In this document: positions 1 through 41,741 of the stretch, piece by piece | Numbering within the stretch: the stretch's first letter is position 1 | Layout of the letters: each line of letters opens with the position of its first letter | From: a virus | Taxonomy: Duplodnaviria > Heunggongvirae > Uroviricota > Caudoviricetes | DNA: 41,741 bases | Virus record (IMG/VR): IMGVR_UViG_3300045988_117301 | Reading direction: 5' to 3' (one strand) | Position numbers and translations under genes: made by a program | The notes under the pieces: generated by a model | Told to the model about the DNA's origin: nothing | Databases searched by the model: none | The model's input: only the letters and a program-made list of their open reading frames with translations

Positions 1-151
1 TGCGGGAAAGCAGACGCAAGAAATAGCGGCAATGTCTGTCCGTCCAGTCGAGCATAGGAGCAATGCTAAACCGAGAACTCCCGTAAGCGCCAGTTTTCTC
101 AGGCATCGCGCTGGTTTGATTAGTTTTCTGTGTTTCAGGATTATCGTGCAT
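1..151 (-). CDS. dusA: tRNA-dihydrouridine synthase A, 5' portion (continues beyond window start); N-terminus supplied by prophage DNA
   Basis: Minus-strand frame from ATG at 151-149 (internal ATG at 106-104) reads [50 protein letters not shown] and stays open to position 1; [14 protein letters not shown] is the conserved DusA N-terminal motif. Confidence 0.7.
44..105. repeat. attL: left copy of imperfect direct repeat, 8-bp identical core TCGAGCAT at 48-55
   Basis: About 79% identity to 41683-41741 over roughly 57 bp; core tcgagcat identical at both ends. Confidence 0.7.
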
Positions 152-184
152 TTTTGAACATTTCAGGCTATTTTTCTCGCGTTA

Positions 185-219
185 GGTTCCCGCACAGGTT
201 CCCACGATTTATGGGAACC
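185..219. promoter_or_regulatory. GGTTCCC repeat cluster upstream of int (two direct copies 185-191 and 197-203, one inverted 213-219); candidate integrase arm-type sites or int promoter elements
   Basis: Exact heptamer repeats seen directly; similar GGTTCCC/GGCTCCC pair at 41626-41643 on the other att arm. Confidence 0.35.
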
Positions 220-239
220 CGAAATAACGAGGTCGTGTA

Positions 240-1337
240 ATGGCGTACTATAACATAGAGAAACGACTAAAATCCGATGGCACACCACGCTATCGCTGTA
301 ATGTGATTATCAAAGAAAAAGGTGTTATCACTTACAGGGAAAGCAAAACATTCCCTAAACATGCCCATGCCAAAACATGGGGTACACAGAAAGTGATGGA
401 ATTAGATCTATATGGCATTCCATCATCAAATGCAGTTGACGGACTTACAGTCCGTGACTTACTACACAAATATTTAAATGACCCAAATGCCGGAGGTAAA
501 GCAGGTCGTACTAAAAGATATGTGCTGGAACTGCTTATGGATAGTGACATCTCCGCGATCAAACTATCCGAACTGACAGAAAATGACGTAATTGAACATT
601 GTAGGCTAAGAAACAACGCTGGTGCAGGTCCAGCAACAGTCAGCCACGATGTTAGTTATCTTGGCAGTGTTCTGGATGCGGCCAAACCTGTATACGGAAT
701 TAATTACACATCAAACCCGGCGAAAAGTGCTCGTCCATATCTACTTAAACTTGGTTTGATTGGTAAATCAAACCGTCGTAATCGTAGACCGGCATCTGAT
801 GAACTGGACATGCTCATTGAAGGTCTTCAACAACGATCTACACATAAATGCTCAAAAATTCCGTTCGTTGATATCCTCAAATTTTCTGTGTGGTCCTGTA
901 TGCGAATCGGAGAAGTATGCCGGTTACGATGGGAAGATCTCGACCAGGAACAAAAATCTATACTCGTAAGAGACAGGAAAGATCCACGCAAAAAGGAAGG
1001 CAACCACATGAAAGTAGCCTTGCTTGGGGAAGCCTGGGATATCGTCCAACGACAGCCCCAAAAATCGGAATTCATTTTTCCATATAACAGCACTTCTGTT
1101 ACTGCGGGATTTCAGAGGGTAAGAAGCAAATTAGGTATTAAAGATCTGCGATACCATGATTTGCGTAGAGAAGGGGCAAGTCGCTTATTTGAGGCTGGTT
1201 TTAGTATTGAGGAAGTCGCCCAAGTTACAGGGCATCGTTCATTAAACGTGCTATGGCAGGTATATACCGAACTGTATCCGAAATCTTTACATAATCGTTT
1301 TGAAGAGCTCCAAAAGAGCAGAAATAAGACCTCTTGA
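240..1337 (+). CDS. int: Tyrosine recombinase/integrase (dusA-targeting phage integrase)
   Basis: 365-aa ORF with ATG at 240 and a Shine-Dalgarno GAGG upstream; C-terminal region with R..HxxR..Y-type motifs (HDLRREGASR, LYPKSL); adjacent to attL. Confidence 0.9.
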   Translation: MAYYNIEKRLKSDGTPRYRCNVIIKEKGVITYRESKTFPKHAHAKTWGTQKVMELDLYGIPSSNAVDGLTVRDLLHKYLNDPNAGGKAGRTKRYVLELLMDSDISAIKLSELTENDVIEHCRLRNNAGAGPATVSHDVSYLGSVLDAAKPVYGINYTSNPAKSARPYLLKLGLIGKSNRRNRRPASDELDMLIEGLQQRSTHKCSKIPFVDILKFSVWSCMRIGEVCRLRWEDLDQEQKSILVRDRKDPRKKEGNHMKVALLGEAWDIVQRQPQKSEFIFPYNSTSVTAGFQRVRSKLGIKDLRYHDLRREGASRLFEAGFSIEEVAQVTGHRSLNVLWQVYTELYPKSLHNRFEELQKSRNKTS

Positions 1338-1385
1338 CACTGTTTATCCATACAGTTAAAAATAACACTGTATACAAACACAGTA
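1334..1385 (+). promoter_or_regulatory. Promoter with perfect -35 TTGACA (1334-1339) overlapped by two LexA (SOS) boxes, CTGT-N8-ACAG, at 1340-1355 and 1368-1383
   Basis: cACTGTttatccatACAGtt and cACTGTatacaaacACAGta match the E. coli LexA box pattern; located immediately upstream of the dinI-like gene. Confidence 0.6.
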
Positions 1386-1398
1386 TAGAGGGACTTTT

Positions 1399-1647
1399 AT
1401 GCGTATTGAAATCTGCATAGCCAAAGAAAAAATGACTAAAATGCCAACCGGTGCTGTGGATGCGTTAAAGGAAGAATTAACCCGACGCATCAGTAAACGT
1501 TATGACGATGTAGAGGTGATCGTAAAAGCCACCAGCAACGATGGCCTTTCTGTTACGCGCACCGCCGATAAAGATTCAGCTAAAACTTTTGTTCAGGAAA
1601 CTCTGAAAGATACCTGGGAGTCTGCTGACGAGTGGTTTGTTCACTAA
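1399..1647 (+). CDS. DinI-like damage-inducible protein
   Basis: 82 aa, [11 protein letters not shown]...[11 protein letters not shown] resembles E. coli DinI (about 81 aa, C-terminal TWESADDWF); Shine-Dalgarno AGAGGGA; LexA boxes upstream. Confidence 0.8.
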
Positions 1648-1713
1648 TTAACACGTAAAATCGGTAACGGCTGGAAATCATTCAATACTCGCACTATCGA
1701 AAGTTAACCAGCC

Positions 1714-1760
1714 AGCCGCAGTATCCTATCATGACAAGTTACTGCGGCTTTTTACTTTTT
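1714..1760 (+). terminator. Rho-independent terminator after the dinI-like gene
   Basis: 10-bp stem agccgcagta/tactgcggct (1714-1723 and 1740-1749) followed by ttttacttttt. Confidence 0.55.
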
Positions 1761-1764
1761 ATAT

Positions 1765-2052
1765 TTAACGGATCAACATCCAGATCAGCAGACACGCCAC
1801 CACCGGCACAGCAAAATCCATCAGACTTGCCACATCCCATGCACGTGGATCAAAACCGCCCCACCACGGCATATTCATACGCTTGCCATGCCCGAACATT
1901 TCAATCCAGCGATATTCTGCCTGGGTGTGTTCACGCGCAATGAAGAACGTACAACCGGCTATCGCCCCGTAAGCCCAGTTTCCGGTAAAAAGACCAGCCA
2001 GTACCTGCACCGCTACGGCACAAAGCGCATGAAGTATCGACGTGATATCCAT
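1765..2052 (-). CDS. Hypothetical small membrane protein
   Basis: 95-aa ORF with ATG start; hydrophobic segments (AVAVQVLAGLF, FAVPVVACLLIWMLI); position between attP-side region and tail fiber genes. Confidence 0.45.
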   Translation of the reverse strand: MDITSILHALCAVAVQVLAGLFTGNWAYGAIAGCTFFIAREHTQAEYRWIEMFGHGKRMNMPWWGGFDPRAWDVASLMDFAVPVVACLLIWMLIR

Positions 2053-2061
2053 CTGCTATCC

Positions 2062-2340
2062 TTAAAACCACTCCCTGAGCGGGCGCTCTGGTGTAACCAC
2101 CCACTCACGGAACACGGAATCATCAAATCCATCGTCAAGAAGACGGATATTAACAAAGTACCCTTCGTTTCGCGTGTATTCTGGTTCTCCGTCATCAGGA
2201 ACATCTGTCTCCCTGAACGTAAAACCAATCTCATCAACCAGAACGGCATTCTGCAGCTCTTCGTCCTCTTCCCAGTTAAGTTTCCTGAGAAATGCCCTGA
2301 AATCTGCTTTATCACTGAAACGCAACGTGAAATCTCTCAC
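2062..2340 (-). CDS. Hypothetical phage protein downstream of side tail fiber (position of a tail fiber assembly/chaperone gene; no recognisable Tfa similarity)
   Basis: 92-aa ORF, GTG start overlapping stf stop (GTGA), Shine-Dalgarno GGGAGG 7 nt upstream. Confidence 0.4.
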   Translation of the reverse strand: MRDFTLRFSDKADFRAFLRKLNWEEDEELQNAVLVDEIGFTFRETDVPDDGEPEYTRNEGYFVNIRLLDDGFDDSVFREWVVTPERPLREWF

Positions 2341-4400
2341 TCCACAACCTCCCCAAGCTGCGCATCTGTTAGCTCTTTATGCCAGAGACGAAAATTCCTC
2401 ACATGCCCAAATAAATGGCGTAATCCTGCTGTAGTTTGTCCACCAATGCGAATGGTTGCTGTACTCCGGATATATTCCCATTTGGTTTTAGTTTCGCTGC
2501 TTAACTTACCGTTACTGACTACACATGTGGACCGTTCGGACTTTACCCGCATACCAATAAGCATTTTTTCCAGCCCGGCATTTTCATTTATTCGTCGGTC
2601 TGAACCACCTATATCGCAATACGGAAAACCGTCGTACCCACCTGATGAACCAAACCCCATTACGATCCCCGCTCCGGTTTGATGACCGCCGGTATCAAAA
2701 ACACGCGGCGCTACATTTGGCGTTTTATACCAGTTCTTATGTACCTCACAAAGAACCGTAAAAGGAAGATTATAAAGGTTATTCTTGATTGGGACTGTCA
2801 CCATATCGCTTGCCCGCGTTGCCGGTGTCGTCCCCGTAACAATAAAAGATGATGTGCCTGTACCAGCCTCAATCTGTGGAGTGGTTACATCGAGATAATC
2901 CCCTGATGCAACCATCTGCCCTGTATCCGGAGAATACTGGACAAAACCACCAACCGTATTTTCTGTTGTATCTGCTTTTAATGTAGCCTCAAAAAATATC
3001 CAGCCAGTTGCATCATCCTTAACAGACCTTGCTGTAACACGGCTTGTCTGACCTGTCTTGCTAATTATGCGGGTGGTAAGGTTCAGGTTTGCTGCTCCTA
3101 TTGATGTCCTTACCTCCCCATCATAATGTTCAAATAAAATACGAACGGCGATATTATCAACTTCACTTTTTACCCGACAGGATATAGTTACATGCTTTTC
3201 GTCCCCTGAAGTATCAACCCCTCCGGTACTCGAATACAGTCCGATAATGGTATGCGCTTTACTTGTACCAACAATCGAATCCTGTACGACAAACCGGCCA
3301 TAATTAAACCCGAAACTATCTGTGCCTGTTTCTGTAACGTCCAGTGAAGTTGACTTATTCCACTTCGAAGGGTCTGTACTGTTCTGGAAGAAGTTCGTTC
3401 TTTGTCCCTCAATAAGCAGGCCATCACACTCAAATCGCGGCTCATTAATTTCCGCCGTTTTCAGTTCGCCAGATTTGTTGATATATGTTGCCGTTGATGC
3501 GCGACTGAAATTAACCTGTTTATCACTGGCAACCTGAACCACATTATCACCAATCTTCACTTTTTTATAACCCGGAGAATAGCCCGTAATCATATCCAGC
3601 GAATCATTAAAGGGTATCCACACATCCGGCAGCGGCTGTAAAACATATCTGTACGGCTCTGCTGTCTGGTTTGCGTATTCTCTGGCAGCATCTTCACTTG
3701 CTTTTGCTGCCGTCTGGCTTGCTGCCGATGCTTTCGCCGAGTTCGCCGCCGCTGTTTCGCTCACCTTTGCGTTGGCTTCACTGTCTTTGGCATTCGTCTC
3801 ACTGGTTTTCGCTGCCGTCTGGCTGGATTTTGCGTTTTTTTCGCTGGCCTTTGTGGCTGTCTCGCTATTTTTCGCGCTGGTTTCTGATTTTTTGGCTGCT
3901 GTCGCGGAGTTTGCCGATGCAGTCTGCGAGGCCGCTGCCGCCTGTGCGCTGTTAGCTGCATTCGTTTCTGAGGTTTTCGCCGCATTCTTCGATGAGGCTG
4001 CTGCCGTTTCGGATTTCTTTGCCGCCGCTGCACTCTGTGATGACGCTCCGGCATGACGTGCCACTTCATTCACCATCAGCTCAAAACGGCGCAGTGCCTC
4101 CGGACGAACATCATCCTCCGTCATGGCACCGAGAAAATCATTCAGCGTACCTGGTCTGGAACCTTCATAGACGGTAATGGTCCCGGCATGTGAAGGCGGA
4201 AAACCTTCAACCAGCAGGGCGACGCTGTACTGGCCATACTCAACATCCATGCTGTAACGCCCGGCTTCATCCGGATTTTCAGAGGCCACCGTGTTCACCA
4301 CCACCGTGCTGCTGGTCCGTCTGGCCTTCAGCACAATGGTGCAGTTCTGTACTGGTTTTCCTGTGCCATCTTTAAGCACGCCAGAAATTTTTACTGTCAT
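2337..4400 (-). CDS. Side tail fiber protein
   Basis: 687 aa; N-terminal MTVKISGVLKDGTGKPVQNCTIVLKARR... is the conserved prophage tail fibre N-terminal domain; long Ala/Ser/Thr/Lys-rich repeat tract (AAKTSETNA-type) as in StfR-type fibers; Shine-Dalgarno GGTGGA. Confidence 0.85.
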   Translation of the reverse strand: MTVKISGVLKDGTGKPVQNCTIVLKARRTSSTVVVNTVASENPDEAGRYSMDVEYGQYSVALLVEGFPPSHAGTITVYEGSRPGTLNDFLGAMTEDDVRPEALRRFELMVNEVARHAGASSQSAAAAKKSETAAASSKNAAKTSETNAANSAQAAAASQTASANSATAAKKSETSAKNSETATKASEKNAKSSQTAAKTSETNAKDSEANAKVSETAAANSAKASAASQTAAKASEDAAREYANQTAEPYRYVLQPLPDVWIPFNDSLDMITGYSPGYKKVKIGDNVVQVASDKQVNFSRASTATYINKSGELKTAEINEPRFECDGLLIEGQRTNFFQNSTDPSKWNKSTSLDVTETGTDSFGFNYGRFVVQDSIVGTSKAHTIIGLYSSTGGVDTSGDEKHVTISCRVKSEVDNIAVRILFEHYDGEVRTSIGAANLNLTTRIISKTGQTSRVTARSVKDDATGWIFFEATLKADTTENTVGGFVQYSPDTGQMVASGDYLDVTTPQIEAGTGTSSFIVTGTTPATRASDMVTVPIKNNLYNLPFTVLCEVHKNWYKTPNVAPRVFDTGGHQTGAGIVMGFGSSGGYDGFPYCDIGGSDRRINENAGLEKMLIGMRVKSERSTCVVSNGKLSSETKTKWEYIRSTATIRIGGQTTAGLRHLFGHVRNFRLWHKELTDAQLGEVVE

Positions 4401-4413
4401 ACTTTTCCACCAA

Positions 4414-4446
4414 TAAAAAAAGCCCGCAGCAGTGACGCCACGGGCT
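4414..4446 (-). terminator. Rho-independent terminator between lom and stf
   Basis: Minus strand: stem GCCCG..CGGGC followed by TTTTTTTATT (plus-strand A-run 4414-4420, hairpin 4421-4446). Confidence 0.5.
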
Positions 4447-4551
4447 TCAGGACAGTGTAACTTTACGTTTCCTCAAACGCAGTTCACCCCATAAGGCGGA
4501 TGAACCTGCGTATCATAACAATATTTACAGAAGATAAATCGGCGTCTGTTG

Positions 4552-5151
4552 TCAGAAACGGTATCCGATACCAACAATAAATGCATCCGTTCGCCAGTCG
4601 CCACTGCCGGAGCCTTCATAAGCAATATCAATGGCCACGGATTCGGTCGGGTTAAACTGCACGCCAGCTCCCCACGCCAGAGAGGTATTGCTGTGGCGAC
4701 CGTCATCACTTCCGGTCAGCACGTCGTGCGTTTTCCCCTTGTTGTCAGTTACGCGGAGATAATCCCCGGAGAAAGTCGACACACGGCTGTAAGCCACACC
4801 CGCGATCGCATACGCGCTGAACCATTCATTCACGCGCACAGACGGCCCCGCCATCACGCTGAACCAGCGGTTACGCACGGAATCTTCATGCCAGCGGGTA
4901 TCGCTGTAATGCGTTTTTTGTTCATCTTCTGCGTCGGCATAACTGAAAGACGTAATCAGCCCCAGCGTGTCCGTAAATTCATAACGGTATTTCACGTTAA
5001 TCCCGTTCAGATTATCGCTTCCTGGCATATCAGTGTGGGTCTGAAGATACCCGGCGCTTAGTGTGGACTGATGCTCTGCTGCGCTCGCTGGCGTACCAGC
5101 GGCAACCAGCCAGACTACTGCGGACAGAATAACAGCACATAATTTACGCAT
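4552..5151 (-). CDS. lom: Ail/Lom/PagC-family outer membrane protein
   Basis: 199 aa with signal peptide (MRKLCAVILSAVVWLVAAGTPASA), beta-barrel OMP pattern ending in aromatic GIGYRF; in the lambda lom position between J and stf. Confidence 0.85.
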   Translation of the reverse strand: MRKLCAVILSAVVWLVAAGTPASAAEHQSTLSAGYLQTHTDMPGSDNLNGINVKYRYEFTDTLGLITSFSYADAEDEQKTHYSDTRWHEDSVRNRWFSVMAGPSVRVNEWFSAYAIAGVAYSRVSTFSGDYLRVTDNKGKTHDVLTGSDDGRHSNTSLAWGAGVQFNPTESVAIDIAYEGSGSGDWRTDAFIVGIGYRF

Positions 5152-5174
5152 AATTACCTCTCGCTTTTCTGCAA

Positions 5175-5200
5175 TAAAAAAGGCGCCATTTCTGGCGCCC
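5175..5200 (-). terminator. Rho-independent terminator downstream of J, upstream of lom
   Basis: Palindromic stem GGCGCC (5182-5187 and 5194-5199), T-run on the minus strand (plus-strand A-run 5175-5181). Confidence 0.55.
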
Positions 5201-5218
5201 GTATTGGGGTTATAAAAT

Positions 5219-8200
5219 TCAGCTAATCGTGATGCCTGCAGTGGCTTTCTTCATCACAACAACCAGCAAATCGCTGATACTTGCTGTGGGATACCAGCCA
5301 TTTACCCACCATGCTGATACAGAAAACTCCAGCGTCATGTGGCCGCGACCAGCAGGCATATCAATAACACCACTGTAAACCAGCGTATTATCCATCGCGG
5401 TACGGTTATAAATTTCAGCACCGTTTTTCTTCACTATCAGGCGGCATGACGAATAAGTATCGCTGTTCTCCCGCTCATGTCTGGCACCGCTGAAAGCCAC
5501 CGCCGGAATAACAATCTGCCGGTTAAACGGCTGATCGTCATAAACCCTGACGGTAATGGTTCCTGATGGCCAACGCTCCGGTGCACGGGAGTCACGAGGG
5601 AAAGCCTTACCCACTGTTTTAACGAGATCGCCTTCAATCTGGTTTGCAGACAGTTTCCCTCTGATGACACAGTTCTCGTTAATGGTGACATTATTGAGCG
5701 TGCCGGTATTCGCCGTGATGGCTCCACTGATATCCGCATTGCGGGCTGTCAGCCTGCCATCCGGCGTCAGGGAAAACGTCGGAGGATTGCCGGATGACGT
5801 GATGCTCACCGCAAACAGTCGCTTCAGGAACACGTCGTTCATGAACAGCTGATTCCCCTGCGCCACAAACAGCGGCGTGGTGTTGCCGTTCTCCGGGGTA
5901 ATCATCGCAATGCGATCGGCCTGCAGCAGAATGTTACTCAGGGTCTGACCATCAACATCCTCAATCCCCGCACCAATCCCGGCCACATAGGGAATACCGT
6001 TTTTTGTTTTCTGCACCTTCAGCATATACATGGCATTCAGCTCATTGCGCGTGTCTGACTGAACCCGCTGGATTTGCTGTATGGTCACGGCCTGGTCACC
6101 CAGCTTTTTATCCGTGGTCGAGGTAATTTCACTCCCTTTTTTATCCACGTACTGGCGGACCTGTGCTATCTGTCGGGCGTTTTCTGACTGCCCCTGGCTG
6201 ACAGTCTGTGAGATTTCACTGCTCACCCGGTCCACTTTCTGGCTCACCTGCGCGATGGCCAGTGTCTGGTCCTCATTCTTTTTCGCAACCAGCTGCGTGA
6301 GGCTGTTTTCCGCCTTCCCGATTTTCCGGGTCACTTCTGCGATATCCGTGTCCATCCGCTGACGGATATCTTCTTCCAGTTGCGTGACCTCCGTACGCAG
6401 CGCTGAAGCATCAATGCGCTCTTTCAGTGCCTGGCCCAGAAGCGTCTCATCTATCAGCCCCCGGAAAATTTCCAGATACCCTTCACCATCATTGCTGGGC
6501 TGCCCGCTGGCTTCCACAAAAGCAGATTTTCCCACCAGGTTGACGCTTCGCACGTAAAACCAGAAATCCGTCCCCGGCTTAATCCGGCTCCCCTGGACAG
6601 TCCACTGACTGCCGGTCCCCAGATAACGGGCAGATTTTTCCACCTGTGCTGTGTTCGTGATGCGTTTTTCTGAGAACCAGAATTCAAACTGTACCGTCGG
6701 GTCATACACCGCAAGACGCGGGACCGCCGTTATCTGAAAATACCCCGGCGTCAGCTCAATGGTGGCGGGTTTTGCAGGTGCGTTAATCCGGAACGATACC
6801 GACGCCGGATCGCCCTGCTGTCCCCGGGTATTTACCGCCCGGACCGTCAGCGTGTAACGCCCCAGCGCCAGCTGCCTGAAGCGGTAAGTGGTTTCCGCCG
6901 TCCGGGCCGTGCTGACCAGCCGCTCACTGCCGTCATCCGCTGTTACGGTCAGACGGAGCAGGAAGCTCACGCCCTTCACCACCTTCGGCGTGTCCCAGCG
7001 CGCCAGCACCTGATATTCCCCGCTGTCTGCGGTGACTTCGGCGGTCAGGTGCTGCACCGCTGGCGGCGTGACACCATTCACCGTGCCGCTCTGGTCGCCG
7101 TCAAAGTGCGCTCCGTTATCCACGATGGCCTCTTTTTCCGGTACATGCTGCACGGCGGTGATGGCATACGCACCGTCATCGTTCTCCCGGATACTCACAC
7201 AGCGGAACAGGCGCTGGCGCAGCGTCGGCAGCTTCAGCCCCCACACGCTGTATTCGGCAACGCCGTCAGGAATACGGCTCACTTTCACCTTCACGCCGTC
7301 GGTGACGGACTGGACCTCCACGCTGACCGGATTACCCTGACCGTCAACAAGGCTTATCAGCGTGGTACCGGAGGATGGCAGCGTGATTTCACGGTCGAGC
7401 GTCAGCGTCCGGGTCTGGCTGTTCACCGCCAGCACGCGCCCGCCGGTGCTGATACCGGCATAGTCATCATCACAGATTTCAATGACATCGCCCGGAACAT
7501 GGCGAAGCCCTTCTGCGCCCACGCTGAAATCCACGGTCTGCGTTTCCAGCAGTTCCGTTTTAATCAGCCACAGCCCGGCGCGGTGTGCCTGCCCCCGGCT
7601 GGTACAGCCAAAGGCATCCATCTTCGTGACATTACGACCGTAACGGGCAATGGCCTGCGTATCTTCAACAAGCTCTGTCGCCGTCTCCCAGCCGTTGTTC
7701 GGGTCAATCCAGTTCACCTCAACGGCATTATGGCGGTCCTTCAGGGCGCTGAAGCTGTAGCGGAACGGCGCGCCATCATCCGGCATCACCACATTACTGC
7801 GGTTATAGGTCCACACCTTATCCGACTGTCGGTCCTGCACGAACGTCAGCGTCTGCCCGTTCCATACCGGCATACAGCGCATCGCCGAGCAGAAATCACT
7901 GAGCACATCCCACGCCTTGCGCTGTGTGGTCAGGTACGCATTACAGGTGATGCGCGGCTCCGTGCCGCCAAAGCCGTCCGGCACTGACTGGTCGCAGTAC
8001 TGGCCGATGACATACAGCGCCCATTTGTCCACATCCGCCGCACCAAGACGTTTCCCCATGCCGTAGCGCGGGTGGGTCAGCATATCCCACAGACACCAGG
8101 CCATGTTGTTGCTGTATGCTGGTTTTAACGTTCCGTCCCAGATACCGCTGTATTGCCGCGTCTGCGGGTTATAATTCGACGGCACCTGCAGAATGCGCCC

Positions 8201-8917
8201 GCGAAGATGATAATTACGGCTCACCTGCTGGCTGCCGAACTGCTCCGAATCCACCTGCACGCCGACCAGTGCCGTGTTCGGGTAGCACTGTTTCACATCG
8301 ATGATTTCGGTGTATGACGACCAGAGCGTTTTGTTCTGCAGCTGGTCTGTGGTGCTGTCCGGCGTCATCCTGCGCATCCGGATATTAAACGGGCGCGGCG
8401 GCAGGTTATCCACCACCACCGAGGCCAGATACTGTGAAGTGGTTTTACCCTTAATGGTGATGTCTTTTTCCGTCACCCAGCCACCGTTACGTTGTATCTG
8501 AACCAGCAGGCGGACTTCCGATGGATTCCTGTCCCCCTTTGAGGTGGTTTCCACCAGTGCCTGCACGCCGAAAGTAAAACGCAGACGGTCAATGTTTGCC
8601 GACGTGATGGTCCGGGTGATCGGAGTGTCATATTTCACTTCTGTACCGAGCACCGTCTCGGAGCCGGAGGATTCAAACCCCTCCGGCGGTGTCTGCTCCT
8701 GCTCACCGGCACGGAACACCACCGTGACGCCGGAGATATTGGTATTCCCCTCACTGTCCAGCACCGGCGTACTGTTCAGCAGCACGCTTTTTAATCTATC
8801 CACCGGACCTTCAACCGGCCCTTCGCTGATGGCATCGATCACACTCAGCAGCTGCGTGGACTTCAGGTTGTCCTTCGCTTCGCGCGGGGTATGCCCCTTA
8901 CTGCTGCCTTTACCCAT
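5219..8917 (-). CDS. J: Tail tip / host specificity protein J
   Basis: 1232 aa; N-terminus [37 protein letters not shown] and overall architecture match lambda J; follows the I-K-L-M block. Confidence 0.95.
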
Positions 8918-8977
8918 TCGTCATGCTCCATAAACGATAAAACCGCCCGGAGGCGGTTTCACATAAAACATTTTGCA

Positions 8978-9625
8978 TCAGCGACCAATCACCACAACCT
9001 GACCACCATCCCCTTCGTCTGCCGTGCTGATCTCCTGAGAAACCACGCGTGACCCCACGCGCATTTCACCGTACAGAACCGGCAGAACATTGCCCTGGGC
9101 AACCATGTTATCCAGTGACGAGAAATAGGTGTTCTGTTTGCCGTTATCTGTACTGGCTGCCGTGGGCGTCCTGGCTTTCGGTGCCAGCATCTGCGCCACA
9201 CCACCCAGGATCATACTGGCCCCTGCTGCATACAGACCCGATACAGCCGCGGCCCCCAGCCAGCCAACAGGGTTCCACCATGCCACCGCAATCAGCGCCG
9301 CACCCAGCACCGCCTGAAACACACCGCCACTTTTGGCACCCGCCAGACGCGGAACGACGTGGATCACGGCACCATTTGCCAGCGGTTCATTAAGACGGGC
9401 AGATAATTCATTTTCGCCTGCATCACGCCCGGAAATGCGCACCTGATACCAGCCCTCATTCAGTTTCTGGCGAAACGACGGAAGCTGTGTGGCCAGCGCC
9501 CGGATGGCTTCAGCCCCCGTTTTCACACGAAGGTCGATGCGGCGGCCAAATCGTTGTAAATCCCCGTAAAGGCAGATGCGTGCCATGCCCGGTGACGCCA
9601 GAGGGAGTGTGTGCGTCGCTGCCAT
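8978..9625 (-). CDS. I: Tail assembly protein I
   Basis: MAATHTLPLASPGMARICLYGDLQRFGRRIDLRVKTGAEAIRALATQLP... and C-terminal ...VSQEISTADEGDGGQVVVIGR closely match lambda gpI as recalled; overlaps the K 3' end as in lambda. Confidence 0.9.
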   Translation of the reverse strand: MAATHTLPLASPGMARICLYGDLQRFGRRIDLRVKTGAEAIRALATQLPSFRQKLNEGWYQVRISGRDAGENELSARLNEPLANGAVIHVVPRLAGAKSGGVFQAVLGAALIAVAWWNPVGWLGAAAVSGLYAAGASMILGGVAQMLAPKARTPTAASTDNGKQNTYFSSLDNMVAQGNVLPVLYGEMRVGSRVVSQEISTADEGDGGQVVVIGR

Positions 9626-10266
9626 TTGTCGGTATACCTCTCTCGTTTGCTCAGTTGTTCAGGAATATGGTGCAGCAGCTCGCCGTCACCACAGTAAATG
9701 GCGGCATGATTCGGCACCGATGAACCAAAACAGCACAGCAGCACATCGCCCGGCTGCGCCGCTGACAACGGCACCTGATACAGCCCTGTGGCCTCCAGAT
9801 TATCCAGATAGAGATTCTGACCGTGACGCCACCAGTCATCCTCGCGATGAAAATCCGGCATCTCAATCCCCGCCAGATGGTAAGCATCCCGGAACAGCGT
9901 GTAACAGTCCGTCACCCCGTGCTCAAAGCGCCGCCCGGTGAGATACGGCACACAGCGGAACTTGTGAATCGCCCCCCGGCAGACCAGCCACCACGGCAAA
10001 TCACTCTGCACCTGCAGCCGCCGGTCAGCCTCACTCAGCCAGGGCAGACCACCGGGATGACTGTGGACCAGTGCCACAATCTCACCCTGCATCTCTGCCT
10101 GCAGCCAGTCCTCCGGCGACATCCGGAAATACGCCTCCGGCTCACCGGAGATATTCACGCAGGGAAAATATCTTTCCCCTTCCGGCGTTCTCACCACGAA
10201 GCCGCACGACTCCGCTGGCGCACATCGCCGGGCGTGCGCCAGAATCGCTGATTCTGTCTCTGTCAT
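9523..10266 (-). CDS. K: Tail assembly protein K (NlpC/P60 + MPN-like domains)
   Basis: 247 aa; lambda gpK-like sequence and position between L and I. Confidence 0.9.
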   Translation of the reverse strand: MTETESAILAHARRCAPAESCGFVVRTPEGERYFPCVNISGEPEAYFRMSPEDWLQAEMQGEIVALVHSHPGGLPWLSEADRRLQVQSDLPWWLVCRGAIHKFRCVPYLTGRRFEHGVTDCYTLFRDAYHLAGIEMPDFHREDDWWRHGQNLYLDNLEATGLYQVPLSAAQPGDVLLCCFGSSVPNHAAIYCGDGELLHHIPEQLSKRERYTDKWQRRTHSLWRHRAWHASAFTGIYNDLAAASTFV

Positions 10267-10271
10267 GGGAT

Positions 10272-10970
10272 TTACTGCGAAAGTTTGTTAATGGAAAGGA
10301 AGCCGCCAAAGTTGCCGACGTTATTGCGAAACTTACAGCCATTCAGGCATTTGCTGCATTTATCCTTCGTGATATCGGACGTCGGCTGATCATATTCATC
10401 CGCGACAGCCGGACCGTGATAACCGCACTCATCACCGCGATAGGTCCAGGTGCAGGTATTAGCCAGCATGATGCGCCCCGGAAAAACGGCACCATCCGTT
10501 TCCGTCGGTGTGGACAGTACAAAGGAGGCACTCACCGCACTCAGTTCGCTGCACTGCTCGATGCGCCAGCGGCTGATCACCTCCTGCTCCGGATCGGCGT
10601 CGCTGTTTCCGTTGACGAAGTTCACCGCATCCAGAAAACGGGCGTAAACCTTACGCCTGACCACCGTTCCGCCGACCAGACTCTGCAGGTCTTCCGCCAT
10701 CCCGGTGACCATGCCGTGCAGGTTAGAGACCGTCAGTGTCGGACGGGCAGCACTGCCCTTACCGTTCAGTTCAAATCCCGTCCCCTGAATGGGGTATGCC
10801 TGATACTGCCGCCCCTGCCAGGTGACCGGCTCACCTTTTTCGTTCTGCTCATTACAGAAAAAATAACGTTCACCACCGACCTCTGTCAGATCGATTTCCC
10901 AGAGCACCACCTGGGCTGACTGAGTGAGGCGTGTCGTCTCATGATGTGTTTCCTGTGGAATATCCTGCAT
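10272..10970 (-). CDS. L: Minor tail protein L
   Basis: 232 aa; MQDI...VVLWEIDLTEVGGERYFFCNEQNEKGEPVTWQGRQYQ...KCSKCLNGCKFRNNVGNFGGFLSINKLSQ closely matches lambda gpL as recalled. Confidence 0.95.
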   Translation of the reverse strand: MQDIPQETHHETTRLTQSAQVVLWEIDLTEVGGERYFFCNEQNEKGEPVTWQGRQYQAYPIQGTGFELNGKGSAARPTLTVSNLHGMVTGMAEDLQSLVGGTVVRRKVYARFLDAVNFVNGNSDADPEQEVISRWRIEQCSELSAVSASFVLSTPTETDGAVFPGRIMLANTCTWTYRGDECGYHGPAVADEYDQPTSDITKDKCSKCLNGCKFRNNVGNFGGFLSINKLSQ

Positions 10971-10979
10971 CAGGGCCTC

Positions 10980-11309
10980 CTATGCCACGACCTGTTCAAA
11001 ATCTGCCGTTATGGTTACCCACAGCGCCCCCACGCTTGCCGACCATTTACGACAAACCACCCTGATCGGCTTCCAGTCATAAGGTGGCGTCCACTGAAAT
11101 GCGCGGACGCCACCGTGCCGTTCCAGAAAGGCTTTCAAAGATGGGTGTTCACATTTACGAACACGTATCGTCACGCTGTAAGTCGACAACTGGTTATTCA
11201 GTCCCGCCGCACGACGCTGTTCATAACCATCGCCCAGCTTCACTGTCACCACTTTCGGCTCTGATACCACATTCATATCCGGGCGCACTTTCCAGTGAAA
11301 CGTCTCCAT
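10980..11309 (-). CDS. M: Minor tail protein M
   Basis: 109 aa, lambda gpM-like; position between H and L. Confidence 0.9.
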   Translation of the reverse strand: METFHWKVRPDMNVVSEPKVVTVKLGDGYEQRRAAGLNNQLSTYSVTIRVRKCEHPSLKAFLERHGGVRAFQWTPPYDWKPIRVVCRKWSASVGALWVTITADFEQVVA

Positions 11310-14300
11310 TACCGATATGCTCCACTTAACCGACCACCATCACGGGCCTGCTGTTGCATAAAGTCCGCTGCCGCTTTTTTCCCAAGGTCATAAACCACCT
11401 TCAGGGCAGCCGGACCTATCTGCCCGTTCGTGCCATCGTTATTGATCTCGATGTTGTACTGCGGGGCAAACATCGCCATACCTGAACCACCAATATCCGC
11501 CACAACCCCCAGCTTACCGTCAGCACCACGACGCAGTGGCAGAATGGCTTCAGGTCCAGCTTCCCCCATCACACCCGCGCCTTTTGCAAAAGCAAAAAAC
11601 GTCGGACGGTTAACCACCGTGCCACTGTAACGACTCAAATCAGCAGACTGATAAATCCCCCCATTGGCATTCAGGGAAAGGCTGCTGAGATCAAATCCCA
11701 GTACACTGCCAATCCCTTTTATCGATTTCATCATGGTTGCCTGCGCCAGGATTTTCGCCATATCTGACAGCACAGAAGAGGTGAAGGATTTGAAATTGAG
11801 TTTGCCGGTAGTGACAAAAGTTGCCAGGCCATTTCCCATGTTGCTGAAGGCTGACGAGAACACCTGTTCTGCTGTTCCTGCCGTATTATCTGCATCCACG
11901 GTAAAATCCTGAAATGCACGCAGGACTCCGTTTTTCCAGTTACCCTGAGCAATTTCAAGCTGTTGCCAGTAACGGCGATTCTCATTCAGTTGTCGGTTCA
12001 GGCTCTCCGTCAGCGCCTGCTCGGCCTTTCTGTAGTCATCCGTGTTATATGTCCCTTTCTGCTCACTATCCCGCCTCAACTGCTCCAGCTGTTGCTGGTA
12101 TTTCTGGCGAAGACTCAGTTGTACCTGATATCGCTGCCGCTGCTGATCACCCATACCCACCGTGGCGATATCCTGGTCATGTTGCTGACGCTGAGCGCGC
12201 TCTTCTTCAGCCAGTTGACTGGTCAGCTGAATTGTTTTTTTCTTCAGATCGTTGAGTGCCGTCTGTTTCTGAAGCTCCTGCTGTTTTACATCCAGCAGCG
12301 TCAGTGCCTGAATCAGTTCATCTTTACGGGCCAGCACACTCTTTTCATCTGCCGTCAGTTTTTTCCCGTCCAGATCGCTGATGCGCTGCTGCAGAGCCAG
12401 AAGCTGTTTATGCGCTTCTGTCATCCTGTCAGTGGCAATGCCTGCTGACTGTCTTGCAGCAGCAATCTGTCCTTCCACCTGTGCCTGTTGCTGGCTGTAC
12501 TGCAGCAATAACCGGGTGGCCTCATCATTACGGGTTTCGCGTGTTTTTTTCTTACCGGATGCCAGGGCTTTCTCGTAACGTTCATTTTCACGTTGTATCG
12601 CCGCATCCCTGACAGCCTGATCGGCGTACTGCATGGCATTAATACGCGCAATTTCACGCTGATGTCGTGCAGCTTCCGTTTCATTCATCCGATTCAGTGC
12701 AGCATTTTCAGCATTACGGCGTTTCTGTTGCTCCTGATAATTCCGCTCTGCCTGCTCTTTTGCATCCTGCAAATCCTTCTGGCGTTTTTTCTCCTGAAGA
12801 TCGTTAAGACGCTGCTGATCGTATTCAACCTGAGAAGATGATGCCGTCCAGGGGAGTCTTTTCGCCCGCGACACTTTCTCCTGCAAAGTGGCAATCTGCG
12901 CATCCAGCGAATCTTCACGACCAATATTCATGGCCGCATCCCAGAAACGACTCCATAAATCAGACAGATACTTCAGCGTACTGCCCAGCGCATTGAGGTT
13001 ATTATCAATATCCGCAGTACGTCGACCGGTTTCCTCTGCCAGTGCAGACATGGCTATCCGTGCCGCATCACTGGACCGCCCCTGTTCCCCAAGGACGCGT
13101 ATCTGCTCAAGCTGAGTGGCAGTAAGAAAATGCAGCTCATTGTCCAGAGCCTTCGCGGCATTTACAGGATCATCCTTCAGCCGCTTAAACTGACTTATGG
13201 TATCGCTGACCGACTGGCCAACCGATCGCTCCATCTGTGCGGCAGCTCTCGCCACCATACTGATATCGTTTCCACGAAATGCACCACTCCCCACCACCTG
13301 AGCCAGCGCACCGACTGCAGCATGTTGCGTGATACCATTCCCGGAAATAGCACGACTGAGCGTCCACAGCTGCCCGGCAGTGACTCCGGCATAATGCCCC
13401 GTCAGCGACAGCTGGCGGTTAAATTCTTCCCCCTCCTTCTGACCGTCATACCAGGCTTTACCCAGACCATAGACAGCCGCGGCAATACCACCAATAACCC
13501 CGCCAAGCATCATGCCTTTCGGTGACATCAGTGTGTCTATCCACCCGGCACGGTTAGCCAGCGTTATTCCGGATCCCCTCAGCGCACCTAAATTTCCGCG
13601 GGCCAGTTCACCTATCAGAACGCCTATCTCCTGACGGGCCGCTGCACTTTTCAGACCCAGCGAATGCGTGGCTTTTCCTGCCTGCTCCATTTTGCGGATA
13701 TACACTTCTGCAGCACTGCTTACCCCCAGCTGGGCAGCCCTGGCACGAAGCAACTCAGAAGAAGAAAGATTCTGGCGGGTTGCCTGCTCTTTAAGCTGAC
13801 GGATAAACGCCACTTTCTGTCGGGTAGCCTCTTCCTCAGCCTGTGTAAGAACACGGGTTTTCGCCGTAACCTCAGAAATCAGCGCCAGATAATCCTGCTG
13901 ACCAATCCCGCCACTGTTTCTGGCCTGTCGGATCTGCTGCTGAATACGCTGTAATTCCTGCAGCCCCGCACTGGCCTGTTTCACACTGTCAATCTGACGA
14001 TAAAACGCGGCAGCCGCTTTATCCTGAGCCTCCGCCAGAGCCATGGCCTGCGCCTGTTCCTCGCGTATTTTCTGGCTCAGTGCCTCCATACGCTGGCGGG
14101 TTTTCTCCACCTCGCGGGCCATGCGTTCATGAGCCTGTGCGTTCTTCTCCACCGTCTGCGCATGGACGGATGCGGCTGTTGCAGCCGAAGACGCCGCCTG
14201 CGTTGTCTGCCGGGCGGCCTGAGTCTGACGCTCCATAAAACGCTGCATACGGGCAGAAGACCGTTCTGCATCGCTGGCTGCACCATTCAGAAGGTTTTTG

Positions 14301-14374
14301 ATACGGGGAATTTCATTTTTAAACTCTGCCGCATCAATCCCCAAATCAATGACCAGGTTAGCTATCTGGTCCAT
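11309..14374 (-). CDS. H: Tail tape measure protein H
   Basis: About 1020 aa, coiled-coil rich; C-terminus INNDGTNGQIGPAALKVVYDLGKK...DGGRLSGAYR matches lambda gpH C-terminus as recalled; start set at ATG 14374 (Shine-Dalgarno GGAGG 8 nt upstream) rather than the track's TTG at 14404. Confidence 0.9.
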   Translation of the reverse strand: MDQIANLVIDLGIDAAEFKNEIPRIKNLLNGAASDAERSSARMQRFMERQTQAARQTTQAASSAATAASVHAQTVEKNAQAHERMAREVEKTRQRMEALSQKIREEQAQAMALAEAQDKAAAAFYRQIDSVKQASAGLQELQRIQQQIRQARNSGGIGQQDYLALISEVTAKTRVLTQAEEEATRQKVAFIRQLKEQATRQNLSSSELLRARAAQLGVSSAAEVYIRKMEQAGKATHSLGLKSAAARQEIGVLIGELARGNLGALRGSGITLANRAGWIDTLMSPKGMMLGGVIGGIAAAVYGLGKAWYDGQKEGEEFNRQLSLTGHYAGVTAGQLWTLSRAISGNGITQHAAVGALAQVVGSGAFRGNDISMVARAAAQMERSVGQSVSDTISQFKRLKDDPVNAAKALDNELHFLTATQLEQIRVLGEQGRSSDAARIAMSALAEETGRRTADIDNNLNALGSTLKYLSDLWSRFWDAAMNIGREDSLDAQIATLQEKVSRAKRLPWTASSSQVEYDQQRLNDLQEKKRQKDLQDAKEQAERNYQEQQKRRNAENAALNRMNETEAARHQREIARINAMQYADQAVRDAAIQRENERYEKALASGKKKTRETRNDEATRLLLQYSQQQAQVEGQIAAARQSAGIATDRMTEAHKQLLALQQRISDLDGKKLTADEKSVLARKDELIQALTLLDVKQQELQKQTALNDLKKKTIQLTSQLAEEERAQRQQHDQDIATVGMGDQQRQRYQVQLSLRQKYQQQLEQLRRDSEQKGTYNTDDYRKAEQALTESLNRQLNENRRYWQQLEIAQGNWKNGVLRAFQDFTVDADNTAGTAEQVFSSAFSNMGNGLATFVTTGKLNFKSFTSSVLSDMAKILAQATMMKSIKGIGSVLGFDLSSLSLNANGGIYQSADLSRYSGTVVNRPTFFAFAKGAGVMGEAGPEAILPLRRGADGKLGVVADIGGSGMAMFAPQYNIEINNDGTNGQIGPAALKVVYDLGKKAAADFMQQQARDGGRLSGAYR

Positions 14375-14675
14375 AACGCACACCTCCGGAAATACCTTCC
14401 CCAAGATGCATCAGTTCTTCGTCCGTTCGCTCCGGTATCCCGTTCTCTTCCGGTAAAAGGCTGAAATCAGCCACCGCAGCATCACTGCTGCCGGACACCA
14501 TTCTCACGATCAATGCCTTCAGCGAGGCAAACTGCGCATCCATCCACACATCACTGAAGCTCTGCATCCGGAAATAATCGCCCCACTCACCAAGCTCAGT
14601 GGCCGACATTTCCGACAGCATCCGCCGCCAGTCTGCCCGCCGGAACTCCCGGGCAAGCCGCATGACAAACTGCAT
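14358..14675 (-). CDS. T: Tail assembly chaperone T segment (expressed as G-T fusion by -1 frameshift)
   Basis: ORF in the -1 frame relative to G, open upstream into the G 3' end; lambda G/T arrangement. Confidence 0.7.
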   Translation of the reverse strand: MQFVMRLAREFRRADWRRMLSEMSATELGEWGDYFRMQSFSDVWMDAQFASLKALIVRMVSGSSDAAVADFSLLPEENGIPERTDEELMHLGEGISGGVRYGPDS

Positions 14676-14683
14676 TTCCCGCG

Positions 14684-15070
14684 TCAGGACTTTTCCGGCG
14701 TCAGCACCTCATGCTCCAAATCCCCGGCATTATCAATGGCCCCCATACCGCTCAGCGACAGAACCATCTCCGCCCCCGCACCCAGGGCATCATACGACCA
14801 TGTTGTAATAACGGATGCGTAAAGCGTCTCAACATCCTGAGACTGTTCCGCATTCCACAGTGAGCGGGAAACCAGCCAGGCATTGATATCCATCCCCATC
14901 CGCAGAAAAGCAATCTGTCGTTCAGCCTCCGGCAGTTCTCCCTCCCCGGCATCAAACTTTGCCGTTCGCTGCTGAACAAACGTCAGATATTCAATTCTCT
15001 GCAGCCCGGACAGCTCACTGAGCACCACGGACTGTTTTTCATAATTAAACGTGTCCTGTTTCAGAAACAT
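14684..15070 (-). CDS. G: Tail assembly chaperone G
   Basis: Starts MFLKQDTF... like lambda gpG (MFLKTESFE...); Shine-Dalgarno AGGTGGAG upstream of tandem ATGs at 15073 and 15070. Confidence 0.85.
   Translation of the reverse strand: MFLKQDTFNYEKQSVVLSELSGLQRIEYLTFVQQRTAKFDAGEGELPEAERQIAFLRMGMDINAWLVSRSLWNAEQSQDVETLYASVITTWSYDALGAGAEMVLSLSGMGAIDNAGDLEHEVLTPEKS
14688..14699 (-). other. Candidate -1 programmed frameshift site for G-T (CCGGAAAAG; G frame ..CCG GAA AAG TCC TGA)
   Basis: A-AAG slippery context a few codons before the G stop; the -1 frame is open across the site into T. Confidence 0.45.
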
Positions 15071-15086
15071 CATGTTCTCCACCTGT

Positions 15087-15110
15087 AAAAAAGCCCCGAA
15101 TAACCGGGGC
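15087..15110 (-). terminator. Stem-loop/terminator between V and G
   Basis: Minus strand GCCCCG-gttatt-CGGGGC followed by a T-run (plus-strand A-run 15087-15092). Confidence 0.45.
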
Positions 15111-15130
15111 AAATGATGAGTATCGTCCTG

Positions 15131-15874
15131 TTAACCTGCTGCGCTGACAGTCACCGCAGCCACAGCCACAAAATTCCCGTCAGCGGTCATGCCCACAATG
15201 CTGACACTGCCCTGCTTCACGCCTTTCACCGTGGCCACAAGCCCGTTCAGGGTCACCGTGGCAGTCTGTGGATCTGTCGAATGCACACTGATCGCTTTGT
15301 CACTGGCTCCGTCAGGTTTTACTGTAAAGGTCAGCGTGGTGGTTGCTCCCACTTTTACACTGGCAGATGCCGGTGCCACCGTCAGCCCGGTAACGCTCAC
15401 TGTTTCAGTGCCTTCCTCTGCCAGATACGGACGCCCCACACCGCTGATTTTCACTGTGCGGGTCATCACGTCTTTTGAGGCAATGGTTTTACCCAGTGAA
15501 CTCAGCCAGCCACGGAAAACATCAACAGTACCGTTGGGATATTTGATACGAAACGCGCAGACTTCACCGGAGTCGAACAACTGAACCAGTTTTTTCTGCC
15601 CGCTGTCACCCGGACGCCAGGCCAGCGTCGCCGAAGTATCACCAACGGATTTCTGCCCCTGGGTTGTCGTTTTCCAGTCTGCATCTTCATCATCGAGATA
15701 AGTGTCATCTTCTGCATCAGCGGTCATTTCGCCAGGTTGCAGATCCTTCACCATCGCAAGACGCAGCCAGTCAGTGTCCGACAAAGGGTTCGCAAACGCA
15801 TCGCCGTTGCCGGTATACATCCAGAACGTCGTCCCCGCACCTTTCGTCTTTGCCAGTGGATTTGGTGTGGTCAT
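15131..15874 (-). CDS. V: Major tail protein V
   Basis: Start at ATG 15874 with Shine-Dalgarno AAGGAGG; MTTPNPLAKTKGAGTTFWMYTGNGDAFANPLSD...LDDEDADW... matches lambda gpV as recalled; C-terminal Ig-like domain. Confidence 0.9.
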   Translation of the reverse strand: MTTPNPLAKTKGAGTTFWMYTGNGDAFANPLSDTDWLRLAMVKDLQPGEMTADAEDDTYLDDEDADWKTTTQGQKSVGDTSATLAWRPGDSGQKKLVQLFDSGEVCAFRIKYPNGTVDVFRGWLSSLGKTIASKDVMTRTVKISGVGRPYLAEEGTETVSVTGLTVAPASASVKVGATTTLTFTVKPDGASDKAISVHSTDPQTATVTLNGLVATVKGVKQGSVSIVGMTADGNFVAVAAVTVSAAG

Positions 15875-15884
15875 TACCACCTCC

Positions 15885-16298
15885 TTAATTCGTGTACGTG
15901 ATCTGGTACGTGATTTCCGCCATCGCCCAGGTGGCCATCTCATTATCACGTTGATAGTTAAAACCGAGTGGGATCAGGGTGTCGATGAGTCCGGAAAGTG
16001 CCGGTACATCATTCAGGGCCGGGAAAATGGTGCTCTCCATCCACATATCCAGCTCTGAATCCGGTGCCTGTGCCCGGATGAAGACAGCAATATGCAGAAC
16101 AGCCTGCCAGTCATCTTCATCCGTCATTTTTCCGGTGTACTGAGCATCACTCAGCCACACCGCCACGGCAGGCAGTTCCTGCGCATCAATAAATGCCGGA
16201 AGCCCGTCAAAAAACGTGGCGCTGTCTCCACACTGTTCCCGAAGGCGTGCCAGTACGACCTGGCGGATTTGTGTATGTCGGTTCATCGGGTCAGCCAT
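15885..16298 (-). CDS. U: Tail terminator protein U
   Basis: 137 aa; ATFFDGLPAFIDAQELPAVAVWLSDAQYTG...PDSELDMWMES... resembles lambda gpU. Confidence 0.85.
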   Translation of the reverse strand: MADPMNRHTQIRQVVLARLREQCGDSATFFDGLPAFIDAQELPAVAVWLSDAQYTGKMTDEDDWQAVLHIAVFIRAQAPDSELDMWMESTIFPALNDVPALSGLIDTLIPLGFNYQRDNEMATWAMAEITYQITYTN

Positions 16299-16873
16299 AA
16301 TCTCAGTTGTTGTTTCAGTGCATACCCCAGCTGTTTCGGCATTTCCGCAGCAATGATGCGGTCGCGGGCATCTTCAAATGCCTGTGTCAGCGGTCCGGAC
16401 AGCGGGATTTTCACTACCTCCACAGGAAGACGATTTTTTCTTGGCCTGCCCTGATGGTCATGCCCTGTTGCAAAACGCGCTTCAGGAAGACGCCTCAGAA
16501 CATGCCAGCGGCCATTCGCCAGTTGCTGAACAAATGCCCCCCGGAAAAAGTATTTTCCCACTCTCAGTCCTTCACCAGCACGCCGCCGTGTTGTGTTCAG
16601 TTTGATGGCGGGCAGATTGCCCCGGTTAACGCGGATCCTGGCCGTCATTTTTCCTGACGGACTGGCTTTAAACACCCGGACACGCTGACGTACCAGTTTC
16701 AGGGGGATCCCTTTCACCTGGTTATCTCCCGCAACGGTATTCCCGGCAACCTTCCGGGTGGCAACCGAGACCGCTTTCTGTGCCACACGGTTTATCGCCC
16801 ATGCGCTGGCCTGTGGCACCATACGGGTATCAAGGCTGTTCAGATTGCGGATGGCATTCTCAAGCCCCTTCAT
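16283..16873 (-). CDS. Z: Tail completion protein Z
   Basis: 196 aa; position and size match lambda gpZ. Confidence 0.8.
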   Translation of the reverse strand: MKGLENAIRNLNSLDTRMVPQASAWAINRVAQKAVSVATRKVAGNTVAGDNQVKGIPLKLVRQRVRVFKASPSGKMTARIRVNRGNLPAIKLNTTRRRAGEGLRVGKYFFRGAFVQQLANGRWHVLRRLPEARFATGHDHQGRPRKNRLPVEVVKIPLSGPLTQAFEDARDRIIAAEMPKQLGYALKQQLRLWLTR

Positions 16874-16884
16874 CCCACACCTCT

Positions 16885-17160
16885 TTACTCAATAAAGATC
16901 ATTGGTTTACCGTTAAAGCGTTCATGCCGTGTGACCGTCCATTGTTGTCCGTCATAAACAACGCGATCCCCGCGCCGTGGGCGGTATCCCGAAGAAAACA
17001 CCACCAGAGAGACCGCAGGTCCGGACAGAGCATTCAGCTCTGCCAGTGTTTCTCCCGGGATCACAGTCATATCGACATCATTAATCGAGGCTGTCTTTCC
17101 CATCTTTCTGACCGTGATCGCATCCATACGCGCTGCCAGCCGGGAAAAGGGATCAGACAT
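16885..17160 (-). CDS. Head-tail connector FII-like protein
   Basis: 91-aa ORF immediately upstream of Z in the lambda FII position. Confidence 0.65.
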   Translation of the reverse strand: MSDPFSRLAARMDAITVRKMGKTASINDVDMTVIPGETLAELNALSGPAVSLVVFSSGYRPRRGDRVVYDGQQWTVTRHERFNGKPMIFIE

Positions 17161-17476
17161 TGAGTTTTACCGGCACTTCTTCTGCACTGGTTCCGGCATC
17201 TGCCCAGACAACCCCGACCAGCGGATCAGAGCCGCTGTTAGTCAGCTGAACTTTTCCGGACTTCAGATAAACCTTCTTACCCGTTTTCATATCATCCGTT
17301 TTCAGCTTAGGCAGCATAAACACACCTTCGGTCATGCCGTCGCCTGTTTCACCCTGTGGAATATCGGTCAGCGCCACCGCAAAAACATCACCCACCTGCA
17401 CCAGATCTCCGCTGCTGATGGCTGCACTGGCAACAATCGCCACCGTTTTTCCTTCTTCTACAAAATTCTTTGCCAT
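17153..17476 (-). CDS. Phage structural protein (DUF2190-like head-associated protein)
   Basis: Start at ATG 17476 with Shine-Dalgarno GGAG (track start is TTG 17521); follows major capsid gene. Confidence 0.5.
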   Translation of the reverse strand: MAKNFVEEGKTVAIVASAAISSGDLVQVGDVFAVALTDIPQGETGDGMTEGVFMLPKLKTDDMKTGKKVYLKSGKVQLTNSGSDPLVGVVWADAGTSAEEVPVKLNV

Positions 17477-17562
17477 AACTGTCTCCGCACAGCCCCGTTC
17501 AGGGGCTGATTTCAGGTACAAAAAAAGCCCTTACGGGCCATCAGAGTTGTTATCTGCGACGT

Positions 17563-19521
17563 TTACGCCGTACATTTCACCAGACCGCGGTGATCAACTG
17601 GCGCGACACCGGCGTCAATACGCACTTTCGTTGTCACGCCATCCACACTGAAGCCCTCCATCTGATCAATATATGGCGTATCCACACCGTTGAGATAAGC
17701 CACTTCAATCGTATCGGAGCCTTTTGACGCAGCCAGGTAGAAGGTGGTCTGGCTGTTATCATCAAGACGAGGCTCTGCAATAACGGTCGCAAAATCTTTC
17801 ACCGGGTTAATAATACCGGCGTTAATGTCAGCCCCCTTGACACTTGAGGAGCGAATGACCTGGTTAGCAACAGACTCCATCGCCGTCGGTACCAGTACGA
17901 ACGCAGGACGAATATTCAGATGACGCTCCCCCTCTTTCTGAACGCGCATCAACTGGCGGGCTTTATCCAGCGATGCCACGTCCATTGCAGCGCTCTCCAG
18001 TACGTTTGCATGTTTCGCTTTATCGAACAGACTTACATTATCTGTGGAGATTTTCGGGTTAGACGTCAGAATGGCATAAACCAGATCGGCAATAGTGGAT
18101 TTCGCCGCACGGCCCAGTTTCATCGGGACATCGGTCAGCATATTCAGATCATCATTGATAATGGCCTGACGGGTGATACTGAACAGCTCGCCATAGGTCG
18201 CCAGTGCAATAGTGGCCTGTTTATCTCCGGTGGTGACGTATTTATATTCCGCCCCTTCACGCACCTGACGCAGAGCACTGAAGCCCCCCATACCCACACG
18301 ATGGGCAATTTTAAAATCAGACAACTGACCTTTCCGCGTCCACTGTTCATAGGTTTCAGGAGCATCTTCCCAGCCCTGCAGAATGGCTTTGTTCGCAACA
18401 TCCAGCAGAATATTACCGAAGTCAGACGTACTGTGTGTGAACGCCGCACCGACCATCTGCATCGGGTTATAACTGGAAACCCCAATACCCCGTTCAGTCA
18501 GTGACATACGGGCATATTCACGCAGGGTCATCCCGTTGTAGACATTATCACGTTCGGTTTTTTCAAATCCGGCACGCGCCATCAGCGCCTGGCGGATCCC
18601 GTCCCCCACAAAATTACCGTTACCGGCATAAATATGAGCCGGTGTATTTTTATTGGATGGCGTGGACTCGCGCCCCATCTCGTTCAACAGCTTTTCGCGG
18701 GCCTGCTCCAGCGAACATTCAGGATCGGCAAGACACTGAGCCTGCAGCGTCTGATAACGCCCGCCAAACATGGCAAACAGATCATTAATACCGTTTACAC
18801 GCGCTTTTTGCTCTGCCAGTACCTGCGCACGGATACTGTTTTCATCCACCACGGGTGCTGCTGCCTGCACTGGCGTCCGGGAGGCTGCAGGTTCATCATC
18901 CTGTACGCGTGGAGCACTGTTGCGTGGCGGAGTAATCATGTTTCGAATGGATTCCGGCATCTTTTTAAATTCCTCTGTACGTTTTGACTGAATACATGCC
19001 ATTGCCTTAACGGCTGGCGTCACCTGATCAGCAAATCCATGTGCCAGACATTCGGCACCGGACATCCAGGTCTCATCCGCCAGCATGGCAGCAATTTCAT
19101 CGGTGGTTTTCCCGGTTTTCTGTGCATAAGCGGGTAACAGAACCGCCTCAACCTTATCGAGCAGGTCGGCATAGGTGCGCATGTCCTCCGCATCACCGCC
19201 CGTAAAGCCAAATGGTTTATGAATCATCATGAAGGTGTTTTCCGGCATAATGACCGGGTTTCCCACCATCGCAATGACCGACGCCATTGACGCCGCCACA
19301 CCGTCGACATAAACGGTAATGGACGCACCATGTGTTTTCAGCGCATTAAAAATGGCGATGCCTTCAAAGACATCGCCACCCGGTGAATTGATATGGAGAT
19401 TAATGTGGGTGATATCGCCCAGTGCATTCAGATCACTGATAAACTGCTTCGCTGTAACACCCCAGAAACCAATCTCGTCATAAATATAAATATCCGCGTC
19501 ACTCTGGTGACCAGCCTGCAT
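17563..19521 (-). CDS. Prohead protease (ClpP/S14-like) fused to major capsid protein
   Basis: N-terminal region INLHINSPGGDVFEGIAIFNALK...VDGVAASMASVIAMVG (ClpP-like Ser motif) then a large capsid domain; start chosen at ATG 19521 just after the portal stop (19535). Confidence 0.85.
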   Translation of the reverse strand: MQAGHQSDADIYIYDEIGFWGVTAKQFISDLNALGDITHINLHINSPGGDVFEGIAIFNALKTHGASITVYVDGVAASMASVIAMVGNPVIMPENTFMMIHKPFGFTGGDAEDMRTYADLLDKVEAVLLPAYAQKTGKTTDEIAAMLADETWMSGAECLAHGFADQVTPAVKAMACIQSKRTEEFKKMPESIRNMITPPRNSAPRVQDDEPAASRTPVQAAAPVVDENSIRAQVLAEQKARVNGINDLFAMFGGRYQTLQAQCLADPECSLEQAREKLLNEMGRESTPSNKNTPAHIYAGNGNFVGDGIRQALMARAGFEKTERDNVYNGMTLREYARMSLTERGIGVSSYNPMQMVGAAFTHSTSDFGNILLDVANKAILQGWEDAPETYEQWTRKGQLSDFKIAHRVGMGGFSALRQVREGAEYKYVTTGDKQATIALATYGELFSITRQAIINDDLNMLTDVPMKLGRAAKSTIADLVYAILTSNPKISTDNVSLFDKAKHANVLESAAMDVASLDKARQLMRVQKEGERHLNIRPAFVLVPTAMESVANQVIRSSSVKGADINAGIINPVKDFATVIAEPRLDDNSQTTFYLAASKGSDTIEVAYLNGVDTPYIDQMEGFSVDGVTTKVRIDAGVAPVDHRGLVKCTA

Positions 19522-19534
19522 CCTGAACCAGGAA

Positions 19535-21043
19535 TTATTCTTCGGACTGGTCGTCGGTGTGCTGCGGCTCCTGTCGTTTCGTTGCGGCACTGCTGCCTCC
19601 TTTATCACTGGCCGGATCGGTATCAAATACCAGATCCAGCTTGCGGTTTTCATCAATTTCGGCCTTGCGCCGACGTTTGACATCATCCGGATTACGACCA
19701 CCAGCACGTACCCAGTCTGATTCTGTCGCCGCTCCACCACGAATCTGGATTTTCCAGGCCTCAGCCTCCTTAACAGGGTCAATCCACGGCATCACTGGTC
19801 CGGAATACACCGCGGTATACAGTGAAGAACGGTCAAGATCGCGGGGTAGCCTGATAACACCGGATGCCACAGCCTGTTTCAGCCAGGCACGATACATCGG
19901 GCGGGTGACGGCACCAATAAACCAGTCCTGCAGGATCAGGTAGCCATCAGTAGATTCAACCAGCTCCTGACGCTGGGCGCTGTAAGTGCCGTTATAGTTG
20001 CGCGCTGTACTGGAAAAACTCAGACGACTGCCCGCCGCCACGGCACGCAACTGACCATTACGAAAAGTTTCAAGGTTAGGATTGGGGCGATCCGACTTCA
20101 CCATTCCGATTTCTTCGCCGGGTTTCAGATCGTCGTAAATAATGCCTGGCTGAATGGTAAGCTCGCGTTCCTTATCCTTGCTGCCATTACCATCCGGTTC
20201 ATAGCTCTGCCCGTCGCCTTTGCGGATGTACATCCCCAGAGCAGCGGCGATCCTTGCTGCAGTCAGCTCATAATCTTCATAATCTTTCAGGGCACTGAGG
20301 CGGATCAGCACACCGGACAACAAAGACGTCCCGCGTATCTGGTGCAGACGGCGAACAAATTTAAGATGCAGCATTCGCTCTGCATCCACTTCTTTGGTTT
20401 CCATCTGCCGTCCGGATACGGGACGGCTTTTATACACCAGATATTTTTCGGGACGCCCCCAGTCATCAACAAACACGCCCTGATTCAGCCTGTTGCTCTC
20501 ATCACTGGTCATGGGAATAAAGTCTGGCTCGAGCGCCTCCAGCCAGAAATGAACACCGGCAGAAGGCGTCAGGCTGTTTATGCGCCCGGAAACCATCTGG
20601 GCAAACACCTCACCATCGCGCAGCCAGGTACGCAGCATCAGACGTTCCAGCATCGGACGGGTAAACTGCCCGGTGACTTCCGGGCTGACAGACCATTCAC
20701 TCCATCGGGTGCGAATCTCCGCTGCCAGATCACGGGCAATGGCCCCATTGCGTAATACCGGATGTGGCTCGACAATAATCCCGTTTTTCCCCACCACCCG
20801 TTCTTCCAGCTTGTCAAATACACCAATAACCAGATCGTGGTTGTTATCAAGGTAACGGGCCTGCTCACGTAACGACACGGCCCCGTACTGGCTTAGCTGG
20901 TCGGCAGTTCGGTTCTCCCGTCGGGCTTTGTGTGTCCGCGTCGTTTTTACGGCTTCATAAGCCTGGATCACCGCACGGGAACGCAGCCTTGCCGCTTTCC
21001 ATCCAGGTGAAAAAACGCCAATCACATCATCAAGAATTGCCAT
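19535..21043 (-). CDS. Portal protein
   Basis: About 500 aa between W-like and capsid genes; start ATG 21043 overlaps the W stop (TGATG). Confidence 0.9.
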   Translation of the reverse strand: MAILDDVIGVFSPGWKAARLRSRAVIQAYEAVKTTRTHKARRENRTADQLSQYGAVSLREQARYLDNNHDLVIGVFDKLEERVVGKNGIIVEPHPVLRNGAIARDLAAEIRTRWSEWSVSPEVTGQFTRPMLERLMLRTWLRDGEVFAQMVSGRINSLTPSAGVHFWLEALEPDFIPMTSDESNRLNQGVFVDDWGRPEKYLVYKSRPVSGRQMETKEVDAERMLHLKFVRRLHQIRGTSLLSGVLIRLSALKDYEDYELTAARIAAALGMYIRKGDGQSYEPDGNGSKDKERELTIQPGIIYDDLKPGEEIGMVKSDRPNPNLETFRNGQLRAVAAGSRLSFSSTARNYNGTYSAQRQELVESTDGYLILQDWFIGAVTRPMYRAWLKQAVASGVIRLPRDLDRSSLYTAVYSGPVMPWIDPVKEAEAWKIQIRGGAATESDWVRAGGRNPDDVKRRRKAEIDENRKLDLVFDTDPASDKGGSSAATKRQEPQHTDDQSEE

Positions 21044-21261
21044 CAGAACCTCGCCAGCCGGTACCCGGGATGCCCCCGTCGTCGTGTAATCAGAGCCGCA
21101 AGGCGGCGCTCCCACTCCTGCCGTCCCTGCCGGATCTCAGATAAGTTTTCCATGGTCATCTGCTGACCATTAAAGGTGACGGATTTTCCGTCCAGCACCG
21201 CCATTTCAGCTTCCATATAACGCTGAATCATGGCTTCGATATCATTCTGGTTCATAACCAT
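21043..21261 (-). CDS. Head-tail joining protein W-like
   Basis: 72 aa ending RRRGHPGYRLARF (compare lambda gpW ...RRRGPAGFYV); between terminase and portal. Confidence 0.7.
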   Translation of the reverse strand: MVMNQNDIEAMIQRYMEAEMAVLDGKSVTFNGQQMTMENLSEIRQGRQEWERRLAALITRRRGHPGYRLARF

Positions 21262-23354
21262 CCTCCGGAAGTCAGCCAGGGGTTAACATCGTCAGTTACT
21301 GTTTTCTTCCGTTTTTGTTTTTTAACAGGCGTGGATACCGGTTCCGGTGAGGATGACGGTTCGGTACTGTCCTGGACACACTCCAGCCAGGTTTCCCGGC
21401 TCGCCCACTCCGGTGCATCCGGCCAGCGGATCTTTTCGTATCCATGCAGAATGACCAGAGCCTCGGCATACACCATCAGGTCAAAAGCTTCGTTGGCACC
21501 GCGACCCGGCTTACTCCATTTCCCGTCACTGCTCCGCTCTTCATACGTCAGTTCGTCGTAAAACCAGCTCCCCAGCCAGTCAGGGAAATGCACATAGCCG
21601 GGACCTGGCGAGTCACGCCATAACGCGTTATTCACCCGGTCTTTCAGTGCATCCGTCTGAAGAAGCCAGAGCAGCACATCACCTGCGGCCTGCGCCCGTC
21701 GGCCCGTTCGTCCGGTGTTATCAGGGAATGTACGGGTGATCAGTTTTGCGCGCCGGATGCTGTCGCCCTTAAACAGGTAAATACGTTTACCAAGGCCATC
21801 ACGACGGCAACGACGCCAGAATTTATAGGCATTATCAGTGACCCCGTCTTCACCGCCGGAGTCCACCGCCATTGCCATCAGTCGCATTTGTTGAGAAGGA
21901 TCGGAGGCCAGCGGCCAGCTTTTATGAAAAACATCCGTCAGCAGGACATCCCAGTCTTCCGGATAGCTGGCCGGATCAATTCGCTGGCTCTCCCCGTCAC
22001 TGTCACCGCGCAATGACTGCGTGATGTTGTAACGATCAATAATCCAGCGTTCGCCACGGCTGCCATAGCCCGTTACCTGAACCACAAAACGGCGATGACG
22101 TCCCGCCTGCACATCCACTGTCGCCACAAGGAAATTAACGCCATCCGGCACACTGCGGGAAGGAACTGGCTCTGCCCGCTGCTCAAGCAGTTCACTTTTT
22201 CGTTGCTCCATGCTGGCGCGGGGAAGATAAGGTAATCCCCAGTCGGTATTGATAACCGTCTTGAGTGTTTCTTCACTTCCGGTTGTCTCGTATTCCTGTT
22301 CTGCAGTAAGCAGTTTGTAAACGAGTTGCGAGAGTGTCTGGTAAGCAGCTGCCGGACCCTCCATCCAGAATGACGCAATACGTGAGCGTCGGGGATCACC
22401 ATAACGACTGCCATCCGCATTGATGGATTCACCATCCCGCAACCAGACCCCACGTCCGTTCAGCTCACGTTTTTGTTCAGGCATAATCCGTCCTGAACAG
22501 GAAGGACACTGAATATAAGCCGCCTCACTTGCCAGCACGGGATCGGCAATATCACGGAAACCAGCAACCACATCGCCGCAGGGCTGAAAATACTCACCAC
22601 AGTGTGGACAGGGCCAGTACCAGCGACGGCGATCACCACGGTTATAGAGCGACAGGATCCCCGTGGTTGGTGGAGCCTCATGCGGTGAAGTCCGTCGCCA
22701 TTTCACATCCTTCACATCCCTGCCGGGGGAACTCTCCACCAGCGTCATACCACTGGACATAAATGTGGTGGTACGTTTTGAGGCAAGAGAGAAAGCATCC
22801 CCCTCGCCATCAATATCTTCCGGAAAACGGTCATAATCCGTCAGCGCGACGCATTTATAATCTGATGAGGACATGATATTGACTGACGGCCAGCCGATTT
22901 TCAGGTAGTTACCAGCAAGGAATGTTCTGTCATAAACGTTGTTGTCATTTTTGTTCGGACTCAGGCGACTGACCACTTCCGGGCTGACGCGAAACGTTCT
23001 GGCGAGTCGTTTTTTGGAGTGTTCGCGGGCTTTTTCCTCCGTCATCTGAATGATCAGCATATCAGCAGGATCGCAAATCACGTTGTAAATCACCCAGCCG
23101 TCAATCAGGCCGATAGTCTTGCCGGTTCGTGCCGGGCCAACAAATATCACTGCGTCGTATTCACGCGAGGCCAGGCAGTTCATCGGCTCAATAACATACG
23201 GTGCCACCAGCGGATCCCACGGGACTGAGTTCCCTGCCCCCATGGGCACCCGCATATACTGAGCAACGGCATCAGCAACCCGCATTCGTCTCGGTGCGCG
23301 AAGGATATAACCTGAATCGGTTCGTGCTGCCTTTGCGGTTTCCTGATTCAGCAT
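21252..23354 (-). CDS. Terminase large subunit (lambda gpA-like)
   Basis: 700 aa; ATPase Walker A (VGPARTGKT), Zn-finger-like CPHCGEYFQPC, C-terminal nuclease region; ATG 23354 overlaps terS stop. Confidence 0.95.
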   Translation of the reverse strand: MLNQETAKAARTDSGYILRAPRRMRVADAVAQYMRVPMGAGNSVPWDPLVAPYVIEPMNCLASREYDAVIFVGPARTGKTIGLIDGWVIYNVICDPADMLIIQMTEEKAREHSKKRLARTFRVSPEVVSRLSPNKNDNNVYDRTFLAGNYLKIGWPSVNIMSSSDYKCVALTDYDRFPEDIDGEGDAFSLASKRTTTFMSSGMTLVESSPGRDVKDVKWRRTSPHEAPPTTGILSLYNRGDRRRWYWPCPHCGEYFQPCGDVVAGFRDIADPVLASEAAYIQCPSCSGRIMPEQKRELNGRGVWLRDGESINADGSRYGDPRRSRIASFWMEGPAAAYQTLSQLVYKLLTAEQEYETTGSEETLKTVINTDWGLPYLPRASMEQRKSELLEQRAEPVPSRSVPDGVNFLVATVDVQAGRHRRFVVQVTGYGSRGERWIIDRYNITQSLRGDSDGESQRIDPASYPEDWDVLLTDVFHKSWPLASDPSQQMRLMAMAVDSGGEDGVTDNAYKFWRRCRRDGLGKRIYLFKGDSIRRAKLITRTFPDNTGRTGRRAQAAGDVLLWLLQTDALKDRVNNALWRDSPGPGYVHFPDWLGSWFYDELTYEERSSDGKWSKPGRGANEAFDLMVYAEALVILHGYEKIRWPDAPEWASRETWLECVQDSTEPSSSPEPVSTPVKKQKRKKTVTDDVNPWLTSGGWL

Positions 23355-23845
23355 TACTCCTCCTGCTGTAATTCCTCCTCATCATCCGCACCTGCTTCGG
23401 TCACCCGCAGGGCTATCTGATCGCGCAGATCATCAATAATGGACTGAACACGGCTCACAGCGGCAGGCTGCAGACCGCAGTCACGTTCCAGAATATCCGG
23501 TAATGTCTCCAGCACCTGCACGACCGCTTTTGCCCAGATGGCAAACTCCCGTCTGACATCACTGGCCGGAATGAGTTGTGCCGTTTCCTGTTCGAACTTA
23601 AGACGCTCACGTTCAGACTGATACCAGGCTTTGCGTTCATGTGGATCCATTTCGCCCTCAGCAACCGGCGGTGGTAACCCCATAAATTCAGTCAGAATAT
23701 CGGTCAACCGGTATAGCTTGAGTTTGTCATGTCCACCAGCGGGACGAATGTTTTTCAGTCTTGCCACGACAGTCTGGCGGTGCAGACCAGATAAAGCCGC
23801 CAGTTGATTAATATTCAGCACCAGGTTTTTCAACTCATGATCCAT
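23354..23845 (-). CDS. Terminase small subunit (Nu1-like, HTH DNA-binding)
   Basis: 163 aa with N-terminal HTH (LNINQLAALSGLHRQTVVARL); Shine-Dalgarno GGAGG; about 185 bp downstream of the cosN-like sequence. Confidence 0.75.
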   Translation of the reverse strand: MDHELKNLVLNINQLAALSGLHRQTVVARLKNIRPAGGHDKLKLYRLTDILTEFMGLPPPVAEGEMDPHERKAWYQSERERLKFEQETAQLIPASDVRREFAIWAKAVVQVLETLPDILERDCGLQPAAVSRVQSIIDDLRDQIALRVTEAGADDEEELQQEE

Positions 23846-23899
23846 ATTTCCTCCGGAGAGCTTTAAACATGCATCGTGCGAACAACTTTAAGAAAACGC

Positions 23900-24040
23900 G
23901 TTCGATGTCGAACAAAAAACACTCAATTCGACATGCAAAAAACAAATAACCATTAATAATCAATAAGATGCAAAGATGATGGTGGCCGATAAAAATGCAA
24001 AAACTAGCCTTTTTCCGCGACGCTCCCGCCCCGTGGCAGG
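23900..24040 (-). other. cos region: cosN-like GC-rich element (about 24015-24035) and cosB with inverted TCGACAT motifs (23901-23935)
   Basis: Minus strand reads GGGGCGGGAGCGTCGCGGAAAAAGG..., resembling lambda left end GGGCGGCGACCTCGCGGGTTTTCG; spacing to terS start about 185 bp as in lambda. Confidence 0.5.
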
Positions 24041-24583
24041 CCACCCCACCGGGAGGACCCGTCAGCCTGACAGCCATGACGAACGTCTGATACAGCGCCT
24101 TGCATGAATGGCATCGGGATAATCCAGAAAGGAATAGCATCGTGCCCACAAGAATCTGTGTGAGTATCCTGTTTCTTCCACCCCCGCACAGGACTGGCGA
24201 GCATGAGGGACAAACCCGCGAACCATAAACGCGGTAAAAACCCGGTGTGCATCGTTTTTGATTATTCCCGCACACTCTCGCAGAAGGAGTTCCCCGTCGG
24301 GCTACGGTCTCTGTTAATACGGGAATACGGCGACGATACAGCGCATGATGTGTCAGGCTTGAATACCTTTATCCGTTAAAAGGGATATCAGTTAAGTTAT
24401 CCCGTGTAGGGTATAAGCCATTGTCGAGACCACTCATTGAATGGCCTCTGCAATAACCGATGTCTTTCCATCAGTCCGCCACCACAAAGAATCTTTTTTG
24501 CCATAAGGCTGGAGGTTCATCTTTCAGTGGCTGCCAGTGTTATTTCCCCACTTACTGGCTTGGGTTGTTTCGCTGTACTGCCG

Positions 24584-25126
24584 TTAATTGGTGAGTCCGG
24601 GGATTACGGTTTGCCCGTGCTGTTCAAGGCGTTCAATTCTCGCCAGTAGCTGAGGCTTCTTAATTTTTCCCCAGCGATTAAGCAGGCGGCCTGACATGCT
24701 GGCAACATCCTTCTCTTTCATGTACTCCAGCATTACGGCATTTCTCTCTTCTTCAAATTGACGATGACCAACCTGAAGCATGGCGTACATCCAGTTGAAT
24801 GCGTTGATGTAAGCAATTTTGATACGCATTGCTTCTTTTTTGGTGTAGGACATAACCAAAAGCATCAACCCATCCTTGCGGAGACGGTAGAATTTTTGCG
24901 GCTTACCATTCTGTAACTCATTGTTTTTATAGCAAAGCTCAAAATTGAGCTTTGTATCAAACTCAGGAGGGCAAGCTTCTATGGTTCGTTCAATGTCACG
25001 AACCACGTTCTTCGGCAGCTTTCCAAATGCTTTTGCCACCATAAAAGAATCTGTAACCGGATCGTTGTTTGCTACAAAAATTAGGTCTCTGAAATCTATA
25101 TCGTTAACAACGGTTGGGTAGTTCAT
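24584..25126 (-). CDS. Rha-family phage regulatory protein (moron between lysis and packaging genes)
   Basis: 180 aa; N-terminal FVANNDPVTDSFMVAKAFGKLPKNVVRDIE matches the Rha domain signature. Confidence 0.75.
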   Translation of the reverse strand: MNYPTVVNDIDFRDLIFVANNDPVTDSFMVAKAFGKLPKNVVRDIERTIEACPPEFDTKLNFELCYKNNELQNGKPQKFYRLRKDGLMLLVMSYTKKEAMRIKIAYINAFNWMYAMLQVGHRQFEEERNAVMLEYMKEKDVASMSGRLLNRWGKIKKPQLLARIERLEQHGQTVIPGLTN

Positions 25127-25274
25127 TGCGTCTTTACCTTTTAGAAAGATGAGCCTGTTCGCACAGAAAAGCCGTCCCCGAGATGGTCGCCACCATATAC
25201 GGCAATTCTCAGGCTCAGCTTTCTGAAAGACTCGGGATTGTTACGCGCTGCGATGCGCGGTTTACTGCAGATGT

Positions 25275-25298
25275 AAAAAAGCCCCGCGAATGCGAGGC
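25275..25298 (-). terminator. Rho-independent terminator after the lysis cassette
   Basis: Minus strand hairpin (plus 25281-25298 gccccgcgaatgcgaggc) followed by TTTTTT (plus A-run 25275-25280). Confidence 0.45.
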
Positions 25299-25473
25299 TA
25301 AATCCTGGTATTTGTAATGAACTGGCTCTTATCTCAACGCAGCCCCTTACCGCGCGCCATATGCTCAACTTCAAGCATCAGCAATGAGATGTTTAATCTG
25401 GATTCACTCCAGAAGTGAGCACCACCCTGTCTACAGAGCCAGATGTGAAGGATGATGAGTAAAATTATCGCTA

Positions 25474-25941
25474 TCATCGAAGGCATTGCGTCCTGATGTA
25501 TTCCTGAAGCGTTCTCAGTGCTGTCTGGTCTCTGATGATTCCGTCCCGGATACCGAGAACGTTTCGTCCAGCAACTGGAGAGAGTTCGACGGTGGCATCA
25601 TTGCCCATGCCGGAGGCGCTGGAGGTTTCGGCTGAGGATGGCACAGAGCATTTTCCTTTGACGAGCACCCGACCACCATTATCAAGCTTGCGCCGAAGAG
25701 CATCATTTTCAGCTTTCGCATCAGCCAACTCCTTCGTGTATTTAGCATCGAGTACATCAGCAGCACGCTGGCGTTGCTGCATGTCAGTAATGGTGGCGGT
25801 CGCCTGCTTCAGCTCACTGACTTTTTTATCACGCTGTTCTTTGTAGGCGATGGCGTTATCACGGTAATGATTGACCGCCCACGACAGGCAGACGATGATG
25901 CAGATAACCAGAGCATAAATAATCGCGGCGACTCTGCTCAC
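25474..25941 (-). CDS. Rz: Spanin inner-membrane subunit Rz
   Basis: Start GTG 25941 overlapping endolysin stop (GTGA); (V)[33 protein letters not shown]... closely matches lambda Rz as recalled. Confidence 0.85.
25515..25721 (-). CDS. Rz1: Spanin outer-membrane lipoprotein Rz1, embedded in +1 frame within Rz
   Basis: [21 protein letters not shown]... with lipobox VVGC and Pro-rich PKPPAPPAW, like lambda Rz1. Confidence 0.75.
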
Positions 25942-26471
25942 TGATCTATCCCCCAACAGGCTAATGCGCTTTCCTGGTCACGACGAATAACCTGTCCATA
26001 GCAGTTATTTGAACGTATGCGGCAATCGCGCCCACCATCTTTTATCCACCAGCGAATCGCCTCGCATGCACTCTTACGATCACCGGCATTCAGCCGCTTA
26101 TAAAACGTCGACGGGAAACACTTACCGGGGCCAATGTTATAGGGACAAAATGACGCTATACCCGCTTTCTGTGGTTCGGTCAGTGGTACTTTAATATTGC
26201 GCTCCACCCATGCCAGCGCCTTATCACGTTCAATAGCGTTAACCTGGTCGCATTTTTCCTTCGACAGCTTCATTCCCGGTATGACGGGCTTACCATCCAC
26301 CATTGTGGCACCACGACAGATGGTCCATATACCGGAACCATCGCGGTATGCCGTAGTGTGGTTACCCTCTTTTTCATCCAGAAACTGGTCAAGTATTTGA
26401 GGAGCAGACGAGCCTGCAGCAATCAGCGCCAGAACGGCAGCCGACAGGCCGTATCTGATTTTTGCGTTCAT
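25938..26471 (-). CDS. SAR endolysin (T4-lysozyme-like muramidase with N-terminal signal-anchor-release domain)
   Basis: 177 aa; N-terminal weakly hydrophobic Gly/Ala-rich segment [18 protein letters not shown]; lysozyme core; partner of a pinholin. Confidence 0.9.
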
Positions 26472-26534
26472 GGATATTTATCAGGATTTATCGGTTTCTG
26501 CCCACGGACAGGTTTATCTGTTCCGGTCAGTGAC

Positions 26535-26885
26535 TTAAGGTTGTGATTCCGGAGGAGTCTTCAGAGAACCAGTAATTCTTCCTGGTAGCTTTCCTTTGTA
26601 GGTTATCCACACATTCTGCGCATCTAAAATTACGGGGCGCTTTTCCGGCGACTGCTCATCCCCTTCACATAACCCGGCAGCAACATCCAGGAAGACCTGT
26701 CTGATGCTCCTTCTGGCTGCTGCCTCATAAAACTCCAGCGCGGCACCTTCAACACGGTCCAGCGAGATGTCCAGGTCAAAAATTTCACCGTCAAAGCGTT
26801 TTTTGTCCCGTAACGCTACAGTTACCGTAACTTTATTCTCAAAATTGCGGATCCCTTTCACAATCAGTTCATAGTTTTGAGTCAT
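26535..26885 (-). CDS. Uncharacterized protein inserted between holin and endolysin (YdfR/DUF1327-like)
   Basis: 116 aa, ATG 26885 with Shine-Dalgarno GGGGAGAG overlapping the holin 3' end; no TM segment; recalled similarity to Qin prophage YdfR, which sits between essQ and rrrQ. Confidence 0.6.
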   Translation of the reverse strand: MTQNYELIVKGIRNFENKVTVTVALRDKKRFDGEIFDLDISLDRVEGAALEFYEAAARRSIRQVFLDVAAGLCEGDEQSPEKRPVILDAQNVWITYKGKLPGRITGSLKTPPESQP

Positions 26886-26889
26886 TGAA

Positions 26890-27105
26890 TTACTCTCCCC
26901 GTGCAGCCTTACGCTTGTCTTCTTTAATCTTGAAATAAAGGTTTGTCAGATACGTCAGCAAGCCAAATACCAGACTACCCAGCACACCTATTGCCGCCCA
27001 CTGTGAGGGCGTGACTTTATCGAGCAACTGTAAAAACCAGTACCCGGCACTACCTGCTGAGGTGCCATAGGCGACACCCGTTGTTAACTTATCCATGGAT
27101 TTCAT
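26890..27105 (-). CDS. Pinholin, phage 21 S-type, with dual-start motif
   Basis: [71 protein letters not shown] closely matches S21 as recalled; two ATGs (27105 and 27096) separated by Lys-Ser give antiholin/holin forms. Confidence 0.85.
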
Positions 27106-27140
27106 AACCCCACCTCGCAGATGCGGGTGCTGTGTAATGG

Positions 27141-27166
27141 AAATAAAAAGGCCACCTGACGTGGCC
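27141..27166 (-). terminator. Rho-independent terminator between the methyltransferase moron and the holin
   Basis: Minus strand GGCCAC-gtcag-GTGGCC followed by TTTTTATTT. Confidence 0.5.
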
Positions 27167-27172
27167 ACCAGA

Positions 27173-28225
27173 TTATTTCCCCACCAGCTCGTTTATCTCT
27201 TTCACTGTCTGGTTAAACCGCTCTGACTCAAGCTCAACACCTAAGGCCCGACGCCCCAGCGCCATTGCTGCTTTTATTGTGGAACCGGAGCCCATAAAAA
27301 AATCAGCAACCAGATCACCTGGTCGACTACTGGCATTGATTATTTGCCTGAGCATATCCGCCGGTTTCTCACACGGATGTTTCCCCGGGTAGAACTGAAC
27401 GGGTTTATGCATCCAGACGTCGGTATAAGGCACGGAAACTGATACGGAGAAATAGCGCCGGAGAGTTTTAAACTCATCCAGCAATTCATAATATTTGCGA
27501 TTCAGTGAATCATAAGATGCCACCAGCTGGTGGTGTGGTTGTTCCAGTTGTTTTTCCTGAAACTTCTCTGCCGCTATACGGGAAAACAGTGCCTGCAACT
27601 TCCGGTAGTCAGCCTCATTCGGCAACTGCCACTGACTGGCACCAAACCAGTGGGAAACCATATTTTTCTTACCAGTGGCTTCGGCAATCTGTTTTGCCGT
27701 TATACCCAGTTCGGCACGAGCATCCCTGAAATACGATATCAGCGGTGCCATTATGTGCTGTTTGAGTTCCCTTTCTTTTGCCGCATAGCCGTCACTTTTG
27801 CCGCGATATGGCCCCTGGTAATGTTCAGCAAACAGAACGCGCTCTGTGGCAGGAAAATATGCGCGCAGACTTTCTTTATTACACCCATTCCAACGTCCGG
27901 ACGGCTTCGCCCAGATGATATGGTTAAGCACGTTGAAACGTTCACGCATCATGATCTCAATATCAGATGCCAGGCGATGCCCACAGAACAGGTAAAGGCT
28001 TCCGGCAGGTTTCAACACCCGCCAGAACTGGGCCAGACAGTGGTCCAGCCACTTAAGGTAATCTTCGTCCCCTTTCCACTGATTGTCCCAGCCGTTGGGT
28101 TTCACCTTGAAGTAAGGCGGATCGGTAACAATCAGGTCAATGGAATCATCAGGCAGGGACTGAATAAAATGCAGGCAATCAGCGTTGATTAAATCAACAC
28201 TGTTTATTTTTACAGTATTTTTCAT
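27173..28225 (-). CDS. Orphan DNA methyltransferase, beta-class (DPPY motif; likely N6-adenine)
   Basis: 350 aa; motif [10 protein letters not shown] near N-terminus, AdoMet motif FFMGSGST near C-terminus; no adjacent restriction endonuclease. Confidence 0.85.
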
Positions 28226-28375
28226 GGATCAGTAAGCGTAACTCTGGTAGGCTCACTCTGCTTTTGCGCTAAAGCAGTGGGCCGTGGTTCGCTTGTGACC
28301 AGTAGGCATGAGCGAATGGCTGGCAGGTGCTACCAACACCCACCAGCCGCCCATTTTCACAGCAGGAAACCGCCA

Positions 28376-28603
28376 TTACTGGCAGCGTCTGAATTTATTC
28401 CCGTACCCGCCGTTATCCTTCGCCAGACCCGCCAGAACTAACTGAGTCAGTATTAACTGGCACCGGGCTTCGCTTACTCCGGTAGTTCTCGTCATCATGC
28501 GTGGCGTTACCCACTTGTCAGCAGGTAAGAAATGAAGGACTGCGGCGGCGGTTTCTGTCATATCTTGCTGTTTTAGCATGTCTTTTTCCCTTCTGGTTAA
28601 CAT
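28376..28603 (-). CDS. Hypothetical small protein, possible winged-helix regulator
   Basis: 75-aa ORF with ATG start upstream of the methyltransferase; helix-rich segment TGVSEARCQLILTQLVLAGLAKD. Confidence 0.4.
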   Translation of the reverse strand: MLTRREKDMLKQQDMTETAAAVLHFLPADKWVTPRMMTRTTGVSEARCQLILTQLVLAGLAKDNGGYGNKFRRCQ

Positions 28604-28849
28604 GACATACCAATAACTCTTGTCTAAAAAGCCAGCAAGATAAAAGGTCAGTATTCACGACCACCAGCGTGTTTACTGTACTGCACCAAGTTTACAGGTA
28701 CAAAAAAACCGCTCAGCGGCGGGTTTAAGTTGTGTGGCGAAGTAACCACTCTTAACAGCATATTTGATTTTTTACGATTGTAAACGGTTGATTATTCATC
28801 TCCAATAAAAATAATTGTGTAGGTATGCCCTTAACAATGGATAAGAAAC

Positions 28850-29296
28850 ATGAATAAAATGACTGTACTATTACTTAGCGCAACTATCATTTCAGGTTGT
28901 ACTTCTTCCGTACCATTGATAAAAAAAACTCAATCAGGAAAACCTGAGGGGGTTTATCAAAATACGACAAAAGATAAAGTCAAAGATGCCCTTGTGAATT
29001 ACTGCAATAGTAGAGGGTTGATAATTTACAACGCTGATAACAGCAGTGTTATATGTGGTAAAGAACTGGAAGGCGGGTCTGCTGTTTTTGGACAAATGTT
29101 AATCGGCAATGCCTATTCAACAACCCCGGTATCAAAAGTCAGATTTACTATCGCTCAAGTTAATAACGATACAAAAGTGTGGGCCGATATGTGGATGGAA
29201 ACTCAAATGGCAATGGGGCAAGTACAACAAATGGCTATAACAGACAACGCAAGCAAAAACACTATCCAACAACGTCTTGATGAATTAAAACCTTAA
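28850..29296 (+). CDS. AT-rich moron lipoprotein
   Basis: 148 aa; signal peptide with lipobox IISGC (Cys17); markedly AT-rich codon usage; opposite strand to surrounding late genes. Confidence 0.65.
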   Translation: MNKMTVLLLSATIISGCTSSVPLIKKTQSGKPEGVYQNTTKDKVKDALVNYCNSRGLIIYNADNSSVICGKELEGGSAVFGQMLIGNAYSTTPVSKVRFTIAQVNNDTKVWADMWMETQMAMGQVQQMAITDNASKNTIQQRLDELKP

Positions 29297-29316
29297 GTAA
29301 ATTAATTAAATAAAAT

Positions 29317-29338
29317 GGGGAGAATAAATCGACTCCCC
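29317..29338 (-). terminator. Terminator hairpin about 45 nt downstream of Q (tR'-like); may also end the lipoprotein transcript
   Basis: Stem GGGGAG/CTCCCC (29317-29322 and 29333-29338), 10-nt loop; minus strand followed by TTTTATTTAATT. Confidence 0.55.
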
Positions 29339-29380
29339 ACACATTAAACTGATTCAATTACCCCCTCAATAAGAGGTCTT

Positions 29381-29746
29381 CTAACGATCCATCTCTAGCT
29401 CAATTTCTAACATCATTAACATGCCATCAACTACACCTTCAGCCTTTTGCAATAAACGCCCAACCCAGCAATCAGAACGCCCATGTTTACGGGCAAGCGC
29501 CATAAACGTCATACCACCTACATAATAATCCACTAATAAATCGTGCAAATCGCTGTTGTTCTTTTTCAGGCGAGCCATGCACCCACAAATGATCATCGCA
29601 TCATCGTCACAACATTGCGGGCGGGATTTTACTTTTGAAGGGATTAGTCCTTTAAATCCTGCAGCAATAGACGACCAGGTGACATCCTCGTGATTATTTG
29701 CCACCCATGCCCCCCAACGTTCAAGAACCATTTGAATATCACGCAT
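29381..29746 (-). CDS. Q: Late antiterminator Q (phage 82 / QuuD-type)
   Basis: [34 protein letters not shown]...[32 protein letters not shown] matches QuuD as recalled; start taken at ATG 29746 (track start is TTG 29761). Confidence 0.85.
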
Positions 29747-29763
29747 CAACGTTCTCCACAAAA

Positions 29764-30759
29764 TCAGGCCAGCACGCCAATTGCCAGCGCACGATCGATA
29801 AAACGAAATATCAGCTCCAGCTGGGAGCCATACTTCTCTTCAAATGCCACGGTATCCGCATGCAGCTCGTCGTGATGCTTTCTGCACAAAGGCAACACAA
29901 AGAGGTCATGCGCTTTTGTACCCATTCCCCCCTGACCGTGGCCTATCAGGTGGTGGGGATCATCAGCAGGCTTTCCACAACATGCACACGGCTGTGTCTT
30001 AACCCAGCGTGTGTACTTTTCATTAACCCAGCGGCGACGTTTTGGGCGTAACATAAAAGACTCCGGCGACTCCGGATCCACTTTCAGCGCCAGCACCTTT
30101 TTCGCCTTATCCTGGATGATGCTGGTGGCAGGAACCGAAGGCACAAGGTCACTTTCCCGGGTGACAGACGGCACAACAGGCTTCGGTAATCTCAGTGCCT
30201 TACGGGCTGCACTTTCCGGTAAGGCATCCGCCAGGTCATTACGAATCAGCCACCAGCACAGTTCCGGCATTGTCACAACGTGACTATCATCAAAACCGAG
30301 ATCCCGACGCACAACAGACAACACCCAGCGGGCACAGTTATCCGTTGCCATTGATTCCAGCCGTTCCGTGAACTGATCGCGCAGCTGGTTATCGCAGTGC
30401 CAGCACAGACGGATTGCGCCCGGCGCGTGTCGCATTGTTGTCATGTTCTCGCTGTGCCAGTCGGAATGAGGCCACTGGCAGCCTTTTTCACGAAGTAACC
30501 AGCTTTCAAGACATTCCACGCCACCAGCACGACGGATCACTTCCTCATTGCGGAACACGGCCCGAACGGCAGGATCATCCGCCAGCGGTTGTGATGCCGC
30601 CGGAACGACACCACTGGCGAAAGATGAATAACGTTCCGGCTCAGGCTCCAGCAGGACACGCCCCTGCATAAACAGGGGCATCAGCTCTGAACCTGGCCTG
30701 AACAATACGATCCCCATACGCGGGGCAATTTCAGGGGTCAGTAGTGCTCTCACGGTCAC
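29764..30759 (-). CDS. DUF968-like protein with C-terminal HNH-type nuclease motif
   Basis: 331 aa; C-terminal [43 protein letters not shown]; lies upstream of Q as in Qin/Rac-type prophages. Confidence 0.7.
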
Positions 30760-30760
30760 C

Positions 30761-31570
30761 TCAATGAACGGTATCGAGCAGCTTTAACAGCTCAGGGAAT
30801 CGGGATTCGAAGAAATGCGGCTGCGTCTCGCGCGGATTTGCGGGACTGGTGATGTTCTTGCCGAACATGCAACCTTTCGCTGTCAGCGACCAGAATTTTT
30901 TGATGTTGTTAATCGCGGTACGGCTGTATCGTTCGCGTTGTTCAACGATCCCCAGCTTCGCCATCTGGTGATATGCCTGATTAGCCGTAAGGCGGATACC
31001 ATACTGTTTCAGCAGTGCACTCAGCGACAGCGTAGGACGACTTGAGCCATCAGGCGCGTCAGCAGGAGCATCAATGGCATAGCGCGGTGCCAGATTCGGT
31101 AAGCCAACAGCCTCCTGGAGTTTCTGACAGGCACCAAGCACTGAAGAGTTAGACAGGTTTAATTCCCGGCGCATAAAGTCCAGCAGAATCACACCAGCCT
31201 GCATCTTGTCAGCAGCCTGTCCGGATAATTTTTCCGGTGCGCTGGTTACCATGTCGAAAGTACGGATCACCTTCAGATGGAATGACGGGCTGATCCACAT
31301 TGCATAGGCATACACCAGTTCCTTGCAGACATACGTTCCCCGTTCATTTCCCCCATGAATCACACTCACCGGGTCAACACCCAAATTCTGGGTGTTGGTC
31401 AATTCATGAACAAGCTCAACAGTTTGTTGGCTGGAAAGAAACTTTCCTGGCTCCTTGGTTCTGGCATTTGCACCAGATGCTACTGCTGCGCGATGCAGAT
31501 CGTTCAGGCTGTAACGCCCATAAGCATCACGACGAACTTCAATACCATCAATGACCATCAGATTATTCAT
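30761..31570 (-). CDS. KilA-N domain protein (antirepressor-like)
   Basis: 269 aa; N-terminal KilA-N-type region (MVIDGIEVRRDAYGRYSLNDLHRAA...). Confidence 0.75.
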   Translation of the reverse strand: MNNLMVIDGIEVRRDAYGRYSLNDLHRAAVASGANARTKEPGKFLSSQQTVELVHELTNTQNLGVDPVSVIHGGNERGTYVCKELVYAYAMWISPSFHLKVIRTFDMVTSAPEKLSGQAADKMQAGVILLDFMRRELNLSNSSVLGACQKLQEAVGLPNLAPRYAIDAPADAPDGSSRPTLSLSALLKQYGIRLTANQAYHQMAKLGIVEQRERYSRTAINNIKKFWSLTAKGCMFGKNITSPANPRETQPHFFESRFPELLKLLDTVH

Positions 31571-31589
31571 ACTTCGTTTCTCCTCTTAA

Positions 31590-31979
31590 TCAGGCGGCTG
31601 CACCCGCCGGTTTCTCATACTTACTGATAGTGATCTCGACCTTCCCTTTCGGGATAACCGGTCCCCACTCCACCAGCATTCTTTTCACCTGTCTGTCGTC
31701 TTCCCACACACCCGCGTGGGTCAGGGCGTCAAACAGCGCCTTGTTATAGTTGTCCAGATCGCGGATCCGGTTATCCGGAGGAAACAACACGATCTCCACT
31801 GAAGCAGGTGCCGACGTTGGTTTCGGCAGACGACGTAACTGCTCAACTATTGCTGCGCACGCCGCGCTCTGAAATTTTCGCCCCGCCTCGCTTATCAGGC
31901 TCTTACCAGCAAATGCCCCTTTGTTGGGGTGTCGCCAGTACGTGTTCACACTGGGCGGGAAAGGCAGGATCAACTTCAT
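31590..31979 (-). CDS. rusA: Holliday junction resolvase RusA
   Basis: 129 aa; LPFPPSVNTYWRH...RDLDNYNKALFDALTHAGVWEDDRQV matches the RusA family. Confidence 0.9.
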   Translation of the reverse strand: MKLILPFPPSVNTYWRHPNKGAFAGKSLISEAGRKFQSAACAAIVEQLRRLPKPTSAPASVEIVLFPPDNRIRDLDNYNKALFDALTHAGVWEDDRQVKRMLVEWGPVIPKGKVEITISKYEKPAGAAA

Positions 31980-32302
31980 ACTTTCAGGCCCCTCTCATGT
32001 AACCAGTGGGCTGCACGCAGCCTGGCGTTCTCCTCACCGGCAAGCAGTGCGCGGATGATACCGACCGCTTCGCTGTCGTCGTCCTTCACTGCGGTATGAA
32101 GCGTTATCCCCCGGGCCACGCCACGCTTTATCGTGATGACGCCTTTTTTCTCCAGTGCGCGAAGATGCTCCACCGCTGCATTCACTGAACGGTATCCCAG
32201 CATGGTTGCCACCTCCTGATTGGTTGGCGGAAAGCCACGCTCTTGCTGGTAAGAAATCAGCATATCCAGCACCTGCTGCTGGCATTGAGTTAACGTCGTC
32301 AT
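31976..32302 (-). CDS. LexA N-terminal DNA-binding-domain-like protein (no peptidase domain)
   Basis: 108 aa; QQQVLDMLISYQQERGFPPTNQEVATMLGYRSVNAAVEHLRALEKKGVI resembles the LexA winged-helix domain; ATGA overlap with upstream gene. Confidence 0.6.
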   Translation of the reverse strand: MTTLTQCQQQVLDMLISYQQERGFPPTNQEVATMLGYRSVNAAVEHLRALEKKGVITIKRGVARGITLHTAVKDDDSEAVGIIRALLAGEENARLRAAHWLHERGLKV

Positions 32303-32952
32303 GCCGCCATCTCCCTGACAAGTTTTTCTGCCTGCTGGCGAACCTGCGCCAAAAACGCCTCACCACATGCCTCAAGTTCATCGCGCCCGATGTAGCTGAT
32401 TGCCGGTCCCTTCCAGGTCTTGTCGAAAACAGCAATAGCACCAGCGAAGAAAGCGCCTGTCGGCACCTGCTTCTCATCCTTCGGGATAAACCAGGCAGGC
32501 AGTTCAAAACCAATACGCCCGCGAATAAAAGCAATATGGTCTGCATCTTCCGGCCACCACACTTCGCTGGTGGCAGCTTTGATCAGGAAAACATAGCGCC
32601 CACCCTTATCACGCATGGCACTGGCATGTTTCATGATGTAACGCATGCCGGTGATGTATTGCCCCTCATGCTGACTGGCGCGGCTGTATGGGGGATTACC
32701 AAAGGCAGCCCCTTTAAGCTCCGCAAGACGTTCTGACCAGTCATGCGCCAGCGCGTTGTCTTCCGCCGTGTAATACGCAGCACATTTGGCGTTATCACCG
32801 TCAGTGAACAGATCCAGAACAAACGGGCCAAACAGGGTGTTAATTCCCCAGAAAATGTTGTCCGGCGTGCGCCACTGATCGCCCACTTCCTTCAGTTCAT
32901 GGGCTGGTTTGTTCCGCAGTTCCACCAGCGCCTGGCAATATTTATTACTCAT
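32299..32952 (-). CDS. Phage N6-adenine DNA methyltransferase (Dam-like, NPPY motif)
   Basis: NPPY catalytic motif (GNPPYSRA); start at ATG 32952 overlapping upstream stop (TAATG). Confidence 0.8.
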   Translation of the reverse strand: MSNKYCQALVELRNKPAHELKEVGDQWRTPDNIFWGINTLFGPFVLDLFTDGDNAKCAAYYTAEDNALAHDWSERLAELKGAAFGNPPYSRASQHEGQYITGMRYIMKHASAMRDKGGRYVFLIKAATSEVWWPEDADHIAFIRGRIGFELPAWFIPKDEKQVPTGAFFAGAIAVFDKTWKGPAISYIGRDELEACGEAFLAQVRQQAEKLVREMAA

Positions 32953-33440
32953 TAAGCCCCCACGTAATTCCCTGACAGATACCACTCTTCACCCGATGCA
33001 GCGCGCTTGCTGCTTTTCCGTAAGCACCGCTCACGACGCGTCAGAAAATTGTTTCGTTCTGGCTGGGAGTGGCTTTCACGGAATGCCGCCATCCACACGG
33101 TTGCAGCACGACGGTATAAGCCCCTTGACTCCAGTTCTTCAGCCTGGCGGGTCAGGCACAAAATCACCCGGGGATCGTTAGTGCCGACATAGAAATTGCG
33201 CACAGGTCTGGTTTCACGAACTGGTTGTGGTTCCGGCTCCTGCGCTCTCTCAGTCAGGCGCGGGAAATGTCTGCGTGTATCTCCTTCACAACGGTGAGCC
33301 ACACGCCCACTCTGACGTAACTTGCTTGCTGACTGCAGAACGCGCTGCCGTGAGTAACCTGCAAAAGCATCCGCAATGTCTCCGGAAGTACACCCCGGAT
33401 GGGCTTCAATGAATTTCTGAACTTCATTCAAAAGACTCAT
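32952..33440 (-). CDS. Regulatory protein with PerC/Pch-like C-terminal motif
   Basis: C-terminal LYRRAATVWMAAF...ERNNFLTRRERCLRK resembles the PerC/Pch family pattern (LWRRA..W....RRxxC); N-terminal winged-helix-like segment. Confidence 0.45.
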   Translation of the reverse strand: MSLLNEVQKFIEAHPGCTSGDIADAFAGYSRQRVLQSASKLRQSGRVAHRCEGDTRRHFPRLTERAQEPEPQPVRETRPVRNFYVGTNDPRVILCLTRQAEELESRGLYRRAATVWMAAFRESHSQPERNNFLTRRERCLRKSSKRAASGEEWYLSGNYVGA

Positions 33441-33442
33441 GA

Positions 33443-34261
33443 TCACCCCCTGAATCCTGCCGGGATCTGGCTGTAGTCCACGTTGTCGTAACTGGCTTTG
33501 AAGTACGGATCCTCACGTCTGGCTGCAGATACCGCAGGAACTTCCCAGGATTCTTCGAAATGACGATCCGGACCAAAGAACGTGACAGCCTGTTTCACAA
33601 ATTGTGTGCCGCTGTTACCCATCGCAGATACCCAGCCCGCATAGCGTTTCACACCTTCCAGCATGGTTTCGGGGTTTACCCCCTCATTCAAACGGGCTTT
33701 CCAGGCTTTGAAGGCTGCAGATTTTGAATTGCCACCAGCACGTTTGGGGTATGCCAGCCATGCCTGCTCAAACTCCGGAGAGTATTCCGGTCGGTTTGAA
33801 CGAACTCGCACAGACTCATCAGCAGATGCACCAACAGCTATTGGTTCATTGACTGGTTCTTTGACTGGTTCAAAAGAGTGACTGGTTCTGGGTGAATCTC
33901 CTGCACCACCCCCTGGTGCAACTCCTGCACTACCTGGTGAATTTGCTGCACCAGATAGTGAATTATTTGCACTACCCCCTAGTGAATCTCCTGCACCATC
34001 AAGATGAAGGAGATAGATATTACTTGAGTTACCTTTTTCACCTTTCCGGGTGACTTTTTTTACCAGTCCGGAATCACAAAGAGCCGCAATATGATTCATC
34101 ACAGAACGTTTGCTAATCTCGCACTGGTCAGCAATATGCTGGTAGCTGGGCCAGCACTCACCCTGATCGCTGGCGTTATCAGCCAGCTTGATCAGAACCA
34201 GTTTTCGCAATGGATTACCCACTCGAATTTTCATCGCTTTAACCATCAGCTCCATACTCAT
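33443..34261 (-). CDS. Replication initiator O-like protein (N-terminal HTH, Gly/Ala/Ser linker encoded by iterons)
   Basis: Start ATG 34261 with Shine-Dalgarno GGAGG and ATGA overlap; low-complexity linker GSANNSLSGAANSPGSAGVAPGGGAGDSP coincides with DNA iterons. Confidence 0.8.
   Translation of the reverse strand: MSMELMVKAMKIRVGNPLRKLVLIKLADNASDQGECWPSYQHIADQCEISKRSVMNHIAALCDSGLVKKVTRKGEKGNSSNIYLLHLDGAGDSLGGSANNSLSGAANSPGSAGVAPGGGAGDSPRTSHSFEPVKEPVNEPIAVGASADESVRVRSNRPEYSPEFEQAWLAYPKRAGGNSKSAAFKAWKARLNEGVNPETMLEGVKRYAGWVSAMGNSGTQFVKQAVTFFGPDRHFEESWEVPAVSAARREDPYFKASYDNVDYSQIPAGFRG
33849..33998. repeat. Candidate replication origin: three TGACTGGTTC repeats and five 18-bp iterons (consensus GGTGAATCTCCTGCACCA) at about 22-bp spacing, then an AT-rich stretch
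   Basis: Iterons at 33891, 33915, 33936, 33958 and 33981; located inside the O-like gene as in lambda ori. Confidence 0.6.
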
Positions 34262-34482
34262 GCTGCACCTCCGAGATGCTTCATGTTTTTTCCGGAGCAA
34301 AAGGCTATAAGCGGCATACTGATGCGGTAATTACGGCCCAGCGGTTCACAAATCACCTTCTGACATTCACGGTCAACCAGGCTGACACGTAGAACATGCC
34401 CTGCAGGCGTGGTGTACCACTGACCAGGACGAGGACAACGGAAAGTCTGATTGGTAAACCGTTTGAAAATATTCCGGATCAT
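34258..34482 (-). CDS. Hypothetical small protein (translationally coupled)
   Basis: 74-aa ORF whose start and stop both overlap neighbouring genes (ATGA overlaps). Confidence 0.4.
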   Translation of the reverse strand: MIRNIFKRFTNQTFRCPRPGQWYTTPAGHVLRVSLVDRECQKVICEPLGRNYRISMPLIAFCSGKNMKHLGGAA

Positions 34483-35630
34483 TTGCGCCCCCTTACCTCT
34501 GAAGGGTTCAGCGACAAATTTATGAGGCAGGCCAGTGCCGAAGCATCATTAATATAGTCATACAAGCTAACAGCCAGCGGAGATTCGGCTTTTGCCAACA
34601 TAGGATAAAGCTGCTGCAGCCAGACCTGATGAATTGATGAAATGTAGGAATAGAGAACGCTGGCGTTATGTGCAACGTCGCTCAGTACAGAGGGATTTGA
34701 AAGCTGTTTCTCCATCTGGTTAAAGGCATTGATGTATGCCTCTTTGAACTGGGCAGCACGTTTACCCGTGAACCCCATAGCAAGAAACGCAAAGCCGTCG
34801 CGGGTTATTTGATAGCAAGGTAGTTTGCGGCCTGTGCAATCGGTGTAATCACTCACCGAAAAATTGCGGGCAGTGAATGATGCAGAGCATTCAAGCGTGC
34901 GGATCTTTTTCAGTACATCGTCATGACGTTTGGAGAAGAAGTTGGCAACAGCCAGGGATGAAGTAACAGCCTGACCATCAACGATGGCAATTTCAGGTTG
35001 AGTGAGGGTTGGGATCGTAGCCATGATGGCAGCCTCTTTGGTGATTTTTAATAACTCACCACCAAGGCTTTCCACGACCTTATTGGTGGTGAGACGTACA
35101 GGGGTGGAAATACCGGTCACCAAAGAACCCGGCCCAACCGAAGTTGGCCCTGCACGCCCCACCATAATTTGGGCGTAATGCTGCTCATTACACAAAAAAA
35201 CCGCAAGAGCGCGGTTGTGCGCTTTGGTGAATTCCGGGTTTCCACGCCCGGCACCCGCTTTATAAGGTGCCTGAACAGTGTAACGTCCCGGAATGGCAGA
35301 ATCAATGTGCTGGTGGTCCTTCACACTCAACAAAATCATGCCTGAATTTCCACAAAGGACTAAAGCACTCATGCGGGTAGTCTTTGCGAAGATAGATAAC
35401 GCGCTGTGTTTCTGGCTCCCAACGAATAACATGGACATAAAGCCCTCTTCCGTCACGAAACCAGCGGTTAAGTTCCTGCACAACTCGCCCCCCACAGTCA
35501 GGTAAAGTTCTCTGTGGTTACTTACAGCCAGGTGATTTGGTAATCTGCATTCATACCGTAACAACAGGTGTTCAGCGACACTGACCACCAGCTGTTGCGA
35601 CAAACGGTTATTTGCCGTTAAACTGTTCAT
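34479..35630 (-). CDS. Rha-family regulatory protein with a 200-aa in-frame N-terminal extension of unknown function
   Basis: ATG 35630 overlaps cII-like stop (ATGA); internal ATG 35027 with Shine-Dalgarno AAGAGG precedes the Rha-like part (MATIPTLTQPEIAIVDGQAVTSSLAVANFFSKRHDDVLKKIR...). Confidence 0.6.
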   Translation of the reverse strand: MNSLTANNRLSQQLVVSVAEHLLLRYECRLPNHLAVSNHRELYLTVGGELCRNLTAGFVTEEGFMSMLFVGSQKHSALSIFAKTTRMSALVLCGNSGMILLSVKDHQHIDSAIPGRYTVQAPYKAGAGRGNPEFTKAHNRALAVFLCNEQHYAQIMVGRAGPTSVGPGSLVTGISTPVRLTTNKVVESLGGELLKITKEAAIMATIPTLTQPEIAIVDGQAVTSSLAVANFFSKRHDDVLKKIRTLECSASFTARNFSVSDYTDCTGRKLPCYQITRDGFAFLAMGFTGKRAAQFKEAYINAFNQMEKQLSNPSVLSDVAHNASVLYSYISSIHQVWLQQLYPMLAKAESPLAVSLYDYINDASALACLINLSLNPSEVRGRK

Positions 35631-36178
35631 GCGTTAGTTTCTCCACAGACACAAAACGCCACGACGCCCGGAGCTGCACACTCGCGGGCGTCACTCTTTT
35701 CTGGAGCGCAGAAGATTTTGTAGACCAGTGCTGCATGCTCCTGGAGCTTCGAAATTGACAGATACAACTCATCATTAATTGCTGTCTGCTCGTGTGGCTC
35801 CACGACCCCATCTTCGATTGCCGAACGAATCTGCTTTGAGTAATTCCCGATCTGTTCGATGACTTCCAGCAGGCGCTGGTTTATATCGGCGTTCTCTACT
35901 TCCTCAATTTCAGGAAGCGATACGAACACCCCACCAGCAGACTGTGCGACAGCATCCGCAATGTAGTGAGTGCCAGCCGCGCGCTGTAAAACCATTGCCC
36001 ATCCCAGCGGGAAAATCTGATCGCCATCTGCACGAAGGCGGTTGAATAAAGCGTTCTCTGTTACATCCAGCCAGTCAGCAGCTTCAGCGTAACCCCCAGG
36101 CAATGCCGCGATAGTTTTTCTGACAGCTTTCACGTACCACTCAGGTTGTTTTTCCACTTTCCAATGATGCTTACCCAC
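35627..36178 (-). CDS. CII-like / YdaT-like early regulatory protein
   Basis: 183 aa directly downstream of cro; GTG start with Shine-Dalgarno AGGAGG. Confidence 0.5.
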   Translation of the reverse strand: MGKHHWKVEKQPEWYVKAVRKTIAALPGGYAEAADWLDVTENALFNRLRADGDQIFPLGWAMVLQRAAGTHYIADAVAQSAGGVFVSLPEIEEVENADINQRLLEVIEQIGNYSKQIRSAIEDGVVEPHEQTAINDELYLSISKLQEHAALVYKIFCAPEKSDARECAAPGVVAFCVCGETNA

Positions 36179-36431
36179 GGCTTACCTCCTGTTCCTGTGG
36201 TTTAAACCCATTCTGGTTTTGGCTAGATTGAAAACGTGCCGGATAAAGAATCTGCATTTCGCTGATTTCACCCTTAAAAAAATTGGCCAGACGTTCTGCA
36301 AGATCGATAGATGGAATTTGTTCCAGTCTTTCAATACGACTCAGCGTCGCTGGATTGACCTGAACGCCCGCAGCAACATGCTGCAAAGTAAATCCGTGCG
36401 CCTTACGCACATTCCGTAATGGTGATTGCAT
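36171..36431 (-). CDS. cro: Cro-like HTH repressor
   Basis: 86 aa, XRE-type HTH (FTLQHVAAGVQVNPATLSRIERLE); divergent from cI; Shine-Dalgarno GGAGG. Confidence 0.8.
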   Translation of the reverse strand: MQSPLRNVRKAHGFTLQHVAAGVQVNPATLSRIERLEQIPSIDLAERLANFFKGEISEMQILYPARFQSSQNQNGFKPQEQEVSRG

Positions 36432-36445
36432 ATAACCTCCACATA

Positions 36446-36522
36446 TTGCGTGATGAGCATATTATTTCACGCAAATATTTTGCGCAAGTTGATTTGCTTA
36501 ACGCGCAATAAAGAAATGTAAT
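36446..36522. promoter_or_regulatory. Immunity control region: operator sites TTGC-N7-GCAA (36446-36460, 36494-36508), palindrome CGCAAAtatTTTGCG (36469-36483), PR for cro and PRM for cI
   Basis: Minus strand -35 TTGCGC / 17 bp / -10 TAATAT upstream of cro; plus strand -35 TTGCTT (36494-36499) / 17 bp / -10 TGTAAT (36517-36522) ending a few nt before the cI ATG. Confidence 0.5.
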
Positions 36523-36528
36523 AAACGC

Positions 36529-37221
36529 ATGAACATAGGAAATCGAGTCAGACAACTTCGCCAGGCGAAGAACATGAAAATCGCCGATCTCGCTGAAGCA
36601 ATAGGAGTGGATGCGGCGAATATCTCGCGCCTCGAAACAGGTAAGCAGAAACAATTCACTGAACAAGCCCTGAGTAATATTGCCAGGAGCTTAGGTGTTG
36701 ATATTGCTGATCTCTTTACCTCAGACCTCAAAAGTAATACTGTATGTAAAAACAGTATTAGTGAGGATGTTGCGCAGGTGAAGGATGTATTCCGTATTGA
36801 AATGCTGGATGTCAGTGCCAGTGCGGGAAATGGCCTTATCCAGGGCGGTGATGTCATTGATGTGATTCATGCCATTGAATACAGAACTGATAATGCTGTA
36901 TCGATGTTTGGTGGACGACCAGCAAATCACATTAAAGTTATCAACGTTCGTGGGGACAGTATGTGTCCAACCATTGAGCCAGGAGATCTCATCTTCGTTG
37001 ATATCAGTATCAATCAGTTTGATGGGGATGGTATATATGTATTTGGTTTTGATGATAAAATTTACGTCAAACGACTGCAAATGATACCTGATAAACTGCT
37101 GGTAATTTCTGATAATCAGATTTACCGCGAATGGGGAATTACCAGCGAAAACGAACACCGGTTTATGGTCTTTGGAAAGGTCTTAATCAGTCAGTCACAG
37201 ACCCTTAAGCGACACAATTAA
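36529..37221 (+). CDS. cI: CI-type repressor (HTH_XRE N-terminus, S24 LexA-like autopeptidase C-terminus)
   Basis: 230 aa; N-terminal HTH (MKIADLAEAIGVDAANISRLETGKQ), C-terminal RGDSMCPTIEPGD Ser motif and downstream VKRL Lys; candidate Ala-Gly cleavage site in SASAGNG. Confidence 0.9.
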   Translation: MNIGNRVRQLRQAKNMKIADLAEAIGVDAANISRLETGKQKQFTEQALSNIARSLGVDIADLFTSDLKSNTVCKNSISEDVAQVKDVFRIEMLDVSASAGNGLIQGGDVIDVIHAIEYRTDNAVSMFGGRPANHIKVINVRGDSMCPTIEPGDLIFVDISINQFDGDGIYVFGFDDKIYVKRLQMIPDKLLVISDNQIYREWGITSENEHRFMVFGKVLISQSQTLKRHN

Positions 37222-37242
37222 CCCCCTACCTCAACATCAATT

Positions 37243-37267
37243 AGCCACCAGAAGGTGGCTTTTCATT
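37243..37267 (+). terminator. Rho-independent terminator after cI
   Basis: Stem AGCCACC/GGTGGCT with loop agaa, followed by TTTCATT. Confidence 0.6.
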
Positions 37268-37277
37268 ACCCACCAAA

Positions 37278-37329
37278 TTGCTTATCTCGCAATAAAACAC
37301 TTGCATAATGCGCAACTTCATTTTATCTT
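37278..37329 (+). promoter_or_regulatory. OL/pL candidate: two operator sites TTGCTTATCTCGCAA (37278-37292) and TTGCATAATGCGCAA (37301-37315) with -35 TTGCAT and -10 TATCTT
   Basis: Same TTGC-N7-GCAA motif as in the cI-cro intergenic region; 17-bp promoter spacing; rightward toward the early-left genes. Confidence 0.4.
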
Positions 37330-37740
37330 TCTCTCCAGACCTACAAACAAGGTACTAACAAAATTTGGTTGTAACACGGCGTATGGCACATGCGTCGTTA
37401 GCGGTCTGGGGACGTTAAAGGGGACAATCCACTCCTTGCTCGGGCAAACAAACCAGGTAGCCGGAATGTGCAAGTCAATGAGGATGCTGATAAGACGCCT
37501 AACCAGCGTGGCGATCCGGTTTGACGCCTGGGAAGAGACCAGGGTGCAACGATGAGGGCATTTATGGAACCGCGACAAAGTGTGGTGCCGTAACTGGCTA
37601 AGTGCTCTCAGCGTTGTGGTAATCCGCGAAATGGCGCGGCGGTAAGTATGGCGGGGTTACTCTTTCCCCGTTGAGGACACCGGATTGTCAGGTTGACCAT
37701 ACGCCTGAGTGACAACCCCACCACAACAGCCACTGCTTTG

Positions 37741-37788
37741 GCGGTACCAGTTTGTACACTTGCTTCCGGCTGGTACCGCTCTTTTTAC
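37741..37788 (+). terminator. Strong hairpin plus T-run in the early-left leader (tL-like terminator)
   Basis: Perfect 10-bp stem GCGGTACCAG/CTGGTACCGC with 19-nt loop, followed by TCTTTTTAC. Confidence 0.45.
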
Positions 37789-37875
37789 AAAACAGAGAAG
37801 AGCATCACCGGACGACGGGCTCATAACCCAATCCATCCGGGCGGCTGCCACCGCAGGTGTTCTTCTCTGTTTTGT
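37787..37875 (+). other. Long imperfect inverted repeat (18-bp arms, 17/18 paired, 53-nt structured loop); candidate structured RNA or regulatory element
   Basis: ACAAAACAGAGAAGAGCA (37787-37804) pairs with TGTTCTTCTCTGTTTTGT (37858-37875); no ORF explains it. Confidence 0.3.
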
Positions 37876-37999
37876 GGAGAAACTAACCGCCCCTACGGGG
37901 GCATTTATGGAAATGTAATTGACTCAATAATCGCCGGACGGTGAGGGCTTCCTTTTACCCGAATTCAGCGCGGTGCAGCGCATATACGTGGAGAACAAA

Positions 38000-38536
38000 A
38001 TGTCATTTATTAAAACTTTTTCCGGGAAGCATTTTTATTATGACAGGATAAATAAAGACGACATCGTTATTAACGATATCGCGGTTTCCCTTTCAAATAT
38101 CTGTCGCTTTGCAGGACATCTTTCACACTTCTACAGTGTCGCCCAACATGCGGTGCTTTGCAGCCAGCTGGTGCCGCAGGAATTTGCTTTTGAAGCGTTA
38201 ATGCATGATGCAACAGAAGCGTATTGCCAGGACATCCCCGCACCACTGAAACGACTTCTTCCTGACTATAAACGGATGGAAGAAAAAATAGACGCCGTAA
38301 TACGTGAGAAATACGGGTTACCTCCTGTTATGAGCACGCCAGTGAAATATGCCGATCTCATTATGCTGGCAACCGAACGCCGCGATCTCGGGCTTGATGA
38401 TGGCTCTTTCTGGCCTGTACTGGAAGGTATCCCGGCAACAGAGATGTTCAAAGTTATTCCACTGTCGCCAGGCCATGCCTATGGGATGTTTATGGAACGT
38501 TTTAACGAGTTATCGGAGTTACGCAAATGCGCATGA
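38000..38536 (+). CDS. HD-domain phosphohydrolase (YfdR-like)
   Basis: HD motif (ALMHDATEAY); start ATG 38000 with Shine-Dalgarno GGAG (track start is GTG 37973). Confidence 0.8.
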   Translation: MSFIKTFSGKHFYYDRINKDDIVINDIAVSLSNICRFAGHLSHFYSVAQHAVLCSQLVPQEFAFEALMHDATEAYCQDIPAPLKRLLPDYKRMEEKIDAVIREKYGLPPVMSTPVKYADLIMLATERRDLGLDDGSFWPVLEGIPATEMFKVIPLSPGHAYGMFMERFNELSELRKCA

Positions 38537-38889
38537 ATGTTTTCGAAATGGAAGGGTTTCTTCGTGGGAGATGTGTACCGCGAGATCTGAAAGTAAATGA
38601 AACAGATGCTGAATACCTGGCGCGTAAATTCGATGCGCTTGAAGCTAAATGTGCAGCACAGGAAAACAAAGTAATACCAGTGTCAGCTGAACTGCCACCA
38701 GCAAATGAAAGTGTTTTGTTATTCGATGCTAACGGAGAAGGCTGGCTAATTGGCTGGCGTTCTCTCTGGTACACCTGGGAACAAAAAGAAACCGGAGAAT
38801 GGCAGTGGACATTTCAGGTCGGGGACCTTGAAAACGTCAATATCACTCACTGGGCAGTAATGCCAAAAGCACCGGAGGCTGGAGCATAA
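38527..38889 (+). CDS. DUF551-like phage protein (YfdS-like)
   Basis: 120 aa; C-terminal W-rich segment (GWRSLWYTWEQKETGEWQWTF...HWAVMP); stop overlaps next start (TAATG). Confidence 0.5.
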   Translation: MRMNVFEMEGFLRGRCVPRDLKVNETDAEYLARKFDALEAKCAAQENKVIPVSAELPPANESVLLFDANGEGWLIGWRSLWYTWEQKETGEWQWTFQVGDLENVNITHWAVMPKAPEAGA

Positions 38890-39698
38890 TGACCACATTT
38901 ACCGATAAAGAACTGATTAAAGAAATCAAAGAACGAATCAGCAGCATGGACGTGCGAGACAATGTTGAGCGCCGTGCTTATGAAATTGCTCTGGCATCGC
39001 TGGAAGAGGATCCGGTGGCATGGCTGCATTCAGACAATGGCTTAGGTATTCCGGCAATAACTAGGAGTAAAAACATTGCTGACAGTTGGTTATCAAAGGG
39101 CTGGTATGTTCAGCCGCTATATATAGCCAAGCCAGTGCCGGTGGTGCCAGATGCTCGTCCATCTTTAAATAATGGCATAGTCGGTTTTGATGAAGGCTGG
39201 AACGCCTGCCGAGCTGCCATGCTCTATGGTGCCGTACCTGCAAGCCAGGCTTACAAGTTGCCACAAACGCAGTTTAAACAGGTTGCTGACCTCTACGAAA
39301 TGCAATTTGATGACGGTCGCACTTGTACCTTTCACACTGATGCGCAAAAGGCTGTGCAATGGCTTCAGGCGTGCGACGGAAACAGGGTTCAGGAATACGT
39401 TAAGCTGGAACGATTGCAGAACGCACTGTCTGGCAACTCTCCGGTAACTCCGGATGGTTGGGTTATGGTGCCGAAGAGACTAACAGCCGAGAACGGCGCT
39501 AAGGGGGCGCTATCCGGTGAATTTTCAGAAACTACGTTTATAAGCTGCCTGGAATGCTTTGGCGATGATGATTGCGATACCTGTGACGGGAGCGGACGTA
39601 TTGAAATTAAAGTGCCAGTCACGTGGTCGACCATAAAATCTATCTGGGATAAAGGTATCGAGTATTTTGCAGCAAAACCATCACAAGAGGTGAAGTGA
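38889..39698 (+). CDS. Hypothetical protein with C-terminal DnaJ-type CxxCxGxG zinc-ribbon motif (YfdQ-like)
   Basis: 269 aa; CLECFGDDDCDTCDGSGRI near C-terminus. Confidence 0.5.
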   Translation: MTTFTDKELIKEIKERISSMDVRDNVERRAYEIALASLEEDPVAWLHSDNGLGIPAITRSKNIADSWLSKGWYVQPLYIAKPVPVVPDARPSLNNGIVGFDEGWNACRAAMLYGAVPASQAYKLPQTQFKQVADLYEMQFDDGRTCTFHTDAQKAVQWLQACDGNRVQEYVKLERLQNALSGNSPVTPDGWVMVPKRLTAENGAKGALSGEFSETTFISCLECFGDDDCDTCDGSGRIEIKVPVTWSTIKSIWDKGIEYFAAKPSQEVK

Positions 39699-40270
39699 TG
39701 AACAACTTAATGATCGACCTTGAGACGATGGGGAAAAATAAGGATGCACCGATCGTTTCCATTGGCGCGGTGTTCTTCACTCCAGAAACCGGAGACATCG
39801 GACAAGAATTCTATACGGTTGTTAGCCTGGACAGTGCTATGAAGCTAGGAGCTACACCTGACGGCGATACCATCCTGTGGTGGTTGAAACAAAGCCCTGA
39901 AGCACGAGCTGCAATCTGTATTGATGATACTTTGTCGATCAGCGATGCTCTCTCAGAACTAAATCATTTCATTAACCGGCACGCAGACAATACGAAATAT
40001 TTAAAAGTCTGGGGTAACGGAGCCACCTTCGACAACGTAATTTTACGTGGAGCTTATGAGCGAGCAGGACAAATCTGCCCGTGGGCATACTGGAATGACC
40101 ACGATGTACGCACGATCGTTACGCTTGGGCGTTCCATCGGATTCGACCCCAAAATGGACATGCCTTTCGATGGCGAACGGCACAACGCCCTAGCTGATGC
40201 CCGTCATCAGGCAAAATATGTTTCCGCTATCTGGCAGAAATTAATTCCTGCCACCAGCACAGAATTATGA
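39698..40270 (+). CDS. DEDDh-family 3'-5' exonuclease (DnaQ-like)
   Basis: MNNLMIDLETMG... (Exo I motif DxE), later acidic/His motifs (HNALADARH); Shine-Dalgarno AAGAGGTGA; start ATG 39698. Confidence 0.8.
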   Translation: MNNLMIDLETMGKNKDAPIVSIGAVFFTPETGDIGQEFYTVVSLDSAMKLGATPDGDTILWWLKQSPEARAAICIDDTLSISDALSELNHFINRHADNTKYLKVWGNGATFDNVILRGAYERAGQICPWAYWNDHDVRTIVTLGRSIGFDPKMDMPFDGERHNALADARHQAKYVSAIWQKLIPATSTEL

Positions 40271-40306
40271 TTTTCCCGGGTGCAGCCGGTTTTGATGGAG
40301 AAAATT

Positions 40307-40588
40307 ATGAACACCTTGTTTTTACTGATGGCTGAATTCAATACCCCAAACATTGAACTCTCAGCAGTTAGCCAAAAGTACTTTGGTATGAGTCCAGCCA
40401 CGGCAGAAGCAAAAGCAAACGCTTGTAAGTTGCCCGTTCCAACATATCGCATCGGCACATCACAAAAAGCAAAACGTTGCATCAATATTCAGGATCTTGC
40501 GGAATACATAGACAAAAGGCGAGAAGAAGGACGTATCGAGTGGGAACAGGTCAGAACAGTCAAACAGAAGGGCAAAGAACATCACTAA
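40307..40588 (+). CDS. PrtN-family / excisionase-like small DNA-binding protein
   Basis: MNTLFLLMAEFNTPNIELSAVSQKYFGMSPATAEAKANACKLPVPTYRIG... resembles PrtN-family proteins as recalled; last gene of the early-left operon; Shine-Dalgarno GGAG. Confidence 0.5.
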   Translation: MNTLFLLMAEFNTPNIELSAVSQKYFGMSPATAEAKANACKLPVPTYRIGTSQKAKRCINIQDLAEYIDKRREEGRIEWEQVRTVKQKGKEHH

Positions 40589-40589
40589 A

Positions 40590-40618
40590 GAAAAAACCCG
40601 CCTGAAGGCGGGTTTTCA
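40590..40618. terminator. Bidirectional rho-independent terminator
   Basis: Stem AACCCGCC/GGCGGGTT with loop tgaa, flanked by an A-run upstream and a T-run downstream; between convergent genes. Confidence 0.7.
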
Positions 40619-40635
40619 AAAAGCACCAGCTATGA

Positions 40636-40809
40636 TCATGCTGCTTTGCGACGACGAAGCTTACCCTGCTGCTCTTTACCAGAGACAGTAGCGTGAGTGA
40701 ACGCATTAGGAGCAGCCTTCATCAGAACTTCAACAGCAGCACCCATACCTGCGAATGCTTTCATTGTGTCGAACTTAACCTGTGGCTTGGTTGCTTTTTG
40801 ATCTTTCAT
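40636..40809 (-). CDS. Hypothetical 57-aa basic protein (below the ORF-track size cutoff)
   Basis: ATG 40809 with Shine-Dalgarno GGGAG 6 nt upstream; translates MKDQKATKPQVKFDTMKAFAGMGAAVEVLMKAAPNAFTHATVSGKEQQGKLRRRKAA; ends at the bidirectional terminator. Confidence 0.45.
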   Translation of the reverse strand: MKDQKATKPQVKFDTMKAFAGMGAAVEVLMKAAPNAFTHATVSGKEQQGKLRRRKAA

Positions 40810-41005
40810 AGAAAACTCCCGAGACAGTAAAGGCGTCTCTAACCCTTTCTTTAAAGCTAGCTTGTTTCGCTAACTTATGCCAATCGATCATGTCGATTGG
40901 TGACATCGTTTCTTAGTAGTTTAAGCACAAAACGACTGCCATAGATGTACCTTTAAGGTAATCTGGACGGGTATCCTACAATTTGTAGACCCTTCTCGTC
41001 TATAC

Positions 41006-41539
41006 CTACTGAGCAAATTTAAGAAAGATATCCTGCAGCTCATCAATGACTGCCGACATCACATAACCGCACTGTTCCATGCGGAAACCAAAAGACTCGT
41101 AATACTGCACCAGTTCTGGTACTGGCTCTACAATGTGGACAACTTTACATTCAACAGCTTTACAAAATATAAAAGCACTCATAAGAGTGAGTAAAACCAT
41201 GCGCCCTTTCAATGGGTGAGATTCATCTTCTCTAGAAAACCTTTCGATCATATGGATACGAAAGATGTTTTCTTCAACCCCATAAACACAAATTGCTGCT
41301 CCTGATGGTATTCCCTGAACCCGACCTTGCTGAACAAGTTTTATGCAGAACTCATACTTTTCTCTGGAGTTGCCATAGGTACTTAACGCATAGTCCCATT
41401 CAAGCTCACCATAGCCACCACACAGAATCTTGTAATCATCATCACTGAGCGGACCAACAGCAAGAGGTAAGCCGACATGATCAATAATCAACTGGATATT
41501 GTTACGTACTGATTGACCTATCTCGTCCAGGGTAAGCAT
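41006..41539 (-). CDS. Hypothetical 177-aa protein, AT-rich cargo gene; possibly a divergent GNAT-like fold
   Basis: About 40% GC versus about 52% in phage core genes; C-terminal ...VHIVEPVPELVQYYESFGF resembles the GNAT motif B ending (Y..GF) but no clear acetyl-CoA Q/RxxGxG motif; Shine-Dalgarno GAGAGG. Confidence 0.55.
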   Translation of the reverse strand: MLTLDEIGQSVRNNIQLIIDHVGLPLAVGPLSDDDYKILCGGYGELEWDYALSTYGNSREKYEFCIKLVQQGRVQGIPSGAAICVYGVEENIFRIHMIERFSREDESHPLKGRMVLLTLMSAFIFCKAVECKVVHIVEPVPELVQYYESFGFRMEQCGYVMSAVIDELQDIFLKFAQ

Positions 41540-41667
41540 CATGGCCTCTCAAGCGGAACACTAAAAGTCGCATTATATCTCATTCTTAAGCCGCGTATGG
41601 ATTACACCTTGAAATGAAAACGCCGGGTTCCCAATAGGCTCCCGCAAAGTATATAACTACTTGTTTT

Positions 41668-41741
41668 TCAAAAACGGTACATCCTATCGAGCATTGGTGC
41701 AACGCTAAACCGACCACTCCAGTGAACGTCAGTTTTTTCAG
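41668..41741 (-). pseudogene. dusA: Displaced native 5' fragment of dusA (enters from beyond the window end, terminates in phage DNA)
   Basis: Minus strand reads ...EKTDVHWSGRFSVAPMLD then RMYRF and stop (TGA at 41670-41668); FSVAPMLD is the native DusA N-terminal motif, interrupted at the att core. Confidence 0.6.
41683..41741. repeat. attR: right copy of imperfect direct repeat, core TCGAGCAT at 41687-41694
   Basis: Aligns to 44-105 at about 79% identity; identical 8-bp core. Confidence 0.7.

Follow-up and report, generated by a model that had tools for sequence, protein, structure and literature searches.

What does a lambdoid phage carry between its antiterminator gene Q and its holin gene, and does this cargo form one island or several? 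The DNA analyzed here (41,741 nt in all, referred to as the window) covers an entire lambdoid phage, with genes for integrase, tail, lysis, and Q, and its positions 26880-29780 are 100% identical to Escherichia phage PhiR40_1 and also to PhiR55_1. The order of genes is Q, lipoprotein, small ORF, methyltransferase, holin, DUF1327 gene, endolysin, and Rz; no tRNA genes, as are present in Stx phages, were found in the window. The Q ORF starts at TTG 29761 here and at ATG 29746 in the PhiR40_1 record, in which the holin is annotated as a 216-nt gene. Q distantly resembles the Q protein of phage 21, and the Q21 structures 6p18 and 6jnx match it (E=7.5e-9).

A first-pass annotation had treated the interval between Q and the holin as a single cargo island bracketed by two terminators. 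Its three ORFs are present, with the lengths and positions given in Table 1, and its assignment of the interval to a lambdoid Q-to-lysis cargo region is borne out by the Q gene (PF06530) upstream and the phage-21-type holin gene (PF04971) downstream. The two bracketing hairpins, with their U tracts, also exist, at 29338-29319 and 27166-27150, but both belong to the minus strand and neither has a U tract in the direction of the lipoprotein gene. The single island does not stand: a minus-strand terminator at 28720-28708, which had been missed, and a promoter-like site at 28757-28784 divide it. In this PhiR40_1-type lambdoid phage the region probably consists of two cargo units that are independent of each other and separated by the late promoter, a judgement made jointly for the two-unit layout, a late, Q-dependent, non-specific methylase, and a translationally gated leader. 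The units are unrelated; the lipoprotein unit is rare and the methyltransferase cassette is widespread.

Table 1. Features of the Q-to-holin region, in window coordinates
Feature	Position	Strand	Evidence and remarks
Phage-21-type holin gene, dual start (MKSM...), first lysis gene	26890..27105	-	PF04971, E=3.6e-35
Terminator-like hairpin in methyltransferase/holin gap	27141..27166	-	GGCCAC...GUGGCC then UUUUUAUUU; -12.2 kcal/mol, z=-2.7
Unit 2: terminator, winged-helix gene, structured leader, M.EcoGII-family methyltransferase gene, terminator	27141-28720		
M.EcoGII-family beta-class N6-adenine DNA/RNA methyltransferase gene, 350 aa	27173..28225	-	PF01555, phrog_67, PADLOC MTase_II E=3e-152
Structured 5' leader of methyltransferase mRNA, 150 nt	28226..28375	-	Covariance-model match 28211-28365
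Winged-helix protein gene	28376..28603	-	Start at ATG 28603 gives 75 aa; start at ATG 28579, the likelier one, gives 67 aa
Conserved non-coding element 5' of winged-helix gene	28601..28640	-	CTTGCTGG, 8-10 nt, CAGAGTTAYnTGTRTGTCA; alignment
tR'-like terminator of short late-promoter transcript	28701..28720	-	CCGC-UGA-GCGG then U7; upstream edge of methyltransferase cassette
Candidate Q-dependent late promoter pR'	28757..28784	-	-35 TTTACA, 16-nt spacer, -10 TATGCT; consensus scan
Unit 1: AT-rich lipoprotein gene wedged between Q and the promoter of Q	28777-29380		Gene on opposite strand
Promoter-like site of lipoprotein gene	28788..28815	+	TTGATT, 16-nt spacer, AATAAT; 9/12 consensus
AT-rich antisense gene, 148-aa predicted lipoprotein	28850..29296	+	Signal peptide MNKMTVLLLSATIISG then C
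Intrinsic-terminator-like hairpin after Q	29309..29338	-	GGGGAG...CUCCCC then AUUUUAUUU; -13.0 kcal/mol, z=-3.1
Antiterminator Q gene	29381..29761	-	PF06530, E=2.1e-51; annotated Q in PV340560.1

Candidate late promoter, terminators, and unit boundaries

A Q-dependent late operon (pR'-tR' arrangement) would have the Q gene, a promoter, a short leader, and an intrinsic terminator ahead of the lysis genes; of these, Q, the terminator, and the lysis genes are present and conserved. The candidate pR' matches the consensus at 9 of 12 positions, and matches of this quality are no commoner here than after shuffling. In phage cdtI, TAATCT aligns with the candidate -10, and the shared sequence begins there and continues downstream; in mEp460_4F5 and 569R4, homology extends to 28776 and ends just short of the -35. 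The consensus match and these homology breakpoints together suggest where the promoter and its Q-binding site would lie, and with them a late transcript that would start here and depend on Q. The tR'-like terminator is conserved in cdtI, Ayreon, and SfV, and it is an annotated terminator in the Ayreon and SfV records. In this phage its stem is short (-6.3 kcal/mol, z=-0.85). Of 20 aligned sequences, 19 (the window plus 18 of 19 prophage loci) have a GC hairpin followed by a T run here, the exception being an unassigned proteobacterial metagenome-assembled genome (L037) without a clear hairpin. Because the methyltransferase cassette lies behind tR', its transcription is expected only once Q has rendered RNA polymerase resistant to terminators, late in lytic growth.

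The other two hairpins are similarly directed. Past the end of Q, and 3' of the lipoprotein gene, the U tract lies on the minus strand; in the plus-strand reading ACACAUUAAAC, which has no U tract, comes after the stem, and the hairpin points in the minus-strand direction only. The hairpin before the holin gene forms the downstream edge of the cassette, and the SfV and Ayreon records also have a terminator annotated there. Between tR' and the winged-helix gene lies a conserved non-coding element, seen when 20 upstream regions are aligned; these come from 14 named genera and one unassigned metagenome-assembled genome.

Comparison with related phages locates the edges of the two units. Homology to SfV, Ayreon, and mEp460, whose Q differs (250 aa in SfV and Ayreon), begins exactly at the terminator, at 28725, and the Salmonella prophages have different holins. 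Homology to cdtI, mEp460_4F5, and 569R4 is lost at 28758-28776 and regained inside Q at 29588-29627, and each of the three has its own, different antisense ORFs in between. These antisense genes gave no significant match in PADLOC, and DUF6731 was their sole match in Pfam. The whole stretch between the C-terminal portion of Q and the -35 region, cargo included, is swapped as a single piece, and in related phages the same slot is filled by other, unrelated antisense genes.

A moron is an additional phage gene capable of being transcribed independently (for the concept, see PMC4104026). Both units resemble the stx-type lambdoid morons located past pR' in being Q-to-lysis cargo missing from relatives, and the lipoprotein gene is also atypical in GC content. 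Unlike those morons, it lies upstream of pR', between Q and the promoter, on the opposite strand. The methyltransferase cassette, which many related phages lack, differs from them in having a host-like, typical GC content (~0.50), in its dependence on read-through, and in having no promoter of its own.

The cassette and its winged-helix protein

The winged-helix gene, the leader, and the methyltransferase gene are linked. In 30 of 33 genome loci, from ~15 genera, a gene like that of M.EcoGII begins ~150 nt after the winged-helix gene, and where the leader pattern was matched in viral contigs, its distance 5' of the methyltransferase ATG is 129-133 nt in 117 of 121 cases. The leader also precedes genes whose products start with MLNTVK, the N-terminus of the M.EcoGI/GII type. 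The cassette is present in ~1065 of 5426 complete E. coli genomes (about one-fifth) and in Stx2 phages.

The ORF of 75 aa described in the first-pass annotation exists, but translation probably begins at 28579, since an AAGGGA Shine-Dalgarno sequence lies 7 nt 5' of this start, most homologues have 67 aa, and PhiR40_1 is annotated in this way. The protein had been proposed to be a controller-type regulator or the remnant of a restriction-modification system, and this idea is not borne out. Like the C proteins of such systems, it is a small protein of DNA-binding type encoded directly 5' of a methyltransferase; in contrast to them, it is a minimal winged helix rather than an XRE-type helix-turn-helix, it has no match to Pfam HTH_3, and no restriction endonuclease gene adjoins it, either here or in related loci. 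Its role, if any, may be that of a partner acting in trans within the cassette, by binding the leader RNA or DNA, by binding the enzyme, or by reading DNA that contains m6A; we regard this as possible but rather doubtful. Winged-helix domains do read m6A DNA in DpnI-like enzymes. An obligatory partnership with the methyltransferase is disfavored, since ~10% of the leader-methyltransferase units have no winged-helix gene.

The predicted antisense lipoprotein

The promoter-like site of the lipoprotein gene stands back to back with the candidate late promoter, and consensus matches of its quality are likewise as common in shuffled sequence. In line with the first-pass annotation, the predicted lipoprotein has a genuine lipobox and an atypical composition. 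The signal peptide ends in a lipobox (MNKMTVLLLSATIISGC) that conforms to [LVI][ASTVI][GAS]C; among 20 homologues Cys17 is invariant, and the residues at -3 to -1 differ only as a lipobox allows. GC content is 0.36-0.40 across 28650-29550 and ~0.50 to either side, and the gene is rare among relatives, as expected for a moron: an intact copy occurs in 185 of 5426 E. coli genomes (3.4%), and only 2 of 50,697 phage records have the gene. Most likely the protein would be exported, receive its lipid at Cys17, and be held in the outer membrane, and it would probably be expressed in the lysogen from its own promoter.

A confident structure model gives the mature protein (131 aa) a helix-grip alpha+beta fold similar to BamC/DUF3568, a fold common to known lipoproteins, including Flpp3 of Francisella. 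Searches of Pfam, NCBIfam, PADLOC, PDB profiles, and Foldseek returned no sequence or structure match that indicates function. Foldseek against viral structures gave no match at E<=0.001, profile searches of this protein and the winged-helix protein against PDB sequences gave nothing significant, and the best PADLOC match for the two proteins, to SoFic, was not significant (E=0.049). The phage outer-membrane lipoproteins Cor (phi80, N15, HK022), Llp (T5), and Bor (lambda) are likewise small and have a lipobox, but the protein described here is larger, belongs to the helix-grip fold class, and has no detected sequence similarity to them.

All homologues found are carried by phages or phage-like plasmids. 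In unrelated phages they occupy three other positions; one homologue, in a Jejubacter prophage, lies beside a tail-tip gene. The neighborhood of the tail-tip gene is where exclusion genes such as cor occur. The superinfection exclusion or virulence suggested for the protein in the first-pass annotation is speculative; envelope modification or superinfection exclusion is our best guess for its role, and a tentative one. Alternatively, instead of excluding phages, it could be a factor for lysogenic conversion that, like Bor, makes the host serum-resistant or virulent. The separate orientation and atypical composition of the gene, as in morons expressed from prophages, its carriage by human, poultry, pig, and dog isolates, and the fold shared with Flpp3 are consistent with conversion. 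However, the protein has no sequence kinship to Bor/Iss or to any named family, its homologues are confined to phages and phage-like plasmids (one of them next to a tail-tip gene), and few E. coli genomes carry the gene; conversion seems unlikely.

A conserved structured leader

The new finding here is the 150-nt leader of the methyltransferase gene, which is conserved across Enterobacterales prophages, was previously undescribed, and is absent from the literature searched. Its nucleotide identity across genera is 72-92%, versus 43-69% and 57-82% for the flanking proteins at the same loci; in Mangrovibacter it is 90%, versus amino acid identities of 66-69% and 76%. The leader has a minimum free energy of -66.8 kcal/mol (z=-3.2), and each locus yields a single match to its covariance model, scoring 100-178 bits. 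The sense strand is favored by this model as well as by the G-U pairs. None of 4227 Rfam 15 families, among them AgvB, AsxR, STnc100, and the SAM riboswitches, matched anywhere in 26500-30000 at E<=1 with permissive filters.

Two mutually exclusive sets of helices are each supported by covariation. In the first fold, to which the alignment used (A6) had been fitted, 96.7-97.1% of cells are paired and 10 pairs have compensatory changes; none of 500 shuffles reach these values, and slid controls are at most 43% paired. The competing helices, GGGC/GCCC and UUCGCU/AGCGAA, are paired in 92.4% of cells, with a covariation score of 0.168 versus 0.058 in shuffles, and one of their pairs occurs as C-G, U-A, and A-U. 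The covariation comes largely from a few clades (Providencia/Proteus, Plesiomonas, Erwinia), and a naive all-against-all covariation scan, swamped by differences at the level of clades, served only to single out the 62-86 pair. The start codon of the methyltransferase gene has no Shine-Dalgarno sequence, and the UGAUC that occupies positions -8 to -4 is paired to a GGUCA farther 5'. The leader is therefore similar to translational riboswitches and RNA thermosensors in having exclusive helices in a structured 5' region, one of which pairs bases that precede the start; it differs in that there is no Shine-Dalgarno sequence to hide, just these five bases. It is plausible, at somewhat less than even chances, that the leader is a regulatory RNA with two states, of a kind not described before, and that it controls how much of a toxic, non-specific adenine methylase is translated; it may respond to the winged-helix protein, to SAM/SAH, or to methylation of the leader by the enzyme.

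A spacer with no function as regulatory RNA would offer a quite improbable alternative, in which conservation reflects recent spread of the cassette, a site acting at the DNA level, a small RNA gene, or an upstream ORF. The cassette is mobile, its E. coli copies are nearly identical (847 of 1071 records at least 99%), and phylogeny alone can beat column-shuffle tests, in which related sequences may exceed the shuffles without any structure. However, controls with slid partners, which preserve phylogeny, fall to 24-54% paired, and changes cluster in paired columns with the pairing kept, by up to three Watson-Crick types per pair. Recent spread of the whole cassette is disfavored because, at the same loci, the spacer is better conserved than both coding regions that flank it. 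One AUG in the leader (positions 22-24) never varies and begins ORFs that are 7-35 codons long, but indels alter their frame and length, there is no conserved ORF, and a coding spacer was rejected. Finally, no terminator or promoter flanks the spacer.

A methyltransferase of the M.EcoGII family

The description of the enzyme as a beta-class DPPY methyltransferase with no partner endonuclease is confirmed by its motif order and by its neighbors, which are the winged-helix gene on one side and the holin gene on the other. It matches Pfam N6_N4_Mtase (E=1.9e-42), with PF01555 spanning residues 29-341 around an insertion of ~90 aa, and it has the order of motifs of the beta class (catalytic DPPY first, then a central recognition domain, then FxGxG), with DPPY at 35-38 and FFMGSGST at 309-316, near the C-terminus. 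Against M.EcoGII it has 80.5% identity along its whole length, 75.2% over residues 135-259 (recognition), and 83.9% in the core; identity is 88.5% to Anc291, an ancestor tested and non-specific, and 70.7% to SUPREM. The three reference sequences were machine-read from a PDF supplement (PMC11551740), and true identities may be slightly higher. By sequence, then, this prophage-borne enzyme of ~350 aa, lacking a cognate endonuclease, is a member of the M.EcoGII family. An initial identification as M.EcoGIX was dropped; in the literature M.EcoGIX is plasmid-borne and specific for single strands.

M.EcoGII-type enzymes also methylate single-stranded RNA. M.EcoGII is a characterized, non-specific N6-adenine methylase; both it and M.EcoGI are prophage-borne, silent in the lysogen, where no methylation is detectable, and deleterious once expressed (PMC5778455). 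For Anc291 and SUPREM, methylation of DNA and of RNA has been demonstrated experimentally, with no sequence motif detected on RNA (PMC11551740). Most likely, the present enzyme too would have no recognition motif and be silent in lysogens. Since 19% of its residues (25% in the recognition domain) differ from those of M.EcoGII, and since the wider family includes a site-specific relative, M.PflMI (PMC11551740), this enzyme may have some sequence preference.

That it is instead a sequence-specific orphan active in the lysogen, as an epigenetic regulator or motif protector, with the small protein as the remnant of a restriction-modification controller, is highly improbable: the best NCBIfam and PDB matches are to site-specific beta-class enzymes (YhdJ, CcrM, M.RsrI, M.MboII), PADLOC places it among type II methyltransferases, and M.PflMI is a precedent, but those matches span catalytic motifs only and fall far under cut-offs (110 versus 292 bits for YhdJ), similarity to M.EcoGII includes the recognition domain, the gene sits behind a late-operon terminator, the lysogen of M.EcoGI and M.EcoGII has no detectable methylation (PMC5778455), and the small protein is a winged helix with no nuclease gene or remnant adjoining in ~150 loci.

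A late, non-specific methylase would act on phage DNA after its replication and before it is packaged, modifying adenines largely or wholly regardless of sequence, and the packaged m6A DNA would blunt those restriction systems that are blocked by m6A. Protection of phage DNA from restriction, suggested in the first-pass annotation, accords with the role put forward for this family (PMC5778455). Because the enzyme is harmful to cells, its dose is apparently limited at two levels: transcription, by tR', and translation, where one of the two exclusive folds of the leader would pair the bases before the start codon. A search for a methylation motif in a lysogen versus a cured strain, as had been proposed, would mislead, since enzymes of the family recognize no motif and stay unexpressed in lysogens (PMC5778455); failure to find a new motif would count against nothing.

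Implications

As a reagent, M.EcoGII is widely used for chromatin and RNA footprinting and for writing m6A. Nothing was found in the literature searched on its natural biology, that is, on the timing of its production, the restraint of a lethal, non-specific methylase, or the benefit to the phage; nor was this enzyme found there in a lambdoid late-gene context, with a leader and a winged-helix gene. A close relative of M.EcoGII is now placed in a defined context, behind a late terminator and after a conserved leader and a winged-helix gene, and control of methylase production becomes directly testable. A caution also follows: such enzymes stay hidden in the methylomes of lysogens. The interval between Q and its promoter, as the lipoprotein shows, is a slot for antisense cargo that is inherited with the specificity region of Q. 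If the leader does act as a switch, it would constitute a self-limiting writer circuit in about one-fifth of E. coli genomes.

Gene order and cargo

The sequence is a complete lambdoid siphovirus genome, in which integrase, tail fibre, Lom and J genes were found. The interval 26880-29780 is 100% identical to Escherichia phage PhiR40_1 (PV340560.1), to PhiR55_1 and to prophages of several E. coli chromosomes. The region is largely unremarkable: phage, enzyme family and cargo region are all known. The late genes lie on the minus strand (table), and the three cargo ORFs and the terminator-like hairpins are located where the first-pass annotation had placed them. GC content dips to 0.36-0.40 around the plus-strand lipoprotein gene. 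A mechanically called holin ORF of 92 aa, from a GTG (26890-27168, minus strand), overruns the terminator; the actual holin has 71 aa (MKSMDK...), starts at 27105 and has the dual-start motif of phage 21 S.

Features of the late region and neighboring elements
Feature	Position	Strand	Remarks
Phage Dam-type methyltransferase gene	32299-32985	-	nin region (PF05869, E=1e-45)
DUF968/HNH gene	29764-30759	-	first in late-gene order, before Q
Q	29381-29761	-	PF06530; distant likeness to Q of phage 21
Predicted lipoprotein gene (148 aa)	28850-29296	+	between Q and small ORF
Promoter-like site (candidate pR')	28784-28757	-	TTTACA, 16-nt spacer, TATGCT; just upstream of tR'
Predicted short transcript	28701-28756	-	late promoter to terminator, about 50 nt
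Third terminator (tR'-like)	28720-28708	-	hairpin, then seven U
37-aa CDS of PhiR40_1 record	28648-28761	-	overlaps candidate late promoter and terminator; probably not a gene
Further terminator-like hairpin	28646-28662	-	GGUCGUGAAUACUGACC then UUUUAUCUU; between tR' and winged-helix gene
Second conserved non-coding element	28601-28640	-	CTTGCTGG, 8-10 nt, CAGAGTTAYnTGTRTGTCA
Small winged-helix ORF (75 aa)	28376-28603	-	between lipoprotein gene and methyltransferase
Leader	28226-28375	-	150-nt spacer
Invariant AUG in leader	28352-28354	-	leader positions 22-24
Methyltransferase gene (350 aa)	27173-28225	-	between 75-aa ORF and holin
Holin, phage-21 type	26890-27105	-	after methyltransferase
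DUF1327 gene, SAR-type endolysin, Rz			after holin, in that order

Two modules rather than one island

The lipoprotein, the small protein and the methyltransferase had been read as one island of cargo (27141-29338). Instead, a third terminator and a promoter-like site separate the lipoprotein gene from the small ORF, splitting the interval. Homology of phages SfV, Ayreon and mEp460 runs from the holin side to exactly 28725, at the terminator; SfV and Ayreon have a different Q, of 250 aa, and in their records terminators are annotated at both same ends of the pair formed by the small ORF and the methyltransferase. Phages cdtI, mEp460_4F5 and vB_EcoS-569R4 are homologous up to 28758-28776, which takes in the -10 element and spacer, and regain homology only inside Q, at 29588-29627. 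This comparison of related phages shows that the third terminator and promoter-like site are real module boundaries. Between these breakpoints, each of the latter three phages carries different, unrelated antisense-strand genes: a DUF6731 protein and a membrane protein in cdtI, one 308-aa ORF in mEp460_4F5, and two ORFs in vB_EcoS-569R4. In phages whose Q is related, the block that is swapped therefore comprises Q's C-terminal portion, the cargo on the antisense strand and the -35 region (28777-29587). Such a block would be accounted for if the specificity region of Q and its binding site had to move jointly, with the cargo between them.

Both the late promoter and the site at which Q binds are inferred. 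The short transcript predicted to run from this promoter to tR' would correspond to λ 6S RNA and to StxS of Stx phages. StxS is a small RNA made constitutively in lysogens. The further hairpin downstream of tR' is present in some lineages only, inside an inserted stretch of roughly 45 nt.

The lipoprotein

The predicted signal peptide terminates in ISG|C, with a cysteine that does not vary across 20 homologues; two more cysteines are also conserved. At +2 the protein has Thr instead of Asp, from which the standard sorting rule predicts an outer-membrane location. The gene is rare, being present in 2 of 50,697 phage records and in 185 of 5426 E. coli genomes, always on the chromosome. Other Enterobacterales have homologues, 50-72% identical, at phage locations that differ widely: beside a tail-tip gene in a Jejubacter prophage, in a P1-like element of Enterobacter, and within the early region of a Phytobacter phage. 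The gene behaves as free-moving cargo. Superinfection exclusion and effects on host fitness are both possible functions, and exclusion is tentatively and slightly favored.

The methyltransferase

The enzyme belongs to the beta class (DPPY ahead of FxGxG; PF01555). Matches in general libraries say only "DNA methyltransferase", and those to solved structures are confined to the catalytic motifs. Its characterized relative is M.EcoGII, which methylates adenine non-specifically and is encoded by a prophage of E. coli O104:H4 (PMC5778455). Using the reference sequence in the supplement of PMC11551740, identity to M.EcoGII is 80.5% over the full length and 75% in the recognition domain only. Identity to two reconstructed enzymes, each tested and found to be non-specific, is 88.5% (ancestor Anc291) and 70.7% (SUPREM, Anc284). 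The ancestral enzymes methylate both DNA and RNA, with no discernible RNA motif (PMC11551740). The phage also carries the Dam-type gene in its nin region and so has two adenine methyltransferase genes.

According to Murray et al. [quoted passage not shown] The mechanism suggested earlier for the present enzyme is broadly right. Placement behind tR' in the late operon offers a simple explanation for the silence in lysogens. It also makes the methylome comparison of lysogen and cured strain, which had been suggested as a check, unsuitable: it would probably come up empty with an active enzyme as well as with an inactive one.

The small winged-helix protein

Translation of the small protein likely starts at ATG 28579, giving 67 aa; an AAGGGA Shine-Dalgarno sequence precedes this ATG by 7 nt, and the same start is used by most homologues and by the PhiR40_1 record. 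The protein is a member of phrog_331, and a few homologues match the DprA winged-helix family or bear the source name TrmB family. Its third helix, RCQLILTQL, is invariant while overall identity drops to 43%. An M.EcoGII-like gene lies directly downstream in 30 of 33 genome loci, from about 15 genera of Enterobacterales, and the small-protein gene is directly upstream of the methyltransferase in 108 of 121 viral-contig loci. At least 10 units of leader and methyltransferase have another small ORF, or nothing, in this slot. The gene is a frequent, non-obligatory neighbor, and the idea that it encodes a controller protein fails.

The second conserved non-coding element is found 20-60 nt ahead of the winged-helix gene in 14 named genera and one unassigned metagenome-assembled genome. 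As a σ70 promoter it is not convincing.

A conserved, structured leader

The leader is conserved more than either flanking protein: nucleotide identity is 90% in Mangrovibacter, compared with 66-69% and 76% for the two proteins, and 72-80% in Providencia and Proteus, versus 43-52% and 61-64%. Its spacing is constant: of 121 viral-contig matches, 117 place it 129-133 nt ahead of the methyltransferase ATG. It is present in 1065 of 5426 complete E. coli genomes, in Stx2a, Stx2c and Stx2d phages, phiP27, SfV and cdtI, and in phages of Klebsiella, Citrobacter, Hafnia and Providencia. In nearly all annotated phage records a methylase is found at the match; those leaders that precede ATG CTT AAT ACT (MLNT...) are the ones of M.EcoGI/GII-type genes. 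In a decayed cassette of Erwinia sp. P7711 (locus L005, 4001-5008), the winged-helix gene and leader (134.8 bits) are intact, and the methyltransferase matches over residues 1-219 only (59% identity). This copy adjoins a remnant of Q and genes for type VI secretion (Hcp/Ntox44).

A conserved leader peptide is unlikely: no conserved ORF was found in the leader, which contains in-frame stops and frameshifting indels. One AUG is invariant in all sequences, and the ORFs it opens, of 7-35 codons, are conserved in neither length nor frame; a translation start there could still matter.

The leader has a folding energy of -66.8 kcal/mol (z=-3.2). A first fold, obtained with RNAalifold on 25 diverse sequences, consists of a long 5' hairpin, a long-range helix (GGUCA-AAG(C) with (G)CUU-UGAUC) ending two bases before the start codon, and an enclosed hairpin domain. 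In this fold 96.7% of cells are paired, with compensatory double changes at 10 pairs; pairing falls to 28-43% when the partners are shifted by one to three columns. None of 500 column shuffles reached the observed values. Such shuffle results are not probabilities, and a few clades account for much of the leader variation. A covariance model built from the fold gives exactly one match per locus in 79 of 79 sources (100-178 bits); the match in the window is at 28211-28365, and the antisense strand yields fragments only. On the 79-sequence alignment, 97.1% of cells are paired, with 56 compensatory cells versus 11.7 expected. A second helix set (GGGC/GCCC and UUCGCU/AGCGAA), mutually exclusive with the first, is supported too, even though the alignment used had been shaped by the first fold: 92.4% of cells are paired, and the covariation score is 0.168, compared with 0.058 for shuffles. 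One of its pairs is C-G in 25 sequences, U-A in 22 and A-U in 18.

No match to the leader was found in Rfam 15, and no description of it in the literature searched. A Shine-Dalgarno sequence is absent at the methyltransferase start codon (...CUUACUGAUCCAUG); the small ORF has a good one. One helix set pairs the bases at -8 to -4 ahead of this codon. Our reading is that the leader acts in cis to limit or switch translation of a dangerous enzyme, and it is this conserved leader, together with the fixed architecture of the methyltransferase cassette, that is worth pursuing.

Follow-up and report, generated by a model that had tools for sequence, protein, structure and literature searches.

A LexA DNA-binding domain that has no self-cleavage domain attached to it is encoded in the early region of an E. 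coli prophage of ordinary lambda-like type, and it may act as a repressor that RecA cannot remove. The gene, called mini-LexA here, belongs with a PerC-like gene and a methylase gene to a cassette found in the window (the whole stretch of DNA analysed, 41,741 nucleotides). Mini-LexA is most likely an uncleavable repressor on LexA-type operators; we regard this as plausible but unproven, and favour it only tentatively.

The cassette itself is already known. The window is practically identical to Escherichia phage PhiR40_1 (100% DNA identity), whose genes are annotated in RefSeq/GenBank; among 5426 complete E. coli genomes, roughly four in ten (32-47%) have the cassette annotated by RefSeq, and it is also found in phages SfV, SfII, mEp460 and Stx2c/Stx2a. 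Having been annotated before, it is no addition as a gene finding, and the sequence-only reading from which this analysis started had not recognised that it was already annotated in some 40% of complete genomes of the species. What makes it useful is that it draws attention to mini-LexA, a gene without reported function, for which no functional study was found in the literature searched. The function of mini-LexA is the sole point of some interest, the PerC-like and methylase genes being ordinary.

Organisation of the cassette

The ORF list and a reading of the sequence place all features of the cassette on the minus strand, transcribed in the order PerC-like, methylase, mini-LexA and then the RusA Holliday-junction resolvase gene (31590-31979, minus strand; Pfam RusA, 1e-14), which adjoins mini-LexA downstream. 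The three family assignments made in the sequence-only reading, and their positions, were right, while its gene order had to be corrected to the direction of transcription. HMM support was the point on which those assignments had been made to depend, and Pfam, NCBIfam and PHROG models back all three.

Consecutive genes overlap by their stop and start codons. The PerC-like stop overlaps the methylase start in a TAATG (32954-32950), the methylase stop overlaps the mini-LexA start in an ATGA (32302-32299), and the mini-LexA stop overlaps the RusA start in another ATGA (31979-31976); these overlaps, read directly in the sequence, are those that had been described. No promoter-like site was found inside 31980-34300 on the minus strand, and no convincing terminator-like site inside the cassette, which, together with the overlaps, fits a single operon. 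Coupling of this kind is usual in lambdoid nin regions and nothing special. Directly upstream of the PerC-like gene, the nin-like region begins with a replication-initiation gene (O-like, HTH_36/DnaD-like; annotated extent 33443-34261, minus strand; Pfam HTH_36, 2.9e-11; PHROG 270, 5e-89). The delayed-early rightward (pR, nin-like) operon comprises, in this order, cro, ymfL, Rha, the replication gene, the PerC-like gene, the methylase, mini-LexA, RusA, KilA-N, DUF968 and Q.

The mini-LexA protein

The mini-LexA gene (31976-32302, minus strand) encodes 108 aa, laid out as a LexA-type winged-helix DNA-binding domain (residues 1-69) and a two-helix tail (73-88 and 93-103). The Pfam model LexA_DNA_bind (PF01726) aligns with residues 1-65 over 65/65 model positions (E = 2.6e-19, 69 bits for a cut-off of 23.7), and PHROG 362, 'transcriptional repressor', aligns over its full length (positions 1-106 of 106, 2.6e-59). 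The lexA model TIGR00498 matches over model positions 1-91 of 203 only, and its 70.3 bits are below the cut-off of 110.95. No Pfam match to Peptidase_S24 (PF00717) was obtained, and the protein stops at residue 108. These results uphold the proposal that only the N-terminal DNA-binding domain of LexA is present, with no autopeptidase; cleavage in cis is therefore impossible.

A sequence search of the PDB with mini-LexA returned LexA at 1e-15. In an AF2 model (a monomer prediction, pLDDT 84), Foldseek places the predicted N-terminal domain on the LexA-DNA complex 3JSO with an rmsd of 1.0 A over 68 residues and 50% identity. Contacts with DNA were judged on the five recognition-helix residues listed for LexA, namely Ser39, Asn41, Ala42, Glu44 and Glu45 (PMC3091678). 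The mini-LexA of the window keeps four of the five, Glu44 being replaced by Val.

The tail carries a hydrophobic i/i+3/i+4 pattern followed by the motif A-R-x-R-A-x-x-[WFY]-L, conserved in relatives down to 40% identity, and this conservation suggests that it may form an interface. The pair A88-G89 of mini-LexA aligns with the cleavage site Ala84-Gly85 of LexA ('LLAGE' versus 'VAAGE'). The possibility of a retained cleavage site, at which host LexA or phage CI could act in trans, was rejected, since the pair is predicted to be helical and is not conserved: relatives have AN, VG, TR, SG, DD, EE or DT at this position.

SOS boxes in the window and upstream of mini-LexA genes

Exact CTGT-N8-ACAG is found five times in the window, for about 0.65-0.7 expected (z = 5.4; none of 100 shuffles reached five), and four SOS boxes are strong by PWM score. 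Two of these, CACTGTTTATCCATACAGTT and CACTGTATACAAACACAGTA, stand in tandem at 1338-1385 (PWM 21.2 and 21.5). They had been pointed out at 1340-1383 and are real, both being exact matches; they form the operator of a dinI-like gene (1399-1647, plus strand; DinI Pfam, 1.1e-19). Another strong box, at 28198-28217 (PWM 22.8), forms codons 3-9 of the N6_N4_Mtase ORF, an arrangement also seen in loci L068, L073 and L074. The best box of the window, the near-consensus TACTGTATGTAAAAACAGTA (36738-36757; PWM 26.5), sits inside the ORF of the cI repressor (36529-37221, plus strand; HTH and Peptidase_S24 domains), and its arms are retained in the cI of SfII. If mini-LexA binds LexA boxes, those at 1338-1385 and 36738-36757 would be candidate targets.

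The box inside cI co-occurs with mini-LexA in 13/13 phage records. As evidence, this co-occurrence was discounted, since a distance of 4.3 kb within one module separates the two loci.

Pairs of CTGT/ACAG were scanned in inverted, everted and direct orientation at spacings of 0-20, and only inverted N8 was enriched in the window; the scan thus favoured no alternative operator geometry for a protein reading CTGT. The direct-repeat counts were noisy relative to simple Markov shuffles, and were left uninterpreted.

The upstream regions of mini-LexA genes were compared between the branch of the window, 'Type II', and its sister branch, 'Type I'. A strong SOS box lies at most 1.2 kb upstream of mini-LexA in 41 of the 50 Type I loci, the density of such boxes being 0.80 per kb there versus 0.023 per kb elsewhere. 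It stands at the front of a series of genes in the same orientation, namely dinI (when present), orf75 and mini-LexA, and is kept even where dinI is missing. These SOS-box-headed operons tie the mini-LexA family to the SOS circuit. Even the largest cluster, in which the helix reads SSNAVLLH and Glu45 is lost, still lies downstream of a canonical SOS box; host LexA alone explains the presence of this box, and autoregulation is not thereby shown. For Type II, an upstream SOS box was found in 0/30 loci. The window holds no homologue of orf75 or orf67, the Type I partners of mini-LexA.

Possible roles of mini-LexA

Repression of LexA-type operators is favoured by the 50% identity and 1.0 A fit to the LexA domain with Ser39, Asn41, Ala42 and Glu45 kept, as well as by the four strong SOS boxes of the window and by N8 being the sole enriched spacing. 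Mini-LexA would be made only after transcription of the pR operon has started, would dimerise via its helical tail, and would bind CTGT-type (LexA-like) operator half-sites. As RecA* would be unable to trigger its self-cleavage, LexA-type operators would stay repressed once host LexA had been destroyed. Host SOS genes would be among the targets, as would the four SOS boxes that the phage itself carries (those of dinI, of the late methylase and inside cI), so that mini-LexA would serve as an SOS shut-off or dampener in lytic growth, as DinI does. Of its operon neighbours, the methylase would most likely modify replicating phage DNA; the PerC-like protein would most likely be a phage-internal transcription modulator that counteracts H-NS silencing, by analogy with Pch.

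Several observations argue against action on LexA operators. One is the lack of upstream SOS boxes in the branch of the window itself. Another comes from the recognition helix as aligned: Glu44 is absent from all 22 mini-LexA clusters examined, with V, A, L, R, T or F instead, and several clusters, the largest among them, have lost Glu45 too. The helix varies from cluster to cluster (NAAVEH, NAAAEH, NAAADH, NAAATH, NAVALH, NAVLLH), in the manner of phage immunity-type diversification, whereas the full-length and fragmentary LexA sequences of the same alignment all retain NAAEEH.

Such variation could mean that mini-LexA is a transcription factor specific to the phage, which recognises an operator no longer like the SOS box and controls a phage promoter (for instance in nin-Q-late timing, or for neighbouring genes) while leaving the host LexA regulon unaffected. 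The geometry of the operator might differ as well. The dimerisation domain of LexA itself sets the half-site spacing (N8), and the dimer module of mini-LexA would be a different one, so that the spacing or orientation of its half-sites may be different. We nevertheless consider a diverged operator rather doubtful: no other enriched palindrome was found in the window, where canonical N8 alone is prominent among CTGT/ACAG pairs spaced by 0-20; the family never varies at Ser39 and Asn41, and the window protein retains Ala42 and Glu45; and genes of the Type I branch lie, together with dinI, in an operon under SOS control.

The conserved neighbourhood of the Type II genes raises another explanation, in which mini-LexA is not a transcription factor but a partner of the methyltransferase or of RusA, with a DNA-targeting or regulatory task, the overlaps serving to match protein amounts. 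Among 16 dereplicated Type II clusters, 13 have RusA at most 1 kb downstream of mini-LexA, and 13 have a methyltransferase at most 2.3 kb upstream, which belongs to either of two unrelated families (PF05869, or Dcm-like of 600-690 aa); in the window, 4-nt overlaps flank mini-LexA on both sides. A possible precedent is a small co-expressed subunit said to set the specificity of a Stx-phage methyltransferase (preprint 10.1101/2023.09.20.558713). However, mini-LexA persists without a methylase in SfIV (see also PMC3851460), L005 and L009, and without RusA in most Type I loci. Neighbours also diverge out of step, the RusA of L005 being 75% identical to that of the window and its mini-LexA only 44%, and gene order in nin regions is conserved anyway through module inheritance. 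Nor is the Koudelka-lab pair of that preprint, M.ECPA8_3172P and PNB-2, homologous to the cassette: gp5 and gp6 of phage PA8 have no meaningful similarity to the methylase, mini-LexA or the PerC-like protein. A partnership with either enzyme is therefore unlikely.

That mini-LexA is what is left of a captured lexA, decaying and functionless and a passenger of the nin region, is highly improbable: it does align through the LexA linker and the former cleavage site, as a truncated lexA should, but over the 22 clusters its full-length ORF is kept at 40-97% identity, with the core residues L4, Q8, P26, E30, G36, S39, N41 and R64-G65-I66 invariant and the tail conserved, it is intact in 2222 of the 5426 complete E. 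coli genomes, and it has a dedicated PHROG family of matching length.

Returning to the uncleavable repressor, a broader version of it can be formulated for the family. Mini-LexA would be a widespread, RecA-proof substitute for LexA, forming with DinI an SOS shut-off module. In the sister branch, cleavage of LexA would itself turn this module on, through an SOS-box promoter whose transcripts also extend into the late antiterminator gene Q. We see this generalisation as possible, with doubt prevailing. If it is true, a factor able to shut LexA operators again during prophage induction would be present in about 40% of E. coli strains, among them those with Stx2c and some Stx2a phages. SOS mutagenesis would then be altered, as would the cross-induction of co-resident prophages under LexA control and the timing with which toxin phages develop. 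A RecA*-resistant LexA DNA-binding domain is carried by Shiga-toxin, cdt and Shigella serotype-converting phages. Should SOS boxes be occupied by mini-LexA, it would be a common and overlooked SOS modifier, with a bearing on antibiotic-induced mutagenesis, prophage competition and the induction kinetics of Stx phages; should they not be, it would be one more nin-region regulator.

The PerC-like gene and the methyltransferases

The PerC/YfdN-type regulator gene (32952-33446, minus strand) encodes 162 aa if translated from the ATG at 33440; RefSeq starts yfdN at the GTG at 33446, which gives 164 aa. The length of 163 aa given earlier was off by one with respect to the ATG. The C-terminal PerC/Pch-like motif noticed in it is borne out by PF06069 (PerC), which matches residues 98-149 above the gathering cut-off (36.6 versus 22.6 bits), over HMM positions 5-56 of 90 only. 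The protein also matches PHROG 1324, 'transcriptional activator' (3.6e-78), and is annotated in RefSeq as 'yfdN: PerC family transcriptional regulator'. Its AF2 model (pLDDT 78) consists of an N-terminal winged helix (1-60), a disordered linker (63-84) and a three-helix PerC domain (90-149). The N-terminal domain has winged-helix structural matches at about 2 A rmsd, and a PDB sequence search found no solved relatives of the protein.

A role at host virulence loci, which had been implied, is not supported for the two-domain YfdN type. Tests of YfdN activity were not found in the literature searched, where one study went no further than deleting yfdN from its reporter strain; in that strain PchD and PchE, which are divergent Pch proteins, hardly activated ler (PMC5931665). 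The PerC-like gene is neither pchD nor pchE, as these are located in OI-43/48 and the P4-like OI-51 (PMC3378721), and not in a lambdoid nin region.

The methylase of the cassette (32299-32952, minus strand; 217 aa) is a Dam-like phage N-6-adenine methyltransferase, with E = 9.7e-46 for PF05869, 255.6 bits for the equivalog model TIGR01712 (phage_N6A_met; cut-off 97) and the motif NPPY at residues 86-89. No restriction gene was found near it, its neighbours being the PerC-like gene, mini-LexA, RusA and the replication protein, and the enzyme is an orphan. As had been proposed, there are two methyltransferases in the element: the other orphan, N6_N4_Mtase (27173-28225, minus strand; 350 aa; PF01555, 1.9e-42), lies between Q and the holin gene. 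GATC is mildly under-represented in the window, at 0.74 of the expected frequency, a value that does not set it apart from other palindromes. A PDB sequence search with the Dam-like enzyme gave no solved relatives.

Comparison with known systems

The PerC-like gene does not differ in kind from yfdN of the E. coli K-12 prophage CPS-53/KpLE1, with which it shares the two-domain layout of 162-164 aa and the neighbourhood; yfdM, the neighbour of yfdN in K-12, is a methylase remnant. With PerC of EPEC and PchA/B/C of EHEC, the activators of LEE1/ler, it has in common the PerC domain and a prophage- or plasmid-borne state. PerC and Pch consist of a single domain and measure about 90-104 aa, whereas the window protein, at 162-164 aa, adds the N-terminal winged helix and the disordered linker. 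The group 1 pch genes measure 315 bp (PMC5931665), and Pch is reported to act by remodelling H-NS nucleoprotein complexes (PMC4764244). No data on LEE1/ler activation by YfdN-type proteins were found in the literature searched. The methylase is like other phage 'Dam' enzymes of TIGR01712/PF05869 in its equivalog match, its NPPY motif and the lack of a restriction partner.

Mini-LexA is the same gene as in the members of PHROG 362 (SfV orf42, the 'LexA DNA binding domain protein' of SfII/mEp460, and the copies in the cdtI phage and Stx2c/Stx2a phages), at 95-100% DNA identity. There it likewise stands between methylase and rusA, and nothing of substance differs from the window copy, which fits the family in size (about 106 aa), in its tail, and in its position between replication genes and Q. 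LexA itself (PDB 1LEA, 3JSO) has in common with mini-LexA the winged-helix fold and residues Ser39, Asn41, Ala42 and Glu45. It differs by its S24 peptidase/dimerisation domain with Ser119/Lys156, which mini-LexA lacks, the linker and C-terminal domain being replaced by a 40-residue two-helix tail, and by Glu44, which is Val in mini-LexA; moreover, mini-LexA is phage-encoded, in the nin region.

In its proposed outcome, mini-LexA would resemble the DinI-like proteins and GIL01 gp7, which dampen or prolong LexA-type repression in favour of the phage, and dinI is its operon partner in the Type I branch. The target of DinI is the RecA filament, and that of GIL01 gp7 is LexA itself. Neither has any sequence relationship to mini-LexA, which would instead bind DNA directly.

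Identity and organization of the cassette

The sequence-only reading had placed a LexA-domain-only protein, a second orphan methyltransferase and a PerC-like regulator in the nin-like region, and had staked these assignments on HMM searches. Searches of Pfam, NCBIfam and PHROGs supported all three, and the family assignments of the cassette are confirmed. The 108-aa protein, designated mini-LexA (31976-32302, minus strand), matched LexA_DNA_bind over all 65 model positions (E = 2.6e-19) with no Peptidase_S24 match in Pfam, and is indeed a LexA DNA-binding domain without autopeptidase. It aligned with only the first 91 positions of the NCBIfam lexA equivalog (70 bits, below the cut-off of 111); its full-length PHROGs match was family 362, 'transcriptional repressor' (2.6e-59). 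The Dam-like methyltransferase (32299-32952, minus strand, 217 aa), with an NPPY motif at residues 86-89, matched Dam PF05869 (E = 1e-45), TIGR01712 phage_N6A_met at equivalog level (255.6 bits versus 97) and, at full length, PHROGs family 111, 'DNA methyltransferase'. The element does therefore encode a second, Dam-like methyltransferase, although it lies upstream of mini-LexA and not, as first described, after it. For the PerC-like protein, the C-terminal assignment held (PF06069, residues 98-149, 36.6 bits versus a gathering score of 22.6; full-length match to PHROGs family 1324, 'transcriptional activator'), but the length of 163 aa did not: the product has 162 aa from the ATG (32952-33440, minus strand), or 164 aa from a GTG that extends the gene to 33446, which is the RefSeq yfdN start.

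In transcript order, all on the minus strand, an O-like replication-initiation gene (33443-34261) is followed by the PerC-like, methyltransferase and mini-LexA genes and by RusA (31590-31979). The overlaps on which translational coupling had been proposed were found by direct reading of the sequence: TAATG at 32954-32950, and ATGA at 32302-32299 and 31979-31976. The delayed-early rightward operon comprises cro, ymfL, Rha, a small ORF, the replication gene, PerC-like, methylase, mini-LexA, RusA, KilA-N, DUF968 and Q, and no promoter-like sites were seen within the cassette.

Further upstream, Rfam identified a C4 antisense RNA (83.6 bits; 35082-35169, minus strand) and an isrK Hfq-binding RNA (67 bits; 35194-35270, minus strand). 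Both lie in the 5' third of the 383-aa 'Rha' ORF (34479-35630, minus strand) and fall precisely beneath the Phage_ASH match that Pfam gives for residues 117-213. Judging from these matches, the region resembles an RNA-controlled antirepressor module of the P1 immI type. The Rha ORF may have been called too long, the true start of Rha/Ant probably lying some way downstream.

Fold and tail of mini-LexA

Over residues 1-69, mini-LexA and E. coli LexA share about 50% identity in an ungapped alignment, and the AlphaFold2 model (pLDDT 84) fits the LexA chains of 3JSO, a LexA-DNA complex, with an rmsd of 1.0 A for 68 residues. Four of the five residues by which LexA is reported to contact DNA (Ser39, Asn41, Ala42, Glu44 and Glu45; PMC3091678) are retained, Glu44 being replaced by Val. 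Unlike LexA, mini-LexA continues beyond residue 70 as two helices (73-88 and 93-103) that have no LexA counterpart. The A88-G89 pair aligns with the LexA cleavage bond, but was rejected as a cleavage site because it varies in relatives and sits in a predicted helix.

A HMMER search, run exhaustively against 1.84 billion representatives, delineated a distinct family of roughly 105-135 aa with domain and tail in common. A tail pattern of hydrophobic residues at i/i+3/i+4, then A-R-x-R-A-x-x-[WFY]-L, is kept down to 40% identity. Such conservation suggests an interface; most simply, we infer, the tail of what is modelled as a monomer would be a dimerisation module in place of the LexA C-terminal domain. 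The same search also yielded proteins in which LexA_DNA_bind occurs twice in tandem and S24 is missing (P0128, P0135, P0141, P0144, P0148, P0156, P0159 and P0163), which could be single-chain 'dimers' of the DNA-binding domain.

Two architectures of the mini-LexA family

A comparative set of 80 IMG/VR loci and nine further contexts was annotated by a custom script, using phmmer with the window proteins and an SOS-box position weight matrix made from 19 E. coli operators. Grouped at 90% identity, the mini-LexA loci gave 22 clusters, which fall into two architectures: Type II, with 16 clusters including that of the window, and Type I, with 6 clusters and 50 loci. The family is tied to the SOS circuit in Type I and to a methylase-RusA neighbourhood in Type II.

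The Type II layout consists of an optional PerC-like gene (7 of 16 clusters), Dam PF05869 and/or a 600-690-aa Dcm-like methylase (within 2.3 kb upstream of mini-LexA in 13 of 16), mini-LexA, RusA (within 1 kb downstream, again in 13 of 16), KilA-N and DUF968; the matrix scan found an upstream SOS box in none of 30 loci. In Type I, a strong SOS box over a sigma-70-like promoter precedes dinI (when present), orf75, mini-LexA, orf67, sometimes RusA, then DUF968 and Q. For 41 of 50 loci a box lay no more than 1.2 kb upstream (0.80 per kb, compared to 0.023 per kb elsewhere), and it was still there where dinI was missing (L009, L010, L016-18, L021-23 and L027). These box-headed strings were located at 3520-4410 in L009, 3520-4360 in L010 and 480-1520 in L014, and in L016-L064. 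As they end in Q, a LexA-repressed promoter reads towards the late antiterminator. Neither orf75 nor orf67 had a Pfam match or a homologue in the window.

At one locus, L005, RusA (5318-5707) is 75% identical to that of the window, while the adjoining mini-LexA is only 44% identical, which implies either a mosaic junction between the overlapping genes or much faster evolution of mini-LexA.

SOS boxes in the window

Among spacings of 0 to 20, inverted CTGT-N8-ACAG was the only enriched arrangement in the window (5 sites versus 0.7 expected), and four of the five sites were strong by position weight matrix. Two of them form a tandem pair at 1338-1385, the operator of a dinI-like gene (1399-1647, plus strand; PF06183 DinI, E = 1e-19) directly after the integrase gene (240-1337); the boxes previously read at 1340-1383 are thus real, as exact matches. 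A prophage dinI under LexA control is an accessory (moron) gene of a known kind. The third (28198-28217) covers codons 3-9 (N-T-V-K-I-N-S) of the 'first' methyltransferase, a late N6_N4_Mtase of 350 aa between Q and holin (27173-28225, minus strand). The same arrangement recurs in divergent phages (L068, L073, L074 and L010), which suggests that this methylase, downstream of Q, is under LexA control. The fourth, TACTGTATGTAAAAACAGTA (36738-36757), is near-consensus and scores best in the window (26.5); it occupies codons 70-77, the HTH-S24 linker, of the CI repressor (cI ORF 36529-37221, plus strand). In SfII cI both arms are kept (TACTGTATATAAAAACAGTA) despite a non-synonymous change in the spacer. 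Conceivable roles for a LexA-type site at this position are those of a roadblock or of a promoter, either internal or antisense. All four strong boxes could be explained by host LexA alone.

Possible function of mini-LexA

The best-supported reading, which we advance tentatively, is that mini-LexA is an uncleavable LexA-domain repressor. Expressed from the pR operon and dimerised via its tail, it would occupy LexA-type operators once host LexA is gone, and would dampen the SOS response as does DinI, which acts on RecA filaments. The bolder reading, in which this widespread protein is a RecA-proof stand-in for LexA and makes up an SOS shut-off module, seems rather unlikely.

The recognition helix sets limits to mimicry of LexA, as it lacks LexA-like conservation. 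Glu44 is absent in every cluster (V, A, L, R, T or F instead). Several clusters, the largest of Type I (SSNAVLLH) among them, also have D, T or L in place of Glu45, whereas all true LexA sequences aligned with them are NAAEEH. That largest cluster still has a canonical SOS box upstream despite the loss of Glu45; the upstream box of Type I is therefore explained by host LexA, and is no proof of autoregulation. Moreover, a different dimer module could read half-sites at a spacing other than N8. A diverged, phage-specific operator is a possibility to be weighed here, if a rather unlikely one. Partnership with the neighbouring methylase or RusA, the Type II companions, is improbable, since SfIV has mini-LexA without the methylase, most Type I loci have no RusA, and RusA may be 75% identical beside a mini-LexA of only 44% identity. 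Conservation across the family leaves very little room for a functionless remnant.

The PerC-like protein and the methylases

In contrast to classical PerC and PchABC, which are single-domain, the PerC-like protein is predicted to have an N-terminal winged helix (residues 1-60) and a disordered linker (63-84) before the three-helix PerC domain (90-149). The winged helix is confidently predicted, at about 2 A rmsd to MarR/ArsR/BlaI-type domains. PchD and PchE are located outside a nin region, in OI-43/48 and a P4-like island (PMC3378721), and barely activate ler (PMC5931665); in the latter study YfdN is mentioned solely as a deletion in the reporter strain. Pch is reported to remodel H-NS nucleoprotein complexes (PMC4764244), and by analogy the most economical guess is a phage-internal counter-silencing role. 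Residues 96-142 also gave a sub-threshold match to ANR (AraC negative regulator, Aar-like; NF033650, E = 2.7e-5, 23.9 bits versus a cut-off of 32), a hint of kinship between these two groups of small helical regulators, PerC and ANR.

The Dam-like methylase is an orphan phage enzyme of the standard kind. GATC occurs in the window at an unremarkable frequency, and no restriction partner was found near it or the N6_N4_Mtase. PDB sequence searches returned no solved relatives of the PerC-like protein or the Dam-like methylase. A two-subunit Stx-phage methylase (preprint 10.1101/2023.09.20.558713) was set aside as superficially similar, not homologous.

Comparison with known phages

The cassette is an ordinary, already-catalogued nin-region module. 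The 2.9 kb around it are 100% identical to Escherichia phages PhiR40_1 and PhiR55_1 (induced ECOR prophages), and 97 to 98% identical to Stx2c phages, two Stx2a phages, phiSTEC1575-Stx2k, 1720a-02 and mEp460. In the O157:H7 Stx2a phage Stx2a_WGPS2 (AP012537.1 / NC_049941.1) the cassette is split by IS629, a natural disruption whose intact sibling is Stx2a_1447. Among 5426 complete E. coli genomes (at least 80% gene coverage), mini-LexA was present in 2222, the PerC-like gene in 2547 and the methylase in 1725, each in up to 4 copies per genome.

Full-text literature searches found no functional study of mini-LexA. The cassette itself was already known and annotated, through the identical deposited phage, PHROG 362, the RefSeq names ('PerC family transcriptional regulator (yfdN)', 'phage N-6-adenine-methyltransferase' and 'LexA family transcriptional regulator') and SfV, where the mini-LexA gene is orf42. 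Matches to the mini-LexA gene alone also extend to SfII, SfIV and the cdtI phage. What is added here to these known systems is the two family architectures, including an SOS box-dinI-orf75-mini-LexA-Q operon in relatives, which provides a testable hypothesis.

Follow-up and report, generated by a model that had tools for sequence, protein, structure and literature searches.

A likely iteron-type replication origin with a conserved 10-mer block inside the initiator gene of a lambdoid prophage

Results

The early-right region and its initiator gene

The window analysed here, the whole 41,741-nt stretch of record IMGVR_UViG_3300045988_117301, is a lambdoid prophage, and its initiator region is 100% identical to that of the isolated phage PhiR40_1, whose complete annotated genome served as the reference. 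The early-right operon runs from cro through a cII-like gene, an Ash/Rha gene and a small ORF to the initiator gene, with a PerC/YfdN-like gene directly 3' of it (Table 1); Dam, a LexA-DBD-like gene, RusA and a KilA-N gene follow on the minus strand. In the 383-aa Ash/Rha ORF, aa 117-213 form an Ash domain and aa 223-308 a Rha domain, whereas Pfam gave no match for the first ~100 residues. A few genes downstream of the initiator lies a DUF968 gene (29767-30753, minus strand) whose C-terminus is HNH-like; in a class of relatives with a 340-aa initiator (L029, L038, L040, L072, L107) a DUF968 gene is the immediate neighbour, again with no recognisable loader. A promoter scan of 33300-34500 returned no sigma-70-like promoter. 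A terminator-like hairpin with a T run (TCACCTTTCCGGGTGA CTTTTTTT; 34038-34063, plus strand) is located immediately upstream of the AT-richer stretch, antisense to the initiator gene; one such hairpin was found against 0.9 expected, which is chance level.

Table 1 Features of the initiator region (positions in the window)
Feature	Position	Strand	Remarks
cro	36171-36431	-	early-right operon, first in order
cII-like gene	35627-36178	-	early-right operon
Ash/Rha gene	34479-35630	-	early-right operon
74-aa ORF	34258-34482	-	early-right operon, between Ash/Rha gene and initiator
Initiator gene, 272 aa	33443-34261	-	starts MSMELMVKAM, the family consensus start
Winged-helix DNA-binding domain, coding	33998-34261	-	predicted recognition helix ISKRSVMNH at aa 49-57
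AT-richer stretch	34000-34040		encodes the winged-helix end (KGNSSNIYLLHLD); directly upstream of the iterons in gene orientation
Iteron array, five units	33891-33998		33891-33908, 33915-33932, 33936-33953, 33957-33974, 33981-33998
Putative origin core, three 10-mers	33850-33889		GAACCAGTCA on the gene strand at 33879-33888, 33862-33871 and 33850-33859; CTCTTTT between the first two
28-nt core	33862-33889		AGAACCAGTCACTCTTTTGAACCAGTCA
Degenerate fourth 10-mer copy	33838-33847		GAACCAATAG
Helical C-domain and tail, coding	33446-33793	-	EFEQAWLAYPKRAGGNSK...TFFGPDRHFEESW, tail ...DYSQIPAGFRG
PerC/YfdN-like gene	32952-33440	-	directly 3' of the initiator

By family assignment, the 272-aa protein is a replication initiator: it matched HTH_36 in Pfam (2.8e-11, 43.5 bits against a cut-off of 25, aa 17-67) and, over nearly its whole length (aa 3-271), PHROG 270 'replication initiation protein' (1.1e-88). 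An earlier note on this DNA had called it O-like, a label that does not hold, as Phage_rep_O (PF04492, the lambda O family) gave no match up to E 0.01 and the best hits were HTH_36 and DnaD_N, placing the protein in the HTH_36 family with a DnaD-N-like winged helix. No match was obtained in PDB sequence searches with the whole protein and a C-domain profile, an NCBIfam search returned nothing useful, and there was neither a significant Pfam DnaB_2 match nor a sequence link to solved DnaD structures. An AlphaFold2 model built on a 37-sequence alignment showed a confident winged-helix N-domain (aa 1-88, pLDDT about 90), a disordered segment (aa 91-155, pLDDT <50) and a second confident, helical domain (aa ~160-240), followed by a low-confidence tail (aa ~246-272). 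The C-domain and tail are presumed to form a helicase or loader recruitment module. In RefSeq the protein is named merely 'helix-turn-helix domain-containing protein', and no origin is annotated here in the phage records examined.

Five partly palindromic iterons encode the interdomain linker

The five repeats in the middle of the gene have units of 17-18 bp with the gene-strand consensus TGGTGCAGGAGATTCACC. All five iterons described in the earlier note were recovered at 33891-33998, with a spacing of 24/21/21/24 bp rather than a uniform 22 bp. Four copies within three mismatches of the 18-mer consensus occur in the window (0.03 expected; 0/100 shuffles), and the unit at 33957 is more diverged, with five mismatches. 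Their 17-mer cores are partly palindromic (GTGCA-N5..7-TTCAC, five-base inverted arms), with 10/17 self-complementary positions in four iterons and 8/17 in the fifth (P about 0.035 per unit). The array encodes aa 88-125 as GAGDSL/GSANNSL/GAANSP/SAGVAP/GAGDSP, adjoining and within the segment predicted to be disordered, in agreement with the earlier description of the iterons as lying inside the initiator gene and coding for its linker.

When the codons of the iteron segment were redrawn synonymously with the peptide kept, unit-to-unit identity was 0.48 +/- 0.03 and never exceeded 0.60 in 5000 resamplings, compared with 0.772 in the window. The iterons are thus more alike than the peptide repeat requires, indicating selection at the DNA level rather than a merely repetitive linker. 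These data support the view that the iterons would behave as protein-binding DNA sites and not as by-products of the linker.

Array length changes in whole units. Among near-identical genes the iteron copy number ranges from ~1-2 to ~9, and relatives are 242-302 aa long through linker repeats alone, being otherwise 97-100% identical (87% for the shortest). Phage cdtI has an exact 66-bp duplication that adds three iterons (L002 4338-4710), and E. coli strain EC20 (H166) carries 90 bp more in the array. The number of EPVK/10-mer units also varies among near-identical genes, from two to four.

Iteron classes follow the predicted recognition helix

Relatives whose N-domains are 47-54% identical have different palindromic repeats at the same gene position and with the same 21/24-bp period; examples are Stx phage 24B (GGGGCAGGAGCTGCCC), Salmonella phage S107 (GCACACCCCCTGTGCC) and Vibrio phage D160 (GTGACAAAATGTCAC). 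Their linker peptides are unrelated (STPVPPE, PSDKMSP, GGAGAA) and the palindromes at the 21/24-bp period are kept, some of them as perfect 5+5 palindromes. Across 177 distinct relatives' genes, the best period upstream of the conserved core was 21-24 nt in 171. At least nine iteron classes occupy this position, and the class co-varies with the predicted recognition helix, each variant having its own palindrome: ISKRSVMNH goes with GTGCAGGAGATTCAC, IGRSTVKVH with GGGCAGGAGCTGCCC and CSKSAVRxH with GCAYAsCCCCTRTGCC, and IDRSTVRKH, ISERSVQNH and others are further examples.

A different HTH_36 initiator of 313 aa is found in PhiR29_2 (L019 2949-3110; L020), with six to seven GTCAAAATCTGAC palindromes that recur every 15 bp. 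Its last 31 residues are the tail of the window protein, and the same YfdN-Dam-LexA-RusA block follows it, which places a mosaic joint within the 3' end of the initiator gene.

A 10-mer block next to the iterons is conserved as DNA

The three TGACTGGTTC repeats that the earlier note had placed beside the iterons are indeed present (Table 1), and relatives share CCCAGAACCAGTCACTCTTTTGAACCAGTCA at the nucleotide level directly past the last iteron. An exact 23-mer of the core occurs in at least 120 viral contigs, where it adjoins at least nine iteron classes, and the core was found in 139 phage records from eight or more genera, including Escherichia, Salmonella, Klebsiella, Vibrio, Aeromonas, Stenotrophomonas, Pectobacterium and Aggregatibacter. 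To guard against circularity, 80 species-level loci were gathered by N-domain peptides alone; 66 of them, high-GC Pseudomonas included, have the 28-nt core with at most three mismatches. The plasmid collection held the core in 15 records only, mostly phage-sized, arguing against a plasmid replicon type. Core 14-mers had no match in the searchable literature.

In 62 of the loci, we compared nine core codons with 32 equally conserved N-domain codons. The fraction of the top synonymous codon was 0.99 in the core and 0.55 in the N-domain codons (p = 3e-6), with the rare codon AGA in 58/58, AGT in 60/60 and TCT in 60/60. Core residues vary despite these frozen synonymous sites (T/I at 53/47%; F/S/L), the 10-mer copies of one gene are read in two frames (RTSH, EPVK) in 165/195 genes, and some Shewanella read the whole block in a third way, as HPEPVTLEPVNE. 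Synonymous sites that are frozen while residues vary, together with reading in several frames, indicate that the block is selected as DNA. Its distance to the array is also fixed: in 88 genes, the last palindrome is centred 9.5 nt ahead of the core. From these observations, the 10-mer block is probably the half of the origin that does not depend on iteron specificity, acting as an unwinding or helicase-entry site. The block as a conserved non-iteron partner of the iterons would be new here.

The block might instead be a recombination joint between N- and C-modules, or have a function in the mRNA, and be neither an unwinding nor a helicase-entry site. N- and C-domains are shuffled exactly around it (8 N versus 10 C clusters), and lambdoid phages are known to keep short conserved sequences at module boundaries, such as a 33-nt block around oop (PMC3349717). 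However, future recombination exerts only weak selection, and yet the block is retained in most loci, with rare codons (AGA); its internal 10-mer repeats held at a fixed distance from the last iteron speak for a protein-binding or strand-opening site. An RNA role for the block was discarded, as it had no credible Rfam match (mir-875 alone, with 22 bits where the gathering score is 84) and single-strand folding gave no signal (z -0.04, +0.32). Altogether, we consider the joint or mRNA explanation unlikely.

Two side observations concern the block. The first 50 residues of the initiator (MSMELMVKAMKIKVGNPLRKLVLIKLADNASDQGECWPSYQHIADQCE) are nearly invariant in all iteron classes and genera, like the 10-mer block itself, and the two may be functionally linked. 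In two genomic relatives, L161 and L193, the initiator ORFs end inside the block (133 and 118 aa, ..PEPVTLLNQ*); the frame is shifted upstream, so these are probably decaying prophages.

Two modest stability minima flank the array

In gene orientation, the AT-richer stretch comes first, on the N-terminal side, followed by the iterons and the 10-mer repeats. The AT-richer stretch noted earlier is real, with the lowest 40-bp GC (0.325) at 34000-34039, but it is modest, and the conserved non-iteron element next to the array is the 10-mer block instead. It holds the least stable 31-bp stretch of the gene (dG -33.9 kcal/mol, 99.6th percentile of the window), and a stability dip occurs at the same place family-wide. 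The core region is likewise a local minimum of duplex stability throughout the family; the window's own block lies at about the 84th percentile with a GC of about 0.40, and Aliivibrio has a true A+T tract after the block. Thus, two modest minima flank the iterons, neither near a true A+T tract. The segment 34000-34030 lost priority as a lambda-like unwinding region, given its place on the N-terminal side and the conserved peptide for which it codes. The 10-mer block nevertheless melts less easily than 34000-34040, so the unwinding site could be at the latter.

The window has just two DnaA boxes (TTWTNCACA), at 19121 and 26603, a number below chance expectation. Neither is near the origin, and no IHF sites or GATC clusters were found there. 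A DnaA-mediated, plasmid-style loading of helicase is therefore without visible support, given the absence of nearby DnaA boxes and IHF sites.

No helicase loader gene, and a tail that tracks the partner

The absence of a P-like or DnaC-like loader gene, stated in the earlier note for the region downstream, extends to the whole window. Searches (tblastn) with DnaC-, DnaB-, primase-helicase- and P-like references against the whole window gave nothing below E = 0.4, Pfam identified the neighbours as PerC-like, Dam, LexA-DBD, RusA and KilA-N with no loader or helicase gene among them, and the 59 annotated genes of PhiR40_1 include neither. Phage Ayreon (host K12) has the same gene layout.

The C-domain of the initiator recurs behind other N-domains, and C-domain types track the genes downstream, which are lambda-P-like, DnaB-like, DnaC-like plus DnaB-like, or primase-helicase genes. 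Full-length homologues with 67-76% identity, from E. coli, Citrobacter, Klebsiella/Raoultella and a metagenome, are all directly followed by IstB/DnaC-like and DnaB-like genes, and they differ from the window protein in the last ~25 residues. Here, the window tail ..DYSQIPAGFRG fits the motif [DN]xx[IV]P[AP]GFRG, which was seen in about five contexts. GFRG-tail loci have no partner gene in 32 cases, a DnaC-like gene only in five and a primase-helicase in one, and none stands beside a phage DnaB-like helicase; those lacking a helicase belong mostly to one closely related E. coli lineage and amount to about five independent cases. The associations between tail and partner were drawn from the coding stretch 33446-33526 of the window and from loci L009, L010, L019, L036 and L143. 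Other tails have other partners: ..LTF, ..DCNW and ..GANF go with DnaC-like plus DnaB-like genes, W..DF[IL], DPEDPLI and TSDDL with lambda-P-like genes, and AITVSKTGYVFFDR with primase-helicase.

On the simplest reading, the window lineage would have lost a DnaC/DnaB pair and now engage host DnaB, probably as the DnaB-DnaC complex. As the phage encodes neither a helicase nor a loader, the helicase must be host DnaB, and its direct use, with or without DnaC, is our best inference from the gene content.

Alternatively, the PerC/YfdN-like protein or another small ORF could be an unrecognised loader acting like lambda P. The gene holds the place that P or DnaC-like genes occupy in relatives; its start codon lies 3 nt past the initiator stop with AGGGGG in front of it, a hint that the two genes are coupled in translation. 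It also travels, together with the same tail, behind a different initiator in PhiR29_2 and mEp460_4F5, and in Pseudomonas and Aeromonas relatives the next ORF belongs to no known family. On the other hand, phage cdtI has the same initiator and tail without a PerC-like gene (dam follows 50 bp on), making an essential loader unlikely, and 606R7 has the tail without YfdN. The protein itself matches transcription-factor families (PerC, MarR-like, ANR), with Pfam PerC at 5.6e-9, PHROG 1324 'transcriptional activator' and a MarR-like winged helix ahead of the PerC domain. A hidden loader in the window thus seems very unlikely.

In some relatives, the ORF next to the initiator is without a Pfam match; it measures 250-265 aa in Pseudomonas (L141-L163), 163 aa in L174 of Aeromonas (L174/L179/L180/L184) and 117 aa in L165 of Marinomonas (L165/L169), and it may encode an undescribed helicase loader.

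Discussion

The repeats most likely form the replication origin of a lambdoid prophage, located within its initiator gene, and comparative evidence supports the iteron-type origin that the earlier note had proposed. In our model, winged-helix N-domain dimers would bind the five partly palindromic iterons, whose spacing of about two helical turns would set the bound dimers on one face of the DNA in a complex resembling the lambda 'O-some'. This complex would destabilise the flanking DNA, the likeliest target being the adjacent GAACCAGTCA 10-mers, a block held at a fixed distance right beside the last iteron. Tethered through the disordered linker, for which the origin itself codes, the helical C-domain and the ..IPAGFRG tail would then bring in the replicative helicase, i.e. 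host DnaB, which would most likely arrive in complex with host DnaC. We infer from sequence comparison that the N-domain binds the iterons, that the duplex opens at the 10-mer block and that the host supplies the partner, and regard the model as a whole (embedded origin, N-domain on the iterons, opening nearby and recruitment of host DnaB by the C-domain) as probably correct.

Iterons may be genuine initiator sites and still serve mainly autoregulation or copy control, by handcuffing or as a roadblock, with initiation elsewhere in the phage. Plasmid iterons also serve control, and no strongly A+T-rich tract, DnaA sites or IHF sites adjoin the array. However, a second element at a fixed distance, under DNA-level selection and common to all iteron classes, is a requirement of an origin and not of an operator, and the layout matches that of the lambda origin, defined by experiment, and the one reported for P22 (PMC8022706); control without initiation is accordingly very unlikely in our judgement. 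Least credible of all is a mere Gly/Ala/Ser/Pro linker produced by slippage or unequal crossing-over, with no role in cis and the origin elsewhere. In its favour, every spacing is divisible by three, the encoded peptide repeats of 7-8 residues fall in a disordered segment and copy number varies as in tandem repeats. Against it, the DNA identity of the iterons lies above all 5000 synonymous resamplings, the units are palindromic, relatives with different linker peptides keep palindromes at the 21/24-bp period and iteron class follows the recognition helix.

An origin of iterons within the initiator gene, the reading we favour, is of a known kind, established in lambda, with reports for P22 and L (PMC8022706), and the window holds a variant of it. 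As in lambda ori and O, dyad-symmetric iterons in mid-gene encode a flexible link from a DNA-binding N-domain to a partner-binding C-domain, and the iterons are followed, towards the C-terminal side, by a second origin element. In lambda, this element is an A+T-rich region, a 40-bp tract downstream of the iterons in gene orientation. The window has GAACCAGTCA 10-mers in place of this tract, five iterons at 21/24-bp spacing, an HTH_36/DnaD-N-like initiator instead of Phage_rep_O, and no P gene. The arrangement had earlier been said to mirror lambda ori, which is true of the iterons in the middle of the gene coding for the linker, but not of the AT-richer stretch, which is on the N-terminal side.

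Iteron plasmids (pSC101 RepA, F RepE, R6K pi, RK2 TrfA) use a single initiator, iterons and host DnaB/DnaC; their origins lie outside the rep gene and have DnaA boxes, the unwinding element consists of short repeats, and Rep comprises two winged helices. The window would share with them the single initiator gene, the iterons, an element of short repeats and the use of host DnaB/DnaC as deduced here, and differs in having the origin inside the initiator gene and no DnaA boxes. DnaD-like 'replisome organisers' are known from Gram-positive phages, e.g. SPP1 G38P/G39P. Unlike these, the family of the window protein has Gammaproteobacteria as hosts, and the protein shows neither the DnaB_2 match nor the link to solved DnaD structures.

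Among lambdoid phages, the P22 gene 18/gene 12 and phage L modules are reported to have initiators that each carry their own iterons in the coding region (PMC8022706). As in P22, relatives of the window initiator also pair with a DnaB-type helicase, whereas the window phage has neither helicase nor loader. In the non-lambdoid 'Eru' replication regions of Stx phages, HTH_36 proteins stand beside Rha proteins upstream of cI (PMC8044961, PMC8951638), and the initiator gene of the window is found in Stx2a and Stx2c phages. The two Eru papers classify gene content only, and the terms 'iteron' and 'origin of replication' are absent from their text (PMC8044961, PMC8951638).

What our comparisons would add is a modular code, in which the recognition helix pairs with the iteron and the C-terminal tail with the helicase partner. 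A bolder version, tentative and in our view doubtful as a whole, holds that the 10-mer block is a universal sequence-specific origin module and the C-terminal peptide a docking code for the helicase. Such a module may be common to a whole superfamily of phage origins in Gammaproteobacteria, irrespective of which iterons or which helicase partner each origin uses, and the block may be read as DNA, perhaps as single strands, by aa 1-50 of the initiator or by a conserved host factor. If the docking code were true, an initiator without a loader could load host DnaB directly.

The initiator gene with its origin matches DNA in 2719/5426 complete E. coli genomes, and in 880 of these the match covers at least 80% of the query; the gene is present in Stx2, cdt and serotype-converting phages. 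A known origin and its modular logic would yield predicted initiator-site pairs open to recognition-helix swaps, and also a defined cis element for studies of how a phage without its own loader loads host DnaB. The 28-nt core could serve as a marker for this origin class across Gammaproteobacteria. As phage copy number affects toxin output, the proposed origin would also bear on the control of replication in toxin-converting phages.

Follow-up and report, generated by a model that had tools for sequence, protein, structure and literature searches.

The open reading frame that runs into a Rha-like gene in this lambdoid prophage (window analysed: a stretch of 41,741 nucleotides) is probably a nested gene of the eta/kil type found in satellite phage P4, carrying an RNA immunity cassette of the P1/P4 type within the early rightward operon and having Rha as the controlled effector. 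The long frame (34479..35630, 383 codons, 41.8 kDa; this and all parts of the locus given below lie on the minus strand) passes from a YmfM-like head through an Ash stretch, which corresponds to the translated RNA cassette, into the Rha domain. In kind the locus would belong to the nested immunity genes represented by P4 eta/kil, with Rha as the nested effector.

A preliminary description had proposed an in-frame extension fused upstream of a Rha-like domain, and the open frame was confirmed, with no stop ahead of the Phage_pRha domain (Pfam 1e-30, residues 223-308). Translational coupling to a cII-like gene was likewise verified in the sequence, the ATG of the long ORF lying on the stop of the YmfL/cII-like gene (35627..36178; Pfam Phage_CP76 1.2e-14; NCBIfam YmfL equivalog 1.8e-50; PHROG 101 CII-like) such that the TGA is shared as ATGA at 35630-35627. 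A sequencing frameshift or an overlooked stop, which would have undone the fusion, is excluded by a 1301-nt region shared with 100% identity by 10 or more complete E. coli genomes, and the annotations of the phages mEp460 and PhiR40_1 and the RefSeq entry WP_001087354.1 list the identical 383-aa product. Calculated from base composition, a run of about 200 open codons has a probability of approximately 4e-5, and the remaining two frames contain 13 and 10 stops over the extension. Annotators are at odds over the start, since PGAP called a 297-aa product together with DUF4222 in one genome and the PHROG 821 protein measures 324 aa.

The boundary between extension and Rha required correction. It had been placed after 201 codons (35630-35028), with a strong internal Shine-Dalgarno sequence and an ATG at 35027. 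The Shine-Dalgarno sequence AAGAGG is present (35038-35033, 8 nt ahead of the ATG), whereas positions 35027-35025 read ATC and the ATG is located at 35024-35022 (M203); this makes the extension 202 codons long and leaves 181 aa for the short product. This short Rha (34479..35024, 20.0 kDa) is recognized by Pfam PF09669 Phage_pRha (106.6 bits vs 29.9) and TIGR02681 (102.5 bits vs 45.95). Moreover, a third in-frame start was overlooked in the earlier account of nested starts: an AUG at 35163..35165 (M156), situated within the 5' stem of a C4 RNA, corresponds by homology to the first orf45 start in the Salmonella prophage element Gifsy-1 and would yield a 228-aa product, with both sequences reading IMVGR. 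The Gifsy-1 orf45 start has been mapped experimentally (PMC4825925).

The N-terminal part was formerly held to carry no recognisable motif and to represent a protein extension of unknown nature. Neither statement holds: the Pfam family Phage_ASH, the YmfM PHROG family, isrK, C4 and an out-of-frame DUF4222 gene all match within it, and what was taken for a protein domain is a cassette for RNA-based immunity, equipped with a promoter and a terminator of its own and preceded by a YmfM-like head that overlaps DUF4222. The match to Phage_ASH (PF10554; 57.5 bits against a gathering score of 26, 2e-15, residues 117-213, profile positions 1-106 of 107) coincides with the stretch encoding IsrK, C4 and the leader RNA.

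The cassette opens with a predicted internal sigma-70 promoter (35277..35305), equivalent to PLE of P4 and PisrK of Gifsy-1, which consists of a -35 element TTGATT (35305-35300), a 17-nt spacer, a -10 element TACACT (35282-35277) and a +1 position at 35270. Because its score is 8/12, it is absent from the output of a generic promoter scan, which reported no site at the locus, and it was recognized only through alignment with Gifsy-1, P4 and other loci; TTGA(T/C) and TAnnnT occur at the equivalent position in most of 26 aligned loci, Gifsy-1 and P4 among them. The promoter is followed by an IsrK/seqA-type small RNA (35194..35270; Rfam RF01394, 67 bits against a gathering score of 50) with two C4 target sites, a1 (35245-35239) and b1 (35230-35222), and an intrinsic terminator identified by a terminator scan (stem 35216-35199 plus U run). 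Next comes a C4/CI-type antisense RNA (35082..35169; Rfam RF01695, clan CL00128, 83.6 bits against a gathering score of 45, model positions 1-87 of 87). Its predicted fold (minimum free energy -44.6 kcal/mol, z -4.1) shows a long closing stem and two internal hairpins, with the pairing segment b' (35127-35117) exposed in a hairpin loop and the segment a' (35110-35104) single-stranded; the 3' end is of the ACCACCA type. In P1 and P4, RNase P frees C4-type RNAs from longer precursor transcripts. The leader beyond C4 (35034..35075) holds two further target sites, a2 (35075-35069) and b2 (35044-35034), the latter overlapping the Shine-Dalgarno sequence of the short Rha. Watson-Crick pairs between C4 and its targets amount to 9/9 and 7/7 at the upstream sites and 10/11 and 7/7 at the downstream sites. 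Complementarity of the C4 segments to two IsrK sites at fixed positions and to two leader sites was found in all 26 loci; the loop sequences are diverse among these loci and the targets co-vary with them, while the distance from the end of b2 to the ATG ranges from 5 to 14 nt.

The closest counterpart of this arrangement is P4 eta/kil. P4 eta (8168-8767) overlaps the vis stop with its start codon as ATGA, contains an isrK match at 8615-8692 and a C4 match at 8420-8507, and runs into the 65-aa Kil at EAAIMAT, a junction that it shares with the long ORF described here, where Rha takes the place of Kil. In both elements the long ORF is coupled by ATGA to the preceding gene and starts upstream of an internal constitutive promoter, the seqA/IsrK and CI/C4 RNA genes lie inside it with the frame maintained across both, and a nested in-frame gene follows whose ribosome-binding site is covered by the second C4 target, so that ATG 35024 is the equivalent of the kil start. 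They differ in the nested product, which is a 181-aa Rha-family regulator here and the 65-aa Kil in P4, in the YmfM-like head overlapping DUF4222, which P4 lacks, in the host element and its upstream promoter (a lambdoid prophage with pR here, PLL in P4), and in the spacing of seqA and CI, which is about 84 nt longer in P4. Products of both eta and kil, together with a role of eta translation, were described for P4 (Forti 1999, J Bacteriol 181:5225, as relayed in PMC10111431).

Gifsy-1 isrK-orf45-anrP shares with the present locus the promoter, IsrK, a C4-like RNA (STnc1160) and the leader AUG, and in Gifsy-1 the IsrK terminator is leaky and the effector is a phage regulator/antirepressor (Hershko-Shalev et al. 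2016, PMC4825925). The reading frames are organized differently, however. In Gifsy-1 the frame of orf45 is closed on its upstream side, and its stop overlaps the start of anrP, which lies in another frame, as AUGA, whereas the leader AUG at 35165 is in frame with the Rha ATG at 35024 without an intervening stop and its frame is open upstream as far as ymfL. Moreover, the Gifsy-1 module is located behind antQ with no translated gene entering it, and AnrP has no Rha domain.

The immI region of P1/P7, represented in Rfam by the C4 and c4-a1b1 families, comprises the c4 RNA, icd and ant1/ant2; C4 has two loops whose targets are a1/b1 on the upstream side and a2/b2 on the downstream side, b2 lying on the ribosome-binding site, and ant of P1 gives two in-frame products, Ant1 and Ant2. 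The same two-loop pairing plan is seen here, and in both cases the controlled gene is an antirepressor-type regulator. A separate icd-like ORF was sought between C4 and the effector ATG and none was detected, the only open frame in this interval being the long frame itself. To our knowledge, no long frame that begins ahead of the RNA genes and passes through them has been described for P1. For ST64B, an ncRNA named STnc1310 has been mentioned near the repressor, in a text that gives no basis for assigning it to the present locus (PMC7067206).

On the 5' side, residues 1-97 of the long ORF (35340..35630) form a head resembling K-12 YmfM (BLASTP, 33% identity, E 7e-9). The YmfM family phrog_1170 matches it only over residues 47-95, which is the part overlapping DUF4222, and the YmfM stop is absent. 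The DUF4222 gene (35302..35481, 59 aa, GTG start; Pfam DUF4222 1.1e-13, phrog_1343 3e-36) is nested within the long ORF in a different frame. Prophage e14 ymfM resembles the head in its MNSLT start, its ATGA coupling to ymfL and its overlap with a DUF4222 ORF; in e14, SfII and Klebsiella phages, however, ymfM ends after 112 codons just ahead of the replication gene, while here the stop has gone and the frame runs on into the cassette and Rha, at an identity of only 33%. YmfM of e14 is the cell-division inhibitor SfiC (Ansari et al., bioRxiv 10.1101/2020.11.19.390815), and the overlap poses the side question of which of the two frames, ymfM or DUF4222, accounts for the SfiC phenotype.

Selection on the extension was judged from substitution patterns and from the way in which the frame is kept open. 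In the DUF4222 region omega was 0.03-0.21 in the DUF4222 frame compared to 1.0-8.8 in the long frame, in the RNA stretch it was 0.7-2.0 in every frame, and in Rha it was 0.14-0.15. The stretch matched by Phage_ASH falls within the RNA range and tolerates compensated frameshifts; as judged from these comparisons, the amino-acid sequence of the extension is without purifying selection. The interval from the -35 element to the ATG is nevertheless free of in-frame stops in 17 of the 26 related loci, the other two frames containing 2-8 and 0-6 stops. Its lengths (275, 278, 281 and 368 nt) are all in phase, and compensated +1/-1 indels in at least five lineages swap tens of residues while the frame stays open; the loci with out-of-phase lengths (Gifsy-1, N15, L011, L014 and L063) are closed ones. 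Among distinct viral-contig sequences from IMG/VR, selected by the junction motif and with lengths anchored by an HMM on the IsrK 5' end, the long frame was open in 79 of 88; the distances from IsrK to the ATG fall into seven length classes between 240 and 327 nt, all in phase, and five sequences of 242 nt are closed. As the loci share ancestry, these statistics overstate independence.

The overlap with DUF4222 adds a separate line of evidence. Given the DUF4222 protein sequence, the long frame would be open by chance with a probability of about 0.04, and it was observed open in eight lineages. In lineages open through DUF4222, all 41 codon sites at which a stop could be created in the long frame use T- or C-ending codons. 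At locus L004, by comparison, where the Ash frame begins by ATGA at the DUF4222 stop, five of nine such sites are stops (Fisher p 6e-5). Taken at the sequence level, the best explanation for these patterns is that selection in the extension preserves the open frame, that is, translation as such, and not the amino-acid sequence. Accounts in which the extension is a spurious ORF over RNA genes and Pfam Ash a pure artefact were considered as well, and the artefact part was dropped in view of the in-phase and compensated indels and the homology to P4 eta.

A related account holds that only the short Rha from ATG 35024 is made, the 202-codon extension being untranslated, open by ancestry and RNA-level conservation, and annotated as the longest ORF. 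We regard this as unlikely. It agrees with omega values of about 1 or above along the long frame of the extension next to a strongly constrained DUF4222 frame, with the location of a promoter, a terminator and two RNA genes inside the extension, and with the presence of the cassette at nine of 26 loci that function although their long frame is closed, among them the modules of Gifsy-1 and N15 that have been studied by experiment, which implies that the long frame is not essential to the cassette. An AlphaFold2 model built on a 14-sequence alignment showed no fold for the extension, although pLDDT was below 50 at every residue, the well-established Rha domain included. However, constraint on the RNA leaves unexplained why the open loci, unlike the closed ones, always change in length by multiples of three or with compensation, and why stop-creating synonymous codons are avoided in DUF4222 exactly in those lineages where the long frame overlaps it. 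Furthermore, as far as PMC10111431 relays the P4 work, the homologous long frame of P4 is reported to be translated and to be required for read-through.

Less probable still, in our assessment, is a long form that starts inside the ORF and not at the ymfL junction, with the first 86-97 codons being a ymfM remnant in frame by chance. The candidate starts are ATG 35339 (M98, 286 aa; GTG in mEp460, SfV and ST64B) and ATG 35372 (M87, the 297-aa PGAP call). Relatives without a ymfM head begin the Ash frame 16-22 nt upstream of the -35 element, in many cases through an ATGA overlap with the gene before it (L003, L004, L009, L081 and P4), M98 lies 34 nt upstream of the -35 element near the end of e14 YmfM, and both the PGAP choice of M87 and PHROG 821, which begins near residue 60, would be compatible with an internal start. 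Opposed to this are the frame that is open through the whole of DUF4222 in eight lineages with stop-avoiding codons, which would be needless if translation started at 35339, and the Stx1 phage locus L079, in which the first long-frame ATG follows 2 nt past the stop of the upstream gene; inspection of the sequence revealed no good Shine-Dalgarno sequence ahead of 35339 or 35372. The notion of a folded N-terminal Ash domain that modulates Rha, with the long fusion a functional isoform through its sequence, is highly improbable, since, although Pfam Phage_ASH and several PHROG families treat the stretch as a protein domain and Ash-Rha proteins are reported in Stx phages (bioRxiv 10.1101/2021.11.24.469858), the Pfam match is the IsrK, C4 and leader stretch with omega of about 1 or above, compensated frameshifts replace tens of its residues without closing the frame, and the residues that vary most in it are specified by the C4 loops and target sites, whose covariation is at the RNA level.

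For the eta/kil-type arrangement, the best reading is that the long form made from pR transcripts would bypass C4 immunity, while the short Rha start would be repressed by C4. In a lysogen, the repressor would shut off pR and only the internal promoter would fire, yielding IsrK and, presumably by read-through and processing, C4. Pairing of C4 with a2/b2 would block the short Rha start and would probably allow Rho to end transcription ahead of the replication genes, and the decoy sites a1/b1 on IsrK could shift the C4 balance, as has been reported for Gifsy-1. Upon induction or infection, pR transcripts would be translated, and ribosomes that have finished ymfL could reinitiate at the ATGA (35630) and proceed in the long frame across the DUF4222 region, the promoter, the IsrK terminator, C4 and the leader. 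Their passage would prevent the RNA structures and the C4 pairing from forming; Rha would then be produced as a 383-aa fusion and the downstream genes expressed regardless of C4. Here we infer that the long frame is translated, which start codon it uses and that C4 is processed, and against such a route stands the fact that it crosses an intrinsic terminator and a stem of -44.6 kcal/mol. The earlier proposal that the locus makes both a long fusion and a short Rha from nested in-frame starts gains support by comparison, from the homology to P4 eta/kil and the frame being kept open.

A further proposition, on which we are evenly divided, is that the long frame acts as a ribosome-delivery ORF whose sole selected property is its openness and which conducts ribosomes from ymfL into Rha. 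If so, such an ORF would cross an out-of-frame gene, a promoter, a terminator and two small RNA genes, and lambdoid phages would possess a translational bypass of RNA immunity in the style of P4. Pfam Phage_ASH, annotated as 'ash family protein' in thousands of genomes, would on this view be no protein domain but two RNA genes in translated form. As a by-product, as many as three nested forms of Rha (383, 228 and 181 aa) could report the promoter and RNA state from which they originate. Should the eta/kil-type reading hold, the rule known from P4, that translation of a long nested frame overrides antisense-RNA immunity, would extend to common lambdoid prophages of E. coli, Shigella and Salmonella, Stx phages carrying Ash-Rha or Ash-Ant genes included, and Ash, a domain of unknown function that is annotated widely, would be explained. 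According to this model, a Rha/antirepressor-type regulator and the downstream replication genes would be kept silent in the lysogenic state by an RNA-based control, the second layer beneath that of the CI repressor; the two small RNA genes and their promoter are absent from the public annotation of such phages.

Downstream of Rha, an Rfam mir-875 match at 33914-33974 was dismissed as a chance hit (22 bits against 84, E 0.23). The gene following Rha is a 74-aa ORF (34258..34482) that is ATGA-coupled to the Rha stop and overlaps the start of the replication gene. It belongs to phrog_1153, which is also matched by the e14 DUF4222 protein (7e-7), and is a distant relative of DUF4222.

The 383-codon open reading frame found by ORF search on the minus strand (35630-34479) overlaps the stop codon of the upstream YmfL/cII-like gene (Pfam Phage_CP76, 1.2e-14; NCBIfam YmfL, 1.8e-50), the TGA of the latter and the ATG of the former making up the ATGA at 35630-35627 recognized in the preliminary description of this DNA. 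Residues 223-308 form a Rha domain (Pfam, 1e-30), upstream of which the predicted internal Shine-Dalgarno sequence AAGAGG (35038-35033) was likewise present, 8 nt ahead of an in-frame ATG. That start codon had been placed at 35027, but 35027-35025 reads ATC; the true internal ATG is therefore 35024-35022 (M203), giving an extension of 202 codons and a short product of 181 aa. From base composition, about 200 codons without a stop are expected with a chance of about 4e-5, and the other two frames contain 13 and 10 stops over the same stretch. Neither a sequencing frameshift nor a stop disturbs the region, as 1301 nt are 100% identical in at least ten complete E. coli genomes. Phage mEp460, phage PhiR40_1 and RefSeq all carry the 383-aa product in their annotation; of the public records inspected, three list 383 aa, and one (PGAP) lists DUF4222 separately beside a Rha protein of 297 aa.

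The N-terminal part had been considered to lack a recognisable motif, which is contradicted by the elements detected in it. Residues 1-97 resemble e14 YmfM (33% identity, E 7e-9), which likewise starts with MNSLT and is coupled to ymfL by ATGA, and a 59-codon DUF4222 gene lies in another frame (35481-35302; Pfam 1.1e-13; phrog_1343, 3e-36). On the coding strand, Rfam identified an isrK sRNA (35270-35194; 67 bits, gathering score 50) and a C4 antisense RNA (35169-35082; 83.6 bits, gathering score 45). A terminator scan located the IsrK intrinsic terminator (stem 35216-35199 plus U run), and the fold predicted for C4 (-44.6 kcal/mol, z -4.1) is as expected, with an in-frame AUG (35165) within its 5' stem. 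The Pfam family Phage_ASH matches residues 117-213, where IsrK, C4 and the leader are conceptually translated. An internal promoter (TTGATT 35305-35300, 17-nt spacer, TACACT 35282-35277, +1 at 35270) is conserved in an alignment of 26 related loci and is placed as the Gifsy-1 isrK promoter and, by position, P4 PLE; a generic promoter scan did not report it because only 8 of 12 positions match. IsrK, C4 and this promoter (35082-35305) are unannotated in the public records inspected (L001, L076, L096, L097), which hold a protein-coding call only.

C4 exposes two segments, b' in a loop (35127-35117) and a' as a single strand (35110-35104), whose complements lie in IsrK (a1, 35245-35239; b1, 35230-35222) and again in the leader (a2, 35075-35069; b2, 35044-35034), where b2 overlaps the Shine-Dalgarno sequence of ATG 35024. 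All four pairings occur at identical positions in 26 of 26 loci; loop sequences vary widely between them, the targets co-varying with the loops. P1 c4 and P4 CI use a/b sites in the same manner, and the pairing pattern marks ATG 35024 as a putative RNA-controlled start. Across these loci a' and b' vary separately, and many combinations of C4 loops and four targets were seen, which suggests numerous immunity specificities that may recombine as a mosaic. Residues 1-127, upstream of the promoter, are near-identical in E. coli phages differing in loops and effectors.

The closest known counterparts of the locus are P4 eta/kil (with CI, seqA and seqC), Gifsy-1 isrK-orf45-anrP, P1 immI and, for the head only, e14 ymfM. 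In P4 a 199-codon frame (8767-8168) begins by ATGA on the vis stop, holds isrK (8692-8615) and C4 (8507-8420) matches, and continues into a 65-aa C-terminal part starting ...SQEAAIMATTLTP, where the window reads ...TKEAAIMATIPTLT; frame and C-terminal part are eta and kil, one gene nested in the other. As summarised in PMC10111431, CI/seqA interactions terminate the transcript of the eta-internal promoter, Kil being translatable upon read-through, whereas full-length Eta is made solely when transcription comes from the upstream late promoter, in coupling with the upstream gene, and this translation blocks termination. The locus shares all tested defining features of this arrangement except that Rha takes the place of Kil as the nested product. 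Neither an AUGA-linked leader ORF in a different frame, as in Gifsy-1, nor a separate icd, as in P1, was found at the locus. The first start codon of Gifsy-1 orf45 is nonetheless the homologue of AUG 35165, with IMVGR in both; in Gifsy-1, IsrK turns on translation from this codon in trans, and expression of AnrP, the regulator downstream, depends on it (PMC4825925). CI and seqA relatives have been noted within 'Bro network' genes of satellites (PMC10111431), and Stx phages have been reported to encode Ash-Rha proteins whose Ash part had no assigned function (bioRxiv 10.1101/2021.11.24.469858). What the locus adds is a lambdoid setting, an in-frame YmfM-like head that overlaps DUF4222, and sequence evidence that the Ash 'domain' may be conserved as RNA, with selection only on openness.

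If only the short Rha were made, the long frame would be an annotation habit, and indeed Gifsy-1 and N15, together with L011, L014 and L063, are out of phase and closed. Against this, RNA function alone needs no phase, Gifsy-1 and N15 being functional modules, and 17 of the 26 loci have no stop in the ATG frame between the -35 element and the ATG, compared with 2-8 and 0-6 stops per locus in the other two frames. Their -35-to-ATG lengths (275, 278, 281 and 368) are all in phase, and cancelling +1/-1 or -2/-1 indels occurred in at least five lineages. Among 88 distinct IMG/VR sequences with the junction motif, an independent sample biased towards EAAIMAT, 79 are open across the cassette, with IsrK-to-ATG distances of 240, 243, 246, 282, 285, 288 or 327 nt when open; all five with 242 nt are closed. 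Through DUF4222, which is under strong purifying selection (omega 0.03-0.21 versus 1.0-8.8 for the long frame), the long frame is open in eight lineages, although its chance of being open, given the DUF4222 protein sequence, is only about 0.04. Potential stop-creating sites had T- or C-ending codons in 41 of 41 cases, whereas five of nine are stops in L004, where the Ash frame begins by ATGA at the DUF4222 stop (Fisher p 6e-5; shared ancestry makes the p-values overstate the independence of loci). We thus regard production of the short form alone as unlikely.

A real long form starting at 35339 or 35372, the latter being the start of the 297-aa PGAP protein, would leave the openness through DUF4222 unaccounted for; we hold it to be distinctly improbable, although the start of the long form (35630, 35372 or 35339) is the weakest point of our proposal. 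That the extension is a true folded domain, as the Phage_ASH match might imply, is very improbable, as the RNA stretch has an omega of 0.7-2.0 in each frame (0.14-0.15 in Rha) and database proteins have swapped stretches through compensated frameshifts; structure prediction is uninformative here because pLDDT is below 50 throughout. Overall, the three lines of comparison agree in direction and support a long frame whose openness, but not its protein sequence, is more than accidental.

While the anatomy and the RNA pairings are established at the sequence level, their operation would be as follows. In the lysogen, a CI-type repressor (36529-37221, plus strand) would hold pR off, and the internal promoter would yield IsrK and, through read-through and processing, C4. 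C4 bound to a2/b2 would block the short Rha start, the RNA would stay untranslated, and transcription would probably end ahead of the replication genes. Upon induction, ribosomes from ymfL would restart at 35630 and cross the DUF4222 region, promoter, terminator, C4 and leader, disabling both the terminator hairpin and C4 pairing; the product would then be a 41.8-kDa Rha fusion, and the ATGA-coupled genes further along would be expressed. The IsrK decoy sites may shift this balance, as in Gifsy-1, in which case a 228-aa form from AUG 35165 would be possible.

Outside the window, the 3' half of ymfM (SfiC, annotated as a cell-division inhibitor) also overlaps a DUF4222 ORF in another frame, unannotated in K-12 (E. 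coli K-12 e14, L095 2323-2681; SfII, L090 971-1329; a Klebsiella phage, L091). When e14 is compared with the Klebsiella phage, the overlap shows an omega of 0.02 in the DUF4222 frame and 6.1 in the ymfM frame, and the non-overlapping 5' half of ymfM one of 0.32. The pBAD-ymfM clone of the filamentation assay includes 53 of 59 DUF4222 codons, so SfiC may be the product of either frame. In the window itself, a 74-aa minus-strand ORF (34258-34482) is ATGA-coupled to the Rha stop and overlaps the start of the replication gene (33443-34300). Its family, phrog_1153, is also matched by the e14 DUF4222 protein (7e-7); a DUF4222-like small gene thus stands before the replication gene, as DUF4222 does in e14 and SfII. 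An Rfam mir-875 match in a repetitive low-complexity part of the replication-protein gene (33914-33974, minus strand; 22 bits, gathering score 84, E 0.23) is regarded as chance.

The first ~10 codons past the internal ATG (MATIPTLTQPE; 34990-35024) are conserved at the nucleotide level in cassettes whose effectors are unrelated (P4 Kil, the SfV orf37 C-terminus, Icd-like, Rha); either the module would therefore have its exchange boundary inside the effector gene, or these codons would belong to the RNA control region. Immediately ahead of Rha homologues, distant Gammaproteobacteria (L015-L040, L049, L057, L067, L069; Marinomonas, Endozoicomonas, Aeromonas, Vibrio and others) have weaker C4-like matches (nhmmer, 19-41 bits), and the Rha frame there is not open across the RNA (6-174 nt); C4 thus accompanies Rha far more widely than the nested long frame occurs. 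Symbiopectobacterium purcellii (L013) has, in one locus, two C4-type RNAs (1410-1495 and 2365-2448) about 950 nt apart, the first preceded by a DUF4222 homologue (1100-1264). In the Stx2a phage Stx2_499, a homologous Ash-regulator ORF (L094 1183-2581) is split by IS629 directly past the DUF4222 region, according to the annotation of the record.

Follow-up and report, generated by a model that had tools for sequence, protein, structure and literature searches.

The region around the cI and cro genes in the stretch of Caudoviricetes DNA analysed here (41,741 nucleotides, hereafter the window) is a lysis-lysogeny control region of the ordinary kind, belonging to a lambda-like phage of E. coli and Shigella that is very common (mEp460/SfII type). 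It probably functions as the immunity module of this phage by the mechanism proposed below, in which a CI dimer acts at short symmetric operators on both sides of its own gene. Gene order, protein domains, the sites with their selective conservation, promoter geometry and the boundaries of the module are all observed directly.

We compared positions 36100–37400 of the window with known phages. The Escherichia phages PhiR40_1 and PhiR55_1 are 100% identical to the window over this interval, followed by mEp460 (99.1%), the Stx2a phages Stx2a_1447 and WGPS2 together with phage 1720a-02 (about 96%) and the serotype-converting Shigella phage SfII (90%). Both cI and cro are annotated in each of these seven phages. 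The limits of the module are revealed by the heteroimmune Stx2c phage L007, whose repressor is of the e14 type. Similarity between L007 and the window extends up to position 36206 (93% identity) and is found again over 37357–37900 (98.5%), and between these two flanks the phage carries cI, cro and operators that are unrelated to those of the window. Since the matches end at 36206 and resume at 37357, the exchangeable immunity module is placed at 36207–37356 (1150 bp), containing most of cro, oR, cI, the cI terminator and oL/pL. An exchangeable module of this kind, here with both junctions (36206 and 37357) mapped against an Stx2c phage, is a characteristic of lambdoid switches. The right flank is common to heteroimmune Stx2c, cdtI, 2H10 and Ayreon phages at 98–99% identity, and the homology shared by heteroimmune phages begins just downstream of pL.

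The preliminary description had called this region a candidate immunity specificity. The specificity is real, but it is not rare, being among the commonest in E. coli: of 5426 complete E. coli genomes, 1040 contain the 36207–37356 module with an identity of at least 90%. This immunity type, found in about one-fifth of the complete E. coli genomes, is also that of SfII and of some Stx2a- and Stx2k-converting phages.

The divergent arrangement of cro (minus strand) and cI (plus strand) around a 97-bp gap, as described earlier, was confirmed, with the gap (36432–36528) lying between cro at 36171–36431 and cI at 36529–37221. Divergent repressor and cro genes with a short regulatory gap are a hallmark of the lambdoid switch. 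The cro-like gene, taken from the list of open reading frames, encodes a protein of 86 amino acids with a Pfam HTH_3 domain (E = 5.8e-10), and the same reading frame is labelled Cro in the records of PhiR40_1, SfII and mEp460. Its Shine-Dalgarno sequence, GGAGG, can be read on the minus strand at 36436–36440, where a CC.CC block is conserved family-wide. Downstream of cro in the PR operon, a regulator gene on the minus strand (35627–36178) occupies the position of cII. Its product belongs to the Phage_CP76/YmfL family (PF06892, E = 1.2e-14) and the homologue is labelled CII or YmfL in related phages.

The cI gene encodes a repressor of 230 amino acids with an N-terminal HTH_3 domain and a C-terminal S24 autopeptidase domain (Pfam). 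Residues for self-cleavage are found at Ala99-Gly100, Ser144 and Lys181; the Ala-Gly context and the GDSM motif are present in all 71 distinct CI proteins of the family and the VKR motif in 65 of them. The protein has the architecture of a lambdoid repressor, i.e. an HTH domain joined to a LexA-like S24 domain with an Ala-Gly cleavage site and a Ser/Lys dyad. No close homologue of CI was found among solved structures, the best PDB sequence matches having E values of about 2e-4; these include the designed 434-type domain dh434 and UmuD', with ClgR (3f51) at the top. The recognition helix of CI, AN(I/V)SR(L/V)ETGKQK, is kept across CI proteins whose N-terminal domains are only 60% identical. Downstream of cI, an intrinsic terminator is located at 37243–37264 on the plus strand, with a hairpin (37243–37260) formed by a 7-bp GC-rich stem and followed by TTTT, and a terminator is also annotated here in SfII.

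The reading frame of cI has a TAA 10 codons before the ATG at 36529, which is the first start codon to follow it; no alternative start lies between the two. In some records (mEp460 and Stx2a_1447) cI is instead started at Met16, which would cut into or remove helix 1 of the HTH domain; this residue is a leucine in 9 of the 71 family CI proteins. The promoter map and operator consensus presented here would correct the cI start codon, which is mis-annotated in several records.

For the analysis of the regulatory DNA, 211 loci with a CI N-terminal domain 60–100% identical to that of the window were collected from IMG/VR, GTDB species representatives and GenBank phages. GTDB sampling provides one genome per species and contributed Shigella, Citrobacter, Klebsiella, Pseudescherichia, Buttiauxella and Trabulsiella. 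The 211 loci yielded 70 distinct oR haplotypes, among which 62 share a common register and 8 are off-register.

Candidate promoters for cro, cI and the pL operon can be recognized in this set from their fixed geometry. The −35 element of PR, ACTTGCGC, lies on the minus strand (hexamer 36487–36482) within the block TTGCGCAAGT (36480–36489), which is invariant in the 62 in-register oR haplotypes and is also present in the 8 off-register ones; this invariance is explained by the predicted PR −35 element. The putative −10 hexamer of PR is TAATAT (36459–36464, minus strand), of which TA..AT is kept family-wide; the variants TAATAT, TAACAT, TAAAAT and TATTAT occur, always 17 nt from TTGCGC. An extended −10 element for PR (TGA-AATAAT) was also considered and set aside in favour of TTGCGC-17-TAATAT, as its TG is not conserved. 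PRM occupies 36494–36522 on the plus strand, with a −35 hexamer TTGCTT (36494–36499), a 17-nt spacer and a −10 hexamer TGTAAT (36517–36522). TGTAAT is invariant, and all 62 in-register haplotypes have it exactly 17 nt from TTGCnn. pL is predicted at 37301–37329 on the plus strand, with TTGCAT (37301–37306), a 17-nt spacer, TATCTT (37324–37329) and a start at about 37336. In 40 haplotypes of close relatives, the block 37317–37330 around the pL −10 hexamer is invariant at 13 of 14 positions, the remaining one (37319) differing in 3 of the 40. More widely, a TAnnnT hexamer is found 17 nt past TTGCnn in all 127 family haplotypes with two oL sites. In a related prophage, RNA running in the direction of pL has been detected downstream (PMC7719688).

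A consensus promoter scan called none of PR, PRM and pL, which agree with the sigma-70 consensus at 7–8 of 12 positions, and this weak agreement counts against the promoter assignments. The only plus-strand promoter in oR called by the scan, TCCACA-16-TATTAT (36438–36465), is not conserved, its −35 hexamer being replaced by TCCTTT, TTCCAA or CCCTTT in relatives.

The position of PRM just before the cI ATG, proposed earlier from the window itself, holds across the relatives. TGTAAT is separated from the ATG by 6 nt in 67 of the 70 oR haplotypes and by 7 nt in the remaining 3, and the sequence of this gap takes 18 forms. Likewise, the reported lack of a Shine-Dalgarno sequence for cI extends to the whole set: GGAG, GAGG, AGGA and AAGG are all absent within 16 nt of the ATG in 70 of 70 haplotypes, leaving 67 of them with a −10 hexamer placed for a start at the ATG and with no ribosome-binding site of this type. 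In lambda the corresponding sequence is TAGATT-TAACGT-ATG, and the lambda PRM mRNA begins at the A of the AUG; the e14 repressor gene reads TTTAAT-TTCGTT-ATG. We infer, with good support from promoter geometry and conservation, that the PRM message starts at the cI ATG and is leaderless as in lambda, in agreement with the preliminary description. Such a reading is ordinary for lambdoid repressors.

It is improbable, though worth considering, that the cI message is instead a longer transcript translated by Shine-Dalgarno-independent initiation, arising from a CII-dependent PRE-like promoter within or beyond cro or from TCCACA-16-TATTAT, with TGTAAT conserved for some other reason. The consensus scan calls TCCACA/TATTAT and not PRM, but TCCACA is not kept in relatives, while TGTAAT, its 17 nt to TTGCnn and its 6 nt to the ATG are essentially fixed even though the 6 nt themselves vary. 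Lambda is known to make a leadered cI message from PRE as well, and a gene at the position of cII is present here; however, an establishment transcript of this kind could coexist with a leaderless maintenance transcript as it does in lambda, and the leaderless reading of the PRM message is not contradicted by it.

The sites on which CI is proposed to act follow the motif TTGC-N7-GCAA. The window contains 6 exact copies of this motif against 1.63 expected, and 3 of the 6 fall within the 206 nt of non-coding DNA flanking cI (Poisson P for at least three, about 9e-8). Within the 97-bp region, the repeated copies reported earlier amount to one exact and one near-exact site, not to several exact ones. 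The near-exact one, operator A (TTGCGTGATGAGCAT, 36446–36460), reads TTGC-N7-GCAT with one mismatch and is OR1-like, lying over the −10 hexamer and the start site of PR; its TTGCG and GCAT are invariant in the 62 haplotypes and its spacer is variable. Operator C (TTGCTTAACGCGCAA, 36494–36508) matches the motif exactly and is OR3-like, overlapping the −35 hexamer and the spacer of PRM, and it too combines invariant tetrads with a variable spacer. Taking the 62 oR haplotypes together, none of the 16 tetrad columns varies as against 13 of 14 spacer columns (Fisher P about 1e-7, a value that overstates independence and is not an independent-sample probability, as the compared sequences share descent) and 43 of 67 other intergenic columns.

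Beyond the cI terminator, the two further candidate operators that had been described on a pL-like promoter were borne out by the comparison, with both motifs exact, the −10 hexamer conserved and its 17-nt spacing fixed. L1 (TTGCTTATCTCGCAA, 37278–37292) has nearly invariant tetrads among the 40 haplotypes of close relatives, whereas those of L2 (TTGCATAATGCGCAA, 37301–37315), which overlaps the −35 hexamer and the spacer of pL, are fully invariant. In these 40 oL haplotypes 1 of 16 tetrad columns varies, compared with 12 of 14 in the spacers and 21 of 41 in the flanks. Exactly two TTGC-N7-GCA(A/T) sites, 22–24 bp apart and no more than 170 nt past the cI stop codon, are found in 127 of 136 family haplotypes. 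The presence of a second operator cluster on pL, beyond the repressor gene, is a further lambdoid feature.

Invariant outer tetrads with a free centre are the classic signature of an operator for a dimeric HTH protein, which is how we would read all four sites. Since −35 hexamers fall on the left tetrads of C and L2, part of the conservation of these tetrads could reflect promoter constraint. Carried further, this would mean that the TTGC tetrads are mainly −35 elements and not repressor contacts, the repressor reading something else, for instance the palindrome of oR (described below) or the spacers. The −35 hexamers TTGCGC (PR), TTGCTT (PRM) and TTGCAT (pL) do correspond to TTGCGCAAGT and to the left halves of C and L2, respectively. 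We consider this explanation quite unlikely, however, because the GCAA right tetrads of C and L2 are invariant although they fall within promoter spacers, which should be free of promoter constraint, and because A and L1 likewise combine invariant tetrads with a free spacer without overlapping any −35 element. In addition, spacers that vary freely cannot hold the specificity.

The palindrome noted earlier between cro and cI is present as CGCAAATATTTTGCG (CGCAA-N5-TTGCG) at 36470–36484, and the centres of A, the palindrome (B) and C are spaced exactly 24 bp apart. It is confined to one clade. Members of the mEp460/SfII/Citrobacter clade retain ACGCAA but differ at each of the five N5 positions, giving seven N5 sequences (ATATT, TTATT and GTAAA among them), and the left arm is absent from the other clades. 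By its position the palindrome is a doubtful candidate for an equivalent of OR2; its half-sites are of inverted polarity and its left arm is missing in other clades, and it is not a third canonical operator. The invariant TTGCGCAAGT may also serve as the left half of a weak site, B* (36480–36494), centred at −42 of PRM, which is the position of OR2 in lambda. B* has GATT as its right half in the window, where other clades have GCAT or GCTT. B* is degenerate in the clade of the window, so that a PRM-activating site, if CI must activate, is not evident there. Three tandem symmetric operators were not found in OR, where only A and C are canonical and family-wide; OR is made up of two canonical sites and a variable centre.

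Least probable of all is a switch with two specificities, like that of P2/186-type or phi11-type phages, with the four TTGC-N7-GCA(A/T) sites being chiefly those of Cro and CI acting through the clade-specific palindrome or another half-site spacing, a reading for which one may cite the lack of BLASTP similarity between the CI N-terminal domain and Cro and the separate selective signature of CGCAA-N5-TTGCG within one clade, but against which stand the facts that oL has canonical sites only and yet must be repressed by CI in the lysogen, that clades without the palindrome have nearly the same CI recognition helix, and that CI and Cro both carry a recognition helix of the xAxxxSRxE type.

In the mechanism that we favour, CI combines an HTH_3 N-terminal domain of the 434/P22 type with a self-cleaving S24 domain resembling that of HK022, and its dimer would bind the 15-bp symmetric operators TTGC-N7-GCA(A/T), whose half-site centres are 11 bp apart, i.e. 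one helical turn. By binding site A over the −10 hexamer and start of PR, CI would repress cro together with the CII-like gene, the rha/antirepressor region and the replication genes. Site C, located over the −35 hexamer and spacer of PRM, would act like OR3, with excess CI, or Cro, turning cI off. Because C sits on PRM as L2 does on pL, spanning −35 to −21, it should repress PRM and not activate it. L1 and L2, which are 23 bp apart past the cI terminator, would block pL. Transcription from PRM would begin at the A of the cI ATG, or immediately beside it, and produce the leaderless maintenance message, and RecA-stimulated cleavage at Ala99-Gly100 would lift the repression. The binding of the proteins, the transcription start sites and the preference of each protein for particular sites are in this scheme predicted from the sequence, and any activation of PRM by CI would be hypothetical. 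A lesser point is that OR, with two canonical operators, may operate by purely negative autoregulation, as against the three-site cooperative and activating design of lambda.

The pL operon has features of its own. No open reading frame of note is listed in 37336–37972, where an N-type antiterminator would be expected as the first pL gene. SfII, SfV and SfIV have been reported to be without N, cII and cIII, with cI and cro noted as present (PMC3851460). The folding of the pL leader RNA is far superior to that of shuffled controls (z = −5.7). The predicted pL transcript has near its 5' end a highly conserved, structured non-coding element of 257 nt (37363–37619, plus strand), for which RNAalifold gives 34 pairs, including 6 that show compensatory double changes. 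The element is common to heteroimmune lambdoid phages, in which the homology starts 27–45 nt past their differing pL promoters. It is also present in P1, P7 and D6, directly after a tRNA-Ile and before ban, and the ban operon of P1 that bears it is C1-controlled; in Uetakevirus it directly abuts a tRNA-Arg. A search of the leader against Rfam returned nothing credible at the gathering score or at E values up to 5, and ARAGORN found no tRNA in it. Comparison of 37300–37980 with the nun-cI-cro region of HK022 by blastn, as a search for an HK022 put-like antiterminator in the pL leader, gave only chance matches and this candidate was dropped.

Following the element, a variant of the small RNA found at the DicF position can be delineated at 37613–37786 on the plus strand. 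Over 123 nt its first part (37613–37735) shares 89% identity with the sequence that immediately precedes dicF in the Qin prophage, and the DicF position itself is occupied by the hairpin 37741–37779 with TCTTTTT, in which the variant ends. It is homologous to the 3' part of sRNA-17, a 193-nt RNA of a related E. coli K1 prophage that was defined with the help of RACE and a Northern blot (PMC7719688). sRNA-17 extends from the 3' border of the conserved element as far as the leader terminator, in the direction of pL as judged from the orientations of the probe and the RACE primers, and the 'promoter' fragment used for it is the conserved element itself (PMC7719688). The pL operon, in which no N gene is visible, would read straight into the 37363–37619 RNA. 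It is possible, although we regard it as rather doubtful, that this RNA represents a novel class in the early operons of phages, acting for instance as a cis-acting put-like processive antiterminator or as a processing platform that releases the DicF-position small RNA.

The switch thus appears to be a conventional lambdoid one of a very common immunity type, whose operators seem to be undescribed so far. We found no description of these operators in the literature on mEp460, SfII, ST64B, serotype-converting phages and the TTGC/GCAA motif, and no binding or start-site data for the window phage or its close relatives in the searchable literature. For a relative of phage mEp460_4F5, the operator specificity was recently stated to remain 'unknown' (Genome Research 2025, PMC12315714). 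The operator consensus could be used for the prediction of superinfection immunity and of cross-repression between co-resident prophages, and the promoter and operator map for the design of reporters of prophage induction, toxin phages included.

Among known systems, e14 (YmfK/YmfT/YmfL) and Qin (DicA/DicC, and the dicB operon with dicF) resemble the window in the flanking ymfL-like gene and in the pL leader. e14 also shares the arrangement of a −10 hexamer, 6 nt and the ATG at its repressor gene. The YmfL-like neighbour raised the possibility of e14 immunity, which was rejected: e14 is heteroimmune, because its repressor YmfK is only 23% identical to CI and its intergenic repeats are of a different, TGTAC type. 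Qin has the 89% identical segment upstream of dicF at the same position of the operon, but the hairpin at the DicF position in the window differs from DicF and gives no match to the Rfam DicF family.

The 434 and P22 c2-type repressors and the all-alpha Cro proteins are similar to the proteins of the window in their fold class, HTH_3 being found in both the CI N-terminal domain and Cro, although the sequence similarity is weak (E about 2e-4). Operators of 434 resemble those of the window in having conserved outer bases and a free central spacer; their consensus, ACAA-N6-TTGT, differs in half-site and spacing. HK022 CI is the closest experimentally studied repressor that we found, with 43% identity to the CI of the window (E = 4e-49), mostly in the C-terminal cooperativity and cleavage domain. 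The N-terminal DNA-binding domains of the two are dissimilar and therefore the operators differ. HK022 is further distinguished from the window by its put RNAs and Nun.

Lambda itself differs from the window in several details. The operators are 15 bp long here (TTGC-N7-GCAA) and 17 bp in lambda; OR has two canonical sites 48 bp apart with a variable centre, against three sites 23–24 bp apart in lambda; the PRM-proximal site is centred at −28 and not at −19; and OL has two sites in place of three. In contrast to lambda, the window is without rexAB, N and cIII, its CII-position protein belongs to the CP76/YmfL family and its Cro is an HTH_3 protein of 86 amino acids. The overall design is nevertheless shared, with divergent cI and cro genes separated by about 100 bp (97 bp in the window and 100 bp in lambda), a repressor combining an HTH domain with a LexA-like self-cleaving domain, symmetric operators over PR, PRM and pL, the PRM −10 hexamer 6 nt from the ATG that in lambda gives a leaderless cI mRNA, and, allowing for orientation, the order cI, terminator and oL/pL. 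Conceptually, the switch of the window adds nothing to the lambda paradigm.

Of 5426 complete genomes of E. coli, 1040 carry the immunity module (36207-37356) at no less than 90% identity, almost always as a single chromosomal copy, and it therefore ranks among the commonest lambdoid immunities. Several GenBank and RefSeq records, including those of mEp460 and Stx2a_1447, give Met16 (36574) as the start of cI. With Met16 as the start, helix 1 of the CI HTH domain would be truncated, and this position is occupied by Leu in 9 of the 71 members of the CI family. The cI start that has support is the ATG at 36529, and not 36574. The predicted operators near pL, L1 (37278-37292) and L2 (37301-37315), are separated centre-to-centre by 23 bp in the window. 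For mEp460 the distance is 24 bp and for SfII 22 bp, a difference due to indels in the A-run lying between L1 and L2, and any cooperative pairing across the two sites would need to tolerate a shift of ±1 bp.

The start of the predicted pL transcript is occupied by a conserved, structured non-coding element of 257 nt (37363-37619, plus strand), for which no Rfam family was found. Compensatory double changes are seen at six of its base pairs, and at least 120 contigs of IMG/VR contain an exact copy of its 22-mer core. The element is common to the phage of the window and heteroimmune lambdoid phages, and is also carried by the ban operon of P1/P7/D6, directly after tRNA-Ile, and by Uetakeviruses, directly before tRNA-Arg.

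The segment from 37613 to 37786 (plus strand) is assigned as a DicF-position sRNA variant. It has 123 nt with 89% identity to the sequence that precedes dicF in Qin, followed on the 3' side by a hairpin of 10-12 bp and TCTTTTT. The segment shares homology with the 3' part of an sRNA published from E. coli K1, sRNA-17, and the 5' end mapped for sRNA-17 falls where the conserved element ends on its 3' side (PMC7719688); this coincidence suggests that the 5' end of sRNA-17 is generated by processing rather than by a promoter. An extended and almost perfect inverted repeat, ACAAAACAGAGAAGAGCATCACC ... GGTGTTCTTCTCTGTTTTGT (37787-37875), and a short GC hairpin on its 3' side (37888-37903) immediately precede the HD-hydrolase gene and look like candidate bidirectional terminators of the pL operon, in which no N gene is visible in the window.

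On the minus strand, Rfam matches to C4 antisense RNA (35082-35169, 83.6 bits) and isrK (35194-35270, 67 bits) both fall within the Pfam 'Ash' portion of a 383-aa ORF annotated as 'Rha', a call which is possibly over-extended. The resemblance of this arrangement to P1 immI (c4-icd-ant) and to isrK-anrP of Gifsy-1 suggests a second immunity layer, in which an antirepressor would be under RNA control.

The e14 element of E. coli K-12 (L372, 2690-3530) and Stx2c phages (for example phage L007, 1540-2760) share the right flank with the window, and L007 also the left, but their repressor is unrelated and their intergenic repeats are of the TGTAC...GTACA type. A strong TTGACA/CATAAT pL lies at the same place as in the window, and their repressor gene again shows the -10/6 nt/ATG arrangement.

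Follow-up and report, generated by a model that had tools for sequence, protein, structure and literature searches.

The window, a 41,741-nt stretch of Caudoviricetes DNA (IMG/VR record IMGVR_UViG_3300045988_117301), carries, in order, a repressor gene, a bidirectional terminator, a putative promoter with operators, a leader, and the first gene of the early-left operon. The repressor gene (36529-37221) encodes S24 peptidase and HTH domains, as identified with Pfam. An operator-type motif, TTGCn7GCAA, is present at 37278-37292 and at 37301-37315, the latter copy overlapping the promoter, and a third copy lies in the cro-cI interval (36494-36508). Judging from the promoter sequence, the leader transcript would start near 37336. 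The features referred to below are as follows.

37278..37329, + strand: pL-like promoter, with -35 TTGCAT at 37301-37306, a 17-bp spacer, and -10 TATCTT at 37324-37329
~37336-37999, + strand: non-coding leader, ~670 bases between the pL-like promoter and the first early-left gene
37362..37545, + strand: element A, a ~185-nt structured RNA with covariation and no Rfam match
37377-37385/37389-37397, + strand: helix P1 of A
37405-37408/37454-37457, + strand: helix P2 of A, enclosing a variable insert
37456-37474, + strand: invariant 19-mer of A, GGTAGCCGGAATGTGCAAG
37495-37498/37506-37509, + strand: helix P4 of A, with the 7-nt loop CUAACCA
37527-37531/37539-37543, + strand: helix P5 of A, with the loop GAAGAGA
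37546..37620, + strand: H hairpin, CAACG-AUGA-GGGCAUUUAUGG ... CUAAGUGCUCUC-AG-CGUUG, a long irregular stem
37556-37569 and 37899-37912, + strand: two exact copies of the 14-mer GGGCATTTATGGAA
37621..37735, + strand: module B, 115 nt, homologue of the body of the 190-nt DicF precursor
37736..37788, + strand: module C, with stem 37741-37750/37770-37779, a 19-nt loop, and a U run at 37782-37786
37787..37875, + strand: module D, a three-way junction with covariation
37787-37806/37856-37875, + strand: stem S1 of D, 20 pairs
37808-37812/37836-37840, + strand: stem S2 of D
37841-37844/37851-37854, + strand: stem S3 of D
37817-37829, + strand: tip of D, GGGCUCAUAACCC, which resembles an initiator-tRNA anticodon arm
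37888-37903, + strand: GC hairpin E, making up the segment 37888..37912 with the second 14-mer
37991..38533, + strand: Shine-Dalgarno GGAG (37991-37994) and first early-left gene (ATG at 38000)

The leader proved to be a mosaic in which five modules, A, H, B, C, and D, are each conserved separately. The initial annotation had regarded it as a single unexplained block, and this did not hold up: the modules recur, otherwise combined, in P1, phiV10-like, SfII/SfV, ST64B, cdtI, and Stx2c phages, and they lie downstream of cI/DicA-type repressors in mEp460, SfII, cdtI, ST64B, F1055, and pPE4. Its further description of a non-coding, structured block on the early-left strand was borne out by ORF tests, folding, and + strand signals. 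The segment 37336-37920 folded at -233.7 kcal/mol on the + strand (z = -5.97; 0 of 100 shuffles were as good) and more poorly on the - strand (z = -3.35). Compensatory changes in dozens of related phages back two of the structures, A and D. A search of the whole window with Rfam at the gathering threshold returned only C4 and isrK, both outside the leader. The covariance search that had been proposed for the leader, run on it and its sub-segments at gathering and lax thresholds, returned no family, and RefSeq and phage records annotate no RNA feature over elements A and D. A 781-nt query (37230-38010) gave a partial match in 4,745 of 5,426 complete E. coli genomes, from which we expect that the leader RNAs are probably expressed in many strains, Shiga-toxin lysogens included.

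Module B links the leader to dicF. We found that B is 89% identical over 123 nt to the sequence immediately upstream of dicF in K-12 Qin (L005 2252-2374). It is 75% identical to a P1 region that overlaps the annotated "dicF-like region" just downstream of Pban. In an alignment that took in Qin, P1, pPE4, and F1055, the internal B helix GUAUGG/CCAUAC becomes GCAUGG/CCAUGC in P1. Of 126 unique loci, only 25 have B upstream of C-D; thus, the Qin-like precursor is one of several arrangements. In K-12 Qin, as in the window, an H-type hairpin precedes module B (L005 2173-2258). The H hairpin of the window, which contains the first 14-mer copy, folds at -33.3 kcal/mol. Two published DicF ends, the 5' end of the 190-nt form and the 3' end of the 72-nt form, are RNase III dependent (PMC5069750; bioRxiv 10.1101/2023.04.14.536235). 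We mapped both in K-12. The 190-nt 5' end, calculated from bioRxiv 10.1101/2023.04.14.536235 to lie at ~2246 of L005, falls within the 3' strand of the Qin H-type hairpin, and the 72-nt 3' end falls in the long stem right after the terminator. By analogy with Qin, we infer that H is an RNase III site marking the 5' end of a long DicF-type RNA.

Module C occupies the DicF position and is a predicted intrinsic terminator and small-RNA 3' hairpin. A perfect 10-bp stem with a T run had been claimed for 37741-37788, and we recovered it as a perfect inverted repeat (arms 37741-37750/37770-37779) followed by TCTTTTT at 37780-37786. A DicF-type 3' end, a GC-rich hairpin with a U run such as Hfq-type small RNAs carry, is thereby predicted for C, with UCUUUUU after the 10-bp stem. 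The 17 nt with which the DicF hairpin opens, TTTGGCGGTAyCAGTTT, are shared by C, whose sequence diverges from there on. Among 126 unique loci, we found ~23 C alleles with compensating stems, and in 120 of the 126, a T run lies just before D, on the + strand after the C hairpins. The Rfam DicF model (RF00039) did not match C at E <= 10 in 951-nt and 191-nt searches; K-12 dicF, the positive control, scored 76.7 bits. Pairing with the ftsZ translation initiation region in RNAduplex gave z = +0.24 for the window RNA, in a test of low power in which authentic DicF reached only -1.23. An AU-rich RNase E site, as precedes K-12 DicF, is not obvious in the window, and a literature search for DicF-like variants found nothing describing these C alleles. 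The leader has the organization of a dicF locus, with a precursor body and an RNase III-type hairpin upstream in a repressor-controlled early-left operon. An sRNA was among the alternatives offered in the initial annotation, and the stem and T run at the DicF position, with the 89%-identical Qin precursor segment upstream, suggest that it was essentially correct.

Module D follows immediately after the U run of C. The long inverted repeat reported at 37787-37875 is real: its arms (37787-37811/37851-37875) are 25 nt long and 84% complementary, with 39 nt between them. Pairing reached 94.7% in an alignment of 19 D sequences (A3), with changes on both sides in 9 pairs; none of 500 shuffles did as well, and slid controls gave 35 to 48%. 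Stem S1 was 93.9% paired across the 19 sequences. G.U pairs at two positions (in 7 and 15 sequences) fit the + strand only and become A.C mismatches on the - strand. RNAfold prolonged the D stem into the U run. As modeled, S1 is the near-continuous stem of ~20 bp expected of an RNase III substrate, and H, with its folding energy, may be another. We infer that D is an RNase III site and a 5' cap for the downstream mRNA. Local alignment of D to E. coli metZ scored 32, compared with 17.3 +/- 3.2 (maximum, 28) for shuffles; the resemblance is limited to the D-arm and anticodon-arm segment. The GGG..CAU..CCC of the tip is kept in a sample that was not selected on the tip. tRNA detectors did not recognize D: ARAGORN found no tRNA in the window, and the Rfam tRNA model found none in 37780-37915 at E <= 10.

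We sampled element A from 120 IMG/VR loci (104 unique sequences). In an alignment of 29 sequences (A2), 92% of cells were paired and 11 pairs changed on both sides, with 0 of 500 shuffles as good and slid controls at 25 to 54%. A has invariant unpaired blocks, and its 19-mer is kept across 12 enterobacterial genera. With RNAalifold, a long-range pairing was proposed for two of these blocks, both of them invariant; a competing local hairpin is supported by a G-C/A-U switch at 16:13. The modeled long-range pairing is a possible alternative conformation. A directly adjoins tRNA genes in P1 (after a tRNA and before ban) and in phiV10-like phages (before tRNA-Arg in phiV10), and elsewhere it is placed after another H-type hairpin. 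Overall, a tRNA adjoins A at the equivalent of 37361 or 37621 in 43 of 124 loci; it is tRNA-Ile2(CAU) or tRNA-Arg(UCU), always on the same strand as A. A matched nothing in Rfam 15, and searches with A and D gave sub-threshold chance matches of <=16.6 bits. Against 16S, 23S, and 5S rRNA, neither the invariant A blocks nor the D tip showed more complementarity than shuffles did, and a full-text literature search for the invariant A strings retrieved unrelated C. elegans papers only. Elements A and D are apparently undescribed and are candidate new RNA families.

Taken together, these data make it probable that the leader is a multimodule precursor RNA from which cleavage releases a DicF-type small RNA, the terminator of which also throttles early-left transcription. 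According to this model, the repressor-controlled pL-like promoter would drive a rightward non-coding RNA containing A, H, B, C, and D in that order. Upon derepression, polymerase would transcribe A-H-B-C, and part of it would stop at the C terminator, giving the U-tailed 3' end of the small RNA and limiting expression of the early-left genes. RNase III cleavage in the long H stem would yield a long B+C form of ~170 nt, which may be trimmed further at its 5' end into a short form, much as DicF is by RNase E. When transcription reads through, the U run would pair into the base of the D stem, and an RNase III cut in D would both free the small RNA and leave a structured 5' end on the yfdR-xis mRNA. 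Host mRNAs would be the trans targets of the small RNA, which would engage them with its variable loop or 5' region. Dense folding of the 670-nt untranslated stretch may keep Rho from loading, so that no N- or put-type factor would be needed to reach the first gene.

The closest parallel to this model is the Qin dicF locus (dicA - dicBp - ydfABC - dicF - dicB). Both are early-left-type operons downstream of a cI/DicA-type repressor, in which an H-type long hairpin is followed by the 115-nt body (89% identical), a small RNA ending in a GGCGG...CCGCC hairpin and U run, and a long stem right before the first downstream ORF. The two loci differ in that the window small RNA diverges past the first 17 nt, and Rfam DicF is blind to it; ydfABC precede in Qin, whereas element A occupies that place in the window; the post-terminator stem holds a tRNA-like junction in the window and an insert of its own in Qin; and the downstream genes are yfdR type rather than dicB. 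Unlike Qin, the window belongs to an SfV/cdtI/mEp460-like phage family that includes active phages. The P1 ban operon leader (Pban - "dicF-like region" - trnA trnT - tciABC - trnI - ban) also has B, whose coordinates (68739-68832) overlap the annotated dicF-like region, and A, which lies one base after trnI and ~100 nt before ban (71010-71194), both on the operon strand. In P1, however, 2 kb containing tRNA and protein genes separates A from B, H and D are missing, and A lacks the terminal hairpin.

RNase III processing hairpins lie between cistrons in T7 early mRNAs, in the lambda N leader and sib, and in rRNA precursor stems. Similarly, the modeled H and D stems (>= ~20 bp) would flank functional RNAs in a polycistronic phage transcript, although the conserved three-way junction of D, with its tRNA-like tip, is atypical of a simple processing signal. 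T4 species 1 and 2 RNAs are stable small RNAs co-transcribed with phage tRNA clusters. A is likewise a discrete structured RNA adjoining tRNA genes on the same strand, a likeness by description; at such loci, the ends of A would be set by RNase P and by tRNA 3' processing. The window, unlike the T4 clusters, has no tRNA according to ARAGORN. Two recently described sRNA types were ruled out as counterparts. svsR lies at the cI 3' end in a related prophage, outside the leader (PLoS Pathog 2026), and the Pas sRNAs, of which a processed PasA-2 form was modeled at 84 nt, lie in the late region beside esterase, holin, and lysozyme genes (bioRxiv 2026).

The precursor model does not account for the invariance of the A 19-mer across 12 enterobacterial genera or for the D tip, which copies an initiator-tRNA arm. 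An alternative, which we consider unlikely, is that the leader is more than an sRNA precursor and constitutes a battery of host-directed structured RNAs, with A as a new class of phage RNA and D as a mimic of the initiator-tRNA anticodon arm. A would then either target a conserved host machine, such as RNA polymerase or an enzyme that processes or targets tRNAs, or serve as a ligand-sensing switch, and D would decoy a factor that reads tRNA-fMet. Phages in which A travels with tRNA genes are P1-like, epsilon15-like, and lambdoid and come from at least 12 genera of enterobacteria, and the two nearly invariant blocks of A allow two folds, a local hairpin or a long-range helix.

A narrower version, in which the D tip imitates the initiator-tRNA anticodon arm, A is a decoy or sponge, and the hairpins only package decoys, seems to us quite improbable. 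Its candidate targets are host or defense factors that read tRNAs, namely, an anticodon nuclease such as the VapC type that cuts tRNA-fMet, MetRS, or IF3/30S. The metZ alignment exceeding every shuffle (32 versus a maximum of 28) and the retention of GGG..CAU..CCC in the unselected sample fit mimicry, as do a second GGG..CAU..CCC inside an H-type hairpin in another locus (L167), a T-arm-like GGTTCGATTCC in the H hairpin of F1055, and the tRNA-Ile2(CAU) or tRNA-Arg(UCU) beside A in 43 of 124 loci. However, loop positions 37-38 are variable (AA, UA, UC), although a faithful mimic of an anticodon loop would tolerate such variation poorly, neither ARAGORN nor the Rfam tRNA model detects a tRNA, and the likeness could stem from a decayed tRNA gene. 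No partner protein was found. The protein encoded at 38889-39695 matched the MetRS anticodon-binding domain only below the cut-off (Pfam E = 0.011), had no support among solved-structure sequences, and belongs to a PHROGs family of unknown function; we treated the match as chance.

RNA-based processive antitermination was a further candidate. HK022 put RNAs act in cis, via the beta' zinc-binding domain of RNA polymerase, to suppress termination. If a promoter-proximal structured RNA, most plausibly A, bound the transcribing polymerase in the same manner, it could replace N, and the polymerase so bound would read through the C terminator and later terminators. Like putL and putR, A would be a promoter-proximal, cis-transcribed, structured, protein-free RNA in the early region of a lambdoid phage lacking N function; the leader lacks an N-like ORF and a boxA, A starts ~26 nt past the predicted start of the transcript and precedes an intrinsic terminator, its invariant unpaired blocks are expected for an RNA that binds a conserved host machine, and cdtI and mEp460 have the same N-less layout. 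In contrast, sequence, size, and architecture do not agree. Comparison of the leader with HK022 27600-30100 (the nun-cI-cro-cII region) by blastn-short gave 8- to 10-mers only, and the core shared by putL and putR (GTCGGGnGCnCGGCG ... AGGATGAnnnnCAATG) is absent from the leader at up to 3 mismatches. A is ~185 nt long with at least 4 helices, compared with a two-stem element of ~70 nt; in many phages, it lies neither near a promoter nor before a terminator, and most loci carry C-D units without A. We conclude that the put-like antiterminator suggested in the initial annotation is not supported and has little chance of being correct.

We found no boxA in the leader; the sole boxA-like string, CGCTCTTT (37777), consists of the terminator stem end and the U run, and other C alleles carry GTCCTTTTT or GCCCTTTTT in its place. 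The six leader ORFs matched no Pfam family, and Arg+Lys never exceeded 25% in their 20-residue windows, which contain no Arg-rich stretch. Lambda N/nut antitermination was rejected on these grounds, and the earlier view that the region holds no credible ORF and nothing N-like stands.

It is very unlikely that the function lies on the opposite strand or at the DNA level (for instance, an RNA antisense to the early-left transcript or a protein or recombination site), with the + strand RNA incidental. A terminator-like GC hairpin is present on the - strand (37903-37888), inverted repeats fold on either strand, and mosaic joints coincide with repeated hairpin motifs; nevertheless, the weaker - strand folding, the A.C mismatches that replace the G.U pairs of D, the strand of the tRNAs adjoining A, and the T runs trailing C hairpins all argue for the + strand. 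A hidden small protein, N-like or another regulator, is extremely improbable: several leader ORFs span 40 to 90 codons and some records annotate a hypothetical protein, but these ORFs start with TTG or GTG and lack a Pfam family or an Arg-rich stretch, their annotated strand and extent disagree among related phages, the homologues show no 3-base period and vary in length by numbers of bases not divisible by 3, and conservation tracks RNA helices.

DicF has so far been treated as a relic of defective prophages, and a 2016 search of ~2,000 phage genomes found no DicF or DicB matches (PMC5069750). We now find a dicF-type locus in phage families with active members, namely, mEp460, cdtI, SfII/SfV, ST64B, and Stx2c phages. 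It behaves as a cassette in which conserved processing modules surround a small RNA of ~23 alleles, which suggests that phages exchange the targeting segment of a single RNA scaffold; the alleles provide a concrete set for host-target work. A and D combine strong covariation, a wide distribution in Enterobacteriaceae phages, and testable links to tRNA biology. As the leader also indicates, lambdoid early-left operons that lack N do not all depend on a put-like RNA.

Downstream of D, the smaller GC hairpins mentioned in the initial annotation include E (37888-37903), which we confirmed. The 14-mer is duplicated exactly as claimed, with the second copy at 37899-37912 and not at 37889-37902. By itself, the duplication is only weakly unusual: with 2 mismatches allowed, 2 or more matches turned up in 8 of 100 shuffles. 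The most plausible reading of the pair is that the 5' strand of one recurring type of hairpin is present twice. The first early-left gene encodes a YfbR/YfdR-like HD-domain 5'-deoxynucleotidase, whose RefSeq homologues are labeled yfdR. It matched PHROG 318 (deoxyribonucleoside 5' monophosphate phosphatase) at E = 6e-110 and Pfam YfbR-like at E = 2.8e-05 (24.3 bits, just below the curated cut-off of 25.9). The second 14-mer copy lies at a mosaic joint: similarity to the mEp460-type leader stops at 37900, and the yfdR-type cassette starts at 37889. Consistently with this, 37230-37900 matches mEp460 (L001) at 3001-3692, and 37889-38010 matches it at 4985-5107, upstream of mEp460's own phosphatase gene.

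The immunity region of the window is lambdoid, with the following features.

35627-36178, minus strand: CII/CP76-type protein
36171-36431, minus strand: Cro-like HTH protein
36529-37221, plus strand: cI-type repressor with HTH and S24 peptidase domains
37243-37260: bidirectional terminator hairpin, 3' of the repressor gene
37301-37329, plus strand: promoter-like sequence TTGCAT-17-TATCTT
ATG at 38000, plus strand: first early-left gene, encoding a YfbR/YfdR-like HD-domain 5'-deoxynucleotidase, with GGAG at 37991

Because the promoter-like sequence lies at 37301-37329 and the first ATG at 38000, we placed the leader at about 37336-37999, with a predicted transcript start near 37336. The motif TTGCn7GCAA overlaps the -35 hexamer and has further copies at 37278 and at 36494, the latter between cro and cI, a placement expected of left and right operators. 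The sRNA svsR has been placed at the cI 3' end in the lambdoid prophage NC-SV (PMC12803456); the equivalent stretch of the window, covering the end of the repressor gene and its terminator, is 37150-37260. A strong bidirectional hairpin, AAAAACCCGCCTGAAGGCGGGTTTTC, at 40592-40617 directly follows the excisionase gene (40280-40588) and probably marks where the early-left operon stops; we found no integrase gene beyond it in the window.

We found that the plus strand of 37336-37920 folds at z = -5.97 relative to dinucleotide shuffles (minus strand, z = -3.35). As the initial annotation had stated, no N-like ORF is present: none of the six leader ORFs matches a Pfam family, and Arg plus Lys is at most 25% in every 20-residue stretch. 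Among leader homologues, the three codon phases vary equally (45, 43, and 39 variable columns of 61 each), and lengths do not differ by multiples of three. We therefore concluded that the leader is noncoding and structured. The structural elements reported earlier were also found, namely, a 10-bp stem with perfect arms (37741-37750/37770-37779) and a T run, a long inverted repeat (arms 37787-37811/37851-37875), and a GC hairpin (37888-37903).

To trace recurrence of the leader, we searched phage records and E. coli genomes and made local comparisons. Its parts recur independently of one another across phages, and we call them modules A (37362-37545), H (37546-37620), B (37621-37735), C (37736-37788), D (37787-37875), and E (about 37888-37912). 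The segment 37230-37900 is present entire in mEp460 and PhiR40_1-type phages, and about 37357-37900 recurs with other immunity regions in cdtI, Ayreon, 2H10, and Stx2c phages. Shorter matches were found in phiV10 and TL-2011b (37376-37619), in SfII, SfV, and SfIV (37739-37900), and in ST64B (37781-37887). Of 5,426 complete E. coli genomes, 4,745 contained part of a 781-nt query (37230-38010) and 441 carried 80% or more of it. No RNA gene is annotated over this query in the E. coli records listed, where the features are yfdR, a hypothetical protein, or nothing.

Modules H, B, and C correspond to a dicF-type locus, and this connection ties the leader to an already known kind of RNA. The match to 37613-37735 lies immediately 5' of dicF in the K-12 Qin prophage and at the annotated "dicF-like region" in phage P1. 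Over 123 nt, B has 89% identity with a stretch of Qin whose end is 9 nt short of dicF, and B can be aligned with P1, vB_Apl-pPE4, and Salmonella phage F1055. C and DicF have TTTGGCGGTAyCAGTTT in common and then diverge. Because the Rfam DicF model, which scored K-12 dicF at 76.7 bits as a positive control, did not match C even in a 191-nt search, we call C an allele of the DicF locus and not DicF. In a duplex test of putative targeting in trans, C paired with the ftsZ start region no better than shuffles, and authentic DicF, the control, was barely better, which makes this test weakly informative.

In the P1 ban operon leader (within P1 68510-73694), B at the dicF-like region is followed by its own terminator hairpin, and no gene is annotated there. 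In vB_Apl-pPE4 (recorded host, Actinobacillus pleuropneumoniae), the cassette at the DicF position is duplicated in tandem, and the segment after it closely resembles the K-12 dicF-dicB spacer; the phage also carries DicA, Kil, and YdaT-like genes. Its sequence looks enterobacterial, so the recorded host may need checking.

H, a long irregular hairpin, has a counterpart of like design 5' of B in Qin. Previous work attributed the 5' end of a 190-nt DicF to RNase III and the 53-nt DicF to RNase E, and traced a 72-nt DicF to RNase III processing of read-through RNA (PMC5069750; bioRxiv 10.1101/2023.04.14.536235). We mapped the published lengths onto Qin (coordinates of locus L005). The 5' end of the 190-nt form falls at about 2246, in the 3' strand of the H-type hairpin (2239-2258), and the 3' end of the 72-nt form falls at about 2454. 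Directly after the dicF terminator begins a 16-bp stem, whose 5' arm (2442-2458) contains this second position. By analogy, we infer that H and D are RNase III sites of the window phage. The base CAAC...GUUGUG and the inner GAGRGCAU...RUGCYCUC are common to H and D, and on these shared strings we regard them as two versions of one hairpin type.

For D, we used an alignment of 19 sequences to test a model of four parts: a 20-bp stem, CCGGR/YCCGG as the second stem, a third arm that varies, and a small hairpin at the tip. In this model, 94.7% of cells were paired and nine pairs changed on both sides; none of 500 shuffles was as good, and slid controls reached 35 to 48%. At two positions, 7 and 15 sequences have G.U pairs, which on the opposite strand would not pair. 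The tip, GACGGGCUCAUAACCCAA, is a close match to the initiator-tRNA anticodon arm of E. coli, and local alignment with metZ extends to the D-arm (score, 32, versus 17.3 +/- 3.2 and a maximum of 28 in 500 shuffles). In a sample not chosen on the tip, GGG, CAU, and CCC were kept, while loop positions 37-38 varied (CUCAUAA, CUCAUUC, and CCCAUAA). Neither ARAGORN nor Rfam called a tRNA at D.

In the F1055 leader (about 1360-1520), an H-type hairpin encloses CTGGTTCGATTCCAG, a canonical tRNA T-arm sequence, and in locus L167 one contains the initiator-like GGGCTCATAACCC; from these sequences, this hairpin class seems to package tRNA fragments repeatedly. A curious neighbor, 1 kb downstream of the CAU anticodon-arm mimic in D, is a 269-residue early-left protein (38889-39695, plus strand; PHROG 60, unknown function) with a weak, subthreshold Pfam match to the methionyl-tRNA ligase anticodon-binding domain (E = 0.011), for which solved-structure sequences gave no backing.

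We collected 126 unique D-carrying loci in two IMG/VR scans, the second of them unbiased. A T run lies directly 5' of D in 120, the 65 nt 5' of D form about 23 clusters, and B is upstream in just 25. Most clusters are GGCGG...CCGCC-design hairpins with compensating stems and pyrimidine-rich loops, and many other C alleles share the single-stranded 5' string AUUGCUGUGUGUAGUC. RNAfold runs the D stem on into the U run of C.

We propose that the leader is a multimodule precursor, presumably transcribed from the promoter-like sequence, which would yield a DicF-type small RNA when cut. If efficient enough, the terminator of this RNA (C) may also attenuate the early-left operon; D would resolve read-through transcripts and cap the downstream mRNA, and the dense folding could keep Rho off the 670-nt untranslated RNA. 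Of this scheme, the sequence comparisons show the modules with their strand, structures, and homology, and the rest (use of the promoter, cutting, efficiency of termination, targets in trans, and protection from Rho) is prediction.

Module A was scanned for in IMG/VR with the 19-mer GGTAGCCGGAATGTGCAAG, which gave at least 120 loci, with 104 unique sequences among the matches listed. A same-strand tRNA gene directly adjoins A in 43 of 124 contexts among these matches. Either tRNA-Arg(UCU) starts at the equivalent of 37621 or a CAU-anticodon tRNA, annotated as tRNA-Ile2 in P1, ends at the equivalent of 37361, and these junctions delimit A plus H. Without mismatch, the 19-mer is present in 24 species-representative genomes of 12 enterobacterial genera. 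It was also found on two contigs (L226 and L238) binned to Oscillospiraceae and Bacillota MAGs; because all other matches are from Enterobacteriaceae, these are probably misbinned phage contigs.

We tested a four-helix model of A on 29 sequences chosen from representatives less than 93% identical over a wider span. We found 92% of cells paired, versus 82% in shuffles, and 11 pairs changed on both sides (62 cells); none of 500 shuffles reached the observed values, and moving partners by 1 to 3 columns left just 25 to 54% paired. One pair of the first hairpin switches between G-C (16 sequences) and A-U (13 sequences), the fourth hairpin has four pair types at one position, and the 7-nt loops of two hairpins, yUmACCA and GAAGAGA, are conserved. 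In the RNAalifold structure, two nearly invariant blocks pair with each other instead, which excludes the first hairpin; this pairing, outside the reach of covariation, may be an alternative conformation. Complementarity of A to rRNA was no more than chance.

The Rfam search that had been proposed, run on leader segments, returned no family for A, even with 271 nt at E <= 10, no DicF at C, and no tRNA at D. Rfam 15 has no match for A or D, and a literature search of incomplete coverage found no description of either; a prior description is possible.

The initial annotation had suggested, as one option, an antitermination RNA like HK022 put. The window shares an N-less layout with cdtI and mEp460. 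In the window A is promoter proximal, which it is not in P1, in phiV10, or in many metagenomic phages. We found neither boxA nor the putL/putR common core, derived from the HK022 sequence itself, in the leader, and the HK022 nun-cI-cro-cII region shares no string longer than 10 nt with it. A put-like role for A is unlikely, with nothing in these data in its favor.

In P1, 37363-37540 matches just 3' of the tRNA-Ile2 gene (trnI), about 100 nt before ban, in a stretch without an annotated gene. In phiV10 (record positions 2926-3170) and similar epsilon15-like phages, A, the H hairpin, and tRNA-Arg(UCU) form a unit, which in phiV10 fills the unannotated gap between PhiV10p04 and p06; the tRNA was detected by ARAGORN and is absent from the record's feature table for that stretch. 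In some phages, a terminator-like hairpin and then an rrn-type boxA come after A (in IMG/VR loci L084, GCTCTTTAACAATCTGG, and L041, GCTCTTTAAAAATCT), that is, a nut-like site beside A that the window does not have.

The 14-mer reported as an exact duplication is indeed repeated exactly, but its second copy lies at 37899-37912, ten bases to the right of the place first given. The first copy forms the 5' strand of the H hairpin, and a third, partial copy, ACGGTGAGGGC, is at 37938. Because similarity to mEp460-type leaders ends at 37900, the second copy lies at a mosaic joint; in mEp460, the match to 37889-38010 is 1.3 kb further on, upstream of that phage's phosphatase gene. We infer, as the best explanation, that the duplication reflects a common hairpin motif present in repeated copies, at which recombination probably also occurs.

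Elsewhere in the window, Rfam identified C4 antisense RNA (83.6 bits) and isrK RNA (67 bits) at 35082-35270 on the minus strand. They fall in the N-terminal third of a 383-codon ORF (34479-35630), annotated as "Rha" or "transcriptional regulator" in related phages, with its Rha domain at residues 223-308. This ORF is probably overcalled, its true start likely being the Met of MATIPTL. Its Pfam Phage_ASH match (residues 117-213) is the same DNA as the two RNAs, and this family may partly describe translated RNA genes.
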